A stretch of DNA of 64,000 nt from Thermoanaerobaculia bacterium (GTDB lineage Bacteria > Acidobacteriota > Thermoanaerobaculia > Multivoradales > UBA5704). A program made the translations under genes and the position numbers. Within the stretch, counting starts at the first letter, position 1. Each line of letters opens with the position of its first letter. Under the pieces are notes generated by a model. It made no database searches and was not told the DNA's origin. It saw nothing but the letters and a program-made list of their open reading frames with translations. Shown piece by piece: positions 1-64,000 of this stretch. The stretch spans positions 64,001 to 128,000 of the forward strand of contig JBGAGQ010000004.1 of the NCBI GenBank assembly GCA_044226625.1. Direction: 5' to 3'.

Positions 1-1
1 G

Positions 2-901
2 CGGATGGTCCATCTTGACCGCGCGCGGCGGCACGTCCGGCCGGGTTCGGCGCAGGTAGAGCGTCGCCACCCCAAGCGAGGTCGCGGCGGCCGCCCAGAG
101 CAGGAGCCCCTGCGCGAGGCTTTGCTCGAACGCGGTCGACGCGTCGAACCCCGCCTCGCTCTCAGGAAGTGGGAAGAGCCAGTTCCACCGGTCGTCCCCC
201 TCCTGGAACGACTTGACCATCAGGAGCGTCGTCCAGCGCGCGGACACGACGTCCAGGAGCCCGAGCGGCGCGGCGAAGCGCATTCCGAACCGGTTCAAGA
301 TCTCGTTGCCCGCCGCCGGAACGGCGCCGAAGGTCACCAGAAGCAGGAGGAAGACCTCCGCCGCCGAGCCACCGATCGTTCCCACGCCGAGCGCGAGAGC
401 CGCGCTCGATGCGGCGAGCGGCGCCACGTGGAGCGCCCACGGCCCGACGAACCGCACCGGGGAAAAGAGTGTCCAGCGCTCCGCCCAGCCGGCGCCTCCG
501 CCGTCGAACAGGGCGATGCCGGCGGCCACGACGAGCGGCAGCGCGGTGAGCGGCAGCACGATCGCAAGCAGCGACACATAGCGCCGGAGCAGGTATCCAG
601 CGTTGCTCAAGCCTGAGAGCGTCGCCGTGGTCCATGCTCCGGTGGCGCGTTCCCGGCCGATGCCGTCCATCGCCAAGAGGAAGGCGAGGAGCGCTGAGCA
701 AAGCGGCAGCACGCCGAGCGTCGCGCTCGCGTAGGTGGCGCTCCCTATGACGTAGTCGAGATGCGGGCGGCGCAGGTGGATCGCTACCGCCGGGACCGAG
801 CCGAGCAGCAGGAATCCGACGGCGAAAGCGCGCACGCGGAGCGAGCGCCGCGCGATACGCAGCTCGTGACCTAAGAACGCTTGGAGCGTCGCCCCTTTCA
901 C
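2..901 (-). CDS. ABC transporter permease-like membrane protein (runs off window start)
   Basis: Not in ORF track; read manually from GTG at 901 (GTGA overlap with stop of upstream ATPase): MKGATLQAFLGHELRIARRSLR...LAMDGIGRERATG...LSNAGYLLRRY, multiple hydrophobic helices, open to window edge. Confidence 0.75.
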   Translation of the reverse strand, partial: MKGATLQAFLGHELRIARRSLRVRAFAVGFLLLGSVPAVAIHLRRPHLDYVIGSATYASATLGVLPLCSALLAFLLAMDGIGRERATGAWTTATLSGLSNAGYLLRRYVSLLAIVLPLTALPLVVAAGIALFDGGGAGWAERWTLFSPVRFVGPWALHVAPLAASSAALALGVGTIGGSAAEVFLLLLVTFGAVPAAGNEILNRFGMRFAAPLGLLDVVSARWTTLLMVKSFQEGDDRWNWLFPLPESEAGFDASTAFEQSLAQGLLLWAAAATSLGVATLYLRRTRPDVPPRAVKMDHP

Positions 902-1809
902 TCCGACATCCCATTCATCTCGTCCGAGGCTCCGCTGTCCGCCAGACCGCGAAGCGCGAGAAACGCGCCGTACGCCTCTTCAAGGCCGGCCGGCCGCGGC
1001 GCGGCGCCTTCGATCGGCGTCTCGGAGTAGACCACCCGCTCGATCGCGCCGAGCCGATCGGCGCGATGCGTGACCTCCACCGCCTCCGGCGGAAGCGGTA
1101 TCCCCACGGGGAGACGGAAAAGGCGGCCGTTCGCCCCCTCGAGTAAGCGGGTTGGCGTGCCGTCGAAAAGCAGGCGACCTCTACCGATCACCACCAAGCG
1201 CGGGCATGTGGCCTCGACGTCCTCGACGATGTGGGTCGACAAGAGCACGGCGGTCTTCTCGGCCACCTCGGCGATCAGGGTGCGGAAGCGAATCCGCTCC
1301 TCCGGATCGAGCCCGGCGGTCGGCTCGTCGACCACCAGCAAGCGCGGAGAGTGAATGATCGCCTGCGCCACGCCGAGACGACGCTGCATGCCGCCCGAGT
1401 ACTCGATCGCTCGCCGGTCTGCGGCCTCGGCGAGCCCCACCGCGGCCAGCAGATCGCGCACCCTGCGTTCGAGGGCGCGCCGGTCGAGCGGCACGCCGCG
1501 TAGGCGGGCGAGGTGATGCAGATACTCACGCCCGGAGAGACCGGCGAGCGGTCGGTAGTCTTGCGGCAGATACCCGATCGAGGCGCGGATCGCCGGCCTC
1601 GAGCGCGCCCGCGCGGCGTCCAGACCGTCGTAGACGCGCCGTCCGGCTGTCGGCTCGAGGGCAAGCACCAGCATCGACAGGAACGTCGTCTTGCCGGCGC
1701 CGTTCGGGCCCAGCAGGCCGACCATCCCGCGATCCAGACGCAGGTCGACGCCGCGTAGCGCCTGCGTGCCGTCCGCATACGTCTTTTGAAGCCCCACCAG
1801 CTTGATCAC
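898..1809 (-). CDS. ABC transporter ATP-binding protein
   Basis: Walker A GPNGAGKT, signature YSGGMQRR, Walker B LLVVDEPT, H-loop LSTH. Confidence 0.95.
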   Translation of the reverse strand: MIKLVGLQKTYADGTQALRGVDLRLDRGMVGLLGPNGAGKTTFLSMLVLALEPTAGRRVYDGLDAARARSRPAIRASIGYLPQDYRPLAGLSGREYLHHLARLRGVPLDRRALERRVRDLLAAVGLAEAADRRAIEYSGGMQRRLGVAQAIIHSPRLLVVDEPTAGLDPEERIRFRTLIAEVAEKTAVLLSTHIVEDVEATCPRLVVIGRGRLLFDGTPTRLLEGANGRLFRLPVGIPLPPEAVEVTHRADRLGAIERVVYSETPIEGAAPRPAGLEEAYGAFLALRGLADSGASDEMNGMSE

Positions 1810-1935
1810 CGATGCGTCGCCTCCGGCTCGACTGCGTGCATCAGTGTACTACGGTCCTGATACGCCTGATGTTTGGAAATTCCACAACCGAGATCGGCGA
1901 AGACCGCCGGCCCGGTCAGAACACACTAGAAACCG

Positions 1936-2796
1936 CTAGGGGTGATCGAGGTGGGAGAGAGCGCTCGCCGTCGGCAGGGCGACGCTCGAGCCTTCCTGTG
2001 CGAACTGCGGCTCGTCTGCGGCGCAATGACTGGGACGGAGCACGGCGAAGGGATTGATCGGCTGGCCAAGCCAGGAGGACCTCTCTTCGGGCAGCCGATA
2101 GATCGCGAAATGCAGGTGGGGAGACCCCTTCGGCGCGTTGCCCGAGGTGCCGACATAGCCGATCACCTGACCCCGCTCGACGGCCTGGCCGGCGGCGAGC
2201 CCCGGAGCGTAGCGCTCGAGGTGGGCGTAGTAGTACGCGTACTGGCCCGTCGGGTCGAGCTGATAGAGGGTGATGCCGCCGAGGCGGTTGTAGGTGAGCT
2301 TGACGATCGTGCCGTCTTCGATCGCCAGGATCGGTGTGTTGCGCGGCGCCATGATGTCGATCGCATGGTGCGTCCGGCCGCCGCTCCGCCGCTGGACGAA
2401 AGAATCGCGCAGCTGACTGCGGACGATCCCCAGCACGGGGATCAACAGCGACTTTCGCGCGAGATCGGGATCGTTCGGCAGGTCGGGAAAGCAGAGGGAG
2501 GCGGGGGCGGCGGGAGGTTCAGCAAGGGGCGCGACTTCCGGAGCGGGGATCGCTTCCGGAGCGATTTGCGACTCCTCGGGCGGCGCTTCAGAGAGGTTCG
2601 TTCCCACGGGGGCGTCGCCGCTTGGCGGCAGCAGCACCACCGAGCCCGTGGCCTCGAGATCACCGGGAGCGGCCGAGGTCTCCTGGGAGAGCGCTGGGAC
2701 CGTCGAGTAGAGCGTCGCGCAAAGCACGGTCGCGCATACGGCGAAAATGGGCCGCAAGATGCCTAGTGGCGAGGTGAATTTCGTCCTTTCGGGCAT
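1936..2796 (-). CDS. M23 family metallopeptidase (secreted)
   Basis: Signal-like N-terminus; HxxxD (HHAIDI), YAHL, and HxH (PHLHF) motifs. Confidence 0.9.
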   Translation of the reverse strand: MPERTKFTSPLGILRPIFAVCATVLCATLYSTVPALSQETSAAPGDLEATGSVVLLPPSGDAPVGTNLSEAPPEESQIAPEAIPAPEVAPLAEPPAAPASLCFPDLPNDPDLARKSLLIPVLGIVRSQLRDSFVQRRSGGRTHHAIDIMAPRNTPILAIEDGTIVKLTYNRLGGITLYQLDPTGQYAYYYAHLERYAPGLAAGQAVERGQVIGYVGTSGNAPKGSPHLHFAIYRLPEERSSWLGQPINPFAVLRPSHCAADEPQFAQEGSSVALPTASALSHLDHP

Positions 2797-2995
2797 TTCG
2801 AGGGCTCGCCCTACCGTTTTCCGGCGAGGCGCGGATCATACCCGACGTCGCGATTCGGTCAACCCGACCGATTGGGCAGGGTCCGAAACGCCGAGGGTCG
2901 ATGCGCGGTGCCGGCGCGGATGAAGCGTGGCCCCAAGCGTGGCCTGCGCATGGAAGAATGACGAGAATCGCACGACCTCCCACGAGGCCTCTCCG

Positions 2996-4204
2996 ATGAC
3001 CGAACCCCTCACCCAGCAGCGCATCTCACGCAACTTCTTCGTCTTCATCCTGATCGCGACGACCGCGTTCTTCTTCTACATGGTTCGGGATTTCCTGATC
3101 CCGGTCCTACTCGCGGCGGTCGTATGTACCCTGCTCGCGCCGACCTACGACGCCCTGGTGCGCAAGACGAAAGGGCGCCGAGCCCTCTCGGCCTTCCTCT
3201 GCTGCCTGCTGGTGGCGATCGGCCTGGTGGCGCCGTTTTACTGGGTCGGAAATCTGGTCGCTCATGAGGCGCTCGACTTCTACAACTCCTCGGAGGGGCA
3301 GGTCCGCAACTTCTTCGAGCAAGGGGACGCCGGCCCTCTCGGCGCACTCAAGCGCTCGGCCTGGGTTCGCGACCTCCACCTCGACCAGTTCGACTGGCGC
3401 ACCGGCGCGCAGGACGTGGCGAAGACCGCCGGGACCTTTCTAGCGAACGTGATCAAGGTGACGTCCTCTGGGACGATCCAAGTGTTCGTCCTGCTCTTTC
3501 TCACCCTGTTCACGATGTTCTACTTCTTCCGGGACAGCCAGAAGCTGGTCCCCCGGCTGAAATACCTGGTCCCCCTTCCCGAGGATCATCTCGAAGCGAT
3601 CATCGCCCGCTTCTCCTCCGTCGCGCGGGCGACCATGAAGGGCACGCTGGTGATCGCCCTCGTCCAGGGGAGCCTCGCCGGCCTCACCCTCTGGGCGTTC
3701 GGCATCGACGGGGCGATCCTCTGGGGGGTGGTGACGACCATCCTGTCGATCCTCCCCGTCGTCGGCGCCTGGCTGGTTCTCTATCCCGCCGCGGTCTTCC
3801 AGCTCCTCACAGGCCATGTCTGGCAGGGGATCGCGATCATCATTCTCACGACGGTGGTGATCGGCAACATCGACAACTTCATCCGCCCCCGTTTAGTCGG
3901 CCAGGAGGCGGGGATGCATGACCTCATGGTCTTCTTTTCGACCCTGGGCGGCATCGCGGTGTTCGGCGCGATGGGGTTCATCGTCGGCCCGGTGGTGGCC
4001 GCCCTGTTTCTCGCGGTGCTGGAGATCTATGCCGTCGAGTTCAAGGACGTGCTCGACGGGCTGAACGTCTCGCGCGGAGAGCCCACGGCCGATCAACCGT
4101 CGGGCCAACTCTCGCCCCAACTGACGAATCCAATCGCGGATCAACCGTCGGACGAAGCGCCGGTTCAGGCGTCGACCGCTGGGGCGAAGCGCTCCGAGGG
4201 ATAG
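2996..4204 (+). CDS. AI-2E family transporter
   Basis: Multi-TM protein with [11 protein letters not shown] and [15 protein letters not shown] motifs; start taken at ATG 2996. Confidence 0.9.
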
Positions 4205-5808
4205 ATCACCACCCGGCGGAACGGCTCGTCCCCCTGGCTCCGGGAGGCGAGGCCGGAGTGGGCGATCACCTCGTGCTGCAGGCGGCGCTGGTGGCTCGCG
4301 CGCGGCGGCAGCTCGACCGCGCGCCCGGTCTCTAGAACCTCGTCGATGCCGGTCTCTACCTCCTGCAGAACCTCGTCCTCGGTCCCCTCCTCCTCTTCGT
4401 CGAGGCCGAAGACGTCGCGCAGGAAGATCTCGATCTGCGCTTGGGTATTGGTGCGCACGACCCCGATGGGCAAACCACGTTCGGCCGCTTCCCGGAGCTT
4501 TTTCGGCTGGCGCCGCTCCTGCCCCTTGAGCGCCACCACCAGATCCGCGTCGTCGAGATCGTCGACCAGCACCACCGGCACCCGCAGCTTCCGCAGCGCG
4601 CGCTCGATCTTGCTGCGCGAGACGGCGTAGGAGAATAGCTTCCGCGTGCGGCTCTTCACCGGCCGCCCGGGCCAGGCGGCCCCGGACCTTGCTGGCGACA
4701 CCGAGCGCGCACCGGAATCCGCGGCAACGCGTGCGGCGGGTAGGACGAACGCGGGCGCTCCCGAAGAGCTACCGGCCGCCGCGCCGCTCAGACCGACAGT
4801 CCCCGCCGACGCCGTTTCGACGTCGTAGCCGTCCGCCGTCCGAACCCGGACCTCTGGGCGGGCGGGGATATGGCGCAGCAGGCGATCGACGACCTCGGCC
4901 ACGTCGCGATGGACCGCGAGGCGGTCCTTGTCCTGGATCTCGATCAACACGTCGAACGTGGGAGGCGCCTTCCTCTCGAGCACCGTCTTCTGGGTGCCGC
5001 GGCGGCGCGCCTCCTCGTCCGACAGGGTGACCGCCTGGATGCCACCGACCAGGTCGGCGAGAGTCGGATTCTGCAGCAGGTTTTCGAGAGCGTTGCCGTG
5101 GGCGGTCGCGACCAGCTGAACCCCGCGTTCCGCGATCGTTCGCGCCGCGGCCGCCTCGGCTGACGTGCCGATCTCGTCGATCACGATGACCTGCGGCATG
5201 TGGTTCTCGACCGCCTCGATCATCACCGCGTGCTGCTCGGCGGGCGTCGGCACCTGCATCCGCCGCGCGCGGCCGATGCCGGGGTGCGGAATGTCGCCGT
5301 CGCCGGCGATCTCGTTCGAGGTGTCGACCACGACCACCCGCCGTCCCAGGTGGTCGGCGAGCACGCGCGCCGCCTCGCGCAGGAGGGTGGTCTTCCCCAC
5401 CCCGGGACGGCCGAGGAGTAGGACGGAGCGATCCGACTCGATAACGTCTCGCACGACGTCGATCGTGCCGTAGACCGCGCGGCCGACGCGGCAGGTGAGA
5501 CCCACGACACCGCCACTCCGGTTGCGCAGGGCCGAGATCCGATGGAGCGTGCGCTCGATCCCCGCCCGGTTGTCGGCACCGAACTTCCCCAGCCGCTCGA
5601 CCACGTGCGCGAGATCGGCGCGCGAGACCGGCTCGGAGCCGAGATCCTCGCCGCCACTGGGGAAACGGGCCTCCGGCAGCCGACCGAGGTCGAGCACCAC
5701 CTCGAGGAGCCGATCGAGGTCCGGCCGCGTCTCGAGCACCGCGCGCACCGAGAACGGCAGGATGCCCAGCAGGAGGTCGAGGTCGTCGGTCGCGGTCACT
5801 TCTGCCAA
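4165..5808 (-). CDS. Ycf45/SpoIIIAA-like AAA ATPase with C-terminal R3H domain
   Basis: Walker [32 protein letters not shown]; C-terminal RRLQH (R3H); likely TTG start 5808 with AGGA RBS (ORF track extends to 5940). Confidence 0.88.
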
Positions 5809-5969
5809 ATGCGTTTTCCTTTCTCCGCCTACTGTAACTTCGGCGCCCGTTCGAACGTAAGGCTCAGAAAGCTCCGTTAGAGAGCTCAGCCGCCGACCCA
5901 GCCATCGGAACGAGCGCCCGGCGGCTCTTTGCGATTCCACTCGCGACTCAACGAACGAGGGCCCCTCTC

Positions 5970-6824
5970 ATGCCAACACGAAATCTACGCCACCTGTTCC
6001 TTTGCGCCGCGCTGCCCTTGATCGCGACGGTGCCCGCCGCCGCTGAAACGGTCCACAAAGTCGTCTCCGGCGTCTACCGGCTCGCGCCGGGCGGCACGCT
6101 GGACCTTTCGAACGTCAACGGCTCGATCACGATCGAGGCCTGGGATCGTTCGGAGATCGAAGTACGCGCCGACAAGATCGCCAAGTCCCCGAACGAGGAC
6201 GAGGCGAACAAGGCGCTCCAACGGCTCAAGGTTTTCGTCGACTCCAAGCCGAGCCGTCTGCGGGTCGAGGCGAAGTTCCCCCACCAGCACAACGGCGTGC
6301 TCGGCTGGCTTTCCGGCCGAAACGTCGAGACGAAGGTCGAGTTCAAGGTCCACATCCCGCGCGAGGTCAATCTGGAGATCGAAAACGTGAACGGCGCGAT
6401 CTCGCTGACCGGCGGCAAAGGGGAGATCTCGCTCGTGACGGTAAATGGCGGCGTGACGGCCAGCGATGCCCAAGGAAACGTGAAGCTCGAGTCGACGAAC
6501 GGCGGAATCGAGGCGGTCCGAACCCGGGGCGTGCTCTCCGCCGCGACGATCAACGGCAGGGTCGAGGCGCAGCTGATCGAGCTCGGCGCGGGCAAGATCT
6601 CGCTCGAGTCGACCAACGGCGGGATCTCCTTGGAGCTCCCCGCCTCCGCGCGAGCGAACCTTTCCGCCTCGACCACGAACGGACACGTCTCCTGCGACTT
6701 CGAGGTCGACGGTACGAAGAAGAGGAGCCGCATCGAGGGGACGTTGAACGGCGGCGGGCCCGAGATCGAGCTCGACACGGTCAACGGCTCGATCTCGATC
6801 AGCGAGCTCTCCGCCGGGAGCTAG
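5970..6824 (+). CDS. DUF4097-like beta-strand repeat protein (secreted)
   Basis: Signal peptide and repeated (S/T)(V/T)NG(G/S)I units. Confidence 0.85.
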   Translation: MPTRNLRHLFLCAALPLIATVPAAAETVHKVVSGVYRLAPGGTLDLSNVNGSITIEAWDRSEIEVRADKIAKSPNEDEANKALQRLKVFVDSKPSRLRVEAKFPHQHNGVLGWLSGRNVETKVEFKVHIPREVNLEIENVNGAISLTGGKGEISLVTVNGGVTASDAQGNVKLESTNGGIEAVRTRGVLSAATINGRVEAQLIELGAGKISLESTNGGISLELPASARANLSASTTNGHVSCDFEVDGTKKRSRIEGTLNGGGPEIELDTVNGSISISELSAGS

Positions 6825-6921
6825 GCCCGGAAAAGGCGGGTGGAGAGAACCGACTTGGGTTGTCAGGGACTCAACCGGTCGGCTTGACAGGCCTCGGCGC
6901 CCTAGCTAGCGTCGAGGCCCC

Positions 6922-7797
6922 ATGAAGAAGAACTTTCTCATCCTCCCCGCTCTCGCTCTGCTCCCGCTGGCCGTCGTCGCCGGTTGCGGGCGCTCCGAAC
7001 CTCCGGTCGCCCGCCTGCGGGTCGAGCCGGCGACGCTACGCCTCCCGTACCCCGAGCTCGCGTCGGTCAAATTCACCTGGGAACCGATCAGCGCGATCGC
7101 CGCCACGCCCACCGTCTTCGTGCATATCGTCGACGAGAAAGGGGAGATCGAGCGGACGTTCGACCACCCTTACCCCGCCGCGTTCAAGCCCGGCACGCCG
7201 CAGACCTACCCGGTCCACCTCTATCAGACAGCCCTCGCCACCCCCTTGCCGGAAGGCAAGCACCGGCTCGTCGTCGGGCTTTACGCCCCGGGCAGCGACC
7301 GTTGGGCGCTCGAGACGACCGGCAAGGAGCTCAAGAAGAAGGAGTACATCGTCGCCGAGCTCGACGTTCCCAAGGTCGACAAGCTCGCTCCGAAGCTCCA
7401 GTTCACCCGCACCTGGCTCCCCGCCGAGGACGGCGGCGACCGCCAGACCCTGGTGCGGCGCTGGCTGACCGGCAACGGCGCGATCCGTGTGGCGCCGGTG
7501 AACAAGCCCGGAACGCTCTGGCTCTCGGCCCGCATCCCGGCTGGCGACAACCCGGGAGAAAAGCTGGTCCTGAACGGCACTAAACCTCCCTCGGCTCAGA
7601 TCGCGAGCAGCTGCGGCGGTGCCGAGACCAACATCTCGGGCCCCGGCGTCCATCTCGTGCCGATCACGATCGACGCGGTGCCCCCCGGCGGCCAGTGCGT
7701 GATCCGTTTCCGCACCGATTTCCGCCTCGAGGTCACCGGCTCGCCCCACATGCGCTCGGTCGCCCTGGAGAACGCCGCCTGGTCGCCCAAAGGTTGA
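6922..7797 (+). CDS. Hypothetical lipoprotein
   Basis: MKK-hydrophobic-VAGC lipobox; beta-rich mature region. Confidence 0.7.
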   Translation: MKKNFLILPALALLPLAVVAGCGRSEPPVARLRVEPATLRLPYPELASVKFTWEPISAIAATPTVFVHIVDEKGEIERTFDHPYPAAFKPGTPQTYPVHLYQTALATPLPEGKHRLVVGLYAPGSDRWALETTGKELKKKEYIVAELDVPKVDKLAPKLQFTRTWLPAEDGGDRQTLVRRWLTGNGAIRVAPVNKPGTLWLSARIPAGDNPGEKLVLNGTKPPSAQIASSCGGAETNISGPGVHLVPITIDAVPPGGQCVIRFRTDFRLEVTGSPHMRSVALENAAWSPKG

Positions 7798-7846
7798 CCG
7801 GGCGAGCACGACCGGGAACGATCGGGAAGGGACCGCTCCCTCTGCG

Positions 7847-8551
7847 ATGAAACACGGATCCGACGCGATCTTGAGGACCGAGCAGGCGGAATACCTGGAC
7901 CGTCTGCTGCCGCCGAGCGACCCGCTCCGGCGCGAAATGGAACGGGTCGCGGCCGAGCGCCGCCTGCCGATCTCGGACCCCGAGGTCGGCCGTCTGCTCT
8001 CGATCCTCACGCGCTCGATCGGCGCCCGACGCATCCTCGAGGTCGGTACCTCGATCGGTTACGGCACGCTTTGCCTCGCTCGCGCCGCACCAGAGGCTCA
8101 GGTGATCACGATCGACTCCGATTCGGAAATTCTCGCCGAGGCGCGCGGCTATCTCGAACGAGGCGGCGTCCTCGACCGGGTCGGCCTGATCTGCGGCGAG
8201 GCGCTCGCCGTGCTCGGCGGCCGGGCCGAGCATGGCGAGATCGAAGGGCCGTTCGACCTCGTCTACCTCGACGCGGTGAAGACCGAATACCGGCGCTATT
8301 TGGACCTGCTGCTTCCCAAGGTCCGGGTCGGCGGCCTCGTGGTGGTCGATAACCTGCTCTGGGGCGGCCAGGTCGCCATGATGAACGGGCCCCCTTCGGA
8401 CGACGACGAGAAGACCGACGCGATCCGGGCGTTCAACGGGTACTTCATGATCCATCCGCAGCTCGAGGCGGTGGTCCTGCCGCTCGGTGACGGCGTCGGC
8501 CTCGCGACGAAGACGAAGCCCCTGATCTTGGAGATGGGCGGCCCGTTCTAG
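7847..8551 (+). CDS. O-methyltransferase (COMT/TrmR-like class I SAM-dependent)
   Basis: ILEVGTSIGY, FDLVYLDA, VVVDNLLW, GDG motifs. Confidence 0.92.
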   Translation: MKHGSDAILRTEQAEYLDRLLPPSDPLRREMERVAAERRLPISDPEVGRLLSILTRSIGARRILEVGTSIGYGTLCLARAAPEAQVITIDSDSEILAEARGYLERGGVLDRVGLICGEALAVLGGRAEHGEIEGPFDLVYLDAVKTEYRRYLDLLLPKVRVGGLVVVDNLLWGGQVAMMNGPPSDDDEKTDAIRAFNGYFMIHPQLEAVVLPLGDGVGLATKTKPLILEMGGPF

Positions 8552-8643
8552 CCCCGCGAGGCGAGCGCCCGCGCAGGAAGTTCATCCCGAAACCCTCGAC
8601 GTCCCGGGATCCTGCTTCGTATACGATCTCGAACGAAACCGCG

Positions 8644-9981
8644 ATGACGACCGAGAACTCCCGCTCCAGGGCTTCCCTCAAGGCTTCGGCCTGGCTCCTC
8701 CTCCTGCTCGCCGCCTCCATGCCGACGACGGCGGCCGAGTCTCCACGGCACGTTTCGGCCCGATCGCTGCTCGCGATCTCCACCCAAGCGATCGTCGCGG
8801 TGCAGCATGCCGCCGCGGCCGACGCGCGCCTCACCGGTACCCCGTCCGCCAGCCCCGCGCGCGTCGCTCCGTTCTGGGCCTCGCTCCAGGGAGCCACACA
8901 GGCGCTCGCAGAGCTCCGGGCGGGGCTGGGCGATCCGGGCGTCCCGCCCGCCGGTGATCTTTTCTCCCGCGTGGCCCGCGCGGGAGGGCGGCTCGCCGAG
9001 CTCTCCGCGGCCTGGAATCGACTGGGCGTACCGAATGCCGGCGTCCAAGCGGGGCTCTCGACGCTTTCGACCTCCTGGACGTTGTTCCGCGGGACCTACG
9101 GTCCGGAAGGGGTTCGCCACCGCCAGGACCGCCCGCTCACAGCCGAGGAGGCTCATCGGCTGGAGGTGGTCCAGCGCGCCCAGGAGCGGCTCGCGGCCCA
9201 GATCCTGCGCTTGGAAGAGCGCGCTCGCCGATCGCGCGAGACCGAAGAGGCGCGCCGTCTCGCGAGGTTCCGCGCGCGGGTCGAAGCGCCCGCGCTCGCG
9301 GCGAGCGATCTCGACGCCTACCTCGCAGCGCTCGCCACGTTGCCGGAGATCGAAGGCGAATGGTCGGCGCTCAAGGCCGCGGCACCCAAGGAGCGGCGCA
9401 TCGCTTACGCCCGGCTGGATCCCATCGTCGAAGAGATCCAAACCGAGGCGGAAATCGGCTCCGTGCAGGTGCTCGACCTCGATCGCGGCAAGGCCTGGAA
9501 GTTCCTCGATCAGACGACCGCGGTTCCCGAGAGCCTCGCCTCCGCGGTCCTCGCCCTGGAAGATCCGACCGCTGACGAGGCCACGGAAGGTGACGAGGAG
9601 GGCGAGTTCGCCGAAGCCATCACGTCGGAAGCCGAGAGCTGGTGTGCCGAGGACGACGAGGAGTGCCTGGCGGCGGAAGAATCCGCAGCAGCCCACGAGG
9701 CCGCGCAAACCCCGATTGCCGAAGGAGCCGAGCAGGCCAGCCCGCTGAAACCGGAGAGCCGCGAAGTGGAGCGCGCCCAGGCCGGAATCGCCGCCGCCTC
9801 GACGCCGGCACCGACCCAGGCTCCCGCGGCGAAGGCGCCGCAATTCCCCGGGCTTTGCGGCGATTCCTCCGCCGATGGCTGCACCGCGGCGCCCGATCCC
9901 GCGGCGCTGTCGGAGACCGCACCGAGCAGCAGCTCTTCTTCTGCGCCCCCAAGGGGAACCTTCGACCCCGCGAAGGGCTGA
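8644..9981 (+). CDS. Hypothetical secreted helical protein with acidic/low-complexity C-terminus
   Basis: Signal peptide (WLLLLLAASMPTTAA), long open frame in gene-dense context; no recognisable motif. Confidence 0.6.
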   Translation: MTTENSRSRASLKASAWLLLLLAASMPTTAAESPRHVSARSLLAISTQAIVAVQHAAAADARLTGTPSASPARVAPFWASLQGATQALAELRAGLGDPGVPPAGDLFSRVARAGGRLAELSAAWNRLGVPNAGVQAGLSTLSTSWTLFRGTYGPEGVRHRQDRPLTAEEAHRLEVVQRAQERLAAQILRLEERARRSRETEEARRLARFRARVEAPALAASDLDAYLAALATLPEIEGEWSALKAAAPKERRIAYARLDPIVEEIQTEAEIGSVQVLDLDRGKAWKFLDQTTAVPESLASAVLALEDPTADEATEGDEEGEFAEAITSEAESWCAEDDEECLAAEESAAAHEAAQTPIAEGAEQASPLKPESREVERAQAGIAAASTPAPTQAPAAKAPQFPGLCGDSSADGCTAAPDPAALSETAPSSSSSSAPPRGTFDPAKG

Positions 9982-10006
9982 CCGCCCCCGCGAGCGAGCC
10001 TTCTCT

Positions 10007-11605
10007 TTGATCTTCTCCAGGCGCCTCTCCAGGAAATCTCCACGATCAGCACGCTGGGCCCAAGCTCGCCGAACCCTTCGGTACGGCGCCCTTTGGGCAA
10101 CCCTCTTCGGAGTGGGGGCGGTGCAGGTCGCCGGGCAGGAGGCGGCTGCGCCGGTCTCCGCGACCGTAGCGGCTGAATCGGTCGGAGCGGTCGGAGCGCC
10201 CGCGTCATTCGACGATTGGATCGTCTACCACGTGACGGTCGAGATGTTCGCCGACAGCAACCGGGCGAACGACGGCGAGATCTCGGGTTGGAAACATCCC
10301 AACTACGCCGGTGGCGACCTCCAGGGCATCCTCGACCACCTCGACCATCTGGAGAAGCTGGGGGTCAACGCGATCTGGCTGTCGCCGGTGTTCGCCGCTC
10401 GCAGCTCGCACGGCTACGACGTCACGAACTACTACCGGATCGGCGACGCGGTGGGCAATCCGGGCAAGCCCGAGGAGTCGCTCGCCCTGTTCCAGAAGCT
10501 GCGGAGCGAGCTGGCCCGGCGCGGCATTCGAACGATCCTCGACATCCCGCTGAACCACGCCGCCGGCACCTACGAGAAACCCGCGGGCGACCCCGACGGC
10601 CTGCGGCCGCGGACCACCGCCGCGCGCCAGGACGCCGAGAAGCTCTGGGACAGCTGGGGCGGCGGCTACCGCTATTGGGACTTCGGGAACGAGCCGACGC
10701 GGCGGTTCCTGAAGAACGTGGCGCTTCACTGGCTGCGCGACGAGGGGGTCGACGGCCTGCGGCTCGACTACGTCCGCGGCGTGCCGCACGACTTCTGGGC
10801 GGAGCTGTACGCGGAGGTCAAGGCGGCCAAACCCGGCGCCCTGCTGCTCGGCGAGTGCTGGCAGGACGAAGGGGGACCGGAAGCCAACGCCCGTGAGATG
10901 GCGACCTACGCCGCGCCGGTCGACGGCAAGCCGCAGTTCGACGCCTTGCTCGACTTTCCGATGCAAGCCGCTCTCACCGCAGCGTTCGCCCGCGGGGGCT
11001 CCGGCAAGGACCTCGAAGCCAGTCTGCAAAGCACCGAGAAGACCGTCGGTCCGGGTGTGGCGCTCGCCCGCTTCCTCGACAACCACGACCTCGCCCGGTT
11101 CATGGCCTGGGCGGATCGGACCGAGCGTCTGACCGCGGCGCTCGGTTTCATGGCGAGCCTGTCCGGACCGGTGGTGATCTACTACGGCACAGAAACCGGG
11201 CTGGCCCACGGCGCCCCGAAACCCGGATTCACCGACGCCGGCCGCATCCCGATGCCGTGGGCCAAGCTCGACGCCGCCCTGGTCGAAAAGACCGCGCGAA
11301 TCTTCACCGCCCGACGCGCCCATCCGGCGCTGATCCACGGCGAACGGCTGCCGCTCCTCGCCGACAAGACAGGCATTGCCTTCGCGAAGCGGACGGCCGA
11401 CGAGACGATCGTCGTCGCCTCGAACCTAGGCACCGCGCCTCGTGAGATCACTTTCGACGCGAAGGGTCTCGCCCCCACCGACTCGACCTTCGAGCCGCTC
11501 TTCGGCGAAGCGAAGCCGAGCTTCGCCACGGCCGAGGGAAACACTCTCCGCTGGACGCTACCGCCCCTGTCGACCACGGCGGTCGTCGTCCGGCCGGCGC
11601 CCTGA
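10007..11605 (+). CDS. Alpha-amylase family glycosyl hydrolase (GH13), secreted
   Basis: GGDLQGI, IWLSPVF, HGYD, catalytic DGLRLD / GECW / DNHD; start uncertain (TTG 10007 chosen). Confidence 0.9.
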   Translation: MIFSRRLSRKSPRSARWAQARRTLRYGALWATLFGVGAVQVAGQEAAAPVSATVAAESVGAVGAPASFDDWIVYHVTVEMFADSNRANDGEISGWKHPNYAGGDLQGILDHLDHLEKLGVNAIWLSPVFAARSSHGYDVTNYYRIGDAVGNPGKPEESLALFQKLRSELARRGIRTILDIPLNHAAGTYEKPAGDPDGLRPRTTAARQDAEKLWDSWGGGYRYWDFGNEPTRRFLKNVALHWLRDEGVDGLRLDYVRGVPHDFWAELYAEVKAAKPGALLLGECWQDEGGPEANAREMATYAAPVDGKPQFDALLDFPMQAALTAAFARGGSGKDLEASLQSTEKTVGPGVALARFLDNHDLARFMAWADRTERLTAALGFMASLSGPVVIYYGTETGLAHGAPKPGFTDAGRIPMPWAKLDAALVEKTARIFTARRAHPALIHGERLPLLADKTGIAFAKRTADETIVVASNLGTAPREITFDAKGLAPTDSTFEPLFGEAKPSFATAEGNTLRWTLPPLSTTAVVVRPAP

Positions 11606-11639
11606 GCCTTCCTTCCGCGCCGGCCCATCGCCGCCAACC

Positions 11640-12539
11640 TCAGACGGCGAGCATCTCCTGGATCCACATCTGCGCGAGCGACGGCGGCGAACCGACGGTC
11701 GCGCGCAGGAGCGTCTTGATCTTCGATTCAAGCGCCGAGGCGATGGCCGCGACGGGCGGGTAGGGCAAGGTGAGGAACGCGAGCCCCGCGCCGGGAAGCG
11801 AGTCCTCGGGACCGTCGACCAGTAACGGCACCAGGTGCGCCGCCCGGCCCGCGAGATCCCAGAACCAGGGACGCGGGGAGAGTCTCTCCCCCGCATCCTC
11901 GACGACGATCAGGGGCCGATGCTCCCGTTCGAGCACACCTCGGACCTCCGTCCGATCCGGAACGTCCAAACCCGAGATCAGCAGGAACGCGGGCTCGCCC
12001 GCGGGAAGCCCCGAGAACGCCCGAGCCAGGGCTTCCGCTTCGAGGGCGACCTCCACAAGCCTCGCTCCGGTATGAAGCCCGAGCGGCTCTTCGAAAGCGC
12101 TCGGCTCGGCTGCCGCGACGAAGGCCGCGCGCCCGGGCACCAGAAACATCTCCGCGAGGCACGAAAGCGCGAGCGTCCGACCCGAGGTCACGATCGGCAG
12201 CGAGGAGAGGATCTCCTCAGGAATGACCAGCCGCTGGCGCGCCCGCCACGCCGCCCGAACCTCAGCGATCCCCTCGACCGGCGAATACAGGAACGAGCGG
12301 TCCCGCGCCTCGTCCGGCAGACCGGAGAGCGCCGCCGCCATCGGTTCGAGCGGCAGCGGGTGGCCATGGCCGTCCGTAATCTGGCCGATCGTTCCGTTGT
12401 ACACGGTCCCACGGGCGTCCGCGGTCTGCTGGGGCAGGAAGTTCGCGGGCTGATAGAGCCGCCGGCCGAGCGGAGAGAGCGCGGCCCAAACGGCGGGCGC
12501 CTCGGCCTGGAGTACGAGATCGGCGGGAGCGGCGCTCAA
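11640..12539 (-). CDS. Degenerate/truncated class I/II aminotransferase-like protein
   Basis: N-terminal half resembles fold-type-I PLP enzymes (NGTIGQITDG, FLYSPVEG, LPIVTSG) but no NP motif, no DxxY, no PLP lysine; only 299 aa. Confidence 0.6.
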   Translation of the reverse strand: MSAAPADLVLQAEAPAVWAALSPLGRRLYQPANFLPQQTADARGTVYNGTIGQITDGHGHPLPLEPMAAALSGLPDEARDRSFLYSPVEGIAEVRAAWRARQRLVIPEEILSSLPIVTSGRTLALSCLAEMFLVPGRAAFVAAAEPSAFEEPLGLHTGARLVEVALEAEALARAFSGLPAGEPAFLLISGLDVPDRTEVRGVLEREHRPLIVVEDAGERLSPRPWFWDLAGRAAHLVPLLVDGPEDSLPGAGLAFLTLPYPPVAAIASALESKIKTLLRATVGSPPSLAQMWIQEMLAV

Positions 12540-14242
12540 AATTCCTCCTCCGCTCCTTTCTGTCGATCTTCAAAGGCGAAATACTGAAGGACGTCTTCCT
12601 CGGTCAAACCCGAAGATCCCAGGAAGCTCGAGCCGGCGCCTTCCTGCGCGGCCGGCGACGGAAACGGTTGCGTCGGATCGGCCGGCGCAGCCGGAGCCGC
12701 CTCTGAGACGGGTGCGACGTGGGCACGACCTCCCGGATCCCCTAGACGCGAGAGCCTGAGTTCCCGGCCGATGCGCGGCTTGACTCTCGCTTCTCCCCCG
12801 ACGAGGCCCTCTACACCGCCGCTCAGGCTCACCTCACTCGCTTCCGCTCGCGACTCGCCGCTTGGATGGAGTTTCAGGCTTACCGGCCGCTCGGCGTCGG
12901 TCGTGACGATCAGTAAGCCCTCCGGGGTCTCGAAATGGATCCTCCTTTCTCCAGCGTCTCCTGACCGGATCGGCCGGATCGCTCCCCGAATCTCGCCCTC
13001 GGCCGATTTCGAGTTGAGGCTTTGGCGGGGCGGCCGGCGAAGTAGCTTCGGCTCCTCCGCGCTCGACGCTTCCGCCGGTAAGCGAAGACGAGCCGTGTTG
13101 GGGAACCGGAAGATCGTCTGGTTCGGCCGGTGTTCCTGCTCGGCCACAGTCACCCCGCCGGGAAATGCGAGCGCATCTTCCCGTCGCACGAGCGGCTTTC
13201 CCAATCTCCCCCGGACCTCCTCCTTGGTCACCTGCGCTCGCCCGAACCCGGCCGCGCCGAATCCCGTTTGTCCCTGCTCCTTGGCATTGGGTCCGATCGG
13301 TCGATAGGTCCGGCGAAAGTTGGGATCGAGAACCGTCTTCGTCGCGCCGCTCCCGATCGCCTCTCGAACGGCAAACCCCTGGCAGGAGTCGCACTGCCGA
13401 AAGCTGTCACCGATCACGGACGATTCGACGAGCCCGGCGGGATCCGCATGCCATTTGGCGCCGATCGTCGAGGGCACGTCCTCGGGAAAAACGTGCCCGA
13501 TCCGCCAAGCTCGGTCGGTTTGGGGTCGATTGGCAGCCGGCTCGAGGCCCGCCTCTCGAAGGATCGAGCTCTGCTCCGCGGTCGCCCCGCCGTATCCGCT
13601 GAGGAAAGCCCGTCGCTCTGCGGTGGCGACGAGCGCGCGCTTTCCGATGTTCGGAATCCGGCTCCGGACGTCGAGCGCCGCGTACGCCTCTTCGGCCGAA
13701 AGGGGCACCAAGGAGCCGGGACCGCCCTCTGTCGAGGACGAAGACGACGAGGCCGGGGAAGGCGAGTCGCTTCCTGGCTCGGGGCTCTTTCGCTTCGGCG
13801 AAACCCCTAGAGAGCTGGGAGTTCGCGCCACATCAGGCGGCAGCAGAGCAGGCGGCCCCACCGGATAGGGCGGCCAAGGCACCGGCGGCAACGTGGACGG
13901 TTGGCTGGAAGACGAAGGGGGGATGCGCGGCGGTGGAGACGAGAGGCCATGGCTCACCGACTGTGAGGCGGGTGATGGAGAAAGGGCGATGGAAACGCCG
14001 GGTGCGCCCGATGGAGCTGAGAGCCTCGGCTTTTTGTTTTTGGCCGGAGTCGCGTCCTCCTCCTCGCCGGGGCCGGCCCGCTGGATCGGCACCGAGGGGA
14101 GCCGCTCGAGCCGATGTCCGAACCCGTTCGTCTCTCGGGCCGCGAGACTCGCCGATCGTCGGTCCGAGCCGGCCAGGCGCGGGCGCGACAGGGGCTCGAC
14201 AGCGGCTGGTATCGCCAGCGGCCGACGCGTGGAGCGAAACAT
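12536..14242 (-). CDS. Putative effector/toxin with zinc deaminase-like domain
   Basis: Leader GHRLERLP..IQR; Pro/Ser-rich linker; WHAD...IGDS.RQCDSCQGF...TVLDP...TYRP core. Confidence 0.55.
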   Translation of the reverse strand: MFRSTRRPLAIPAAVEPLSRPRLAGSDRRSASLAARETNGFGHRLERLPSVPIQRAGPGEEEDATPAKNKKPRLSAPSGAPGVSIALSPSPASQSVSHGLSSPPPRIPPSSSSQPSTLPPVPWPPYPVGPPALLPPDVARTPSSLGVSPKRKSPEPGSDSPSPASSSSSSTEGGPGSLVPLSAEEAYAALDVRSRIPNIGKRALVATAERRAFLSGYGGATAEQSSILREAGLEPAANRPQTDRAWRIGHVFPEDVPSTIGAKWHADPAGLVESSVIGDSFRQCDSCQGFAVREAIGSGATKTVLDPNFRRTYRPIGPNAKEQGQTGFGAAGFGRAQVTKEEVRGRLGKPLVRREDALAFPGGVTVAEQEHRPNQTIFRFPNTARLRLPAEASSAEEPKLLRRPPRQSLNSKSAEGEIRGAIRPIRSGDAGERRIHFETPEGLLIVTTDAERPVSLKLHPSGESRAEASEVSLSGGVEGLVGGEARVKPRIGRELRLSRLGDPGGRAHVAPVSEAAPAAPADPTQPFPSPAAQEGAGSSFLGSSGLTEEDVLQYFAFEDRQKGAEEEF

Positions 14243-14324
14243 GGCGTCCGAATCCTAGCCCGAAACGCGCTCTCGCCCGGCGCCTGGACCGGGTCGCCGC
14301 GCCGCATGGCGCTCGAGAAACGGT

Positions 14325-15872
14325 CTAACCCTCCGGCTCGATCTCGTCCTGCGCCGCCGGCTTCGGCGGCGACGTCGCGGGGGGCGGAGCAGGCAGCACG
14401 GCGGGCCCGAGGCCGGGGGGCCTGCTCCCCGAAGCCGCGGCGAGGAGAGTGGACGCGGGAGGAGGAGGCGGGCCGCCGCGGCCAGTGTAGGCCGCCACCG
14501 AGCTCGACGGCGCCGCGGCGAGGAGCGCGTGCGCGAGAGAGGGGGGCGGCGGAGCGGTGAGGGGCGCCGCCATGCCCGAGACGGTCGAACTGCTCGCCGA
14601 GGCACTTGCCGCGAGGGACACCGCGGCGGCAGTCCCCGAGGCGGCTGCGGCCGCGGCCGCCGCGGGAGGCCTCGGGAGCCGACGAAGGACCCGCGGATGC
14701 GGCGACTGGTCCTTCGCCAGTTTTCTGGTGCGCGGCAGCGCAACGACTTCAGGAGCCTCTCCCCTATCCCGGGCCTCCTGCAACCGCTTGCGTTCGGCGA
14801 CGGTCACCCTGCTCGCCTCGTAGAGGTCGAGGATGTCTTCCTTGCTCACCCCCCCGCGGATCAGAACCTCTTTCGAACGCTTGGCGAAATTCGCCGCGGT
14901 ATCGCCGAGCCCATGAGAGCCCCGCTGCACTTCATCGTTCAAATCCACGACGGCGCCGCTCTCGCGGAGATGCTTCGGGATGCGCACCTTGGCCACCCGA
15001 CGCCCGCCGCGCCCGCTCTCGCTCGCCCAGGCGGCCGTCCTCGACCGGCTGCGGCTGGTGGAAACGAAACCCGATTTGACCTTCGCGCTGGTGCCCGCTC
15101 CGACGTGCTGACTCACGGTGACGTTCGGATCGTGACCGGCCGGAGGCAACAGACCCGTCTCGTACGGGTTTTCCTCCGGGCGCAAGGCTCGAAATACGAC
15201 GTCGGGATCGTCCCGATCGGAGCGGTCCGAATCGCTGTCCGACAGGTGGTGACGACCGGGACGGGGAGCTTTTCGCTTGTTCGGACGGCGGACGGCCGCC
15301 GCGGCGAGCGGAGCTGCCGCGGCCGCGGCGGTGGGAGCCTCGTCGCCGCCCGGAGCGTCGTCATCGTCTTCCGCTGGGGCCGCGGCCGTCGCCGCTCCGG
15401 GGGCCGCGGTCGCCCCGACGTCCGCCCCAAAACCCATCCCCCCTCCTCCACCGCCACCATCCGACCTCGGCCGGTGGGCCGCCAGCGCGAGCCTCAAGGC
15501 ATCGGCCTGTTCGGCCGGAATCAGATCCGGGACGTCGTCGTCGTCTCCGCCCGCCGTGAGGTCCGCCGCGGCCGTCGGCGCGGGAGCCGGTGCGACAGCA
15601 GGCGGGGCAGCCGCGGCAGCCGCGGCGGGCTCGGCCTCGGGGCTTGCGGGGCGGGTCCGCATCCGTCTCCGCTTGCGGACCGGCTTCGGCATGCGCTGCA
15701 CCACATCGGCAGCCTCCGAGGTCGCCGGCAGGCGCTCGAGGGCATGCCCGAGCCGATTCGCCGTTTCGGGTTCGGCGGACCCCGCGGTCGGCGCCGCCGG
15801 ACGGGCCGGCTCTTCTCGCGCCGCGGGAATGGCTCCGTTCGGCGGAGCTGTTCTCAGCGATGACTGGAACAC
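14325..15872 (-). CDS. Putative effector/toxin with ADP-ribosyltransferase-like domain
   Basis: Leader GHALERLP..VVQR; Ala/Asp/Gly-rich linker; VFRAL / FVSTS / KEVL (R-S-E) core. Confidence 0.6.
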   Translation of the reverse strand: MFQSSLRTAPPNGAIPAAREEPARPAAPTAGSAEPETANRLGHALERLPATSEAADVVQRMPKPVRKRRRMRTRPASPEAEPAAAAAAAPPAVAPAPAPTAAADLTAGGDDDDVPDLIPAEQADALRLALAAHRPRSDGGGGGGGMGFGADVGATAAPGAATAAAPAEDDDDAPGGDEAPTAAAAAAPLAAAAVRRPNKRKAPRPGRHHLSDSDSDRSDRDDPDVVFRALRPEENPYETGLLPPAGHDPNVTVSQHVGAGTSAKVKSGFVSTSRSRSRTAAWASESGRGGRRVAKVRIPKHLRESGAVVDLNDEVQRGSHGLGDTAANFAKRSKEVLIRGGVSKEDILDLYEASRVTVAERKRLQEARDRGEAPEVVALPRTRKLAKDQSPHPRVLRRLPRPPAAAAAAAASGTAAAVSLAASASASSSTVSGMAAPLTAPPPPSLAHALLAAAPSSSVAAYTGRGGPPPPPASTLLAAASGSRPPGLGPAVLPAPPPATSPPKPAAQDEIEPEG

Positions 15873-15925
15873 GACAAAGGAAGACTACACCTCTTCGAGG
15901 TGCCGTTTTTCCTCCCGCGTGGCAC

Positions 15926-15934
15926 TGTTAGAAT
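15926..15934 (+). promoter_or_regulatory. Possible extended -10 promoter element upstream of htpG
   Basis: TGnTAGAAT in the divergent intergenic region ~160 nt before htpG. Confidence 0.3.
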
Positions 15935-16092
15935 GCGAAAAAGCCCGGACCGCGGCGACTCCGCGGCTCCGGTCGGCCGTTTGAAACGATCTCGAGCCAA
16001 GCGGTACCTTCGTCCGCCGCACGAGCCGAGACCGTGACCTTCGAGCCGGCCTCAATCGAAACCCAATCCAGATGGAGGTAGAGGAGGACCGT

Positions 16093-18183
16093 ATGGCTGC
16101 CGCTGTCGAGACCCATCAGTTCCAGGCCGAGACCAAGAAGCTGCTCGACCTGATGATCCATTCGCTGTATTCGAACAAAGAGATCTTCCTGCGCGAGTTG
16201 ATCTCGAATGCCTCCGACGCGCTCGATCGGCTCCGCTTCGAAGCGCTCACCCGCCCCGAGCTCCTGGGCGAGGAGAAGCTCGAGATCCGCCTCGACACGA
16301 ACAAGGAGCCGCGCACCCTCACCATTTCCGACAACGGCATCGGCATGAACCGAGACGAGGTGATCGCCAACATCGGCACGATCGCCAAGTCCGGCACCCG
16401 CGAGATGGTCGAACGGATGGAGGGCGCGGAGTCCAAGCAGGCGATCGCCGAGATGATCGGCCAGTTCGGCGTCGGCTTCTACTCGTCGTTCATGGCCGCC
16501 GACAAAGTCGTCCTGGTCACCCGTCGCGCGGGCGAGGACAAGGCCTGGCGCTGGGAGTCGACCGGCGATGGCACCTACCAGATCGAAGAGGCCGAGCGGA
16601 GCGGACACGGCACCTCGATCACCCTCTATCTAAAGCCCGAGGACAAGGAGAACGGTCTCGACGACTTCGCCGAGCGTTGGGCGATCCAGCGGGTGGTCCG
16701 CCGCTACTCCGATTTCGTCACCTATCCGATCGTCCTCAAGGCCGAGAACGACGAGGACCTCGACAAGAAGGTGATGGGCGAGGACGTCCAGGTCCGGGTC
16801 GAGGACAAGGTCCTCAACTCGATGAAGCCGATCTGGACCCGGCCGCAGTCGGAGGTCACCGCCGACGAATACAAGGATTTCTTCCGCCACATCGCGCACG
16901 ACTGGAACGAGCCGCTCAAGGTGCTCTCGTTCAAGGCCGAGGGGCGGATCGAATACCAGGCCCTCCTGTTCATTCCGTCGGAGGCGCCGTACGACCTCTA
17001 CTACGTCGCCTCGAAGCCCGCCCTCCAGCTCTACGTCAAGCGCATCCAGATCATGGAGAAGTGCGAGGACCTGCTGCCGCAGTACCTCCGCTTCGTCCGC
17101 GGTGTGGTCGACTCGCCCGACCTGCAGCTCAACGTCTCGCGCGAAATGCTGCAGCAGGACCGCCACATCGCGCAGATGAAAAAGTGGCTGACCAAGAAGC
17201 TGCTCGAGTCGTTCGAGGAGATGAAGAAGGGCGAGGAGGAAACGTACCTCAAGTTCTGGAAGCAGTTCGGCCGCTGCCTGAAGGAAGGGACCAGCTCGGA
17301 CTATGAGAACAAAGAGAAGCTGATCGAGCTGCTGGTCTTCGAGTCGTCCGCCGACAAGGAGAAGCTCACCTCGTTCGCCGACTACGTCTCCCGCATGCAG
17401 GAGGGGCAGACCGAGATCTTCTACCTGACCGGCGAGTCGCGTGAAGTGGTCGAGAACTCACCCCATCTCGAGGCGTTCAAGGCGAAGGGCATCGAGGTCC
17501 TGTACCTCACCGACACGGTCGACGAGTTGCTGGTCCAGTCGCTCCACGAGGTCCAGGGCAAGAAACTCAAGTCGGTCGAGAAGGGCACCGTCAAGCTGGG
17601 CAACGAGGACGAGCAGAAGAAGATCGAGGCGGAGCTCAAGGAGAAGGAGGAGCACCTTCGCCCGTTCCTCGACCATCTCCAGAAGCTGCTCGACACCCAC
17701 GTCAAGCAGGTCCGCCTGACCAACCGGCTGACCGCTTCGCCGGTTTGCCTGGTCGGCGCCGAGCACGACTACAGCCCGCAGCTCGAGCGGTTGCTCCAGA
17801 AGGGCAAGGGGGGCGGCCCGGCGCAGCGCCGGATCGTCGAGCTCAATCCGAGCCACCCCATCCTCACTCGCCTGCACGGCCTCTGGCACGCCGATCCAAA
17901 GGATCCGCGGATCGAGGATTACGCCCAGATGTTGCTCGGCTACGGCCTGCTCGCCGAGAGCGCCGAGATCCCCGACGTCGTCCGCTTCAACCGCGCGGTC
18001 GCCGACCTGATGACCCGCGGCGTCGCCGACGCGCCGCCCGCCCCCGAACCGGCGCCGAAGCCCGAGGCCGTGGCGGAAGAAGGGAAAGCGGAGCCGGTGG
18101 AGGTCAAGCCGTCCAACGTGGTGATCGAGGTGCCGAAGGCCGAAGCCGCCGCCGAGGCCCCGGTCGCCGACTCGAAGGAGTAG
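16093..18183 (+). CDS. htpG: Molecular chaperone HtpG (Hsp90)
   Basis: HSLYSNKEIFLRELISNASDA, DNGIGM, IGQFGVGFYS, LNVSRE; GAGGAGG RBS before ATG 16093. Confidence 0.98.
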   Translation: MAAAVETHQFQAETKKLLDLMIHSLYSNKEIFLRELISNASDALDRLRFEALTRPELLGEEKLEIRLDTNKEPRTLTISDNGIGMNRDEVIANIGTIAKSGTREMVERMEGAESKQAIAEMIGQFGVGFYSSFMAADKVVLVTRRAGEDKAWRWESTGDGTYQIEEAERSGHGTSITLYLKPEDKENGLDDFAERWAIQRVVRRYSDFVTYPIVLKAENDEDLDKKVMGEDVQVRVEDKVLNSMKPIWTRPQSEVTADEYKDFFRHIAHDWNEPLKVLSFKAEGRIEYQALLFIPSEAPYDLYYVASKPALQLYVKRIQIMEKCEDLLPQYLRFVRGVVDSPDLQLNVSREMLQQDRHIAQMKKWLTKKLLESFEEMKKGEEETYLKFWKQFGRCLKEGTSSDYENKEKLIELLVFESSADKEKLTSFADYVSRMQEGQTEIFYLTGESREVVENSPHLEAFKAKGIEVLYLTDTVDELLVQSLHEVQGKKLKSVEKGTVKLGNEDEQKKIEAELKEKEEHLRPFLDHLQKLLDTHVKQVRLTNRLTASPVCLVGAEHDYSPQLERLLQKGKGGGPAQRRIVELNPSHPILTRLHGLWHADPKDPRIEDYAQMLLGYGLLAESAEIPDVVRFNRAVADLMTRGVADAPPAPEPAPKPEAVAEEGKAEPVEVKPSNVVIEVPKAEAAAEAPVADSKE

Positions 18184-18212
18184 CGCCTGCGGCGCCAGTG
18201 CCGTACGAACAC

Positions 18213-18242
18213 AAAGGGCGGCCAAGAGACGGCCGCCCTTTT
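18213..18242 (+). terminator. Rho-independent terminator after htpG (likely bidirectional)
   Basis: AAAGGGCGGCC-7nt loop-GGCCGCCCTTTT. Confidence 0.8.
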
Positions 18243-18275
18243 CGTTCTCTGCGGTCTTTCCGACCCCAGCGGTTT

Positions 18276-19129
18276 CTACCCTCCCATTGCCAGGCGTCCG
18301 GTCCGGACCTCGGGACGCGCGGGCATTTCCAACACCTTGCCGTAGCGGCGTTCCCGGCGCTGGAACGTCTCGACCGCCGTCCCAAGGTCCTCCGCGCCGA
18401 AATCGGGCCACATCCGCTCGGTGAACACCAGCTCGGCGTAGGCGCACTCCCAGAGCAGGAAATCGGACAGCCTCTGCTCGCCGCCGGTGCGGATCAGGAG
18501 GTCCACGTCCGGCGCGGACGAGCCGTGGATCGCCCCTGCCATCAGGCGGGAGAACGTCTCGCGGTCGACCGCGCCCACGACCGGCAGGGCGCGGAGCCGG
18601 TCCGCGGCGAACAGGATCGCGTCGCGCGCCGAGTAGTCGACCGCGATCCGCAGCCGCAGACGCTCGCCCAAGGCGGTCTTCTCCTCGGCGGTGGAGATCG
18701 CGCGCAGCAGCTCCGGCGACAGCCGGTCGCGCCGGCGGTCTTCTCCTCGGCGGTGGAGATCGCGCGCAGCAGCTCCGGCGACAGCCGGTCGCGCCGGCCG
18801 ATCACTTCGATGCGCACACCGTTTTCCGCGGCTCGGGCCGCCTCGTTGGCGAGGTAGGCGTGGAACAATCGCATCAACGCCGAGACCTCGACCGGCGGAC
18901 GCTGCCAGTTGTCGGAGGAGAAGGCGTAGAGCGTGAGCGTGCCGACGCCCAAGCGCGGCGCCGCCTCGACCGTCCGGCGCACCGCTGTCGCTCCGGCCCG
19001 ATGTCCGGCCGTCCGTGAGCGTCCGCGGCGGGTCGCCCAACGGCCGTTACCGTCCATGATGATCGCCACGTGGAGCGGTCCGGGCTCGGTTTCGCTTCCC
19101 TCGATCGGCATTCCAGCAAAGCGCTTCAT
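18276..19129 (-). pseudogene. uppS: Isoprenyl transferase (UppS-like cis-prenyltransferase), frameshifted by tandem duplication
   Basis: N-half [21 protein letters not shown] in one frame; C-half [25 protein letters not shown] in another; junction is a 62-bp direct duplication. Confidence 0.85.
18672..18795. repeat. Perfect 62-bp tandem duplication
   Basis: 18672-18733 = 18734-18795 (GGCGGTCTTCTCCTCGG...GGTCGCGCC). Confidence 0.95.
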
Positions 19130-19158
19130 TCGGCAAAGTCTCCTGGCAAAAAAGGGGA

Positions 19159-19578
19159 TCAGGCGTGACGGGTCGCGTGGATCAACGCTTCCATGTGGTC
19201 GAGGTACCGCTCGAGCGCGCGCCGTCCCGGAACCGCGAGGCGGTACTCGGTCTTCGGAACTCGTCCCTCGAAGCGCTTCGCGCAGGCGATGTAGCCGGCG
19301 TCCTCGAGCTTCCGGGCGTGGACGCTCAAGTTCCCGTCGGTCGTCTGGAGCAGGTGCTTGAGATCGTTGAAGGTGAGCGAGTCGTGGACCGCGAGCGCCG
19401 AGAGAATGCCGAGGCGAATCCGCTCGTGGATCAGCCGGTCGAGGTCGAGGGCCGAGCCGGGCGTCGACGGAGGGGGCGCCTCGTTGTGCGACGAGCGCTT
19501 CTCCCTCTCGGCGCCCTCGTCCCCGCCGTCGTGGCCGCCGATCGACTCCGGCCCGCGAACCAGCGCCCGCCGGGCCAT
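19159..19578 (-). CDS. Winged-helix (MarR/ArsR-like) transcriptional regulator
   Basis: [41 protein letters not shown] motifs. Confidence 0.9.
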
Positions 19579-20190
19579 CTAGCCTCCGTGCCTCTTCGCG
19601 ATGATCGCTCCGAAGAGCAGGTGGAGACCGCCGAAGCCCGCGGCGAGCAGCAGGTCGCGCGAAGGGGCGGGACCGAACCAGAGCTCCGCCGCGCCAAGCG
19701 CCATGAACGAAAGCCCCATTACCGGCACCGTGCGCACCGCAAACGCCCCGCCCGTCGCCACCCCCGCGCCGTAGAGCAACAGCCATAGGCCGGGCAGGAT
19801 CTCGAGCCGTCCTTCGCGCACCAGGACGAAGGTGAGCAGCGCTCCGGCGACGAGCGTCGGGAAGAGCGCGAAGGCGAACCGCCGCCCCGGCTTGGTGATC
19901 AGCGACAACCCGGCGCGGCGCGCCTTCCAAGCGATCGCGCCGAACGTGACCAGGAACGCGAGCACCGATTCGCCGAGCCAGATCGAGAGCCAGGCCGCCG
20001 GCTCCCGTGACGCGAGCCACGCCGCGCCGAGCGCCGTCGCGCCGACCGCCATCTCGCCGAAGCCGGAGACTCCGGTGAAGCGCGCCGCTCCCTCCATCGT
20101 CTCGCGGATATAGCGAAGGTTGTCCATCGCCCGCACGTGGAGCGAAGCGGGCTCGGACGGCTCGGAAGGGACCGGACGGAGGGCGGGCAC
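19579..20190 (-). CDS. Hypothetical membrane protein
   Basis: [14 protein letters not shown]-terminus then ~6 TM helices ending FGGLHLLFG; abuts regulator gene. Confidence 0.85.
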
Positions 20191-20196
20191 GGGCGG

Positions 20197-20245
20197 AATC
20201 TAATCCGCGGCGACGGAGCCGTCAAGTGCTTTGCAGCGCAAAGCA
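20197..20245 (-). promoter_or_regulatory. Sigma70-type promoter (leaderless) with adjacent inverted-repeat operator
   Basis: Minus strand TTGACG-17nt-TAGATT, 6 nt before GTG 20190; TGCTTTGC-AGC-GCAAAGCA palindrome at 20227-20245. Confidence 0.65.
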
Positions 20246-20377
20246 TGGTGCAGGCTTCGGGTAGCCAGGCCTCCGTCTCGACCCGCCGAGCGGCGGCTCG
20301 GCAGGTCTCAACGGGCTCTCCGCTTCGATGCCGAGCTGGTGCTCGGCGGTCCCGGGAGCGGCGTCCCAGGACGAGGG

Positions 20378-22009
20378 CTACGCGGCCTTTTTTTCTTCCT
20401 CTTCCGGCTTGGCCTCGGGCTCCGGCTTCTTGAGGCCCAAGTCCACCAGGATCTCGTCGGCGACCCGGGTGCCGCTCTCGCAGCCCCCTTCCATGTAGCC
20501 CTGGAAATCGACCGAGGTGTGCTCGCCGCAGAAATGGAGGTTCTGGACCCGCTCGCCCTCGGCGCCGCAGATCGTCGTCCACTGCCCCGGCAGATAGCAG
20601 GCGTAGCTCGCCTTCATCCAGGGGAACGTGGGCCAATGGAACCGCGTCTCGCCGGTCCGCCGTTCGGAGACGCCCGGGAAGACCTTCTCGAGCTCGGCCA
20701 CGAATTTCTCCGCCTGTTCGGCGGGAGTTCCCTCGCCGATCGCCACCCCCGCCTCGCCGCCGGTATAGCAGACCAGGATGCCCCCCTTGCCCGGCTGCAG
20801 GCGGGTCGATTCCCACGTGAGCTGGAACGGCAAGTCGGAGAGAACGCTGCCGTTCGAGGGCTCCGCGCTGGTCTGCCAGACCCGGTCGGAGAATCCGACC
20901 ATCAGCTTGGCGTTCGTCCCGTATCCGAGCTCGGCGATCGCCTTCTTCTTCACTTCCGGCAGCTCGACATCCATCTTCACCTCGCGCAACATCGTGAAGG
21001 GGAGCGTGCACACCACCCGATCGGCGGAAATCGTCTCCGAGGTCGCGTCGCGCCGCACCGAGCAGCGGTACGAGCCGTCCGAGGCGCGGGAGATCGATTC
21101 GAGCCGGCTGTTCGTCTCCACCCGCTCACCGAGCTTGCCGGCGAGCAGCTTCGGCACCTGGTCGTTGCCGCCGCGGATGTGGAACCGCTCGTCGCTGTCG
21201 CCGAAGATGCGGAACGGGTCGGGCGTCTCGTAGTCGATCAGGTAGAGCATGTTCCAGGCCGACTGCTCCGACACCTCGCGGCCGTATTCGGTCAAGTAGG
21301 CCACCTCGAGCAGCTTGCGGAACCAGCCGTCGCACTCCGCCTCGTCCAGCCATTTGGCGATCGACAGGTTGTCCACCCGCTCCGCGCCGTTCGGGTTCTT
21401 GTAGTCGAAGGAATCGCCGGTTACCTCTTCCCACGACGTCGCCATCTTCTCGGCGATCGGCTTGAACGCCTCGACCACCTCCTCGTCCTTCCTCCGCACG
21501 CCGTCGAAGAACCAGAGGTCGCGGGAGAGCTTCGGATCCTCGGAGTCGAAATCGTCGAGCGTGAGCCCCAGCTCGTCGCAAAGACCCCGAAGGTGCTCGT
21601 GCCCCGTGTCGACCAATTCCCCGCCGAGCTCGCAGACCTGCTTTTCCGGGAAGTAGTCGGTGAGCGAGAACATCCGCCCTCCCACCCGCTTCTGCCCTTC
21701 GATCACCCGCACGGGGATGTTCTGCTGATGCAGCCGGTAGGCGCAGGTAAGCCCGGCGATGCCGCCGCCGAGGATCAGCACCGGCCGGTCCCCCGATTTG
21801 CCGCGTCCGGTCAGCTGCGAGATCTTGCCGCACCCCGCCGCGAGGCCGACCGTCGCGGCGCCCGCCGTGGCGAGGAAGCTACGCCGTGAGATCTGCACGC
21901 TCTCGCGCCAACGCTCGACCACCTCGGCCGAGGAGGCGCCGGAAGCCTGGGCCGCGCGCGCGAGCCGAGCGGCACGGACGAGATAGCGGAACAGCGGGGT
22001 TCTCGACAT
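20378..22009 (-). CDS. Flavin monoamine oxidase family protein, Tat-exported lipoprotein-like
   Basis: SRRSFL Tat motif, LAAGC; GGGIAGL FAD site, RVGGR, ELGGE, FCGEHTS..QGYMEGG; GAGGAGG RBS. Confidence 0.9.
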   Translation of the reverse strand: MSRTPLFRYLVRAARLARAAQASGASSAEVVERWRESVQISRRSFLATAGAATVGLAAGCGKISQLTGRGKSGDRPVLILGGGIAGLTCAYRLHQQNIPVRVIEGQKRVGGRMFSLTDYFPEKQVCELGGELVDTGHEHLRGLCDELGLTLDDFDSEDPKLSRDLWFFDGVRRKDEEVVEAFKPIAEKMATSWEEVTGDSFDYKNPNGAERVDNLSIAKWLDEAECDGWFRKLLEVAYLTEYGREVSEQSAWNMLYLIDYETPDPFRIFGDSDERFHIRGGNDQVPKLLAGKLGERVETNSRLESISRASDGSYRCSVRRDATSETISADRVVCTLPFTMLREVKMDVELPEVKKKAIAELGYGTNAKLMVGFSDRVWQTSAEPSNGSVLSDLPFQLTWESTRLQPGKGGILVCYTGGEAGVAIGEGTPAEQAEKFVAELEKVFPGVSERRTGETRFHWPTFPWMKASYACYLPGQWTTICGAEGERVQNLHFCGEHTSVDFQGYMEGGCESGTRVADEILVDLGLKKPEPEAKPEEEEKKAA

Positions 22010-22204
22010 GGGGAACAACCCTCCTCAGAGACATCCTCGGTTTGGCGGAAATCTATCAGATGGCTTTCGCCCGATTCCTCTCGTTCCGACGGTCCTCGGC
22101 CGGAGGTCTCGGCGACGGGCGACCGCGAATTTCCGGCCGCCGATTCGCGGCACCCTCTCGCCTGAGAGTGCGGCCGCTTTGCCCCGCTTCCGACACTTAC
22201 CTCC

Positions 22205-23659
22205 TTGAGCGAAGATCGCCGTTCGCTTCCCCGTGGAGGGCCGCCCTTGTACCACCCCGTCCTCGATCCACGAATCCGCGCCGCCCATGCCGGCCTGTCG
22301 CCCGCGTCGCTGCGGCTCGTCGAGTCGCTCGATCGCTTCCCGGACCTGTTGCGGGGCGTCGCGTCCCCCCGGGAACGGCCCGACCTGTTCGCCGCCTGGA
22401 CCTGGGAACAGCTCTACCCCATGCAGCCGTGGCCCGCGCTGGTCGGGGCTGAGCGGATCGCCGAGATCGAAACCGCCCTGGCGGGCATCACCGAGCTCGT
22501 CCAAGAAGTTCCGACGCGGATCTTCGACGGCGACGTCGAACGGATCGCACGGTTCTTCCAAGAGCGGCCCGAACGGATGGCGGTCGTGCTCGAGCCGGGG
22601 CTGCCGATGCCCGCCATGGTGTCGCGCAGCGACCTCATCATCTCCGAGCGCGGGATCCAGTTCCTCGAGGTGAACCTTTCGGCACGGCTCGGCGGCTGGT
22701 CGCTCCGGATCTGGCAGCCGTACTACCGGAACCAACCCGCCCTGGCGGAATTCTTCGCCTCCGAAGGGATCGATCCGCGCTACCGCGATCCCTCGTTCTG
22801 CCTGTTTACGACGCTGATCCGGAACGCCCTCGACTTCGAGCTGGCGACCAACGGGGAGGTCAACGTTGTCTTCCTCGTGGCGGCCTCCGAGATCGTCGAG
22901 ACGAGCCCCGACTGGGTCCAGCTGATGCGCTCGATTTTCAACGAAGCGCTCGCGGCGATCGATCCCGAGCTCCGCGGATCGATCCACATCGGCGCGTTCC
23001 CCGACAGCTTCGAGACGCGGCGCGAAAAGCTCTACCTCCGAAACGGCAAGCGGGTCCACGCGCTCTACGAATACGGATCCGCCGGCGTTCCGCTCGACGC
23101 TTTCGTCGCGGCGAAGAACGGCCGGCTGCATGTCTACAACGGGCCGCGTCAACGATTCGGCACCGACAAGCGGAGCCTCGCCCTGCTGTCCCAGCATGCC
23201 GCGAGCGGTCGGTTCGACGACCGCGAACGACGGCTGATCGAGAGCTATGTCCCGTGGGGGCGCGACCTCGTCGCCGGCCCGGTCGAGTATCGGGGAGAGC
23301 GCGAAGACCTCCACCGCCTGCTCCGGGTCGGCCGCGAGCGCTTCGTGATCAAGAAAGGGTGGAGCTACGAGGGCAAGGACGTCCTGGTAGGATCCGCCAC
23401 CCCGAAAGACGTTTGGGAGCACGGCCTCGAAGAGGCGTTCGCCGCGGGAGGCTGGATGGCCCAGGAGCGGGTCGAGTCGCTGCCCTATCTTTTCCAGCAC
23501 GGAGACCATGGCGCGGCGCCCCATTCGGTGATCTGGGGTACGTTCCTGATCGGCGGCGAGTTCGCCGGCGGCTTCCTCCGCATGTCGCCGCAAGGCAGCG
23601 GCGACGGGGTGATCAACTCGGCACGCGGCGCGACCGAGGGGTATCTCTTCGAGGTGTAG
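22205..23659 (+). CDS. Circularly permuted ATP-grasp (glutathionylspermidine-synthase-like) ligase
   Basis: RSDL...FLEVN, DKRSLALL, VIKKG..YEGKDVLVG, WMAQERV, VINSARG. Confidence 0.7.
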   Translation: MSEDRRSLPRGGPPLYHPVLDPRIRAAHAGLSPASLRLVESLDRFPDLLRGVASPRERPDLFAAWTWEQLYPMQPWPALVGAERIAEIETALAGITELVQEVPTRIFDGDVERIARFFQERPERMAVVLEPGLPMPAMVSRSDLIISERGIQFLEVNLSARLGGWSLRIWQPYYRNQPALAEFFASEGIDPRYRDPSFCLFTTLIRNALDFELATNGEVNVVFLVAASEIVETSPDWVQLMRSIFNEALAAIDPELRGSIHIGAFPDSFETRREKLYLRNGKRVHALYEYGSAGVPLDAFVAAKNGRLHVYNGPRQRFGTDKRSLALLSQHAASGRFDDRERRLIESYVPWGRDLVAGPVEYRGEREDLHRLLRVGRERFVIKKGWSYEGKDVLVGSATPKDVWEHGLEEAFAAGGWMAQERVESLPYLFQHGDHGAAPHSVIWGTFLIGGEFAGGFLRMSPQGSGDGVINSARGATEGYLFEV

Positions 23660-23676
23660 GTCCCGCCGGCAAGAAC

Positions 23677-23704
23677 CGAAAGGCGGCCCGAAGGCCGCCT
23701 TTCG
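23677..23704. terminator. Bidirectional Rho-independent terminator
   Basis: CGAAAGGCGGCC-CGAA-GGCCGCCTTTCG between convergent genes. Confidence 0.8.
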
Positions 23705-23727
23705 AAACGGCTTCGAACTCTCCGTTC

Positions 23728-26700
23728 TTACGGCACGCAGGCCGAGACCACGACGTCGTCGAGGAACCAGCCGTCGTCGCTTCCGTCGCAATCGGCGACG
23801 GCGGAGAACGCGAGACCCAGGCTATGGCCGCCGCAGCCGCGGACGCCGCAGACGCTCGACAGGTCGACCGACGTCGAGACGAACTCCGAGGTGCCGGTCC
23901 AAACTGGCAGGTCCGCGCTTCCCGCCGGAGCGCACTGAGAAGAGATCGCTCCGTCGTACCCGCCGGTGAGAATCGCGCCGGCCGGCAGCGGCTCATAGGG
24001 CCCGCCATCGACCGAGACCGCGAGGAGGGCGCCGTCACGGCCGCTTTCGAAGGCCCGCCGATGCGAGAAGGTGAGGCGGGGAGCCTCGGAACCGTACGGG
24101 ATCGCGATCCCCAAGGCGCCACCCGGCTGCGCGAAGGAGAACTGATCGGGTCCGTAACCGTCCGTGCAGTCCGGACCGCCGAAGCGGAAGACGCCCGTGC
24201 CGGAGGCCGCCGCGCACGTCTTCACGCCGCGCCAGTCCTTCGCCCCGCCGCCCGGCAAGAGGGAACCGGCCGCCCAACCCGCGAGGCCGGTATCGCTCTC
24301 GAAATCGTTCGAATAGAGCACCGCCTTGTGGCAGGGCGGACAAGGCGGCGTCGTGGCGGAGACCGTCGCCGAGTTGGCCGAAACGCAGGTAGGTTCCTTT
24401 TCCGCCCGCACGAAGTAGTAGTGCGGCGTATTGCAGATCGTTCCACCGTTGACGAACGTGGTTCCGGTCGTCGTGCCGTAGTCGGTAAACGGTCCGCCGG
24501 GCGAAAAGGAGATGAACACCCGGTAACGGACCGCGCCGGCCGCGGGATTCCAAGACAGGTCGATCCGCGTCGGGGAGACCGGTGTGGCGACCAGGCCCGT
24601 CGGAACGTCGGGCGGGTTGCAGAGCGGCAGCTGCGGTACGTTCGGAACGACCATCTTGCAGGCCGACGGCTGGCTCGAGCACGCCACGTTACCCGAGGCG
24701 TGGGCGACCACCTGGTAGAAGTAAGTCTGGCCGTTGACGACCGTCGCATCCTGGGTGCCGGTGACCGAGTGGTTCACCGAGATCCGGGTGAACGCCGAGT
24801 CGCAACCGACGTCGTTGCGATAGACGTCGTAGACGCCCGGCGCAAATCCCGTGACGGTGAGCTTCACCTTCTCGTCGTCGGGCGACGTCGCGATGGTTGG
24901 GGTGGGCGGCGGTGTGCAAGCGGCGAACGTCACCGCGGTCCCCGGGTCGGTGATACAGGCCATTCCGTGGCGGTTGAACGCAATGAACAGCGCAGCGCCG
25001 TGCGGTGTGCCGTTCGCGAGGTTGCCGTCATCGTCGTCCGCCGCCCGCAGCGCTTTCCAGAGTGATCCGGCGTTGCAGCCGCTCGACGTCCAGGTCGTGC
25101 CGGAGGCGTTGCAGGTATAGCTCGATCCGGCCGTCGCGCGGCTCGTGAACCACAGGCGCTCCATCAGGTTCCAGGCCGCCGCCGAGCTGAGGCCCTGATT
25201 CGGCAGGTCGCGCTTGACGAAATCCCACACCGCCTCGGAGGGAACGATCGATTCGCAGTGCCCCTCCCGGCCGCAGGGCCCCCGATAGTTCGAGGACGTT
25301 GAGCAGTTGGGCTGGACGTAATTGCCGACCGTGTGCGGCGCGTTCGAGGCACGTCGAGCCCAATCGATGTCGCGCACGCCCGTGCATACGGTGCACGGAT
25401 CGCCGGATCCGGAGCAGAGCGTCGGCCGAAAGCCGTCGCCGATACACGAGTTGTGGAGCATCAGCGCGGCGAAGAGGTCGCCGTTCGACTCGCCGCTCCC
25501 TTTGTCTCCGGCCGGGCCGTTGCCATCGTTGTAGTCCAGGCCATGTCCGAGCTCGTGGATCGCAACCCCGGGCAACTCGCCGGAGTTGCCGCAGCCCCCA
25601 CCCGACTTGAAGAAGTTCAACGTCGAACCGTCCCAATAGGCGTTGCAGGTCTGGTTCAGGTTCACGTTCGTGCGCAGCTTTTGGAACAGCCAGTTGTTCG
25701 CCGGCAGCCAGGATCTCGCGACCTCTTTGGCCCGGTTCACCCAGAAGAAGGTCGTGCGCGAGGAGCGGGTGTTGCCGGCCCCGCCCACTCCCGGCGTCGA
25801 GCAGTCGGTTCCTGAAGACGAGCTACCGAGTTGCAGGTTGCCCGACGGTCCGCCCGTGTTCGCCGCGATCGCTCCGCACGAATCAACGATACGAACGAAC
25901 TGTCCGTTGAGCGTGGTCGTAAGCGGGGTACCGCCGAAGGTGAACCGCCCGTTTCCGTTGGTGAAGGAGAGGTTCGAGAGATCGGCCCACGGCAGCGCCT
26001 TCACCAGATCGGGCGAGGAGGGCGCGTTCAACACCACGCCGCCCGAGGCGAGCGCGTAACGGTTCTCGTCCTGCAGCTCGAGAAACTGGCCGTTCGTCGC
26101 GTCGACCCGAGCGCGGAACGTGCCTGGCTCGCCGGAGCGCCGGAAGACGACGTCCCAGACGAAGGCCAGCTCGTACCCCTTGCCGAAGGCAAACCCTTCG
26201 GCGAACCGATCGTCTCGCGCCGCGGTAGGGACGAGATGCAGCGAGCCCGGATCGAGGATGACGTCTCGCCCCTTCTCCAAGCCGCCGACGAAACCCGCCA
26301 CGCTCCGCCGCGCGTCGTCCGCGGTGACCTTGACCGAAGGAAGCGCCACCCCGCGCGGGGGCACGTTTTCGAGCCCGAGTTGAATCAGATTGCCATGGCT
26401 CACGCGGAAGAAGACGCGCGCCCCTTCGATTGGAATCCCCGCCCGCGCCACGCCGAAGTCGACGTACCAGAGCGAATCAGAAGCCGGTCCCGAACGCTGC
26501 TCGGAAAGCACCAGATCCCGTTCGTCGATCCCAAGGAGAAGCCCTTCTTTCGCCACGAATTCGCGAGCGATTTTCTCCATCCGTGCAAGGTCGACCGTGC
26601 CCATGGCGCTCGCTTCAAGCCGGTTGCCGTACCCTGGAATCCAGGGGATTCCCGCTCCCTCCGCCGATTCGATCCGTCCGCTCCGCGCATCGACGTAGGC

Positions 26701-26967
26701 CACCCATTCCCCGTGATCCAACTTGAACGCGCTCCACGCCGCACCGATCTCCGGCGCGAGACGCGAGCGCGACGATTCGAGCTCTTCGACCCGCGGGCTC
26801 ACCTCCAGCCGATCGCTCGAAACCGCGAGCGCCGACAAGCCGCCCCGGTTCGGATCGGGCGCGATTTGCGCTCCCGCGAGCACCGGCACGAACGCCCAAG
26901 CCAGGGCCACGGTGAGACCAGAGATCCCAACGAACACACGATCGCCACCTGGAAATCTTCCATTCAT
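23728..26967 (-). CDS. Secreted zinc metallopeptidase (M4/M36-like) with propeptide, fibronectin-III and C-terminal beta domain
   Basis: Signal peptide, PepSY-like RVDATNG, CNAYW, HELGH plus downstream GE.S.GD; FN3 PTGL..IDLSW...Y. Confidence 0.8.
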   Translation of the reverse strand: MNGRFPGGDRVFVGISGLTVALAWAFVPVLAGAQIAPDPNRGGLSALAVSSDRLEVSPRVEELESSRSRLAPEIGAAWSAFKLDHGEWVAYVDARSGRIESAEGAGIPWIPGYGNRLEASAMGTVDLARMEKIAREFVAKEGLLLGIDERDLVLSEQRSGPASDSLWYVDFGVARAGIPIEGARVFFRVSHGNLIQLGLENVPPRGVALPSVKVTADDARRSVAGFVGGLEKGRDVILDPGSLHLVPTAARDDRFAEGFAFGKGYELAFVWDVVFRRSGEPGTFRARVDATNGQFLELQDENRYALASGGVVLNAPSSPDLVKALPWADLSNLSFTNGNGRFTFGGTPLTTTLNGQFVRIVDSCGAIAANTGGPSGNLQLGSSSSGTDCSTPGVGGAGNTRSSRTTFFWVNRAKEVARSWLPANNWLFQKLRTNVNLNQTCNAYWDGSTLNFFKSGGGCGNSGELPGVAIHELGHGLDYNDGNGPAGDKGSGESNGDLFAALMLHNSCIGDGFRPTLCSGSGDPCTVCTGVRDIDWARRASNAPHTVGNYVQPNCSTSSNYRGPCGREGHCESIVPSEAVWDFVKRDLPNQGLSSAAAWNLMERLWFTSRATAGSSYTCNASGTTWTSSGCNAGSLWKALRAADDDDGNLANGTPHGAALFIAFNRHGMACITDPGTAVTFAACTPPPTPTIATSPDDEKVKLTVTGFAPGVYDVYRNDVGCDSAFTRISVNHSVTGTQDATVVNGQTYFYQVVAHASGNVACSSQPSACKMVVPNVPQLPLCNPPDVPTGLVATPVSPTRIDLSWNPAAGAVRYRVFISFSPGGPFTDYGTTTGTTFVNGGTICNTPHYYFVRAEKEPTCVSANSATVSATTPPCPPCHKAVLYSNDFESDTGLAGWAAGSLLPGGGAKDWRGVKTCAAASGTGVFRFGGPDCTDGYGPDQFSFAQPGGALGIAIPYGSEAPRLTFSHRRAFESGRDGALLAVSVDGGPYEPLPAGAILTGGYDGAISSQCAPAGSADLPVWTGTSEFVSTSVDLSSVCGVRGCGGHSLGLAFSAVADCDGSDDGWFLDDVVVSACVP

Positions 26968-27272
26968 GACAGAGCCTCCGAGCCCGCGAGAACGGCCGCC
27001 ATGGCCACGGCTCGCAGGAGCCGACGTCCCTTCGGGCTCACGTTCGGGAAGGCGGAGATCGCAGGAAAATGGGGCCAGCGCTCCAATGGGGGCAAATGAT
27101 TCCGAACCAGGAACGATTTTCTATCGAAGGCAGATTTTTCCGCTCGCCACGGGTGCCTGTAAATCGCTGTAAATCTCTGATTCCATGTGTCTCTATTGGC
27201 GCTGGCACACCCCCTGCACTTACCAAGGGGCGTGAGGCATATCTCACAATGACCTGGGAGATGAAAGGAAAG

Positions 27273-27626
27273 ATGGTCTTTATCAAAAGATCGCTGGCGG
27301 GTCGTACGATCCGCTGGACCTTCGAAGACGGCCCCACGGCCGGGAGGACTTATGAGCACGAGTTTCTCACCGATGGGACGTTGAACCGTCGCTTCGTCGG
27401 CGCCTTGGCTGGAGACGGTCCGTCGAGTGCGCTGGACGCGGAAAACTCCGGTATTCCCTATGCTTCCTTCGAGGTCGCGCCGGACGTTCATCTGGTGTCG
27501 TTTCTCTCGGAGTCCGGGTACACGCTCACCGTGACCCTGAATTTCGAGACGCTCCACTGTTCCGGTGTCGCCTCGAACGCCGAGGAGTGGTATCCATCGA
27601 CCGGTTCGGTCGAGGTGATGGCTTAA
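27273..27626 (+). CDS. MoaF/phenolic-acid-decarboxylase-like small beta-barrel protein
   Basis: LAGRTIRWTF.DGP, VAPDVHLVSF...GYTLTVTLNF; AAGGA RBS. Confidence 0.6.
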   Translation: MVFIKRSLAGRTIRWTFEDGPTAGRTYEHEFLTDGTLNRRFVGALAGDGPSSALDAENSGIPYASFEVAPDVHLVSFLSESGYTLTVTLNFETLHCSGVASNAEEWYPSTGSVEVMA

Positions 27627-27643
27627 CGGTAAGGTTTTCTCTG

Positions 27644-27679
27644 CCTCCGAGGCTGATCCATCGAGCCTCGGAGGTTTTT
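27644..27679 (+). terminator. Rho-independent terminator
   Basis: CCTCCGAGGCT-loop-AGCCTCGGAGG-TTTTT. Confidence 0.8.
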
Positions 27680-27786
27680 CATACGTAGCATTCAAGCTCG
27701 ACCGGGGCTCGCCTTAAAGTAGGTGGCCCCGGTTCCGAATCTCCCGTGGCCCGCCGACCTGATTCTTTCCCGGGCGACGAGCCGAC

Positions 27787-28530
27787 TCAGAAGACGAGGA
27801 AGTAGAGCGCCGCGAGAAGCGCGACCACGACGATCCAGAACACGGGGCGCCCGATCATCCGTCCCACCGCCCGGCCGGCCGCGGCGGCACCGATCGCTCC
27901 GACGTCCAGCACGTCGGGCGCCTGATAAGGGGCGGCGGGCGCGGCTCCAGCGATGATTGCCTCCACTCCGGCGATCACCTCGGTCACCGCGTGGGCCGCC
28001 ACTGGATGCTCCTCCGCTAGCTCTTCCGCCTTCTCCTCCGAAATTGGCTCTTGCCCTTCGGAAGAGGGCGCGGCGGGCACTTCCAACTGTTGCCGCATCG
28101 CGTCGGAGAACTTCTGGAACATCTGGTCTGAGACATCCTGGATCATGCCGCGGCCGAATTGCGCGAGGATGCCGAAGACGTTGACGTCGGAGACCACGGT
28201 TACCTCCGTCTCTTCCGCCGAGCGGGCCACGACGCGGCTCTTCATCCGCATGTCGGCGCCCCCCTTACCCTTCGTCTCCTGGCCCGAGCCCGAAAGCTCG
28301 GCCTCGCCCGCCGCCTCGTCCAATCGCTCGAAGCGGAGCTTGCCCCGATAGCTCGCGGTGACGGGCCCGACCTTGACGGTCATCGTCCCCTTGTACTCCT
28401 GGTCGCTCACCTTCTCCGTGATCGCGGCCCCCGGCAGGCAGCTCGCGACCTTGTACGGATCGACCAAGAAGCTCCAGACCACGGGAGCCGCGGCGCGAAG
28501 CGTGAAGCTCTTCTGGATTTCCATGCCCAT
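27787..28530 (-). CDS. SRPBCC/CoxG family protein with C-terminal membrane anchor
   Basis: VWSFLVDP..VASCLPGA, VKVGPV, G.LAQFGRG. Confidence 0.88.
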   Translation of the reverse strand: MGMEIQKSFTLRAAAPVVWSFLVDPYKVASCLPGAAITEKVSDQEYKGTMTVKVGPVTASYRGKLRFERLDEAAGEAELSGSGQETKGKGGADMRMKSRVVARSAEETEVTVVSDVNVFGILAQFGRGMIQDVSDQMFQKFSDAMRQQLEVPAAPSSEGQEPISEEKAEELAEEHPVAAHAVTEVIAGVEAIIAGAAPAAPYQAPDVLDVGAIGAAAAGRAVGRMIGRPVFWIVVVALLAALYFLVF

Positions 28531-28704
28531 GATCGGCCTCCCTCTCCCTCGAAACGAACCGGCGTCCCGCCTACAACCGTTTCACCGAAGATACCCCCGC
28601 CGACCGGGCGGTTCAATGGCCGGGTGGACCGAGGCAATCCCCTCCCCGTCTTGAGGCGGAGCTTCCGCCGCTCGCGAAGGCCACAGATCCCGTGCGGAGG
28701 CGCC

Positions 28705-29355
28705 TTACGCCGAGCGAGCAAACAAGGTGGATCCCGCCATTCTGGGAACGACGATGAATCCGGTCTGCGCCTCGCCGAGTACTTCGACCTCATTTCGCGC
28801 GAAACGGTGGGCCGTCAGTGCGCACAGCGCGGCGTCGATGAAGTCGATGCCCACCGATTCGCCGAAGTCCACCCCCGCCTGGCGTAGAAGCTCGGGGCGG
28901 ATCGTCTTCTTCTCCTTCGCGGAGACCACGTGTCCCGCGAGCGCGCAGCCGACGGCTTGAGGGAACGTCTCGAAACACCACCGGCCGTCACGTTCCGAAT
29001 CGATGCCGTAGAGAGGATGCGACCTTCGGAGGCACCGGAAGAGCTCCTCCCCGTTTCGCATCCAGCCATAGAAACCGTGATCCGATCGCTCGAAGGGCGG
29101 CGTGTAGAAACACTGGATCTTTGCCCGGATCAGGTCCCGCTCCGCTTTGCGCTTTTCCTCTCCGATTCGCCAGGAGCAGGGAGCATCGACCCCGATGCAA
29201 CGAGCGTCAAGACCGACGCACCATGCAGCGATCTCGGCGGCGTCCTTCGACTCCGTTCGATCCTGAACCTTTCCATCCGCGAGAGCAACGGCATGGAATC
29301 CTTTCTTCGTGCCGCCCACGTCGATCCCTACGACTACGACCGGCTTTTCGGGCAT
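28705..29355 (-). CDS. DUF429 family protein (RNase H-like fold, predicted nuclease)
   Basis: VGIDVG, IGVDAP, ETFP, DAALCALTA. Confidence 0.85.
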   Translation of the reverse strand: MPEKPVVVVGIDVGGTKKGFHAVALADGKVQDRTESKDAAEIAAWCVGLDARCIGVDAPCSWRIGEEKRKAERDLIRAKIQCFYTPPFERSDHGFYGWMRNGEELFRCLRRSHPLYGIDSERDGRWCFETFPQAVGCALAGHVVSAKEKKTIRPELLRQAGVDFGESVGIDFIDAALCALTAHRFARNEVEVLGEAQTGFIVVPRMAGSTLFARSA

Positions 29356-29691
29356 GCACTTCTCCGTCAGCGCCCTGCGAGAGCCCAAATCGGGCGGCGC
29401 CTGCGAGAGCTCAGAATAGCGAGAGTTGCCGTAAGGCGCCTTTGGCGCTCATCTCCGTGGTATTGGTTCGGACAACCTCGGGTTACGAAACGGCGAGCGG
29501 GCCGCCCGAGCGCTTTCTGCCCGCCGAAAAGGACCTCGCGTACAAACAGGCGAGAACCGTCCTCGCAGGCTAAACTCCACGCAGAGGCCCGTCGCATGTT
29601 GGTTTCCCCGATCTCGATGGCCGTGCGCTCGTTCGCGCACCCGAATCGAATTTTAACGAAGAAGGATCGTGACCTCTCCAGGAGCCCGCCG

Positions 29692-30645
29692 ATGCCGAAG
29701 ATGCTGAAGCCGCTGGCCGTAGTCGCCGCGCTGTTCGCCCTCGGATCCTCGTCCGCCCGAGGCGGACTTCCGAGCGCCGACCTTTCGATCACCAAGACCG
29801 ACGGGGCGCTCACCTCGACGCCCGGCGGCACGGTGACCTACACGATCGTCGCGAGCAACGCCGGACCGGCCGGCGTCACGGGCGCCGGGTTCGGCGACCT
29901 GTTCACCGACCCGCTCCAGAACTGCACCTGGACCTGCGTCGGGCAGCTCGGCGGCGTCTGCTCGGTGCCCGCGGGAGGCGAGCCGAGCGCGAACCAGAAC
30001 GTGGATCTTCCGGTCGGCGGCCAGGTGGTCGTGACGGTGACCTGCGACATCGCCTCGAACGCGACCCTGTCGTTTTTCAACACCGCGACGATCACTCAGC
30101 CGGCGGGCATCGACGACCCGGTCGGGGTGAACAATTCCTCGACCGACGTCAACGGCCTCGACCCGATCGCCGACTTGACGATCACCAAGTCCGACGGCAC
30201 GTCGACCTTCACCCCCGGCGGCAACACGACCTACACGATCGTGGCGTCGAACGCCGGCCCCTCCGACGCGCCGGGCGCGACGGTGGTGGACAACTTTCCA
30301 GCCGGGCTCACCTGCAATTGGACCTGCGCCGGCAGCGGCGGCGGTACCTGCTCGCCGGCCGGTGCGGGCAATATCAACGACGGGGTGAACCTGCCGGCGG
30401 GCGCCAACGTCACCTATTCCGCGATCTGCTCGATCGCCCTGGGGACGCCCGAGCCGTTGGTCAACACGGCGAGCGTCGCCTCCCCGCAGACCATCCCCGA
30501 TCCGACCCCGGGGAACAACTCGGCCGCCGACTCGAACGTCCTCGCGACGGTCATTCCGACCCTCGGCGATTTCGGCCTCGCCGCGCTCGCGACCAGCCTC
30601 GGGCTGTTGGCGGCCCGGCGCCTTCGCCGCCGCCCGGCGCGATAG
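29692..30645 (+). CDS. DUF11-repeat secreted protein with IPTL-CTERM tail
   Basis: Two ADL.ITK.DG...PGG..TYTIVASNAGP domains; C-terminal IPTLGDFGLAALATSLGLLAARRLRRR. Confidence 0.88.
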   Translation: MPKMLKPLAVVAALFALGSSSARGGLPSADLSITKTDGALTSTPGGTVTYTIVASNAGPAGVTGAGFGDLFTDPLQNCTWTCVGQLGGVCSVPAGGEPSANQNVDLPVGGQVVVTVTCDIASNATLSFFNTATITQPAGIDDPVGVNNSSTDVNGLDPIADLTITKSDGTSTFTPGGNTTYTIVASNAGPSDAPGATVVDNFPAGLTCNWTCAGSGGGTCSPAGAGNINDGVNLPAGANVTYSAICSIALGTPEPLVNTASVASPQTIPDPTPGNNSAADSNVLATVIPTLGDFGLAALATSLGLLAARRLRRRPAR

Positions 30646-30908
30646 AGCGCGCGGCCTAGCCGCCGCCCGACGGAACACAACTTCGACCGGTGGAGCCCGC
30701 GGATCAGGGCTCCACCGGCCGAGCGCTGCAACCTTCCCGTCCCTCCTGCGTTCTTGAAGGTTGGTTCCTTTCGCCTAGCCCGCCGCCCTCGGCTGCGCCT
30801 CTCGAGGCGCCGAGGGGCGGCGGACCGATCCGAAGGGATCCGTGTGCCCCTTACGAAACTCTCCCCGCGCGCGCCGACGGGCGGCCGCCACCTTCGGAGG
30901 AATCGGCC

Positions 30909-33317
<2,409 letters not shown>

Positions 33318-33339
33318 GGGTTAAGGCCGGGCGCTCCGC

Positions 33340-33762
33340 CTACGAAGCGGTTCCCGTCGGCGGCCAGCGGCTCACGTTGAGGAGTCCGCTCGTCAAGAGG
33401 AGGTCCATGTCGCCATCTCGGGCGAGCAAGGCGCAGCCGTGCTCGTCAGCCAGAACCGCGATCAGGCAGTCGATCGTCGAGCGAATCGTCTTGCCGACCT
33501 GACGCAAAGCACGGTAAAGGTCCGCGGCCCTGAGATAGAAATCAATCCCCACCGGCTCGAGATAGGTCAGATCGCGGAATCTCAATTGAAGCCGGGAAAG
33601 ACCCTCCTCCCTCCGCAGACCTTGGAAGACCTCCGCCACGACAACTCCGCAGGTGCAGATCTCATGGTCGCTGGCGACCAAACTTGCCAACGCATGTCGC
33701 TCGGCCGACGCATAGCCGTTCAAGAAGTCGACCCAAACGGAGGTATCGACCAAGACCTTCAC
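33340..33762 (-). CDS. vapC: VapC family PIN-domain toxin
   Basis: LVDTSVW, E, IDCLIA, D acidic PIN residues; overlaps antitoxin stop. Confidence 0.92.
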   Translation of the reverse strand: MKVLVDTSVWVDFLNGYASAERHALASLVASDHEICTCGVVVAEVFQGLRREEGLSRLQLRFRDLTYLEPVGIDFYLRAADLYRALRQVGKTIRSTIDCLIAVLADEHGCALLARDGDMDLLLTSGLLNVSRWPPTGTAS

Positions 33763-33962
33763 GCCGCGCGGCCCCGGCCGCGCAGCTCATCCAGGTTTCC
33801 CTCCCAATGCATCTTGCCCTCGAACTCCAGAAGCTCTTGAAGGCGTCGACGACGGGCAAATTCACGCAAGGCTTCGTTGATTACGTCGGTCCTGGTTCTC
33901 CCTGGGGCCGCTTCCAAAGCTTTGGCGAGAGCCTCATCGTCGAGGTTGAGCGTGGTCCTCAT
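33759..33962 (-). CDS. vapB: VapB family antitoxin
   Basis: MRTTLNLDDEAL...VINEALREF...WEGNLDELR; ATG at 33962. Confidence 0.9.
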   Translation of the reverse strand: MRTTLNLDDEALAKALEAAPGRTRTDVINEALREFARRRRLQELLEFEGKMHWEGNLDELRGRGRAA

Positions 33963-33973
33963 GGCTTCTATCT

Positions 33974-34007
33974 CCATGCAGACGATAGAGGACGAGCATC
34001 TGCATGG
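33974..34007. promoter_or_regulatory. Inverted repeat, putative VapBC operator
   Basis: CCATGCAGA-16nt-TCTGCATGG immediately upstream of vapB. Confidence 0.5.
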
Positions 34008-34137
34008 CAAGGCCTGGGGGCGATCATTCGGAATGCCTTTCGAGTCCTCTCGCACTTCCGAGATCCTCGTTTCCCTTAGACTCACGGGGTAGCAGCATGC
34101 CCATCCGCGCGCTGTCGCGAAGGCGTGATCTCCGGCC

Positions 34138-35205
34138 CTACTTCCACTTGAAGATCTTGAGCGCGACGACGAAGCTCAAGACGCCCCAGGTGGCGACGAT
34201 AGCGAGCCGGGGCCAGATCACGGCGAGGCCGTGGCCTTCGTTGATGATGATGCGGAGCGCCTGGTTGAGCGCCGTGAGCGGCAGGGCGTTGACCACCGGC
34301 TGGATCGCGTCGGGGAAGCGCTCGGAGGAGAAGAAAGTTCCCGAAAGCAGCCACATCGGCAGGAGGATCAGGTTCGCGAGGCCGCTCGCCCCTTCGATCG
34401 TTTTGACCCGGGCGGCGACCAGGAGGCCGAGACCGCAGAACGACATCGCGCCCAGAAGCGAGGTCGCGAGCAGCAACAGGATCGAGCCGCGGACGGCAAC
34501 GCCGAAGGCGATCCAGCCGAAGCCGACGAGGATCAGGATCTCCGGGACGAGGAAGATCATCCGCCCGAGGATCTGGGCGAGCAGGTAATCGGCCTTGCGC
34601 ATCGGCGTCGCGATCAGGCGCTTCAAGACGCGTCGGCTGCGCGCCACGGCGACGGAGAAGGCGATGCTCCAGATCCCCGTACCCATCAGGTTCAGCCCGA
34701 GGAGACCGGGGATCAGGAAGTCGATGTAGCGCGCCCCCGGCTCGGTGACCTTTTCGGTTCCGACCGCGAGCGGATCGCGCCGGCCGGCCGCCCGCTGGAG
34801 CGCGTCCTCCGCTTCCAGTCGCGCGGTGCGGGCGTCCGGACGGGTCTCGTCCAGCGCGAGCCGAGGCGGGTGCCCGGCGCCCGAGCCGGGAATCACCAGG
34901 AGCGAGATCTTGCCGGTGCGCAGCGCCTCGCGCCCTTCGGTCTCCGGATAGGTCCGCGCCGTGAGTTGCGGCGAGCGGCCGAGAGCCGAGGCCGCCGCGT
35001 CCGCGCCCGGACCGGCGACCACGCCGACGGGGATCTTGTCCGGCCCTTTTTCCCGGAAGGCGAGCCCGAGGGCCACGGCGAGGAGGATCGGGAAGACGAA
35101 CACCCAGAACACCGCCTCGGGCTCGCGCAGGAACTCTTTCGCCCGGCAGGTGGTGAGCTCGACGAGCGATCCGAGGCGCCGTTTCGCGGTCGATCGGTCA
35201 CTCAT
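34138..35205 (-). CDS. ABC-2 type transporter permease
   Basis: REPEAVFW, YIDFLIPGLLG, LKRLIATP, LSGTFF, LPLT. Confidence 0.92.
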   Translation of the reverse strand: MSDRSTAKRRLGSLVELTTCRAKEFLREPEAVFWVFVFPILLAVALGLAFREKGPDKIPVGVVAGPGADAAASALGRSPQLTARTYPETEGREALRTGKISLLVIPGSGAGHPPRLALDETRPDARTARLEAEDALQRAAGRRDPLAVGTEKVTEPGARYIDFLIPGLLGLNLMGTGIWSIAFSVAVARSRRVLKRLIATPMRKADYLLAQILGRMIFLVPEILILVGFGWIAFGVAVRGSILLLLATSLLGAMSFCGLGLLVAARVKTIEGASGLANLILLPMWLLSGTFFSSERFPDAIQPVVNALPLTALNQALRIIINEGHGLAVIWPRLAIVATWGVLSFVVALKIFKWK

Positions 35206-36133
35206 CGCGGAGCGCCCTCCCGGTCAGCGCGACGAACAGGTCCTCGAGGGTCGCGCGGTGGGTCGACAGGTGAAGGAGCTTCGCCCCCTCCCGGTCGACC
35301 GCGGCGAGCAGCTCGGGGACGGCCTCGGTGAGCGAGGTGACCGCGAGCGACCAGACCTCGCCGAAGCGGCGCGCTTCCTCGACGCCGGCGATGGCGCGCC
35401 AGCGCTCGGCGCTCCAGTTCGGCTCGGTGTCGATCTCGACCACGTACGCCGAGGGGAGGCGCGAGATCAGCTCGCGCGGCGTGCCGAGCGCGATGACCTT
35501 GCCCTTGTCCACGATCGCGATCCGGTCGCACAGCTTCTCCGCCTCGTCCATGTAGTGGGTGGTGAGGAGGAGCGTCCCGCCGGTCGCGCGGAACCGCGAG
35601 ATCTGGTCCCACAGCTCGCGGCGGCTCTGCGGGTCGAGCCCCGTCGTCGGCTCGTCGAGGAACAGGATCGCCGGGCTGCCGACGAGGGCGCAGGCGACGG
35701 CTAGGCGCTGCTTCTGGCCGCCCGAGAGCTTGCCCACCCGGGCGTCCCGCTTCTCGGTGAGCGACAGCTCGGAAAGAACCGCCTCCGGGTCGCGCGCCTC
35801 GGCGTAGAACGAGGCGAACAGGCGGACGGTCTCGCCCACGGTGAGCTTCTCGTTGAGCTGCGTTTCCTGCAGAGAGATGCCGAGCCGCTCGCGCAGCTCG
35901 CGCTCGGACTCCTTCCAGCGCAGCCCGAGCACCTCGACCTCCCCCGCGTCCGGCTCGGTGAGCCCTTCGAGGATCTCGATCGTGGTCGTCTTGCCCGCGC
36001 CGTTCGGCCCGAGCAAGCCGAAGCATTCGCCCGGCTGGACCGCGAGGTCGAGCCCGTCGACCGCGGTCACGTCGGCATAGCGCTTGACCAGGCCGCGGCA
36101 GTGAATGGCGGGGCGTTCCGAGGCGGTAGACAT
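35198..36133 (-). CDS. ABC transporter ATP-binding protein
   Basis: GPNGAGKT, LSGGQ, LDEPTTGLD, TTHYM. Confidence 0.95.
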   Translation of the reverse strand: MSTASERPAIHCRGLVKRYADVTAVDGLDLAVQPGECFGLLGPNGAGKTTTIEILEGLTEPDAGEVEVLGLRWKESERELRERLGISLQETQLNEKLTVGETVRLFASFYAEARDPEAVLSELSLTEKRDARVGKLSGGQKQRLAVACALVGSPAILFLDEPTTGLDPQSRRELWDQISRFRATGGTLLLTTHYMDEAEKLCDRIAIVDKGKVIALGTPRELISRLPSAYVVEIDTEPNWSAERWRAIAGVEEARRFGEVWSLAVTSLTEAVPELLAAVDREGAKLLHLSTHRATLEDLFVALTGRALRDE

Positions 36134-36338
36134 CGCCGCCGGAAGCTAGCACAGGCGAGCGCGCTCCTCGGCCGCCATGGGACGGACGGCACGGAGCGCC
36201 ACGAAGGAGCAGGCTGTCGAAAAACTCTCCCCACGTCGCGGAGTTCCCGAGGACGACCCCGAGTCTGTCCGAGCGAAGCGAGTTACGAGGGGCTCCCTCA
36301 GGGAATCTCCTGCGACGAAAGAGTTTTTCGGCAGCCTG

Positions 36339-38555
36339 CTACGGCACGGACGAGGTGAGCTCGGCCGAGGCGTCGCTTTCGGTGGCGCGCCCCGCGGCCA
36401 GCTCGCGCGCGGCGAGCTCGACCTTCTTCTGGAGCGCCGGGTAGCCCGGCAGCGACCGGACCGCCGCGAGGTCGGGGTCGCGCGCCAGGAGATCGGGTCG
36501 ATGGAAGCTCGGTCCACCCGGGGCGACCAGCTTTTCCAGCTCGGCGAGCGCCGCGGGGGCTTCGCCCCGGGTCGCGTGGAGACAGGCCATGTTGTAGCCC
36601 GGAACCCAGCTGTCGGGACGCAGGCGGCCGGCCTTGCGGAAGAAGGTCAACGCCTCGCCGGGGCGGTTGAGACGCCGGGCGGAGTTGCCGGCCTGGACCA
36701 GCGCCGCGAAGTCGGACGGCGCCGCTTTGATCACCCGGCGGTAATTGGCGAGCGCGCGCCCCCACTCCCCCTGCTCGTAGGCCAGGTCGGCCAGCCGGCG
36801 CGCGGCGCGGGGAAAGCTCGGATCGAGCGCGAGCGCTTTTTCGTTCAGCTCTTTCGCCTTGGCGCGGTCGCCGCGGAGGGCGGCGAGCATGCCGAGGTTC
36901 GACAGCGCCTCGACGAATCCGGGCGACTGTTCGAGCGCGATCTTGAACTCCTTCTCCGCACCGTCGACGTTGCCTTCGAGCATGGCGATGGTGCCGAGCA
37001 TCGAGTGGACGCGCGCCTGGTCCGGAGAGATCGCGAGCGAGCGGTAATAGGCGTCGCGCGCTCCGTCGGCGTCCCCCTGGCGCAGCCGCGAAAGCGCCAG
37101 GATGTTCCAGCAGGTGACGTTCCTCGGGGTAGTCTTCAGGATGTCGCGGATCTTCGTCTCCGCGCCCGCCCAGTCGCCGGTCTGCGCCTGGTGGCGGGCG
37201 TCCTCCAGCTCCTGATAGAGGGCCATCCCGTCCTTCGGATCGATCCCGGACATCGCCTCCCGCTCGCCGCGCGGCGCGAGATAACCGAGGGCGCGCAGGG
37301 TCTCTTCGGTCTCCTTGTCCATCGGGTTCTGCTGGGCGGCGATCTCGCGCCGGCGGCTGTCGTCGAGGATCTTCTCGAGCTCGCCGTCCAGGATCGAACC
37401 GCGCCGGGCCTGGGTGGACATGAGATTCGCGAGCTCTTTCGGGTCGCGCGTGAGGTCGTAGACCTCCGGCCGCGGGGCGCGGATGTATTTCCACCCTCCC
37501 TTGCGGATGCCGTAGAGCGGCGCCATTCCGAAGCCGACCTCGGAGGTGAGGGATTCCGAATACTGGGCGAGCTCGGGCGGCTTCACCTCGCCGCGCATCG
37601 CCGGCAGCAGGTCGATTCCCTGCATCTCCTTGCCGCCGGGGAGCGCCAGGGCGGCGAGCACCGTGGGTGCCACGTCCTCGCTGCGGACCGGAGCGGTATA
37701 CACCTTCCCCGCCGGGACCGCGCCGGGAGCCCGCAGGATGAGCGGCACGCGCACCGTGGCGTCATAGATGAAGACCGCATGGGTTTTCTCGCCATGCTCG
37801 CCCAGGCTTTCGCCGTGGTCGGCGGTGAGCACCACGAGCGTCCGGTCGAGGGCACCGATCTTTTCGAGCTCGGCCAACAGCATCCCCACGCCCTGATCGG
37901 CGACCGCGATCTCTGCGTCGTACGGCGTGGGCGATTTGACCCGCTCGGCCATTGGCGGGTTGTTCGGCTGGTGGGGATCGAAGAAGTGCACCCACATGAA
38001 GAACGGCTTGTCCTTCTCCTTCCGCTCCCGCTGCCGGTGCCACGCCTCGAGCCAGCGCACCGCCCGTTCCGCCGTCTTCGGCGCCGAGCGGGAGCGGATC
38101 ATGAACAGCGGCGGCTCGTCCTCCGCCCACAGGTCGTCGTCGTAGCCGTCGAATCCTTGGCTCAGGTTGTAACGGCGGTTGAGCACCAGGGCGGAGACGA
38201 ACGCCTGGGTCTCGTATCCGGCCGCCTTGAACCGCTCGGCGAGCGTGGTGGCGCCGTCGCCCAAGGCGTAGGAGCCGTTGTCCCGCACCCCGTGCGCGGG
38301 CGGTAACAGACCGGTGAAAATCGTAGAATGGGAAGGTAGGGTGATCGGCGCCGCGGAGATCGCGTCGTCGAAGCGCGTCCCCTCACGGGCCAGGCGGTCG
38401 ATGTTGGGCGTCCGAGCGAGGGTGAAGCCGTAGGCGCCCAGTCGGTCGGCTCGCGTGGTGTCGAGCGTCACGATCAGGACGTTTTCGATCTTGGGCCGCG
38501 CGCACCCCGCCGCCCAACCGGTGAAAAAGGCCAGTCCGACGAGGCCGACGACCAT
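36339..38555 (-). CDS. Sulfatase-like hydrolase with C-terminal TPR repeats (lipoprotein-like)
   Basis: LDTTRAD, TPNID, TLPSH..IFTG, HFFDPH, ADHGE; TPR helices; AAGC lipobox; start uncertain. Confidence 0.88.
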   Translation of the reverse strand: MVVGLVGLAFFTGWAAGCARPKIENVLIVTLDTTRADRLGAYGFTLARTPNIDRLAREGTRFDDAISAAPITLPSHSTIFTGLLPPAHGVRDNGSYALGDGATTLAERFKAAGYETQAFVSALVLNRRYNLSQGFDGYDDDLWAEDEPPLFMIRSRSAPKTAERAVRWLEAWHRQRERKEKDKPFFMWVHFFDPHQPNNPPMAERVKSPTPYDAEIAVADQGVGMLLAELEKIGALDRTLVVLTADHGESLGEHGEKTHAVFIYDATVRVPLILRAPGAVPAGKVYTAPVRSEDVAPTVLAALALPGGKEMQGIDLLPAMRGEVKPPELAQYSESLTSEVGFGMAPLYGIRKGGWKYIRAPRPEVYDLTRDPKELANLMSTQARRGSILDGELEKILDDSRRREIAAQQNPMDKETEETLRALGYLAPRGEREAMSGIDPKDGMALYQELEDARHQAQTGDWAGAETKIRDILKTTPRNVTCWNILALSRLRQGDADGARDAYYRSLAISPDQARVHSMLGTIAMLEGNVDGAEKEFKIALEQSPGFVEALSNLGMLAALRGDRAKAKELNEKALALDPSFPRAARRLADLAYEQGEWGRALANYRRVIKAAPSDFAALVQAGNSARRLNRPGEALTFFRKAGRLRPDSWVPGYNMACLHATRGEAPAALAELEKLVAPGGPSFHRPDLLARDPDLAAVRSLPGYPALQKKVELAARELAAGRATESDASAELTSSVP

Positions 38556-38781
38556 CCGGAGCCACCCCACGCCCCCGTTTCGAAAGGCCGCCTCCGGCGA
38601 GATCGCGAAAGTGCAACGCCGATTCAGGAATGTACGCCGGCCACCACCGGCTCGGTTCACATTTCGCGCTCGATTTCGATAAGATCCCTGTCCCGCTCCG
38701 GCCACTCTCGCTGCACCTTTCTTTGACGACCACACCTCAGCATCCTACCAGCCTCATCGGTTGAACCCAGGAGGGAACTTC

Positions 38782-39882
38782 ATGAAGCGCGCAGTTGCAA
38801 TCCTTTCCGGCCTGCTCATCGCAGGTGCCGCATTCGCGGACGTCTCGGTGCTCGAGCGTCAGGGTCTGAACCGCCGCGGTCAGGCTCGGAAAATCGATCC
38901 CAGGAAGGCGGAACATCGCGGCACCTCGAAGGCGGCGGTTCGGTTCGGCGATCAGCCGCTCATCGACGCGTCCGGCCTCGAGTACTTCATCAACTCGAAC
39001 ATCACGCTGCTGACCACCAGCAGCGCTTCGGGCGCCGCTTCCGAGGCCAGCTACACCGGCCCGGTCAATGCCGACACCTCCGGCGGCGGCACGGTGAGCA
39101 CGACCCTCTCCGACGCCTTCGACGGCTACGGCGCGATCTGCATCAGCACCAACGGCGATACGGGGCCCTGCTCGACGGCCAACACCAACGTCACGATCTA
39201 CAACCAGAACGGCCCGGGCACGCTCGACGCCACCTGCGGCAACCGGCAAGTGGTTTTGAACCCGCAGACGATCGGCTCGCTCTCCGTCCAGCGCAAGATC
39301 CTGGTGCCGAGCAACGACGAGTTCGCGCGTTTCCTGAACATCGTCACGAACAACAGCGGAAGCACCCAGACCGTGACCCTGATCACGTCGAACAACCTGG
39401 GCTCGGACGGCAACACCTCGATCGTCGCGACCTCGAACGGCAACACCACCGCCGAGGTCACGGACTTCTGGGTCACGACGTTCCAGGCGTTCTCCGGCAC
39501 CACGTCGTCCGACGTGCGGCTCGGCCACGTCCTCCAGGGCGCGGGCGCGCGCACCCCGGTCGGTACGGTCAGCTTCGCCGACGGTAGCGACCTTCCCTTC
39601 TGGTCCTACACCTTCACGCTCGCTCCGGGCGAGACCAAGGCGATCATGAACTTCGTCACCGGTCAGCCGACCCGGGCCGAGGCGGCCGCCAAGGCGACGG
39701 AGCTCACCACGCTTCCGAACAACGCGTTGCAGTGCCTGACCCCGGCGGAGCGCTCGAACATCGTCAACTTCGAGGCCCGCGGCGTCACCGAGATCCCGAC
39801 CGTTTCGGGCGTCGGTCTCGCGGCGCTCGCGCTGCTGCTCGCCGGTGCGTCGTTCTTCGCCCTGCGTCGCAAAACGGCCTAA
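38782..39882 (+). CDS. Secreted protein of unknown function with IPTL-CTERM tail (paralog A)
   Basis: Signal peptide, Thr/Ser/Asn-rich beta body, IPTVSGVGLAALALLLAGASFFALRRK. Confidence 0.85.
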   Translation: MKRAVAILSGLLIAGAAFADVSVLERQGLNRRGQARKIDPRKAEHRGTSKAAVRFGDQPLIDASGLEYFINSNITLLTTSSASGAASEASYTGPVNADTSGGGTVSTTLSDAFDGYGAICISTNGDTGPCSTANTNVTIYNQNGPGTLDATCGNRQVVLNPQTIGSLSVQRKILVPSNDEFARFLNIVTNNSGSTQTVTLITSNNLGSDGNTSIVATSNGNTTAEVTDFWVTTFQAFSGTTSSDVRLGHVLQGAGARTPVGTVSFADGSDLPFWSYTFTLAPGETKAIMNFVTGQPTRAEAAAKATELTTLPNNALQCLTPAERSNIVNFEARGVTEIPTVSGVGLAALALLLAGASFFALRRKTA

Positions 39883-39914
39883 GCCCAAGGCGTAGAGCCG
39901 AGATTCAAGAGTCC

Positions 39915-39950
39915 GGGCCGTGCGGAGCCATGCTCCGCACGGCCCTTTTT
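39915..39950 (+). terminator. Rho-independent terminator
   Basis: GGGCCGTGCGGAGC-CAT-GCTCCGCACGGCCC-TTTTT. Confidence 0.88.
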
Positions 39951-40034
39951 GTCCCGCCTTCCCCTCGCTTCTCTTCCTGGTGTAGGATTTGGTGAAAGTT
40001 TCTAATATTCGCTATCCACTTAGGGAGGAAGACG

Positions 40035-41156
40035 ATGAAGCGCGTGGTTCTCGGCCTCGCTGGCCTGCTAGTGGCATCCGCAGTTTTCGCAGACGTCGCC
40101 GTTCTCGAACGGCAGGCTCTTCCCGGGGCCAAAGGCCCTGCCAAAGCGAAGAGCGTCAAGCGGAACAACGTGCGGGCGACCGGCTCTCAGCAGCTGATCG
40201 ATTCGTCGAACTTCGAGTACTTCATCAACACGAACATCACCTTCTCCACCTCGAGCAGCGCGTCCGGCGCGGCGTCCGAGGCGAGCTATACGGGCTCGGT
40301 CCAGGCTACGACCTCCGGCGGCGGAACGGTGAGCTCGACGCTCAACGACGCGTTCGACGGCTACCAGTCGCTCTGCCTAAGCTTCGACGGTGGGACCGGA
40401 CCGTGCCAGAGCGGAGGCGGGGGAGCCGGACGCGGCGGCAAGATCGCCGGTACCGCGTCCTACTTGATGTACAACCAGAACGGCCCGGCGACGCTCGACG
40501 GCACCTGCGCCAACCGCCAGGTGATCCTTCCCGTTGAGGCGTTCGGCTCGGTCAACGTCCAGCGAAAGGTGTTCGTACCGACGAATGATGCCTTCATTCG
40601 CTGGGTCGACATCTTCACCAACACCGGCGGCACGACGCAGAGCTTCAACGCGATCACGAGCAACAACCTGGGGTCGGACGCGAACACGGTTCTCGTCGCC
40701 ACCTCGAGCGGCGACGCGTCGGCGACCACCGCGGATACCTGGGCGACGTCCTTCCAAAATTACTCGGGAACCACGTCGTCGGACCCTCGGCTCGGCCACG
40801 TCTTCTGGGGGCTGGGCGCACCGGTACCTCTCAGCGGGATCACCTTCACGGACCAGAACCCGTACTGGCATTACAACCTGACCCTAGCGCCGGGTCAGAC
40901 GCAGATCATCATGAACTTCGCGACCGGCCAGCCTTCCAAGGCCGCCGCGGCCGCGAAGGCCGCCGAGCTCGCTGGACTGCCGGACAATACCCTTCAGTGC
41001 TTGTCCACCACCGAGCGCCAGCAGGTGGCGAACTTCGTGGCCCAGCGGGTGCCGGTGATCGAGGTTCCAACCGTCTCGGGCTTCGGTCTCGCGGCGCTTG
41101 CTCTGCTCCTGGGAGCGGCTTCGTTCATGCTGCTCCGGCGTCGCGCCATCACCTAA
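40035..41156 (+). CDS. Secreted protein of unknown function with IPTL-CTERM tail (paralog B)
   Basis: Colinear with paralog A; VPTVSGFGLAALALLLGAASFMLLRRR; GGAGG RBS. Confidence 0.85.
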   Translation: MKRVVLGLAGLLVASAVFADVAVLERQALPGAKGPAKAKSVKRNNVRATGSQQLIDSSNFEYFINTNITFSTSSSASGAASEASYTGSVQATTSGGGTVSSTLNDAFDGYQSLCLSFDGGTGPCQSGGGGAGRGGKIAGTASYLMYNQNGPATLDGTCANRQVILPVEAFGSVNVQRKVFVPTNDAFIRWVDIFTNTGGTTQSFNAITSNNLGSDANTVLVATSSGDASATTADTWATSFQNYSGTTSSDPRLGHVFWGLGAPVPLSGITFTDQNPYWHYNLTLAPGQTQIIMNFATGQPSKAAAAAKAAELAGLPDNTLQCLSTTERQQVANFVAQRVPVIEVPTVSGFGLAALALLLGAASFMLLRRRAIT

Positions 41157-41176
41157 GTTGCTGATCCCGGGAAACG

Positions 41177-41205
41177 AGGGCGGCCCCTCCTAGGGCCGCC
41201 CTTTT
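41177..41205. terminator. Rho-independent terminator
   Basis: AGGGCGGCCC-loop-GGGCCGCCCTTTT. Confidence 0.8.
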
Positions 41206-41210
41206 CGTCA

Positions 41211-43970
41211 TCAGAAGACTCCGTCCCAATCTCCTGCGACCGGTTTCCCTCCGTTCACACCGAACGTGAAGATCCAGTCGGCCGGCCCCGGCGTGTTCAT
41301 ATTCCGCAACTCGTGCACGAAGGTCACAGGGTTGTAGACGCCGATCGAATCCCAGCCATCGCCATCCCAGTCCCCCGCATTCGGAAGCAGACCGACTCCC
41401 TGAGTACCGAAGCTGAAGGTCAGATCCGCTCCACCGGACGTGTTCAAGTTACGCAAGTGGAACGTGCTGGTGGTCGGGTCGTAGAGACCTACCGACGTGA
41501 TCCCATCGCCGTTCCAGTCTCCCGCAATCGGCAACCAGGAACTCGCAGCACCGGTCCAGGTGAAGGTCAGATCCGCCCCACCCGAGCTGTTCGAGTTTCG
41601 CAGCCTGAATATTCCGGTGGACGGATCATAAAGGCCAACGGAATCCGAGCCATTGCCGTCCCAATCGCCAGAGATCGGCAGAAGGACGCCCGTGACGCTC
41701 GAGAAAGTGAAATTCCAAGGCGTAGCGGAGCTCGTGTTTGCATTCTTCATGTTGAATGTCGAGGTCGCCGAATCGTAATAGCCCACGGTGTCGATTCCAT
41801 CGCCGTTCCAGTCCCCGGTGAAGGGCAGGCCTGACGTCAGGTTCCCGACAAAAGAGACGTTCAGCGGACTACCGCTGCCCGTGGCGTGATAGAGGCGAAG
41901 CTTGAAATCCTGGCCATCCTTCGCATAGCCCACGGTGGATGCCGGCGAGGCCGAACCTACATGCACGATCTGGGACGTCGAGGCGCTCTGTCCCAGGGCA
42001 TCTCGAACTGCCAATTGAATCGTATAGTTACCCAACTGTCGGTAGGTATTGGTCTGGATCGGGTTGGAGGTGAAGCTGCCTCCCGGCGAGTCCGACCAAC
42101 CGACGCTGTACGTCACGGGTCCGCGATCGACTGCCGAGGACGATGCATCGAGCTGGCAGAACAGGCCGGAACAAGTGATCGTGAAACTGGCGACAGGTGG
42201 CAGACCGACACGCGCCAGGTGCTCGGCGAAGGACGCGCCACCTGCTCCCTGCACCGTCAGCCGAACGGTGAAATCGGCGCTCGAAGAATACGTATGGACG
42301 ACGTTCACACCGCTTCCCGAAGTGTTGTCGCCGAAGGACCACGTCCAAGTGTTTGCCCCGGTCGACCCCGAGCCGTCGAACGTACAAGTCCGGCCCGAAC
42401 AATAGAAGGAGAAGGCGGCGGTGGGCGGAGGAGGACCTCCCATCGATCCAAGCGCGGCGCGGAGATTTGGAATCGGGCCAATCAGCCGGGCATCCGGCGC
42501 CTGGGGCGTGCCGGTTTCGCGGAGGAGCTGGCGCATCGCGAGCGGCGAAATAAGCGGCGACCCAGCAGCGAGCGCCACCCCTTGGACCGAGGCGGCCGCA
42601 CCTGCGACCATCGGGCTGGCGCCCGAAGTGTTGGCAAAGTTCGAGGTGTAGATTTGGTTGGGATCTCCACCCCCATCAAAGATGTTGTCCTCGAAACGCG
42701 CTTGCCCCAGGGTCGTGATGAATTTCCCCCAACCATGCACGTCGATTCGCGAACCATAGTTCGAGGTGCAGATAGGTACACCGCCGGGTCCGTTGCTGGC
42801 GGCGACCAAAATCGCACCCGAGTCCCTGACATTTCGATCGAAATAACCGAAGTAGTGGGGCGGGTCTAAGCTGTTCGAGCCGTTGGCCGCTGCTTCGACC
42901 ACGATCGTTCCTCCCGCGGTGACCATCCGGATCGCATCGAACACGTCGGTCCGAAATTCCGCCGGCACGAGCTCTCTCCTACAGGTGCCATTGAGTGCCG
43001 CGCATGGACAAAAGGAATCGTAAATCCCGGCAGAAGTCTGGAGCTCGACCAAGACCACGCCGCCAACGCCCACCTGTTGAGCCGCCCTCAGAATTGCGTC
43101 CCCCCAAGGAACGAAGCTCGCTCCCTGAAGGCCTACCGAAGCCTGATTCGCGATTCCCGTAACACCATATCCGTTGTCGGGGGCCGCAAGGATACCGATG
43201 ACCGAGGCTCCATGATCCGAAGTTCCGCTAGACGGATTGTTCCCTTGCGCATAGAAGACCGCGGGAAAGTCTTCGTGCGTGGTACGCCAAGCGAACTCGA
43301 TATCCACGATCGAAATACCTTGACCCCGTCCTCCTGGGATCGTCCAGGCATATCTGGCGTCGATACCGCCGGACGAAGCCGAGTCCAGGTACCCCTGGTA
43401 TCCCTGCTCGTCGAAATTGGGCGTTGGGGGGGCGATATCCGAAGGTGTGCTCATAGCACCGTTGGCCTGAGCGATCTCGACGCTCCCGAGCGAGTTCAGG
43501 GTGCTCAACAGGTTCGCCACCGAAGTCAACGCCGAGCCGCCGACGACAGGAATTCGATAATAAAGGTCGAGGTCTGCCAACTCGAGGCTGGATCGGCTTT
43601 CAGCCGAAGCTCGCCAAGCGGACAAGGTCGATTCGCTCTGCGAGAACATCCGCTCGACCCCCAGCGCTGCCGGAGTCGATGCGACCGCATCTGCTACGGT
43701 CGAGAGGTCGGCTTCGATCGATTTGCTCGAAAGGCCGAAACTGGATTGACGCTCACTTTCACGACTGTCCGGCTCCAGGGCAACGAGTTGACCGTCGCGA
43801 AGCCGTACATGGGTTCCCTCTTGGAATTTGAGGGTGATGCTCTCAACAATTTGCGATTCATCGAGCTGGTTTCCTGCCGCCTTGTCGAAGGGCGTTCTCG
43901 GCACCAGGGCGCAAACCGGCCCAGCGAGTAGTGCAACGATTCCGGCGAAAGCCCACTTAGATTTCCACAT
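41211..43970 (-). CDS. S8 subtilase with two PKD domains and C-terminal GDWxGDG repeats
   Basis: Catalytic D (IVDIE), H (DHGASV), oxyanion N (AAANG), S (NTSGASP); WSFGD PKD; repeated GDWNGDG..VG.Y. Confidence 0.9.
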   Translation of the reverse strand: MWKSKWAFAGIVALLAGPVCALVPRTPFDKAAGNQLDESQIVESITLKFQEGTHVRLRDGQLVALEPDSRESERQSSFGLSSKSIEADLSTVADAVASTPAALGVERMFSQSESTLSAWRASAESRSSLELADLDLYYRIPVVGGSALTSVANLLSTLNSLGSVEIAQANGAMSTPSDIAPPTPNFDEQGYQGYLDSASSGGIDARYAWTIPGGRGQGISIVDIEFAWRTTHEDFPAVFYAQGNNPSSGTSDHGASVIGILAAPDNGYGVTGIANQASVGLQGASFVPWGDAILRAAQQVGVGGVVLVELQTSAGIYDSFCPCAALNGTCRRELVPAEFRTDVFDAIRMVTAGGTIVVEAAANGSNSLDPPHYFGYFDRNVRDSGAILVAASNGPGGVPICTSNYGSRIDVHGWGKFITTLGQARFEDNIFDGGGDPNQIYTSNFANTSGASPMVAGAAASVQGVALAAGSPLISPLAMRQLLRETGTPQAPDARLIGPIPNLRAALGSMGGPPPPTAAFSFYCSGRTCTFDGSGSTGANTWTWSFGDNTSGSGVNVVHTYSSSADFTVRLTVQGAGGASFAEHLARVGLPPVASFTITCSGLFCQLDASSSAVDRGPVTYSVGWSDSPGGSFTSNPIQTNTYRQLGNYTIQLAVRDALGQSASTSQIVHVGSASPASTVGYAKDGQDFKLRLYHATGSGSPLNVSFVGNLTSGLPFTGDWNGDGIDTVGYYDSATSTFNMKNANTSSATPWNFTFSSVTGVLLPISGDWDGNGSDSVGLYDPSTGIFRLRNSNSSGGADLTFTWTGAASSWLPIAGDWNGDGITSVGLYDPTTSTFHLRNLNTSGGADLTFSFGTQGVGLLPNAGDWDGDGWDSIGVYNPVTFVHELRNMNTPGPADWIFTFGVNGGKPVAGDWDGVF

Positions 43971-44114
43971 CTCGACAGTCTCTCCGACGCGATTCAGGAG
44001 GGAGGATCCCTACCTGTGCCAACGCGAGGAATGACCCGGTGGAGCACTCCAGGTGTTACTTGCACCGTCCCATAGTCCTCGAGGTCTTGATCCAGGGGCG
44101 TCGACCTCAACGCT

Positions 44115-45749
44115 TCAGTGGCCTCGGCGCCGCCGCTTTTCTACAGCCATCGCGATAGCGATCGCACCCATCCCGATCCCGACATAGATCGCTCGAATTC
44201 CCACGCCCAGATCGCCGCCGAACAGGCTGCAGAAATCGGCGTTCGGAACCCGGTTGAGCGCGGCGTACCAGATCGCGAGGTAGAGCCCGACGAAAAGCTT
44301 GCCGCCGCCGGACAGACTACCGAACGCCACAGCGAGCGCGGTGACGAAGAAGAGCCCGGAGAGGGCCGCGAATCCGCGGGCCGGCGAATCGACGAGCGCC
44401 CGAAGAAGGAAGGGCAAGGCCACGACGCCGACGAACAGGGAGACCGAGCCGAGCTTCCACAGGACGCCCGAGCGCGGCACGCCGGGTTGGGAAAAGACGA
44501 GCGGCCCGGCACCGGCCAGCGCCTCACGGCAGGAGGCTTCGGAGATCGTCGTCCCGAGGAGCAGCAGGAAAGCCGCTCCCACCAGCGGCGCCGCCGCGCC
44601 GGGCAGGACGGCGGTGAGGATCGAAAGGAGCACTACCACGAAGCGGAGGATCGAGCCGGTCTGCCAGAGCAGCAGCGCGTCGGCCGACACCGCGGAGAAG
44701 GCGGAGGGGCGTGCCACGACCCCGGCGAGGGCGCCGAAATCCGGCAGCGGCACGGCCACCTCGGTCGCGGCCGAGAGGATCGGCACGGACGGCTCCCCCG
44801 CCGAGGCCGCTTGCAAAGCGGGCGCCTTCGCCCGGCGGGACGATCGCCGCCGCGCCGGATCGAAACGATCGAACAGCAGGAGCGAAAGCAGCAGCGGCGG
44901 GATCGCCCAGAGCGCTCCAAGCAGGCGAACCGCGACGAAATCAGGGTGGAGCGGCAGACCTTTCCACGGCACCGCCGGCACCACCCGATCCCGGTAGATC
45001 AGTCCGGTCGAGATCGTTCCCGGCACGACCCCGGGCAGCGAGCGGACGATCAACACGCTCACCGTGCTCCCCCCCATCGGATCGAAGATCGGCAGCCGAT
45101 CGCTCTTGCCGGTCGTCGGATCCTTCGCGAGGGCCATCGGCACGGCCGCCACGACGAGCGCGAGAAGGAAGAACCAGGCGATCCAGCCCAACCGGCCGGA
45201 CAGGAAGGGCACGACGTCGAACAACACCGCCATCGCCGCGACGAAGGCGATGCCCGGCAGCGTGAGCAGGACGAGCGGACCGAGGAACGCGACTGAATCG
45301 AACGGCCCGACGCCGAAGCGCAGGAAGTGATAGAGGCCGACCGGCACCACGAGGCTCACCACGAGGCCGAGATAGGTGACGTGAGAAAGGAACTTCCCCG
45401 CGAGATAGGCCCCGTTCGGCAACGGGGTTGCCGCGAGGATCGCGCCGATGCGGCGCTCGCGGTCGCGCCGGATCGATCCGGCGACCAGGTAAAACCCGAC
45501 GAAAACCGCGAGGAAGGCGCCGAGGAACGACATCGCGGCGCCGATGTAGGCGGCGTTGTGAACGCTGGTCTGCAGCCGGCCGTCGGCGAGCTGCCAGGAG
45601 ACCGAGGTCGCCTTGCCCCCCGGTTTCGGGATCCAGAAGTACGAGCCGAGCAGGATCGTCGCCAGCGCGACGAAGGTGCCCGCCGATCGCAGGCGGGTGC
45701 GGACCTCCGCCCCGACCTGGGCACCGATTGCGCTCCAAGCCGCGCTCAC
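44115..45749 (-). CDS. ABC transporter permease-like membrane protein
   Basis: GTG 45749 overlaps ATPase stop (GTGA); RRDRERRIG.ILAATP...YLAGKF; many TM helices. Confidence 0.8.
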   Translation of the reverse strand: MSAAWSAIGAQVGAEVRTRLRSAGTFVALATILLGSYFWIPKPGGKATSVSWQLADGRLQTSVHNAAYIGAAMSFLGAFLAVFVGFYLVAGSIRRDRERRIGAILAATPLPNGAYLAGKFLSHVTYLGLVVSLVVPVGLYHFLRFGVGPFDSVAFLGPLVLLTLPGIAFVAAMAVLFDVVPFLSGRLGWIAWFFLLALVVAAVPMALAKDPTTGKSDRLPIFDPMGGSTVSVLIVRSLPGVVPGTISTGLIYRDRVVPAVPWKGLPLHPDFVAVRLLGALWAIPPLLLSLLLFDRFDPARRRSSRRAKAPALQAASAGEPSVPILSAATEVAVPLPDFGALAGVVARPSAFSAVSADALLLWQTGSILRFVVVLLSILTAVLPGAAAPLVGAAFLLLLGTTISEASCREALAGAGPLVFSQPGVPRSGVLWKLGSVSLFVGVVALPFLLRALVDSPARGFAALSGLFFVTALAVAFGSLSGGGKLFVGLYLAIWYAALNRVPNADFCSLFGGDLGVGIRAIYVGIGMGAIAIAMAVEKRRRRGH

Positions 45750-46636
45750 GACGCCCCTCCGTCGAGCTGCGCGAGCAGATAGGCGTCTTCGAGCGACGGC
45801 TCGACCGGCTCGGACCCGAGCGGTAGCGCGCGGCCGCCCCCGGCGCCGGCCGGATCGACGAACCGGACGTGGACCCCGTCGGCCCGCCGGGCGAGGTTCG
45901 CGACCGGAAGGCCCGCCTGGAGCGCCGCCAGCCGATCGCTCGGAACGATCGCGCGAAACACCTTCCCTGTCGCGCGGCGCAGCAGCTCTTCCGGCGTCGC
46001 ATGAACGAGCAGTCGGCCCGACCGGACGACGGCGATCGACGACGCCACCGCCTCGACGTCGGACACGATGTGCGTCGAGAGGATGACCACCCGTCCGTGG
46101 GCCACCTCGGCGAGCAGGTTGCGGAAGCGCACCCGCTCCTCCGGATCGAGCCCGACCGTCGGCTCGTCGACGATCAAGAGCTTGGGATCTCCGAGCAGCG
46201 CCTGGGCGATTCCTACCCGCTGGCGCATGCCGCCGGAATAGCCGCCGAGGCGGCGGTCGGCCGCGCCGTGCAGGTTCACCAACGCGAGCATGTCGCCGAT
46301 CCGCCGCTTGAGGTCGCTTCCTGAAAGGCCTTTCAACCGGCCGAGATAGGTCAGGAACTCCCGCGCGGTGAGCTTGTCGTAGACCCCGAAGTCCTGGGGC
46401 AGAAAGCCGAGCGCGCGGCGGACGACGAGCGGATTCACCACCCCGTCCGAACCCTCCCAAAGAAACGTGCCCGCCGTGGGGCGGGTCACCGTGGCGAGGA
46501 TCGACATCAACGTCGACTTGCCCGCGCCGTTCGGTCCCAATAGGCCGAGCACCCCTTCACTCACCGACAACGAAAAATCCGCAAGAGCGGTCGTGCCGCT
46601 CGGGTATCGCTTGGACAATCCCTTGATTTCAAGCAT
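45746..46636 (-). CDS. ABC transporter ATP-binding protein
   Basis: C-terminal part of long ORF; MLEIKGLSK start, GPNGAGKS, YSGGMRQR, VDEPT. Confidence 0.93.
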   Translation of the reverse strand: MLEIKGLSKRYPSGTTALADFSLSVSEGVLGLLGPNGAGKSTLMSILATVTRPTAGTFLWEGSDGVVNPLVVRRALGFLPQDFGVYDKLTAREFLTYLGRLKGLSGSDLKRRIGDMLALVNLHGAADRRLGGYSGGMRQRVGIAQALLGDPKLLIVDEPTVGLDPEERVRFRNLLAEVAHGRVVILSTHIVSDVEAVASSIAVVRSGRLLVHATPEELLRRATGKVFRAIVPSDRLAALQAGLPVANLARRADGVHVRFVDPAGAGGGRALPLGSEPVEPSLEDAYLLAQLDGGAS

Positions 46637-46885
46637 GAGATCGAAACTCCTCCCGCGTGGCTGTACGGCGGGCCACGGGGATTGTTTCCCGGCGCGAGCC
46701 GCTCGGCGCCGCCCGGCCTCCGGAGCCCCCTCACCTTTTGTGGCCCCTATTTGAGATGACCTTGTACCACCTCTAATACCTGTCTCGCGCTCCGCCGTCA
46801 GGGCTCTCCAGAACCTCGGCCAGAGCCCGCGCGCCGCCGACCCGTTCGTCTGCCCGTGGCCCCTCGAGCCTCCCCAGGAGAACCC

Positions 46886-49597
46886 ATGAAGCTTCGCGGA
46901 ATGATCTGTCTCTTGCTGTCGACCGCCTCCTTCGCCTCCTCGCCTTTGCTCGGCGTCGAGCCGCCGCGTATCTGGATGCCCTTGCAGGGCGTCGGCCCCG
47001 AATGGCACGGCGTCATGCTCCAGCCGCTCGCCGACGGCAACCTCGATCCCCTCGAGTACGCCAACGGCATCAAGGTCGACCTGAACGATTTCTCGGCCAG
47101 CGTGCCGAAAGGCAACGGCCGGCTGTTCGTCGGCCTGTCGGACAACACGGCCGGATTCACCAGCCTCAATTGCAAGAAGCCGGACGGGCACGGCTGCCTC
47201 GGCGGAACGCTGTTCCTCGGCCTGGACGTCCACGCCCAATCGAGCATGATCGGCGACGAGGCCGGATCGGTCGTGGTCTTCCTCGACGCCCGGCGACAGA
47301 AGACGCTCGACAACCAGAGCTGCGTCGACTCGAACAACCAGCCGACGAGAAAGCCGGCGTCGGACGACCGGAAGATCCTCGTCTCCTACACGGCCAGCCG
47401 GGGCCAGGCGACGCCGACGCTCACCGTCCGCGAGTTCAAGGGCAACTGCTTCGAATGGGTCGAGATCACCCCGCCGGGCCTCGATCCCGCGCAGGAAGCC
47501 TGGACGGTCAAAGCCGCGGCGCGCGAGACGCTCGGCGCGAACGGATTGCCCAACTTCCTTCACTTCGAGCTGGCGGTCACCGCGCAGCCGCGCGGCAACA
47601 CGCCCCTCACCAGCGCGATCGTCAACGACCGGCTGTTCGGCCTGGGCGTTCGCCACATGGCGTCGACCGCGGTCGCGGTCACCTCGTTTGGTTGGTTCCC
47701 TAGCCTGGCGATCCAACCGCCGACCGAATTCGACACCAAGAGCTGGGCGACGATGGACCTGCACCAGCCGCCGCGGATCGACCTCTCGATGACCGCCTAC
47801 AACGTCGGCCAGTTGCAGATCGTGGGCGACGGTGGGCAGGGTGAGGCGAAGGATTTCGCCAAGCTCACCTACCGCAACGACATCATCTGCCTGACCGAGG
47901 AGATGATCAACTCCGAGCGCGACGAAACCGTGAAGCGGATCAACGACATGCGCGCGGCCGACGGACTCGATCCGATGACCCCCGTCTACCCCGGCGAGGG
48001 AGACCCGCCGAACAACATCCTGATGGTCACGGGACCGATCATCGACTCCGATTTCATCGAGTTCGGCCAGCTGCCCGAGGTCCAGACCTACTGCGCGGGC
48101 GAGTTCGACTTCCTGCCGATCTCGGCCGGCGACTGCAGCGGCGCGGGCGCGGGGCACAAAGGGATCGTCTGGGCTCGGGTGGGGGTCAAGAAATCGACCG
48201 CCGCCCCGAAAGGAGGCAAGACGCAGAATTGGTTCTCGGATCAATTCGTCGACGTCTTCTGCGCTCACACGCAGGCAGACTACGAATCGGACGGGGAATT
48301 CGCGCGCGACCAATGGTGCAGCGATCCCGTCGGCACGCCGGCCGCCAACTTCAAAGATTGCACGAAGGGAGATTTCGGTCCGCCGGGAGATCCGTGGCTG
48401 ACCAACGTCCGCCTGGAGCAGTGGCGAGGCATCAAGGCCTGGGCGCACAAGAAGCGCGCGGGGGGCAACGGCTCGCCGAACGGCCTCGACCGGCCGGCGT
48501 TCCTGCTCGGCGACTTCAACCAGATCGGCCCGAAGAACGTCTCCGCCTCCCATCCGAACGAGGACGTGGAGGATTGGATCGCCGCCACCTCCAACCACGC
48601 GGGATTCGGCAAAGAGTACTCGGACATGCGCGCCGCCCTCGGCACGCTGCCGATCTCGGCGTTCGACCAGGCGAACGGCTGGGCGTGGGACTCCTACGAT
48701 CTGATGGCGCGCGATCCGCGCGGCAGCTGGATCGGCGCGTCGACCGAGAGCGCGATTCCAGCGACCCGGGCGGACGAGTGCATGACCCAGGGGCAGTTCA
48801 CGGGCTACGACACGGTGAGCGAGCTGCCGAAGGAGGCGCAGCTCGACTACATCCTGGTCCTGCCCGCCGAGTCCGGTTTCCCCTTCTACAGCCTCACCGG
48901 GCCGACCTCGCAGCCGCAGGAGCCGATCGTCGAGATCTCGGCCAACCCGGGCTCCTGGGAAGACGGCCTCGGCTGCGCCTCGGATCACGCGCAGGTCTCG
49001 GCCACGGTCGGCCTAGTCCAGACGGGCACCTCGGCGCACTACAACCCGAACAAATCGCACCGCGTCACCTACCGGGTCACCCACCTGTGGGACTTCGCCA
49101 ACGCCGATTCGGGCAACACCGATTGGTACGTCGACAACAAGGACTTCGAGGTCCGGCAGCTGAATTCCGCGAGCTCGACGATCCAGACTCACGGACAGGA
49201 CTTCCCCGACAGCGTGGTGCCGGACGGCATCGCGGTTCCCGTCAACTGGCACGACTCGTTCGACCTGTTCGGCGGCGACAAGTTCCGAGCCGGCGTCTAT
49301 GTCAAGGATCACGACGTCGGCCCGAACGACCTCTATGACATGACCGATCTGGGCACCGGGTTCCGCGGCCCGCACTTCGAGTTCGACCATGCCTATCCTG
49401 GGACGTTCCGCCTGATCGGAAACTTCATGGATGCGCCGGGCACCGGACGGCTGTTGGGCACCGCGGACGCGAGCAGCGTCGATCCGGACGCCTCCTGCGC
49501 GCTCGGCTGCTTGGGTATCGAGACTCGGGGGGACGGTGACGAACCGGGTTACGACGGCCAGGTCACGCAGAACATCCTGATCGAAGAGATCCCCTAG
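46886..49597 (+). CDS. Secreted endonuclease/exonuclease/phosphatase (sphingomyelinase-like) multidomain protein
   Basis: EEP motifs AYNV, ICLTEE, HKG, AHTQA, LGDFN, LDYIL, SDH; signal peptide; AGGAG RBS. Confidence 0.8.
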   Translation: MKLRGMICLLLSTASFASSPLLGVEPPRIWMPLQGVGPEWHGVMLQPLADGNLDPLEYANGIKVDLNDFSASVPKGNGRLFVGLSDNTAGFTSLNCKKPDGHGCLGGTLFLGLDVHAQSSMIGDEAGSVVVFLDARRQKTLDNQSCVDSNNQPTRKPASDDRKILVSYTASRGQATPTLTVREFKGNCFEWVEITPPGLDPAQEAWTVKAAARETLGANGLPNFLHFELAVTAQPRGNTPLTSAIVNDRLFGLGVRHMASTAVAVTSFGWFPSLAIQPPTEFDTKSWATMDLHQPPRIDLSMTAYNVGQLQIVGDGGQGEAKDFAKLTYRNDIICLTEEMINSERDETVKRINDMRAADGLDPMTPVYPGEGDPPNNILMVTGPIIDSDFIEFGQLPEVQTYCAGEFDFLPISAGDCSGAGAGHKGIVWARVGVKKSTAAPKGGKTQNWFSDQFVDVFCAHTQADYESDGEFARDQWCSDPVGTPAANFKDCTKGDFGPPGDPWLTNVRLEQWRGIKAWAHKKRAGGNGSPNGLDRPAFLLGDFNQIGPKNVSASHPNEDVEDWIAATSNHAGFGKEYSDMRAALGTLPISAFDQANGWAWDSYDLMARDPRGSWIGASTESAIPATRADECMTQGQFTGYDTVSELPKEAQLDYILVLPAESGFPFYSLTGPTSQPQEPIVEISANPGSWEDGLGCASDHAQVSATVGLVQTGTSAHYNPNKSHRVTYRVTHLWDFANADSGNTDWYVDNKDFEVRQLNSASSTIQTHGQDFPDSVVPDGIAVPVNWHDSFDLFGGDKFRAGVYVKDHDVGPNDLYDMTDLGTGFRGPHFEFDHAYPGTFRLIGNFMDAPGTGRLLGTADASSVDPDASCALGCLGIETRGDGDEPGYDGQVTQNILIEEIP

Positions 49598-49616
49598 CCG
49601 ATCCTCAACCCTCGGA

Positions 49617-49661
49617 CCTCACCCCATCCCCTCTCCCTCCGCGGGAGAGGGGCCGGGGTGA
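49617..49661. repeat. REP-like palindromic element between convergent genes
   Basis: CCTCACCCC..CCCTCTCCC-TCCGC-GGGAGAGGG..GGGGTGA nested inverted repeat. Confidence 0.65.
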
Positions 49662-49668
49662 TGGCGTT

Positions 49669-50982
49669 CTAGCGCTCGGCGCGAACCGCGAGATTCGAGA
49701 AGCGCCAGCCGATCGGCGGATAGTAGGCGTGATCGGCGACGCCGGGCAGGCCGAAAGCGAGCAGGACCGGCGCGTCGCGATCGGCCAGGTCGTAGTTGAA
49801 GATGCCGCACTCGAACGCCATGATCGTCCGCCGCTGCCCTTCCGTCTCGGAGACGATCCAGCGCATTCGCGCCCCTTCGGTGTCATAGAAGATCCGGACG
49901 TGGTAGTTCGTCTGCGGCGTCCAGTCGCTCGCCCTCTGGATCGCCGCCTCGATCACCGGAATTCCCTGGTCCAGGATGCTCCGATCGCGCAGGCCGCGCG
50001 CGAACGAGCCGAAGTAGAGCGTTTTGTTGAAGCGCGGCCCGCCGAAGTGGTACATCCCGAGAAGGCCGGTGAAGATCGGCGAGTAGTCGCCGACGAAAAG
50101 GTCGTAGTCGATCGTCATCCGCCGGTAAGCCACTCCGGGCACGAGCGGAATCGGGATCTCCAGATAAGACGCGCCTTCGACCGGCAGGAAGAAGTTCCCC
50201 GGCTGGTCGAACGTCACCGTCTCGACGACGGGATCCGGCGCGTGGTCGAGCGGGAAGAGCAACCGGGTTTTGAGGGGGTCCGTGCCGACCACCGTGCCGA
50301 GCGCCCAGAACGGCTGGGTGCAGGTCACCCGCGCCGTGATCGGCGCGCCGTCCGCGAGCCCCAAGCCGGAGGTCACGTTCTTGACCGTCGCGTGCGAAAG
50401 AGGGTTCAGGTGGGCGACCAGGTTGGACCGCTGCGTGCCGTTCGCGTCGAAACGGGCGACGGTGCAGGTCGCGGCCTGGCTCGCGAAGTTGATCAGCTCG
50501 AGGTTCGGCTTGAACATTCCCGCGGCGGTCGCGGCGAGATCGGAAAGGAAGGCGGTCTCGGTCTTCTCGAAGCGGTTGTTAGGGTCGAGCAACGGCAGCG
50601 ACCAGGTGATGTTCTGGCTCCCCACCTTCAGGTCCCAGGTGGCCACCGTCGCGTCGAGCACGTCGTTGCCCGAGACCTCGACCATTCCGACGCCGCGCAT
50701 CGCCTCAGCGATCGACAGGGAGAAGGTCGCCCCCGCGGGGATCGTGTAGCGCTTGACCGGCAAGTTCGCCGTGCCGTTCGCGCCGCGCGGGATGAATTTC
50801 ACTTTGAGCGGGCGCGACACGTTGTCGCGGTTCTGGATCAGCAGGCGGGACGCCGGGGAGCCTTTGCCGTTCGTGTCGGGATTCGGCAGGTAGAACGTCT
50901 CGGCCACGGCGGGGAGCGCCACGCCAAGCAGAACCAGAGAGCCGAGCAGGGCAGGGCGGATGGGGCGGAAGCGTCGGATCAT
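49669..50982 (-). CDS. Hypothetical secreted beta-rich protein
   Basis: Signal peptide (AVA-E), GC3-biased long ORF. Confidence 0.7.
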   Translation of the reverse strand: MIRRFRPIRPALLGSLVLLGVALPAVAETFYLPNPDTNGKGSPASRLLIQNRDNVSRPLKVKFIPRGANGTANLPVKRYTIPAGATFSLSIAEAMRGVGMVEVSGNDVLDATVATWDLKVGSQNITWSLPLLDPNNRFEKTETAFLSDLAATAAGMFKPNLELINFASQAATCTVARFDANGTQRSNLVAHLNPLSHATVKNVTSGLGLADGAPITARVTCTQPFWALGTVVGTDPLKTRLLFPLDHAPDPVVETVTFDQPGNFFLPVEGASYLEIPIPLVPGVAYRRMTIDYDLFVGDYSPIFTGLLGMYHFGGPRFNKTLYFGSFARGLRDRSILDQGIPVIEAAIQRASDWTPQTNYHVRIFYDTEGARMRWIVSETEGQRRTIMAFECGIFNYDLADRDAPVLLAFGLPGVADHAYYPPIGWRFSNLAVRAER

Positions 50983-51140
50983 GGTGGGGGCTCCTCGCGT
51001 CAATCGGTTCCGATCCAGGGGTCGCAGCCGTCTTCCAGCCTATGGTACCGCCCGTGCGCCCATCCGTAAAACTCGCTCCGGGGCCGTAGCGCCGCCCCCT
51101 CGACCCGAACCACGACGCTGGCCTCGATTCCGTTCGACGG

Positions 51141-51494
51141 TCACTCTGCCTCAGGGGCCGGTTGGAAGAAGATCTCGCGCACCTCGAACGGCATGCGGCA
51201 CGCCTTGGCTCCTCGGAGCGCCCACGCCATCGCCTCTTCGAGATTTTCGGTCTCGACGATGGTAATCCCGCCCACCAGCTCCTTGGTTTCGAGATACGGA
51301 CCGTCGGTGACGAGCGTCTCGCCGTCGGTCTGCGGCCGCACCGTGCGGGTCGGCCCGAGGCCCCCGGCGAATCGCCGGACTCCTGCGGCGACCATCTCCC
51401 GATTGAGCGCGTGGATGTCTTCCACCATTTTCTCGTCCACCGTGGCGGGATCGAAGTCGACGGGCAGGTATCCGGCAAACAGGTAGTGGGGCAT
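51141..51494 (-). CDS. YciI family protein
   Basis: VTDGPYLETKELVGG, EVR motif; GGAG RBS before ATG 51494. Confidence 0.9.
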   Translation of the reverse strand: MPHYLFAGYLPVDFDPATVDEKMVEDIHALNREMVAAGVRRFAGGLGPTRTVRPQTDGETLVTDGPYLETKELVGGITIVETENLEEAMAWALRGAKACRMPFEVREIFFQPAPEAE

Positions 51495-51655
51495 GGCGTC
51501 TCCTCGAGGATTGTCAGGCGGGCTCTCGTGCCGGCCTCTATTCCATACGTCGAACGAAGAGGTCCGAATTCGACAAGGTGGCCCCAAAAAGTTACGTCTC
51601 CGCGGTCGCTGCCGACGGTTCGCGCACTCCGCGACCCGACGTGCATGACACCGTG

Positions 51656-52099
51656 CTACGCCTCGGCCGTCTCGGTCCGCGGCGGCCACGCTCCGATCAT
51701 CTGCCGCAACATCACGATCTTGCCGAGGTGATAGGCGTTGTGCACCGCGAGGCTTTGCAGCTCCTCGGCCATCGTCACTCCCGGCTCGACCTCCTGCGCC
51801 AACCGATCCGGCGATTCCGTCCAAGCGATCGCTGCCCGGCAGCCGTCGAGGAACAGGCGCACCACGTCGTGCCACTGCTGCTCGTTCTCCGGCCCCGCGC
51901 TCGGGTAATAGTCGCCGGAGACTGGCTTTTCGCGCTCGACCACCGTTCGCTGCCACATCGCTGTATGCCAGAGCTCGTCGTAGATCGAATGCACCACGCC
52001 ACCCGGCCGCTGCGTCACCTGTTCGAAGGTCAGCCCCGAAAGGAGGTCCGCGCGCTCGCGGAACTCGCCGGTGAGGAAGAGATGTTTCCAGGTGCTCAT
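51656..52099 (-). CDS. DinB family protein
   Basis: HSIY..LWH and HNAYHLG motifs. Confidence 0.85.
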   Translation of the reverse strand: MSTWKHLFLTGEFRERADLLSGLTFEQVTQRPGGVVHSIYDELWHTAMWQRTVVEREKPVSGDYYPSAGPENEQQWHDVVRLFLDGCRAAIAWTESPDRLAQEVEPGVTMAEELQSLAVHNAYHLGKIVMLRQMIGAWPPRTETAEA

Positions 52100-52169
52100 C
52101 GGTTTTGCTCCCGGCACCGAGCGTGCGAGCTCTCCGTCCCTCCTCGAGCTCCCTCGCGAGGCTCGGCCG

Positions 52170-52712
52170 TCAGAACTTCTCCAGCAACGCCAGACCCCAA
52201 GTCGTGAACCAGAACGCGATGCCCAGGGAGCTCAAGACAATGCCGAAGACCGCCGCTCTCCGGAACATCCACGGTTGGGCACGAAGGATAGAGAGCGCGC
52301 GGAAGCCGAAGACGGCGGCGATCAGGGAGCCCAGCCCGCCGAACCAGAGAATCGACCAGACCATGGAAAGGCGCGAGAGCCGCCGGGCTTTTTCCATCTC
52401 CTCGGGCCGAAGAGTGGCCAGCTCCGTGTCCGCCTGAATCCCCGTCGGCACTTCTTCCTCGCGAGCAGCCTCGATCAGGTCGCGCAGGACCTCCCTCGCA
52501 TCCTCCAGACGATCCGAAGGCACCTGAATCTCGACTCCGCCTGTCGCGACGTTGAAGCCGCCGATCTCCCCCGCGCCGATCAAGGCCTGAACGCCCCCGT
52601 TTTTCGCGAAATAGGGGATCTCCGCCTCGGCGAGACAAGACTCTGCGATCGATTGATCCACGGGATCGCCGGGCAGATAGACGGTCACGAATTCTGAAGG
52701 ATGTGTAGGCAT
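52170..52712 (-). CDS. DUF2007-like domain membrane protein
   Basis: IAESCL..AEIP...VEIQVP..RLEDAREVL, then two TM segments. Confidence 0.7.
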   Translation of the reverse strand: MPTHPSEFVTVYLPGDPVDQSIAESCLAEAEIPYFAKNGGVQALIGAGEIGGFNVATGGVEIQVPSDRLEDAREVLRDLIEAAREEEVPTGIQADTELATLRPEEMEKARRLSRLSMVWSILWFGGLGSLIAAVFGFRALSILRAQPWMFRRAAVFGIVLSSLGIAFWFTTWGLALLEKF

Positions 52713-52864
52713 CGAGCTACCTCGACTCTTCCGCCCAAAAGGGCAGGAGCGCTGCGTCATTCACCAGAAGGCTTCAGCGCCAGTTTACACGCGAAGGAAC
52801 GAGAGCCGAGCACAGGTCACCGCCCTTGAAGGCTCGGCGGCCGATGTGCTGCAATCCTCCGCCA

Positions 52865-53359
52865 ATGACCCGCGAGGAATACAACCAGCGAAGGCGGCAG
52901 ATCGAGGAGCGTCACCGGGCGACGATCGAGCTGATCGAGGCCGGCCGACTGGCGCAGCTGCGGGCGCTCGATCACGTCTGGCTGACCGCCGCGGAAGGAC
53001 GGGAGCCGATTCCGCCCAGCGCCGAGGAGCCAGCGCAGAGCTCGTCGCCGGGACGGAACGCGACGGATTCTTCGAAGGCTTCGCTCATGGCGCCCGCGGC
53101 TGATCCCGCTCCCACGAAGCGTCGCCGCGCGTACGAGTTGCTCGAACAGATCGAGGCCGCCTTGCCCTCGCTGCCCAACCCGTTCGACTATCACGACCTC
53201 CGCCGCGTTCTCGGCATCGAGCTGGATCGTGGCGCGGTCCGGCGCAACCTCGAACTGCTGGTCGAAGAGGAAATCTTGGGCAAGGAATCCCCTTCGAACG
53301 GCCGGTTTCGCCTTCTCTACAGGAAGTTGGTCCCCAGAGCGTCCCCGGAAACCGATTGA
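52865..53359 (+). CDS. Hypothetical protein, N-terminal coiled helix plus putative C-terminal winged helix
   Basis: MTREEYNQRRRQIE...QLRALDHVW; C-term F...DL...LG...R.AVRRNLELLVEE...YRK. Confidence 0.65.
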   Translation: MTREEYNQRRRQIEERHRATIELIEAGRLAQLRALDHVWLTAAEGREPIPPSAEEPAQSSSPGRNATDSSKASLMAPAADPAPTKRRRAYELLEQIEAALPSLPNPFDYHDLRRVLGIELDRGAVRRNLELLVEEEILGKESPSNGRFRLLYRKLVPRASPETD

Positions 53360-53750
53360 TGCGCGCGAAGATTCGCTCTCGCCTATCGGAAATGCGCGCG
53401 AGCGAACCGTTCAGGCGGTGAAGCCACGCAAAAATTCGCTCAAGTCCCTCAGAAATTCGCATTTTTCGGGGACTCCAGCGATTTCCTGGAGGACTTCAGC
53501 GTTTTTCTGCGGGACTTCACCGAATTATTGGGGACCTCAGCGATTTTCTGGAGGACTTCGGCCTATTTCTAGGGGACTTCAGCCAATTTCTGGGGGACTT
53601 CGGCGAATTTCTGGGAGGCTTCAGCCCTTTCTCGAGGGACTTCACCAAATTCGCGGGGGACCTCAGTGAATTTCTCGGGGACTTCGGCGCAATTCTGGAG
53701 GACTTCCGTCCATTCGCGGGAGACTCCAGCGAATTTCCCCAGCGACTCAA
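53355..53750. repeat. Degenerate 21-bp tandem array in two opposite orientations
   Basis: GAC(T/C)-type anchors at 53471, 53492, 53513, 53533, 53554, 53575, 53596, 53617, 53638, 53659, 53680, 53701, 53722; consensus ~GCGAATTTCTGGGGGACTTCA; inverted units at 53355-53460. Confidence 0.85.
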
Positions 53751-54021
53751 GCGCGTGATTGGGAGAGCACAGCGGTCGCCCCGGAAACCTCCGTGGCCTT
53801 CTAGGGAAGCTCCCCTCAATCGCGAGCGCCCCATCTCCTTGCGCCAGGGACCCGCACGCCCGGACGCGCGCAGAAACGGAACGCCTGGGCGAGGTCAGTC
53901 AAGTTGCGGATGCGCTGAAGGAATTTCCCAGCGCCTCGGACTCGTCTCGCGGAGATTCAGCGTTCAACTACCGACCGCGGCATCTTAGCGACCTGCATAC
54001 GTCGTGCTTAAGGGCGGCGCG

Positions 54022-54333
54022 CTACCCTTTGCCGCGAGCCGCCAATACCTCCGATCGCAGAAGCCGCTCGCTGCGCATGACGTAGAGGATGTAAACGCGA
54101 TCCTGGTCCTGCCGATAGAAGATCCGGCACGGTGGCTCGACGAGCTGCCGGTATCGCCACCCCTTGAGCTCGGGCGGCTTTGGACCCAATCTTGGATGGT
54201 CCGCCAGCAGCTCGACGTGCTTGAACACTCGCTGGACCAGCTCCCGCGCCGCCTCAGGATTGTCGAGCGCGATGTAGTCCGCGATGGCATCCAGGTCGCT
54301 GAGCGCGGGCTCGGTCCAAACTACTTCAGCCAT
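54022..54333 (-). CDS. RelE/ParE family toxin
   Basis: MAEVVWTEPALSDLDAIADYIA.DNP.AA, YRQL...RIFY. Confidence 0.92.
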   Translation of the reverse strand: MAEVVWTEPALSDLDAIADYIALDNPEAARELVQRVFKHVELLADHPRLGPKPPELKGWRYRQLVEPPCRIFYRQDQDRVYILYVMRSERLLRSEVLAARGKG

Positions 54334-54578
54334 CGTGCCATGCGCTGTTTGGCCTGGCCGTGCGTCAGGGTACGTCCGTCTTCGACGGCCTTCTCACCTC
54401 GAGCAATTCCCTCGAGGAGGGCCATCCTCTTCTGCAGAGCCTCAAAGGTCCCGACGTCCACGAGGTATGCACTCGGGAGACCGTGCTGCGTGATGAGGAT
54501 CGGTTCCTTGTCCCGCTCCAGCTCCGCAAGGAGCTCGGTCGCTTGACGCTTCAGGGTGGTCACGATCTCGGTGCGCAT
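54321..54578 (-). CDS. Phd/YefM family antitoxin
   Basis: TTLKRQATELL...PILITQHG.PSAYLV; overlaps toxin start. Confidence 0.92.
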   Translation of the reverse strand: MRTEIVTTLKRQATELLAELERDKEPILITQHGLPSAYLVDVGTFEALQKRMALLEGIARGEKAVEDGRTLTHGQAKQRMARWLK

Positions 54579-54580
54579 GG

Positions 54581-54600
54581 AGTGATACTAGAGTGTCACT
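54581..54600. promoter_or_regulatory. Imperfect palindrome overlapping -10, putative antitoxin operator
   Basis: AGTGATAC-TAGA-GTGTCACT directly before ATG 54578; minus-strand TAGTAT -10. Confidence 0.55.
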
Positions 54601-54670
54601 TGCCTTCGGCGCAACCGATCCGCCAAGACCCTCTCTCAGGGCATGTTGAGCCGAATTCCAGGATGCAGCG

Positions 54671-55054
54671 TCAGGCCGTGGCCCGCCAAGCCATCCACCA
54701 CGCCGGGATGTGAAGGATGGCGACGGTCGCGGTCGTGATAACCGATATGACGTAGTCGGCTGGTGTGGCGATTCCGCGTTCGGTCGAGATCCGGCGATAC
54801 TCCTCGAGCCCGCGGGCGCTCATCCACACAGCCGAAGATAGGGCGACGCAACCGATCGTCGCGTGCAGACCTTTGAACGATGCCCCGGCAGGCCAAGAGC
54901 CCATGCCTAGGCCAACGCAACACGCCGCAAACGTCCCCACCACTGCATCGACGACGATCTTCCAACCGGGTACTCGCTCCTCGAAGTCATCCCACGAAGC
55001 GGCAACCGTGAAGCCCACGAGAGCTGCGATCCAGAGCCACGCCCACCACTTCAT
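54671..55054 (-). CDS. Hypothetical small membrane protein
   Basis: ~4 hydrophobic segments; GAGGAAGG RBS before ATG 55054. Confidence 0.6.
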   Translation of the reverse strand: MKWWAWLWIAALVGFTVAASWDDFEERVPGWKIVVDAVVGTFAACCVGLGMGSWPAGASFKGLHATIGCVALSSAVWMSARGLEEYRRISTERGIATPADYVISVITTATVAILHIPAWWMAWRATA

Positions 55055-55313
55055 CGTCGCCCCTTCCTCTTTCACTTCTACCCATTGCTGTTCGCCCCGG
55101 ACCATCGACAGCCACCGCTGGAATGGATGCAGGCCGGACGTGTGCAGAGATCGAAATGCCTGGCCGAGGTTGCCCCACCGGCGGACGCACTAGAGGGACT
55201 CTCTCGCAGCCCTGGACCTTTCCCGGGGAGATTGGGCGGCTCAGCCGTCGACCGTGGTGCCTAAAGCGGCGCGACTCGGGAACTTCTTTCGAATGGGCGC
55301 GTCGGGGCGACCT

Positions 55314-55400
55314 GGTCCAAACTATCTCAACCATGGCGCCATGCGATACTCGGCCTGACCATGGGTCTCGGCCGACAATGGCTTGTTCGTCGCTGGCTAT
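55314..55400 (-). pseudogene. Relic of Phd antitoxin 3' end / ParE toxin 5' start
   Basis: 42/54 nt identity (manual count) of 55314-55367 with 54313-54366; reads THGQAEYRMAPWLR* and MVEIVWT. Confidence 0.75.
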
Positions 55401-55696
55401 GCGACCTGACGGCGTTGAGTCACGCGAACGGACACGCAAGCACCGGCATGACCGAGCATCTCGATCAAGCCGTCGACGTTAAAGTCGTCGATCTTCCCGC
55501 GCATCAGATCGCTTACCCGTGACTGAGTCACTCCGAGAAGTTTCGCGGCGGCAGGTTGGGTAAGTCCCTCGACCTCGATCAACTTCGTTAGCTCAATCAT
55601 CAAATCGGCTCGGATCTTGAGGTTCTCGGCCTCGTCTTCGCCGAATCCGAGATCGCCGAATACATTTCCGGTTGAGCGTCGAACCCGAACCGTCAT
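55397..55696 (-). CDS. HigA-like XRE helix-turn-helix antitoxin
   Basis: STGNVFGDLGF, LTQ..AAKLLGVTQSRVSDL.RG. Confidence 0.9.
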   Translation of the reverse strand: MTVRVRRSTGNVFGDLGFGEDEAENLKIRADLMIELTKLIEVEGLTQPAAAKLLGVTQSRVSDLMRGKIDDFNVDGLIEMLGHAGACVSVRVTQRRQVA

Positions 55697-56040
55697 TTCC
55701 TTCTCCCTTCCTCGCGGCGGAGGGCTTCAACCTGCTTGAGGCGCTCACGTGCCAGGGTCAGATCTACATCGCGAGTCTGCCGGCTTCTTTTCTCGAAAGC
55801 GTGCAGGACGTAGACCGCCTCCTCGAACTTCGCCACGTATATCACCCTGTGTTCTACGTGAGTGTGGATCCGAATCTCGTTGACACCTGCTCCAATGCTC
55901 GGCATTGGCTTCCAGTCAGTGGGCATCAAACCACGCTGGACTCGGCGCAGTTGGTAGCCGGCGATTCTCCGAGCCTCCGGTGGGAAGTCCAGCAGATCCT
56001 CGAAGGAGGCCCCAACCCACGAGACCATCTTTTCAGGCAT
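55693..56040 (-). CDS. HigB-like RelE/Gp49 family toxin
   Basis: WVGAS..DL..FP, GYQL.RVQ.G..P.DWKPM, EIRI, YVLHAFEK; toxin-first order. Confidence 0.9.
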   Translation of the reverse strand: MPEKMVSWVGASFEDLLDFPPEARRIAGYQLRRVQRGLMPTDWKPMPSIGAGVNEIRIHTHVEHRVIYVAKFEEAVYVLHAFEKRSRQTRDVDLTLARERLKQVEALRREEGRRK

Positions 56041-56368
56041 GGAGCCAGTATACAAGCGGATGAATTGCCGGAGGGGGTCGGTTATGTAGAACGCGAGGCA
56101 GATTCGTTGGGCCCCGACCTAAGCTATCTGGAAGGCACCCAGTCTCGGGAGCTGGCCGAATGTCGTCTGTGACGCCTAGGGATCGCGAAGTGCGGGAAAA
56201 ATCACGAGCGCCGCTCGTTTACCCTCGCATCCCAGCCCTCATGAAACAGCGCAACAACATCTTCAACAAGATTCCCTTTCCGCTTTGAGGATGTGGTCTT
56301 TCCTGCGCTCTTGCGAGACATATTCCTACCTGTCAACCAAAGGGAGCGAAGCAAGAGATGCCTGCACC

Positions 56369-56911
56369 TTAGATACGAAGGTGCTCCAGATGCTGATCGA
56401 GCGACACGAAGCGATGGGCCACTTCCTTCAGTTCCTTCGCGGCATGGTTCCAGAACACTACTTCCACCTTATAGCCGTCTTCCTGGAGTTCCTTGATGGT
56501 AGGCACATAGTCGGAGTCGCCTGCCACAAGGACGAAGAGATCCTCCCGGGCATCCCCTCGCTTGTACGCGTCCTTAGTGATCAGCGTGGCAATGCCTGTG
56601 TCGATCTTCTTCTCCTTGTTCCGCACGTTACGGTCTTCAAGGTGAAGCTCGAATCCGGCGCGTTCTGCATGGCGCCAGATGGAATCATTTGGCGGCGGAC
56701 GGGAACCGAAGAGGGCTACGCGCTTGATCTTAGAAAGATCACTTCCCGCAAGGAATTCATGGAGCTTTCCAAAGCTAATAGTGTAGCCATAATCAAAAAT
56801 TCCCTCTCGCATTGCCTCGACAATGTCCGCCGCGAGGCCCTGTTCTACAGTGCTTACTCTACGACCTTCGATGTAAAGATTTGAGTTGTCGACGTAAATG
56901 TAGTCAGCCAA
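56369..56911 (-). CDS. NYN (LabA/DUF88) domain protein
   Basis: YVDNSN, EKKIDT, VAGDSDY motifs; visibly lower GC. Confidence 0.9.
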   Translation of the reverse strand: MADYIYVDNSNLYIEGRRVSTVEQGLAADIVEAMREGIFDYGYTISFGKLHEFLAGSDLSKIKRVALFGSRPPPNDSIWRHAERAGFELHLEDRNVRNKEKKIDTGIATLITKDAYKRGDAREDLFVLVAGDSDYVPTIKELQEDGYKVEVVFWNHAAKELKEVAHRFVSLDQHLEHLRI

Positions 56912-57006
56912 GATTGAAGCTCTTCGGGGTCGAAATACCTGCCAGTGATTCTGGCACCCAACTATGGGTTTTTCTTTCCTGCGACAGCTCGCTGACCCTT
57001 GCTAAT

Positions 57007-59652
57007 TTATAGCATTTCCCTTCCTGTTTCGGCTCCGGCCGTCCGCCGGTCCCGCCACGAAAGAAACGCGGGCAGCAACGTGATCGTGATCAGGCAGGTC
57101 GAGAGCGCCCCGAGGATCGCCACGAATCCGACGGTCTTCAAGCCCGGATAATGGGAAAAGCCGATCGAGCCGAAGCCCACGATGGTCGACAACGCGGCCA
57201 CCGCCACGGCTCCTCCGGTTTCGGTGATGCCGCGCTCGCGCTCGTCCCAGGGCTCGGCGTGAGATTCCCGATAGCGGTGGATGACGTAAAGCCCGTAATC
57301 CACGCCGATGCCGATGATCATGGTGGTGACGAAAATGTTGATGAAGTTCATCTGGATTCCGAAGAAGCCCATGCCACCCACCATCCAGACGATGCCGATC
57401 GACAGCGGCACGAGCGCGAGGATCGCGTAGCGCACGCTGCGGAAATCGGCCCAGACGATCAGCCCTACCACCACGTAACCGAGGATCCCGGCGACCCAGG
57501 CATCGGCGAGCACCATGGTGCGGACGCGCTGGTTGATCACGTTGACTCCCGTGAGCGTCGCCTTCGGGCCGAGCTGCGCCATGGCCGCGACGACGTCGGG
57601 CGGCGCCTCGCGGCGCCATTTGTTCTGCGGCGGGAAGAGGTAGACCGCGCTCACCCAGCCATCGCCTTTCCGGGACCCGTCGCGGGCGAGGAAGCGGTCG
57701 AGGATCAGCTCGGTTTGGTGCGAGCCGCGAAAATCGTCGACTCCGATCGGTCCGGAGAGCGAGATCGCCTGGTCGAGCAGCTCGAAGCCCCGTTCGAACG
57801 ACTCGGGCCTTAGCCCCGCGCCGCGCGCCGCCGCTCCGAAGCTCGCGCGGATCCGCTCGAGGTCGAGCGTGCCGGATCGGCCGTCGGCGAGCCAAGCGAG
57901 CGTTCGACGCTGGCGGTCGAGCGGCGGGATCAGCGAGCCGACGCCGCTCGCGCTGTTGAGCACCCCGCGCTCGACGAGCCCCTGGGCGACCCGGCTCGCC
58001 CGGTCGGCGAGCGCGAGCGTCTCCTCCAGGGTGTCACCGTGGAGGATCACGCTCATCGAATCGAACCCGGAACCGAACCGCTTGCCGATCTCTTCGGTCG
58101 TCGCGGTCCCCGGATTGCCGCGCGGCCGCATCGTCTTCATGCTCTCGTCGAACGTCACCGAGCGGGCGCTCCAGGCGGCGAGCGCCGTGATCACGGCGCC
58201 CACGGCCAGGACGGTGCGTGGATGGCGCATCGAGGCCGCCATGAGATGGCGGGTGCCGAAGCTCTGGATGTAGAGGTTTGGCTCCGTCGCGCGCCGCGCG
58301 TGTCGATCCTCGCGCCAGGCGAGCAGCGCGGGGAGCAGCCAGAGCACCGAGGTGACACAGAGGAGGATGCCGGTGCCGGTGAGCAGCCCCATCTGGCGCA
58401 GGCCGCCGAACTCCGTCGTGGTGAAGGCGTAGAACGTGGCGGCCGTGGTCACCGCGCCGGTGAGGACCGCCCGGCCGGAGAGCGCGTTCATGGCGCCCAG
58501 GGCCTCTTCGAGCGTGGCGCCGCGGCGCCGCTCCTCGACGAAGCGGCCGTAGTTGACGATCACGAAATCGATCCCGAGACCGATCAAAAGGGCCGCCACC
58601 ACGCTGGTCGCCGAGGAGAGCGAGCCGATCGCGATCTTCGCGAAGCCGAAGGTGAGGATCAGGCCCGTGAGCAGCGGCACGAAGGCGTAGAGCAGCGCGC
58701 TCGGCCGCCGGAACGCGAACAGGAAGAGCAGCAGGACACCGAGCGCCGAGGTCGCGATGTTCACCATCATGTCGAAGGCGATCAGTCCGGCGTCGCCCAC
58801 GGTGGTGAGGTATGGCCCGCCGAGCGCCGTCTCGGGAACCGGCGGGACCTTGAGATCGGACCCCGCCCCGCCGCCGGCGATCTCCGGCCACGCGGCCTTG
58901 GCCGCCTCGATCCGCCGCTTCACGCTCGCGACCATCGCTTGGCTGAACTTGACGTCCTGCGGCGGGTTCTTCGGCTCGGCGAGCAGGAGGAGCAGCCGGT
59001 GGTCTTTCGACAGGTAGTAGCCGCTCGTCCAGTCGACGTTGAGCGCCCCGCGCGAGCTCTCCATCCGGCCGAGGAAGACGTCGGCGAGGCCGAGCGGATC
59101 GAGCCGGAACAGCTCCTTCATCGCCGCCCCTTGCGGCGTGCCGAGCCGGCGCCGAAGCTCGACCGCGCGGTCGGCGATCGCCGCGTCGGAGAGCTTCGCC
59201 TCGAGCGCCTTGCGCCCCCCCTCGTCGAGGAAGAGCACGGCCTTCGGGAAGAAGGTGGCCAGCAGCTCCTCCGGATTGCCCAGCTTGAACTCGACCCGCC
59301 GGATCTCGGGCGCCTTGGCCAGCTCGCCGGCGAGAGTGTCGGCGTAGCTCAGATAGGGGTCGAGAACGGCCCCCTCGGGGATCTTGACCGCGACCAGCAG
59401 GAGGGAGCCGGTGCCGAACTGCTCGAGCGCGTCGACGTAGGCCGAGATCGCCGGATCCTTGCGCGGCAACAGGCGCAGCATGTCGGTGTCGAAATGAAGC
59501 GTCGCGGCGAGCACGATCGAGGTGACGACGAGCAAGCCGAACACCGCGAACACCCGGCCATACCGCCGCCGGGCGATCCCGGCGATGGTCTGCAGGAAGT
59601 TCCGGTCCTTGGACAGTTTGGTAGCGGGCGAAGGCGCGGGCGTCTCGGTCAT
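57007..59652 (-). CDS. MMPL/RND family transporter
   Basis: Two repeats with GLGIDF and GIGVDYG motifs; ATG 59652 overlaps pgsA stop (ATGA). Confidence 0.9.
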   Translation of the reverse strand: MTETPAPSPATKLSKDRNFLQTIAGIARRRYGRVFAVFGLLVVTSIVLAATLHFDTDMLRLLPRKDPAISAYVDALEQFGTGSLLLVAVKIPEGAVLDPYLSYADTLAGELAKAPEIRRVEFKLGNPEELLATFFPKAVLFLDEGGRKALEAKLSDAAIADRAVELRRRLGTPQGAAMKELFRLDPLGLADVFLGRMESSRGALNVDWTSGYYLSKDHRLLLLLAEPKNPPQDVKFSQAMVASVKRRIEAAKAAWPEIAGGGAGSDLKVPPVPETALGGPYLTTVGDAGLIAFDMMVNIATSALGVLLLFLFAFRRPSALLYAFVPLLTGLILTFGFAKIAIGSLSSATSVVAALLIGLGIDFVIVNYGRFVEERRRGATLEEALGAMNALSGRAVLTGAVTTAATFYAFTTTEFGGLRQMGLLTGTGILLCVTSVLWLLPALLAWREDRHARRATEPNLYIQSFGTRHLMAASMRHPRTVLAVGAVITALAAWSARSVTFDESMKTMRPRGNPGTATTEEIGKRFGSGFDSMSVILHGDTLEETLALADRASRVAQGLVERGVLNSASGVGSLIPPLDRQRRTLAWLADGRSGTLDLERIRASFGAAARGAGLRPESFERGFELLDQAISLSGPIGVDDFRGSHQTELILDRFLARDGSRKGDGWVSAVYLFPPQNKWRREAPPDVVAAMAQLGPKATLTGVNVINQRVRTMVLADAWVAGILGYVVVGLIVWADFRSVRYAILALVPLSIGIVWMVGGMGFFGIQMNFINIFVTTMIIGIGVDYGLYVIHRYRESHAEPWDERERGITETGGAVAVAALSTIVGFGSIGFSHYPGLKTVGFVAILGALSTCLITITLLPAFLSWRDRRTAGAETGREML

Positions 59653-60218
59653 GGCGTCCCCGGAGGGCCTTCGCTCTGAAGCAGGCGGCGGCCGAATTGC
59701 ACGAAGTAGTCCACACCGGACCAAGCGGTCACGAGCATCGCCGCCCAAAGCGAGATCGGGGCGAGATGGCGGAACTCTCCGAGCTCGTTGTAGACGATCA
59801 GTAGGGAGATGGCGACGATCTGGAGCGTGGTCTTGAGCTTGCCCGAGGCGGCGGCCGGAATGACGATCCGTTCGGCCGCGGCGAAGCTGCGCAACGAGGT
59901 CACCGCGAACTCGCGGGCGATGATGACGACCACGATCCAGGCCGGAACCACCCGCGGATTCAGCTCGACCAGAGAGATGAAGGCGGCCGAAGTGAGGATC
60001 TTGTCCGCCGCCGGATCCAGGATCTGGCCAAGACGGGTGATCTGCTTGCGCCGTCGAGCGAGGAATCCGTCGAGGAAATCGGTCAACGAGGCGAGCAGGA
60101 ACAACCCGAGGCCGATCCACTCCTGGCCGAAATATTTGGGCTTCGTAAACAGCACGACCACCATGAGCGGTACGAGCAGGATGCGAAACAGGCTCAGGAG
60201 GTTCGGGACGTTCAGCAT
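59649..60218 (-). CDS. pgsA: CDP-diacylglycerol--glycerol-3-phosphate 3-phosphatidyltransferase
   Basis: NVPNLLS..R, TDFLDGFLARR...G..LDPAADK, GKLKT. Confidence 0.92.
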   Translation of the reverse strand: MLNVPNLLSLFRILLVPLMVVVLFTKPKYFGQEWIGLGLFLLASLTDFLDGFLARRRKQITRLGQILDPAADKILTSAAFISLVELNPRVVPAWIVVVIIAREFAVTSLRSFAAAERIVIPAAASGKLKTTLQIVAISLLIVYNELGEFRHLAPISLWAAMLVTAWSGVDYFVQFGRRLLQSEGPPGTP

Positions 60219-60325
60219 GGCAGCCGGTCGAGCCGGAGAATTGTATGTCATGGTCCGGAGGTCTCGGGACCCCGCCCGGCCAGCCCTTGGCTCGCTCGGG
60301 CGGACGGGCGAAGCGGAGTACCGAT

Positions 60326-61027
60326 TCAGGCGCCCTCTTCGAATCGAGCGACGATCCGTTCGAACGTGAGCCCGCTCACCGTGGGCACCACCCGCTCCGC
60401 CAAGCGAAGCTCGCCCGCCGGATAGGTCTGCGCGACGCCGAGCGTCCGCAGCCCGGCTTCGGTCGCGGCGGAGAGCCCCGCCGGGCTGTCCTCGATCGCC
60501 AGCACCTCATGGGGATGGAACAGCCGGGACGGTAGGGGCGGCTCGGAGTTGAGGACGTCGAGCGCCTTGCGGTACCCCTCCGGATCGGGCTTCCCCTCGG
60601 CGACCCCCTCCGCGGCGACGATGACCTTGAAGAGATCGAAACAACCCGCCTGCCGGAGAGCCCCCTCGATCTCCTCCTGCAACGCCCCGGAGACCACCCC
60701 CAGCACGCAGCCCGCGGCGGAGGCCGACCGGATCAGCTCGACCGCACCGGGAAAAAGGGGATAACCCGACGCCCGCACCCGCTCCTGGTAGTAGCGCGCT
60801 TTCCGCGCGATGAGGCGCATCAGGCGGGTGTCCGTCGCCTCCTCCCCCGCCTCGGCGAGGACGGCCCCGAAACATCCGCGATCGTCGAAGCCGAGGAACC
60901 TCTGGTAGTAGTCCTCCGTCGTGAGCTCGATCCCCTCTTCGCCGAGAACCTTGGCGAACATCTCGAAATGGAGCGGCTCGTCGTCGACCAATACCCCGTT
61001 GAAATCGAAAAGGATGGCTCGAAACAC
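60326..61027 (-). CDS. HAD family hydrolase
   Basis: FDFNGVL, VVSG, KPDP, IEDS; GTG start 61027. Confidence 0.88.
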   Translation of the reverse strand: MFRAILFDFNGVLVDDEPLHFEMFAKVLGEEGIELTTEDYYQRFLGFDDRGCFGAVLAEAGEEATDTRLMRLIARKARYYQERVRASGYPLFPGAVELIRSASAAGCVLGVVSGALQEEIEGALRQAGCFDLFKVIVAAEGVAEGKPDPEGYRKALDVLNSEPPLPSRLFHPHEVLAIEDSPAGLSAATEAGLRTLGVAQTYPAGELRLAERVVPTVSGLTFERIVARFEEGA

Positions 61028-61264
61028 GGCGCGATCATAACGCGCAGGGCTCCGGGTTCGGTGTCGCGGAATTTCGTCCGGAGGACACCACCAAGAGTGG
61101 GAAGAGATCCCGGCCGGGTGCTGTTCTCGCCCGTGACGCCGGCCACCGAGCCTCGGGGAGACCGGCGTCGGAGACCCGAGGGAGGCCGGCCCGCTTGCCA
61201 AGCGCGCGGCGCCTCCCGCAGAATCGTCGACCAGTTTGCGCGAGGCGCGCCCGAGGAGCACGAC

Positions 61265-61660
61265 ATGGAAACGACCCCAGCGACCTCAGAAAGTTCCGCC
61301 ACGGCCTCCCTCCCGGCCACCGATCCGGACGTTCCCGTGACGTTGACCAAGAAGGCCGCGGACATGATCCGCATCACGCGTGAACAGGAAGGTCTCGACC
61401 CGGCGAGCGGCCTGCGCATCGCGGTCCGCGGCGGCGGCTGTAGCGGCTTCGAGTATGCCCTCGACTTCGAGATGGAATCGCGGGCGAACGATTACGTCTA
61501 CGAGCAGCACGGAATCACCCTGTTCGTCGACTCCCTTTCGGGGCGTTATCTGGTGGGAACGAACATCGACTACGTGCTCGGCGCGACCGGGGCGGGGTTC
61601 AAGTTCAACAACCCCAACGCCAAGGGGAGCTGCGGCTGCGGTTCCTCGTTCGCGGTCTGA
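61265..61660 (+). CDS. Iron-sulfur cluster assembly accessory protein (IscA/HesB family)
   Basis: GGGCSGFEY and NPNA..SCGCGSSF. Confidence 0.95.
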   Translation: METTPATSESSATASLPATDPDVPVTLTKKAADMIRITREQEGLDPASGLRIAVRGGGCSGFEYALDFEMESRANDYVYEQHGITLFVDSLSGRYLVGTNIDYVLGATGAGFKFNNPNAKGSCGCGSSFAV

Positions 61661-61738
61661 GGACGCCGCCCGAGTCAGTCCGTCGTTACGGGCTGGCGAG
61701 CGGCCGGGGCCTCGAAGGTCGCCTCCGCCGCTGGTAGA

Positions 61739-62716
61739 TCAAAGAAACGGCAGGTCCACCACTTCGGCCGCGGAACCGTCCGGCAGCGAGAGCCGGGTCC
61801 CCGCGGCCGACGCCCTTTTGTGGACCATCGCGAGGCCGATCGAACCGCACCGGGGCGATCTCGTCGTGCTGCCCACCCGCCCGGCCTCCCGCCCTTCGTG
61901 TTCCAGAACCGCGCCGCTCGGAGGAATATCCCGTTCGAACCGGACACCGCGGAGCGAGCGCTGCACGCCCCCTCGATAGTGGATGCGGGCGACGACTTCC
62001 TGGCCGAGGTAGCAGCCCTTGGTGTAGGAGACGGCCGCCTCCTCCTGCCCGGTCTCTTGGGGAAAGTTGTCCGCCCCGAAATCGACGCCGAACCGCGGGA
62101 TGCCCGCCTCGACCCGGAGCGCCTCCAGGTCCTCGCCGTCGATCGGTCGGGCACCCCGCGCGATCCACGCTCCCCGCAGCCGTTCGGCCGAGGCGGTCTC
62201 GACCCAGGCGACGGCGGCGGGCGCGCCCAGCCGCGGATGGCGACCGAGCTCGACCGTCACCCCCTCGACCTCCACCTCGCCGTGGCCCCAATCCGACGCG
62301 GGCAACGCGCCGAGCTCCGGCAGGATCGAATCGAGGCCGGCATCGAGCCTGGAACCGAGGAGTGCGATCGCCGTGCGATCGGGCACCGACCGGATCTCGA
62401 CCCGATCGGCGATCACGTACTTCTGCAGGTGAGCCGCCATCTCCGCGCCCAAGCCCGCCGGCAGGTCGAGGTGTAAGCGGTCCGCCGAGGCGAGGAGGAC
62501 GAAATCGCAGAGCACTTTCCCCTGGCCCGAGGTGAAGAACCCGTAGCGTCCGTCCCCCGCCGCGAGCCCTTTGACGTCGCAGGTGACCAGACCGTGCAGG
62601 AAGCGCTGGCGGTCGGCGCCGACGAGCTCGAGTAGGTCTCGGTCGAGCGCGACGAGGGCGACCCCGGTCTTCGGGGCCCCATCGTTCGGGTGGACCGCTT
62701 CCAGCGAGGGGCTCAT
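61739..62716 (-). CDS. YgfZ/GcvT family folate-binding protein
   Basis: GADRQRFL.GL.T.D, KGCYLGQE signature. Confidence 0.92.
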   Translation of the reverse strand: MSPSLEAVHPNDGAPKTGVALVALDRDLLELVGADRQRFLHGLVTCDVKGLAAGDGRYGFFTSGQGKVLCDFVLLASADRLHLDLPAGLGAEMAAHLQKYVIADRVEIRSVPDRTAIALLGSRLDAGLDSILPELGALPASDWGHGEVEVEGVTVELGRHPRLGAPAAVAWVETASAERLRGAWIARGARPIDGEDLEALRVEAGIPRFGVDFGADNFPQETGQEEAAVSYTKGCYLGQEVVARIHYRGGVQRSLRGVRFERDIPPSGAVLEHEGREAGRVGSTTRSPRCGSIGLAMVHKRASAAGTRLSLPDGSAAEVVDLPFL

Positions 62717-63555
62717 GACGCTCCGGCCGCGCCGTCTAGCGCGTACGGCACGCATTCCTGCCGGGGATAGAGGTGGCGCCCCTGCTCGGCGAAGCCGCCG
62801 AGCGCTTCGTGCCAACGGAGCTGGGAGACGACGATCTTCCGATCGTCGAAGCTGATCCAATTGCAGGTGTTCTTCTCGCGCTCGGCGGCACGGCCGCGGC
62901 TCGAGGTCGTGGTCCCGGTATGGACGATCAGCACCGGAGGGCGCCCCTCGGAGTAAAACTCCTCGGAGCTCGCGATGAACGATTGGTGCTGGTGGCCGGA
63001 AAGGACCAGATCGACGCCGGCGCGGGAGAACAGATCGATCGCCTCGAAGGCGTTCGCGAGCACCCGCTGGCTGCCGAAGTTCGGGGGCGGCACCAGGTGA
63101 TGATGCACGGTCACCACTTTAAAGACGCTCTCCGGAGTCGCGGCGAACAGGTCCCGGACCTCCAGAAGGCGCCGCAAGCGGATCCGGCCGTCTTTCCGGG
63201 TCCAGTTGAACGCGGAGTTGATCCCCACCACCAGGAGCGAGTCGTCACGATAGACCGGCTCGAGCTCGGGCGAGAAATGCTTCGCGTAGGCCCCAAAAGG
63301 ATCGAACGCTCGCTCCCAAACACGCCAAAGCGGCACGTCGTGGTTGCCGGGAATGGCGATCGACGGCACCGGCAGGCGGTCGACGAAGGCGCGGGCGGCG
63401 CGAAACTGCTCGGCCTTCGCGCGTTGGGTGAGATCCCCGGAGATCACGACCAGGTCCGGGCGCCGAGCCTCGACCAAGGCGTGGACGCCCGCGGCGACCC
63501 GGGGCAGGTGCTTGGGTCCGAAATGGACGTCCGAGATGTGGAGAAGCGACCGCAC
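62713..63555 (-). CDS. Calcineurin-like metallophosphoesterase
   Basis: SDVH, SGD, GNHD, HH, GHQH. Confidence 0.92.
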   Translation of the reverse strand: MRSLLHISDVHFGPKHLPRVAAGVHALVEARRPDLVVISGDLTQRAKAEQFRAARAFVDRLPVPSIAIPGNHDVPLWRVWERAFDPFGAYAKHFSPELEPVYRDDSLLVVGINSAFNWTRKDGRIRLRRLLEVRDLFAATPESVFKVVTVHHHLVPPPNFGSQRVLANAFEAIDLFSRAGVDLVLSGHQHQSFIASSEEFYSEGRPPVLIVHTGTTTSSRGRAAEREKNTCNWISFDDRKIVVSQLRWHEALGGFAEQGRHLYPRQECVPYALDGAAGAS

Positions 63556-63566
63556 GCCGGAATCGT

Positions 63567-63827
63567 TCAGGCCCGGCTTCGATCCGCGAAATTGTCGCCC
63601 AGGAACTCACTGCCGATTCGCGCGGCCTGCTCGGCGGCGATGCCAGAGAGAGCCGCGACCATCGCGGTCCCCTTGTACCGGCCCAGGAGATAACCGCCGG
63701 CCGCGGCGACCAGCAGCGCGGGGATCGGATAGGCGCGCACGAGACGCTCCCATTCCCCCGGCAGGATGTCGTCGACCAGCTCGTCGAGGCGCGAGCGCTC
63801 GCGGTTCGGGGTGTCGGAATCGGACAT
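63567..63827 (-). CDS. Hypothetical small protein
   Basis: ATG 63827 with GAGG RBS; YP..ALLVAAAGGYLLGR segment. Confidence 0.6.
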   Translation of the reverse strand: MSDSDTPNRERSRLDELVDDILPGEWERLVRAYPIPALLVAAAGGYLLGRYKGTAMVAALSGIAAEQAARIGSEFLGDNFADRSRA

Positions 63828-63964
63828 CAAAGCCTCCTCTTGAGCGCGGGATCCGGCCGGGCGAAGACGAACTTGCGCCCGCGATCTTACCCCGCACGGA
63901 AAGAACGCGGCGCCCACTGCGAGCGCCGCGTTCGGGAACCTCTTGCGCGCCGAGCGCGCGGATG

Positions 63965-64000
63965 TCAGTCGTCGTCGCGCGACCGGCGGACCAGGAGGCC
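63965..64000 (-). CDS. 3' end of an upstream gene (possibly DUF883/ElaB-like)
   Basis: Reads GLLVRRSRDDD* at window edge. Confidence 0.35.
   Translation of the reverse strand, partial: GLLVRRSRDDD

What the first reader, a model, noticed from the sequence alone, without database searches (positions are those of the whole stretch)
12536..15872. Tandem polymorphic effectors sharing a short N-terminal 'GHxLERLP...(I/V)QR' leader: candidate cargo of an undescribed or eCIS-type delivery system
Seen: two adjacent co-oriented genes with otherwise unrelated sequences begin alike (MFRST.../MFQSS...) and at residues ~37-60 share ETNGFGHRLERLPSVPIQR vs ETANRLGHALERLPATSEAADVVQR. Each continues into a long disordered linker, a compact enzyme-like core (deaminase-like vs ART-like) and a low-complexity tail. 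Neither has a Sec/Tat signal, and no small immunity ORF lies between them (82-bp gap). Established: a constant N-terminus with a variable toxin is the polymorphic-toxin architecture, and GH...VQR-type motifs flank toxin domains in DUF4157/eCIS_core (PF13699) proteins. Inference: this is a minimal loading/processing signal for a contractile-injection-type or other delivery system encoded elsewhere, used without a DUF4157 domain.
Basis: partly seen in the sequence, partly recalled or inferred. Interest (0 to 1): 0.85.

Follow-up and report, generated by a model that had tools for sequence, protein, structure and literature searches.

The report
Shared loading tag on injection-system effectors
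Two neighbouring genes carry the same short tag at their front end that marks at least sixteen very different proteins of this soil-type bacterium, including one inside its phage-tail-like injection machine, so they are most likely cargo toxins of that machine.

Summary
Window 12536-14242(-) (568 aa) and 14325-15872(-) (515 aa) are alike only in an N-terminal motif, sLExAxR[LF]GH[RD][LF]ExL, a 2-30 residue spacer, then [AP]PIQR.

- **A family, not chance.** A profile of four copies found eight more ORFs in this genome. In all, 16 ORFs carry it, always near the N-terminus and ahead of unrelated C-terminal regions (HNH, M91-like peptidases, mostly no Pfam family).
- **Link to an injection system.** One carrier is the DUF4157/eCIS_core protein inside a complete extracellular contractile injection system (eCIS) operon on contig C53, next to its Pvc15-like AAA+ ATPase. 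No T6SS sheath gene (TssC) was found.
- **Co-distribution.** Among 40 relatives, only the four genomes whose eCIS ATPase is at least 73% identical have multi-copy leader families.
- **Rarity.** Of 1.84 billion representative proteins, 35 match, and the real ones match N-terminally.
- **Origin.** The gene pair is a 3.5-kb insertion between HtpG and a conserved gene that are adjacent in four congeners.

Best reading: a lineage-specific eCIS cargo-loading leader, used here without DUF4157. This is a known principle (PVC, AlgoCIS) in a new, motif-defined and dispersed form. The toxin folds (ART-like, deaminase-like) remain leads. Loading is inferred, not shown.

The parts
12536..14242 (-). Gene P0001, 568 aa: leader, Pro/Ser-rich linker, conserved core, acidic tail
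   Evidence: ORF and translation. Three homologues among 5.8 billion clusters, 54-64% identical over the core. The one homologue with a full N-terminus, P0003, carries the leader.
14078..14134 (-). Leader motif of P0001 (residues 37-55, ETNGFGHRLERLPSVPIQR)
   Evidence: Coordinates. Matches the leader profile in-genome and in the 1.84-billion-protein library (35.8 bits, E=4.3e-4, residues 25-57).
12728..13711 (-). Conserved core of P0001 (residues 178-505). An invariant W-H-A/S-D-P (residues 264-268, DNA 13439-13453) and C-x-S-C-Q-G (residues 284-289, DNA 13376-13393) give a possible divergent deaminase-like zinc site.
   Evidence: Alignment A3 with its invariant columns; coordinates. Weak language-model leads to toxin-deaminase clusters, score 0.76-0.81. 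No Pfam hit. AF2 model pLDDT 51.3; no significant fold match.
12566..12610 (-). Conserved C-terminal motif GLTEEDVLQYFAFED of the P0001 family
   Evidence: Conserved in P0003 and P0004, partly in P0005; coordinates. Function unknown.
14243..14324 (.). 82-bp intergenic gap; no ORF fits in it
14325..15872 (-). Gene P0002, 515 aa (GTG start): leader, basic cluster, Ala/Asp/Gly-rich linker, core, Ala/Pro-rich tail
   Evidence: ORF and translation. Two homologues, 46% and 53% identical over the core, both carrying the leader.
15693..15767 (-). Leader motif of P0002 (residues 36-60, ETANRLGHALERLPATSEAADVVQR)
   Evidence: Coordinates. It was a seed of the profile. Homologues P0006 (DRFGHHLSRISI...VVQR) and P0007 (RFGHSLERLA...PIQL) keep it.
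14658..15260 (-). Core of P0002 (residues 205-405), a candidate ADP-ribosyltransferase. Conserved F-R-x-L-R (DNA 15177-15200), V-S-x-[ST]-R-S (DNA 15048-15068) and E-V-L (DNA 14853-14876).
   Evidence: Pfam DUF7587 below its cut-off: 18.2 bits, E=0.0029, residues 247-349. Homologue P0006 scores 26.3 bits against a cut-off of 27. Language-model neighbours at 0.91-0.94 are clusters annotated DUF7587, Scabin-like, Pertussis_S1, NarE or Tse2-ART. AF2 model pLDDT 45.7; no significant fold match.
12540..15900 (.). Insertion about 3.4 kb long that holds both effector genes, between two conserved genes. The right-hand boundary is approximate.
   Evidence: In congeners G001-G004, HtpG and the orf299 homologue lie about 100-270 bp apart and divergent; in G000 they lie 3533 bp apart. 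Neither effector has a homologue in the 20 relatives searched. GC3 is 0.73 and 0.79 against 0.84-0.92 for the flanking genes.
11640..12539 (-). Flanking conserved gene orf299 (no Pfam family); its TTG start overlaps the P0001 stop by 4 bp
   Evidence: 71-75% identical homologues in 7 of 7 congeners, so it is a core gene rather than an effector-specific immunity gene. No Pfam hit.
16072..18183 (+). Flanking housekeeping gene htpG (Hsp90)
   Evidence: Pfam HSP90, E=1.6e-134.

Best explanation
P0001 and P0002 are cargo effectors (probably toxins) of the single extracellular contractile injection system that this Thermoanaerobaculia-like genome encodes on contig C53. Their shared N-terminal motif is that system's lineage-specific loading leader.

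Proposed mechanism. The hydrophilic N-terminus of about 60-80 residues, with its conserved sLExAxR[LF]GH[RD][LF]ExL ... [AP]PIQR core, is recognised by the operon's Pvc15-like AAA+ ATPase or a partner of it. The protein is then unfolded and threaded into the tube lumen, and it is delivered when the sheath contracts.

DUF4157 is an optional module between leader and toxin. It is absent from these two genes. The stand-alone leader-DUF4157 protein of the operon is presumably co-loaded.

Shown here: the leader family, its N-terminal position, the diversity of the C-termini, its presence on the operon's own DUF4157 protein, and its co-distribution with one ATPase lineage. Inferred: recognition by the ATPase, loading, injection and toxicity.
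For: 1. Family. A four-seed profile found 8 more ORFs among 66,380 six-frame ORFs at E from 4.7e-8 to 1.6e-3. The refined profile gives 16 ORFs in the genome, with a clear gap to the next hits at E>=0.04.

2. Position. The G-H lies 24-81 residues from the first possible start in 16 of 16. In the world-wide search, 35 of 1,835,955,588 representatives reach E<=0.001. I judge 2 of these false (internal repeats, P0025 and P0036). In 32 of the other 33 the best-scoring match starts at residues 3-64; in P0033 it starts at residue 126, with an earlier copy upstream.

3. Polymorphic cargo. Of the 16, three reach a Pfam cut-off: HNH, eCIS_core and Peptidase_M91. Three more are sub-threshold (M91 twice, DUF7587 once). 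The rest have no family. Of 28 leader proteins from elsewhere, Pfam found M91 in 3, DUF7587 in 2, and eCIS_core, DUF6310 and C26/GATase in 1 each.

4. Machine. The C53 operon holds two sheath genes, a gp19 tube, Pvc16_N, a 681-aa AAA+ ATPase, eCIS_core, CIS_tube, a Phage_base_V spike, gp25, Baseplate_J, Tail_P2_I and a fibre-like DUF6519 + Laminin_G_3 protein. The eCIS_core protein reads ...LETAERLGHDFARLPPVQR... ahead of its HExxH domain. No TssC was found in an assembly that is 97.9% complete.

5. Co-distribution.
- The four relatives whose ATPase is 73-86% identical (G002, G003, G005, G006) have 7, 5, 7 and 8 leader matches.
- None of the other 36 genomes has more than one. Eighteen of these carry a more distant eCIS ATPase (<=62% identity).
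- One of the single matches is strong (G001, E=1e-10) and eight are marginal (E 0.005-0.01).
- In G003, G005 and G006 the order ATPase, then leader-DUF4157, is the same as in G000.
- Congeners G001 and G004, which have another ATPase lineage, instead have a Cys-rich 'LQRKCACGQH' N-terminus ahead of DUF4157.

6. Modularity. G006 L042 is leader + DUF4157 + the toxin domain that G000 L013 carries straight after the leader.

7. Homologues of both window genes from other sources keep the leader.

8. Experimental precedent.
- A disordered N-terminal domain upstream of an optional DUF4157 is required for AlgoCIS loading through the AAA+ protein Alg15, while DUF4157 is dispensable (bioRxiv 10.64898/2026.05.27.728243, passages read).
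Against: - There is no experimental evidence for loading, secretion or toxicity in this organism.
- The two genes are not near the eCIS operon. They lie at 76-80 kb of a 202-kb contig, whereas 88% of the eCIS toxins in one curated training set lie within ten genes of the operon (PMC11297309, passage read).
- The two window leaders are among the most divergent copies. P0001 has G instead of R before FGH and scores only 35.8 bits in the world-wide search. P0002 is not among the 35 proteins listed there.
- G001 has one strong leader match but no Pvc16_N match, and only a 145-residue ATPase fragment at 61% identity.
- The folds of both cores are unresolved (pLDDT 51.3 and 45.7), so 'toxin' rests on weak leads.
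- The co-distribution rests on five related genomes that are not independent.
Confidence: 0.7

Rival explanations
1. The leader is chiefly a processing site, not a loading tag. The conserved [AP]PIQR is cut by the DUF4157 zinc peptidase, in cis where the domain is fused and in trans by the operon's stand-alone leader-DUF4157 protein where it is not. This would release or activate the toxin. It is compatible with the best explanation as a second function.
For: DUF4157 (the 'PVC-metallopeptidase') was proposed to be an autoproteolytic releasing peptidase of such toxins (PMC3482391, section 13 read in full). The operon's DUF4157 protein has no toxin domain yet carries the leader. The tripeptide [IVL]Q[RK] occurs 35 times in the up-to-100 residues upstream of the DUF4157 domain in 27 other loci, against 5.3 expected from shuffles. 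It is present in 19 of the 27.
Against: No cleavage has been shown for any DUF4157 protein in the passages I read. In AlgoCIS, DUF4157 was dispensable for loading and its role is left open. The 27 loci include several from the same metagenome-assembled genomes, so they are not independent. The 100 residues downstream also hold 16 such tripeptides, and I computed no shuffle expectation for them. A three-residue motif is weak evidence.
Confidence: 0.12
2. The leader serves a contractile system that acts inside the producer or stays membrane-bound, as in Streptomyces-type cytoplasmic systems that mediate cell death or differentiation. It could also serve some other export route. In either case the proteins are not injected into foreign cells.
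For: None of the 15 leader genes checked has an evident, shared immunity gene next to it (ORF listing). Cytoplasmic contractile systems with their own effectors are in print (PMC11126660, search listing and abstract only).
Against: The operon ends in a fibre-like gene with DUF6519 and a Laminin_G_3 lectin-type domain, which fits binding to an outside target. Lack of immunity genes is also reported as typical of PVC-type toxins aimed at distant organisms (PMC3482391). No other candidate secretion system was linked to the leader, and TssC was not found.
Confidence: 0.1
3. The resemblance is a chance or compositional similarity between two low-complexity N-termini and has no function.
For: The pairwise BLASTP E-value is only 0.037. 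The region is rich in Ala, Pro, Arg and Ser.
Against: Eight independent in-genome hits from a four-seed profile. Invariant G-H and Q at protein level with varied codons. Strictly N-terminal position world-wide. Retention in the homologues of both genes.
Confidence: 0.02

Closest known systems
N-terminal signal peptides of PVC/Afp cargo (Pnf, Pdp1 and others) selected by the AAA+ ATPase Pvc15
   Same: A disordered, hydrophilic N-terminal leader of about 50-70 residues on otherwise unrelated effectors that lack DUF4157. A Pvc15-type ATPase is encoded in the operon. Leaders fall into groups by sequence within a lineage (PMC11495950, passages read).
   Different: A different phylum and eCIS lineage, with no detectable sequence relation. 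Here the leader has a sharply conserved core with invariant G-H and Q, and most carriers (15 of 16) lie outside the operon's contig, rather than directly downstream of the operon as in PVC.
AlgoCIS cargo Cgo1/Cgo2: N-terminal domain + DUF4157 + variable C-terminal domain
   Same: The same order of modules as the C53 eCIS_core protein, G000 C16 and G006 L042. The N-terminal domain is required for loading, loading depends on an AAA+ protein, and DUF4157 is dispensable. N-terminal domains are alike within a system but not between systems (bioRxiv 10.64898/2026.05.27.728243, passages read).
   Different: AlgoCIS has two cargos next to the operon. Here there are 16 carriers, most without DUF4157 and scattered. 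I did not compare the Cgo sequences themselves.
PVC-metallopeptidase (DUF4157 / Pfam eCIS_core) polymorphic toxins
   Same: A constant N-terminal module with highly variable C-terminal toxin domains, many without immunity genes, linked to eCIS in many phyla (PMC3482391; PMC8213781).
   Different: P0001 and P0002 have no HExxH domain and no PF13699 match. In this lineage the constant module is the short leader upstream of where DUF4157 would sit.
MIX / FIX / RIX marker domains of T6SS effectors
   Same: A recognisable N-terminal marker that lets a dispersed, polymorphic effector set be found genome-wide (PMC10435454, title and abstract from the search listing only).
   Different: Those are folded domains of a different secretion system. 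No T6SS sheath gene (TssC) was found here.

Membership tests
eCIS cargo with an N-terminal loading signal (eCIS-associated toxins) | The genome encodes an eCIS with sheath, tube, baseplate, terminator and a Pvc15-type AAA+ ATPase | tested here: met
   C53 operon: Phage_sheath_1/1C twice, Phage_T4_gp19, Pvc16_N, AAA, CIS_tube, Phage_base_V, GPW_gp25, Baseplate_J, eCIS_core.
eCIS cargo with an N-terminal loading signal (eCIS-associated toxins) | A hydrophilic, non-Sec N-terminal region shared with other cargo of the same system | tested here: met
   The leader profile matches 16 ORFs, including the operon's DUF4157 protein. The highest 15-residue hydropathy mean is 0.49 and 0.34 for the two window genes. 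No disorder predictor was run.
eCIS cargo with an N-terminal loading signal (eCIS-associated toxins) | Encoded within about ten genes of the eCIS operon (typical, not obligatory) | tested here: not met
   The window genes lie at 76.5-79.9 kb of the 202-kb contig C84, while the operon is on C53. The feature holds for 88% of one training set (PMC11297309).
eCIS cargo with an N-terminal loading signal (eCIS-associated toxins) | Physically present in purified particles, with loading dependent on the leader and the ATPase | not testable with these tools
   Needs particle purification and mass spectrometry.
DUF4157 / PVC-metallopeptidase polymorphic toxins (Pfam PF13699) | An N-terminal HExxH zincin-like domain matching PF13699 | tested here: not met
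   Neither window protein matches PF13699, even at E<=10. The genome-wide PF13699 search finds matches only on C53 and C16.
R-S-E type ADP-ribosyltransferases (DUF7587 / Scabin-like / Pertussis_S1 neighbourhood), for P0002 | A family profile match above the curated cut-off | tested here: not met
   DUF7587 scores 18.2 bits against a cut-off of 27; homologue P0006 scores 26.3 bits. A profile of the family finds no solved relative.
R-S-E type ADP-ribosyltransferases (DUF7587 / Scabin-like / Pertussis_S1 neighbourhood), for P0002 | An ART fold with an Arg, an S-T-S and a catalytic Glu motif (the motif definition is recalled, not taken from a call) | tested here: inconclusive
   F-R-x-L-R, V-S-x-[ST]-R-S and E-V-L are conserved in 3 of 3 sequences. 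The model has pLDDT 45.7 and gives no significant fold match. Language-model neighbours at 0.91-0.94 are ART clusters, but only 168 features are shared with the best hit, under the tool's 170-feature guide.
Nucleic-acid / toxin deaminases (CDA fold), for P0001 | An H/C-x-E ... P-C-x-x-C zinc and catalytic signature (recalled) and a family profile match | tested here: not met
   No Pfam or NCBIfam match. The invariant signature is H-[AS]-D-P ... C-x-S-C, with Asp where the catalytic Glu is expected. Language-model scores are only 0.76-0.81. The model has pLDDT 51.3.
T6SS effectors | A T6SS in the genome | tested here: not met
   No VipB/TssC (PF05943) match in an assembly that is 97.9% complete.

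The most novel reading that the evidence does not exclude
The leader is bipartite and explains why DUF4157 is a 'core' eCIS gene. A lineage-specific address (LExAxR[LF]GHxFExL) is read by the system's own AAA+ loader. It is followed by a near-universal [IVL]Q[RK] site at which the co-packaged stand-alone DUF4157 zinc peptidase cuts cargo in trans, inside the particle or the target. On this reading one small operon-encoded protease matures a dispersed set of 15 or more effectors that have shed their own DUF4157 domain. The [IVL]Q[RK] motif recurs upstream of DUF4157 in Bacteroidota (PIQ[RA]K repeats), in other Thermoanaerobaculia-order eCIS lineages (LQRKCACG) and in an archaeal bin. Nostoc shows only a related GFNFAQIPI...LQPK.
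Probability: 0.15. Interest if true: 0.8.

Novelty: new member of a known kind. Interest (0 to 1): 0.55.

Why it matters
In the work I read, eCIS loading signals are described as disordered and not conserved in sequence, recognisable mainly by physico-chemical scores and by nearness to the operon. Here a short motif with invariant residues marks the whole cargo set of one eCIS lineage.

- **It finds hidden effectors.** It picks out 15 effectors that neighbourhood-based methods would miss. Most have no known family, so they are a pool of new toxin folds.
- **It is testable.** It gives precise residues (G-H and Q-R) to mutate when asking how the AAA+ loader picks its cargo and what DUF4157 does.
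- **It hints at orthogonality.** Two leader types partition with two ATPase lineages within one genus. This suggests orthogonal address tags, which would be useful for engineering eCIS delivery vehicles.

Tried and rejected
- **Complex prediction.** The 681-aa ATPase (13-row alignment) was folded with the 35-aa leader (24-row alignment). The tool gave no verdict (score 0.01 in both runs, mark 0.32). This says nothing either way.
- **AF2 models.** Both cores gave low-confidence models (pLDDT 45.7 and 51.3). Foldseek against the PDB gave no match at E<=0.001 for either. The top row for P0002, a pertussis-like toxin A subunit at E=0.82, is not significant.
- **Solved structures.** Profile searches against sequences of solved structures found nothing below E=0.9.
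- **Other libraries.** NCBIfam, PADLOC and PHROGs gave no hit for either protein.
- **Related loci.** I used the C53 DUF4157 protein instead.
- **orf299 as an immunity gene.** Rejected: it is a core gene in 7 of 7 congeners, next to htpG and without the effectors. My first guess that it is an aminotransferase has no Pfam support.
- **Insertion boundaries.** No clear boundary repeats were found. Only the htpG ribosome-binding-site and start region aligned, weakly, with the congeners' intergenic DNA (17 bases, E=0.012).
- **Earlier scan notes.** None on this genome concern this locus.
- **Not run.** Sequencing-run and read-mapping tools were not used, so there are no expression data.

Full report
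**The observation.** The window holds two co-oriented ORFs on the minus strand. P0001 is 12536-14242 (568 aa, ATG start) and P0002 is 14325-15872 (515 aa, GTG start), separated by 82 bp. BLASTP aligns them only over residues 10-51 against 14-51 (E=0.037). The quoted motifs are at residues 37-55 and 36-60. Neither protein has a hydrophobic N-terminal segment; the highest 15-residue hydropathy means are 0.49 and 0.34. Pfam, NCBIfam, PADLOC and PHROGs give nothing significant. The one weak hit is DUF7587 on P0002 (18.2 bits against a cut-off of 27).

**The motif defines a family.** A regular-expression scan of the six-frame ORFs of the whole assembly (6.6 Mb, 133 contigs; the window is C84:64001-128000) showed the same motif on C53 and C100.

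- A profile of these four copies, searched against 66,380 ORFs, found eight new ORFs at E from 4.7e-8 to 1.6e-3.
- After refinement, 16 ORFs carry the leader, with a gap to the next hits at E>=0.04. Those next hits include fragments on C16, C103 and C20.
- The consensus is sLExAxR[LF]GH[RD][LF]ExL, a spacer of 2-30 residues, then [AP]PIQR. G, H and Q are invariant.
- Codons at the invariant Gly and His vary, so selection acts on the protein.
- The G-H lies 24-81 residues from the first possible start in all 16.

The parts after the leader are unrelated to one another.

- An HNH nuclease (30.7 bits).
- Peptidase_M91-like zinc peptidases: one above the cut-off and two below it.
- Two paralogue pairs. 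One pair has glycine-rich transmembrane C-termini. The other has an H-S-E ... C-x-x-C signature.
- A transmembrane protein.
- Several with no family at all.

**The machine.** Contig C53 carries a complete eCIS operon on the minus strand, from about 9 to 38 kb. In operon order it holds:

- two sheath genes;
- a gp19-type tube;
- a T4_baseplate-like gene;
- a 1654-aa ORF with no family;
- Pvc16_N;
- a 681-aa AAA+ ATPase whose GTG start overlaps the Pvc16 stop;
- a 135-aa ORF;
- eCIS_core (DUF4157);
- CIS_tube;
- a 396-aa ORF;
- a Phage_base_V spike;
- gp25;
- Baseplate_J;
- a 1386-aa ORF;
- a Tail_P2_I-like gene;
- a DUF6519 + Laminin_G_3 fibre-like gene.

The 216-aa eCIS_core protein begins with the leader (...LETAERLGHDFARLPPVQR...) before its HExxH domain. 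A second DUF4157 toxin on C16 has a partial leader, SLGHRFEER. No TssC was found in an assembly that is 97.9% complete.

**Relatives.** The closest named records to the C53 protein are Thermoanaerobaculia bins (74-80% identity), and they keep LE[KR]A[ET]RLGHDF[AS]RLP. The class belongs to Acidobacteriota.

Among 40 relatives, eCIS genes are common. Counting G000, 23 of 41 genomes have Pvc16_N and 26 of 41 have eCIS_core. The leader is much narrower.

- It is strong and multi-copy only in four congeners: G002, G003, G005 and G006, with 7, 5, 7 and 8 matches.
- These are exactly the genomes whose ATPase is 73-86% identical to G000's.
- Eighteen other genomes with more distant eCIS ATPases (<=62% identity) have no leader match or one marginal one.
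- G001 is the exception, with one strong match (E=1e-10).
- In G003, G005 and G006 the leader sits directly upstream of the DUF4157 domain, next to the ATPase, as in G000.
- Congeners G001 and G004 have another ATPase lineage and a Cys-rich 'LQRKCACGQH...LQR' N-terminus ahead of DUF4157. So two leader types partition with two loader lineages inside one genus.

These genomes are related, and the sample is small.

**World-wide.** A profile of 24 leaders was searched against 1.84 billion representatives, and 35 reached E<=0.001.

- Two are internal-repeat false positives by inspection.
- In 32 of the other 33 the match begins at residues 3-64. The last, a DUF4157 protein, has two copies.
- Eight are G000's own proteins.
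- Of 28 leader proteins from other sources (25 of these 35 hits plus the window genes' homologues P0003, P0006 and P0007), Pfam finds Peptidase_M91 in 3, DUF7587 in 2, and eCIS_core, DUF6310 and C26/GATase in 1 each.

**The two window genes.**

P0001 has only three homologues among 5.8 billion clusters. P0003, the one with a full N-terminus, starts MGNL...KLGHALERLAVAPIQR. The family shares an invariant W-H-[AS]-D-P ... C-x-S-C-Q-G and a conserved C-terminal GLTEE-VLQ-FAF-D. Deaminase kinship is only a weak lead: language-model scores are 0.76-0.81, and Asp stands where the catalytic Glu is expected.

P0002 has two homologues, and both carry leader variants. Its core has DUF7587 just under threshold, and its language-model neighbours (0.91-0.94) are annotated DUF7587, Scabin-like, Pertussis_S1 or NarE. 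An ADP-ribosyltransferase is therefore plausible but unproven.

AF2 models were of low confidence, and fold and PDB sequence searches found nothing significant.

**Origin of the pair.** Neither gene has a homologue in the 20 relatives searched. The downstream orf299 is a core gene in 7 of 7 congeners. In G001-G004 it lies about 100-270 bp from htpG and divergent from it, against 3533 bp in G000. The pair is therefore an insertion, and its GC3 is lower than that of its neighbours (0.73 and 0.79 against 0.84-0.92). No immunity-like ORF accompanies it.

**Mechanism.** The best-supported reading is that the motif is the cargo-loading leader of this eCIS lineage.

- *Shown:* the family, its N-terminal position, its variable C-termini, its presence on the operon's own DUF4157 protein, and its co-distribution with one ATPase lineage. 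DUF4157 is also shown to be optional, because G006 L042 has leader + DUF4157 + the toxin domain that G000 L013 carries right after the leader.
- *Inferred from precedent:* recognition and threading by the AAA+ ATPase. In AlgoCIS the N-terminal domain is needed and DUF4157 is dispensable. [quoted passage not shown]

A second or alternative role is a cleavage site for the DUF4157 peptidase. This fits the 2012 'releasing peptidase' proposal. It also fits a 6.6-fold excess of [IVL]Q[RK] upstream of DUF4157 in 27 other loci (35 observed against 5.3 expected), though those loci are not independent.

**Comparison and novelty.** This works like PVC and AlgoCIS cargo signals.

- It is not a member of the DUF4157 toxin family, because no HExxH domain is present.
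- What is new is the lineage, the sharply conserved motif, and the size and dispersal of the repertoire it reveals.
- I found no description of this motif in the passages read from PMC8213781, PMC11297309, PMC3482391, PMC11495950 and bioRxiv 10.64898/2026.05.27.728243.
- Searches for 'DUF4157' (38 papers), 'PVC-metallopeptidase' (5), a five-term loading query (10), 'Thermoanaerobaculia' with 'contractile injection' (0) and 'DUF7587' (0) turned up none either.

Noticed in passing
27 loci from other genomes, L055-L066 and L070-L085 (not L083), in the residues upstream of the DUF4157 domain: The tripeptide [IVL]Q[RK] is enriched in the up-to-100 residues before DUF4157: 35 occurrences against 5.3 expected from shuffles, present in 19 of 27 loci. 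Examples are PIQ[RA]K repeats in Bacteroidota bins, 'LQRKCACGQH..C.EC..K...LQR' in other eCIS lineages of this order, and VLQRQ in an archaeal bin. Nostoc has only a related GFNFAQIPI...LQPKL. Several loci come from the same bins.
   Followed up: partly
L042 (G006:C80, ORF 1378-2901) compared with G000 C81:120714-121961 (L013): The same C-terminal toxin domain occurs with leader + DUF4157 in one species and with the leader alone in this genome. This is a natural example of DUF4157 being gained or lost between leader and toxin.
   Followed up: partly
G000 C14:26837-28312 (L012 and the ORF just downstream) compared with L028 (G006:C5): The 225-aa leader protein of G000 and the adjacent 265-aa ORF correspond to a single 491-aa ORF in G006. 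The G000 gene is therefore split by a stop or frameshift, either a pseudogene or an assembly error.
   Followed up: no
All 16 leader proteins of G000, for example window 15663-15677, 15261-15281 and 14024-14035: Basic clusters resembling nuclear-localisation signals (K[KR]x[KR] or four or more K/R in a row) are present in 11 of 16 leader proteins, against 553 of 2267 proxy background genes. That is 0.33 against 0.05 per 100 residues. Many also have acidic, Ser-rich or Lys-rich tails. This hints at eukaryotic or nucleic-acid targets but is untested.
   Followed up: partly
L010 (G000 C16:28000-45000), genes at C16:37734-39548 and about 34.1-35.5 kb: Two copies of a DUF4157 toxin with 'GPLDLLGPANPRLYLPTRLGGHS' repeats. 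The upstream copy is broken across three reading frames.
   Followed up: no
L008:8776-13740(-) = G000 C53:27776-32740: A 1654-aa ORF inside the eCIS operon has no Pfam family and an atypical codon-position GC pattern; my GC3 filter missed it. By position it may be the length-determining or tape-measure-like protein.
   Followed up: no
window 12566-12610: A conserved C-terminal motif GLTEE-VLQ-[YF]FAF-D follows a low-complexity tail in P0001 and its homologues P0003 and P0004, and partly in P0005. It looks like a short linear motif of unknown role.
   Followed up: no
G024:C25:7257-11602: A marginal leader match (E=0.007, at 7581-7640) lies about 130 bp downstream of a DUF4157 match and a few kb from ATPase and Pvc16_N matches, in a genome of another genus. 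Some of the 'marginal' hits may therefore be real, diverged leaders.
   Followed up: no
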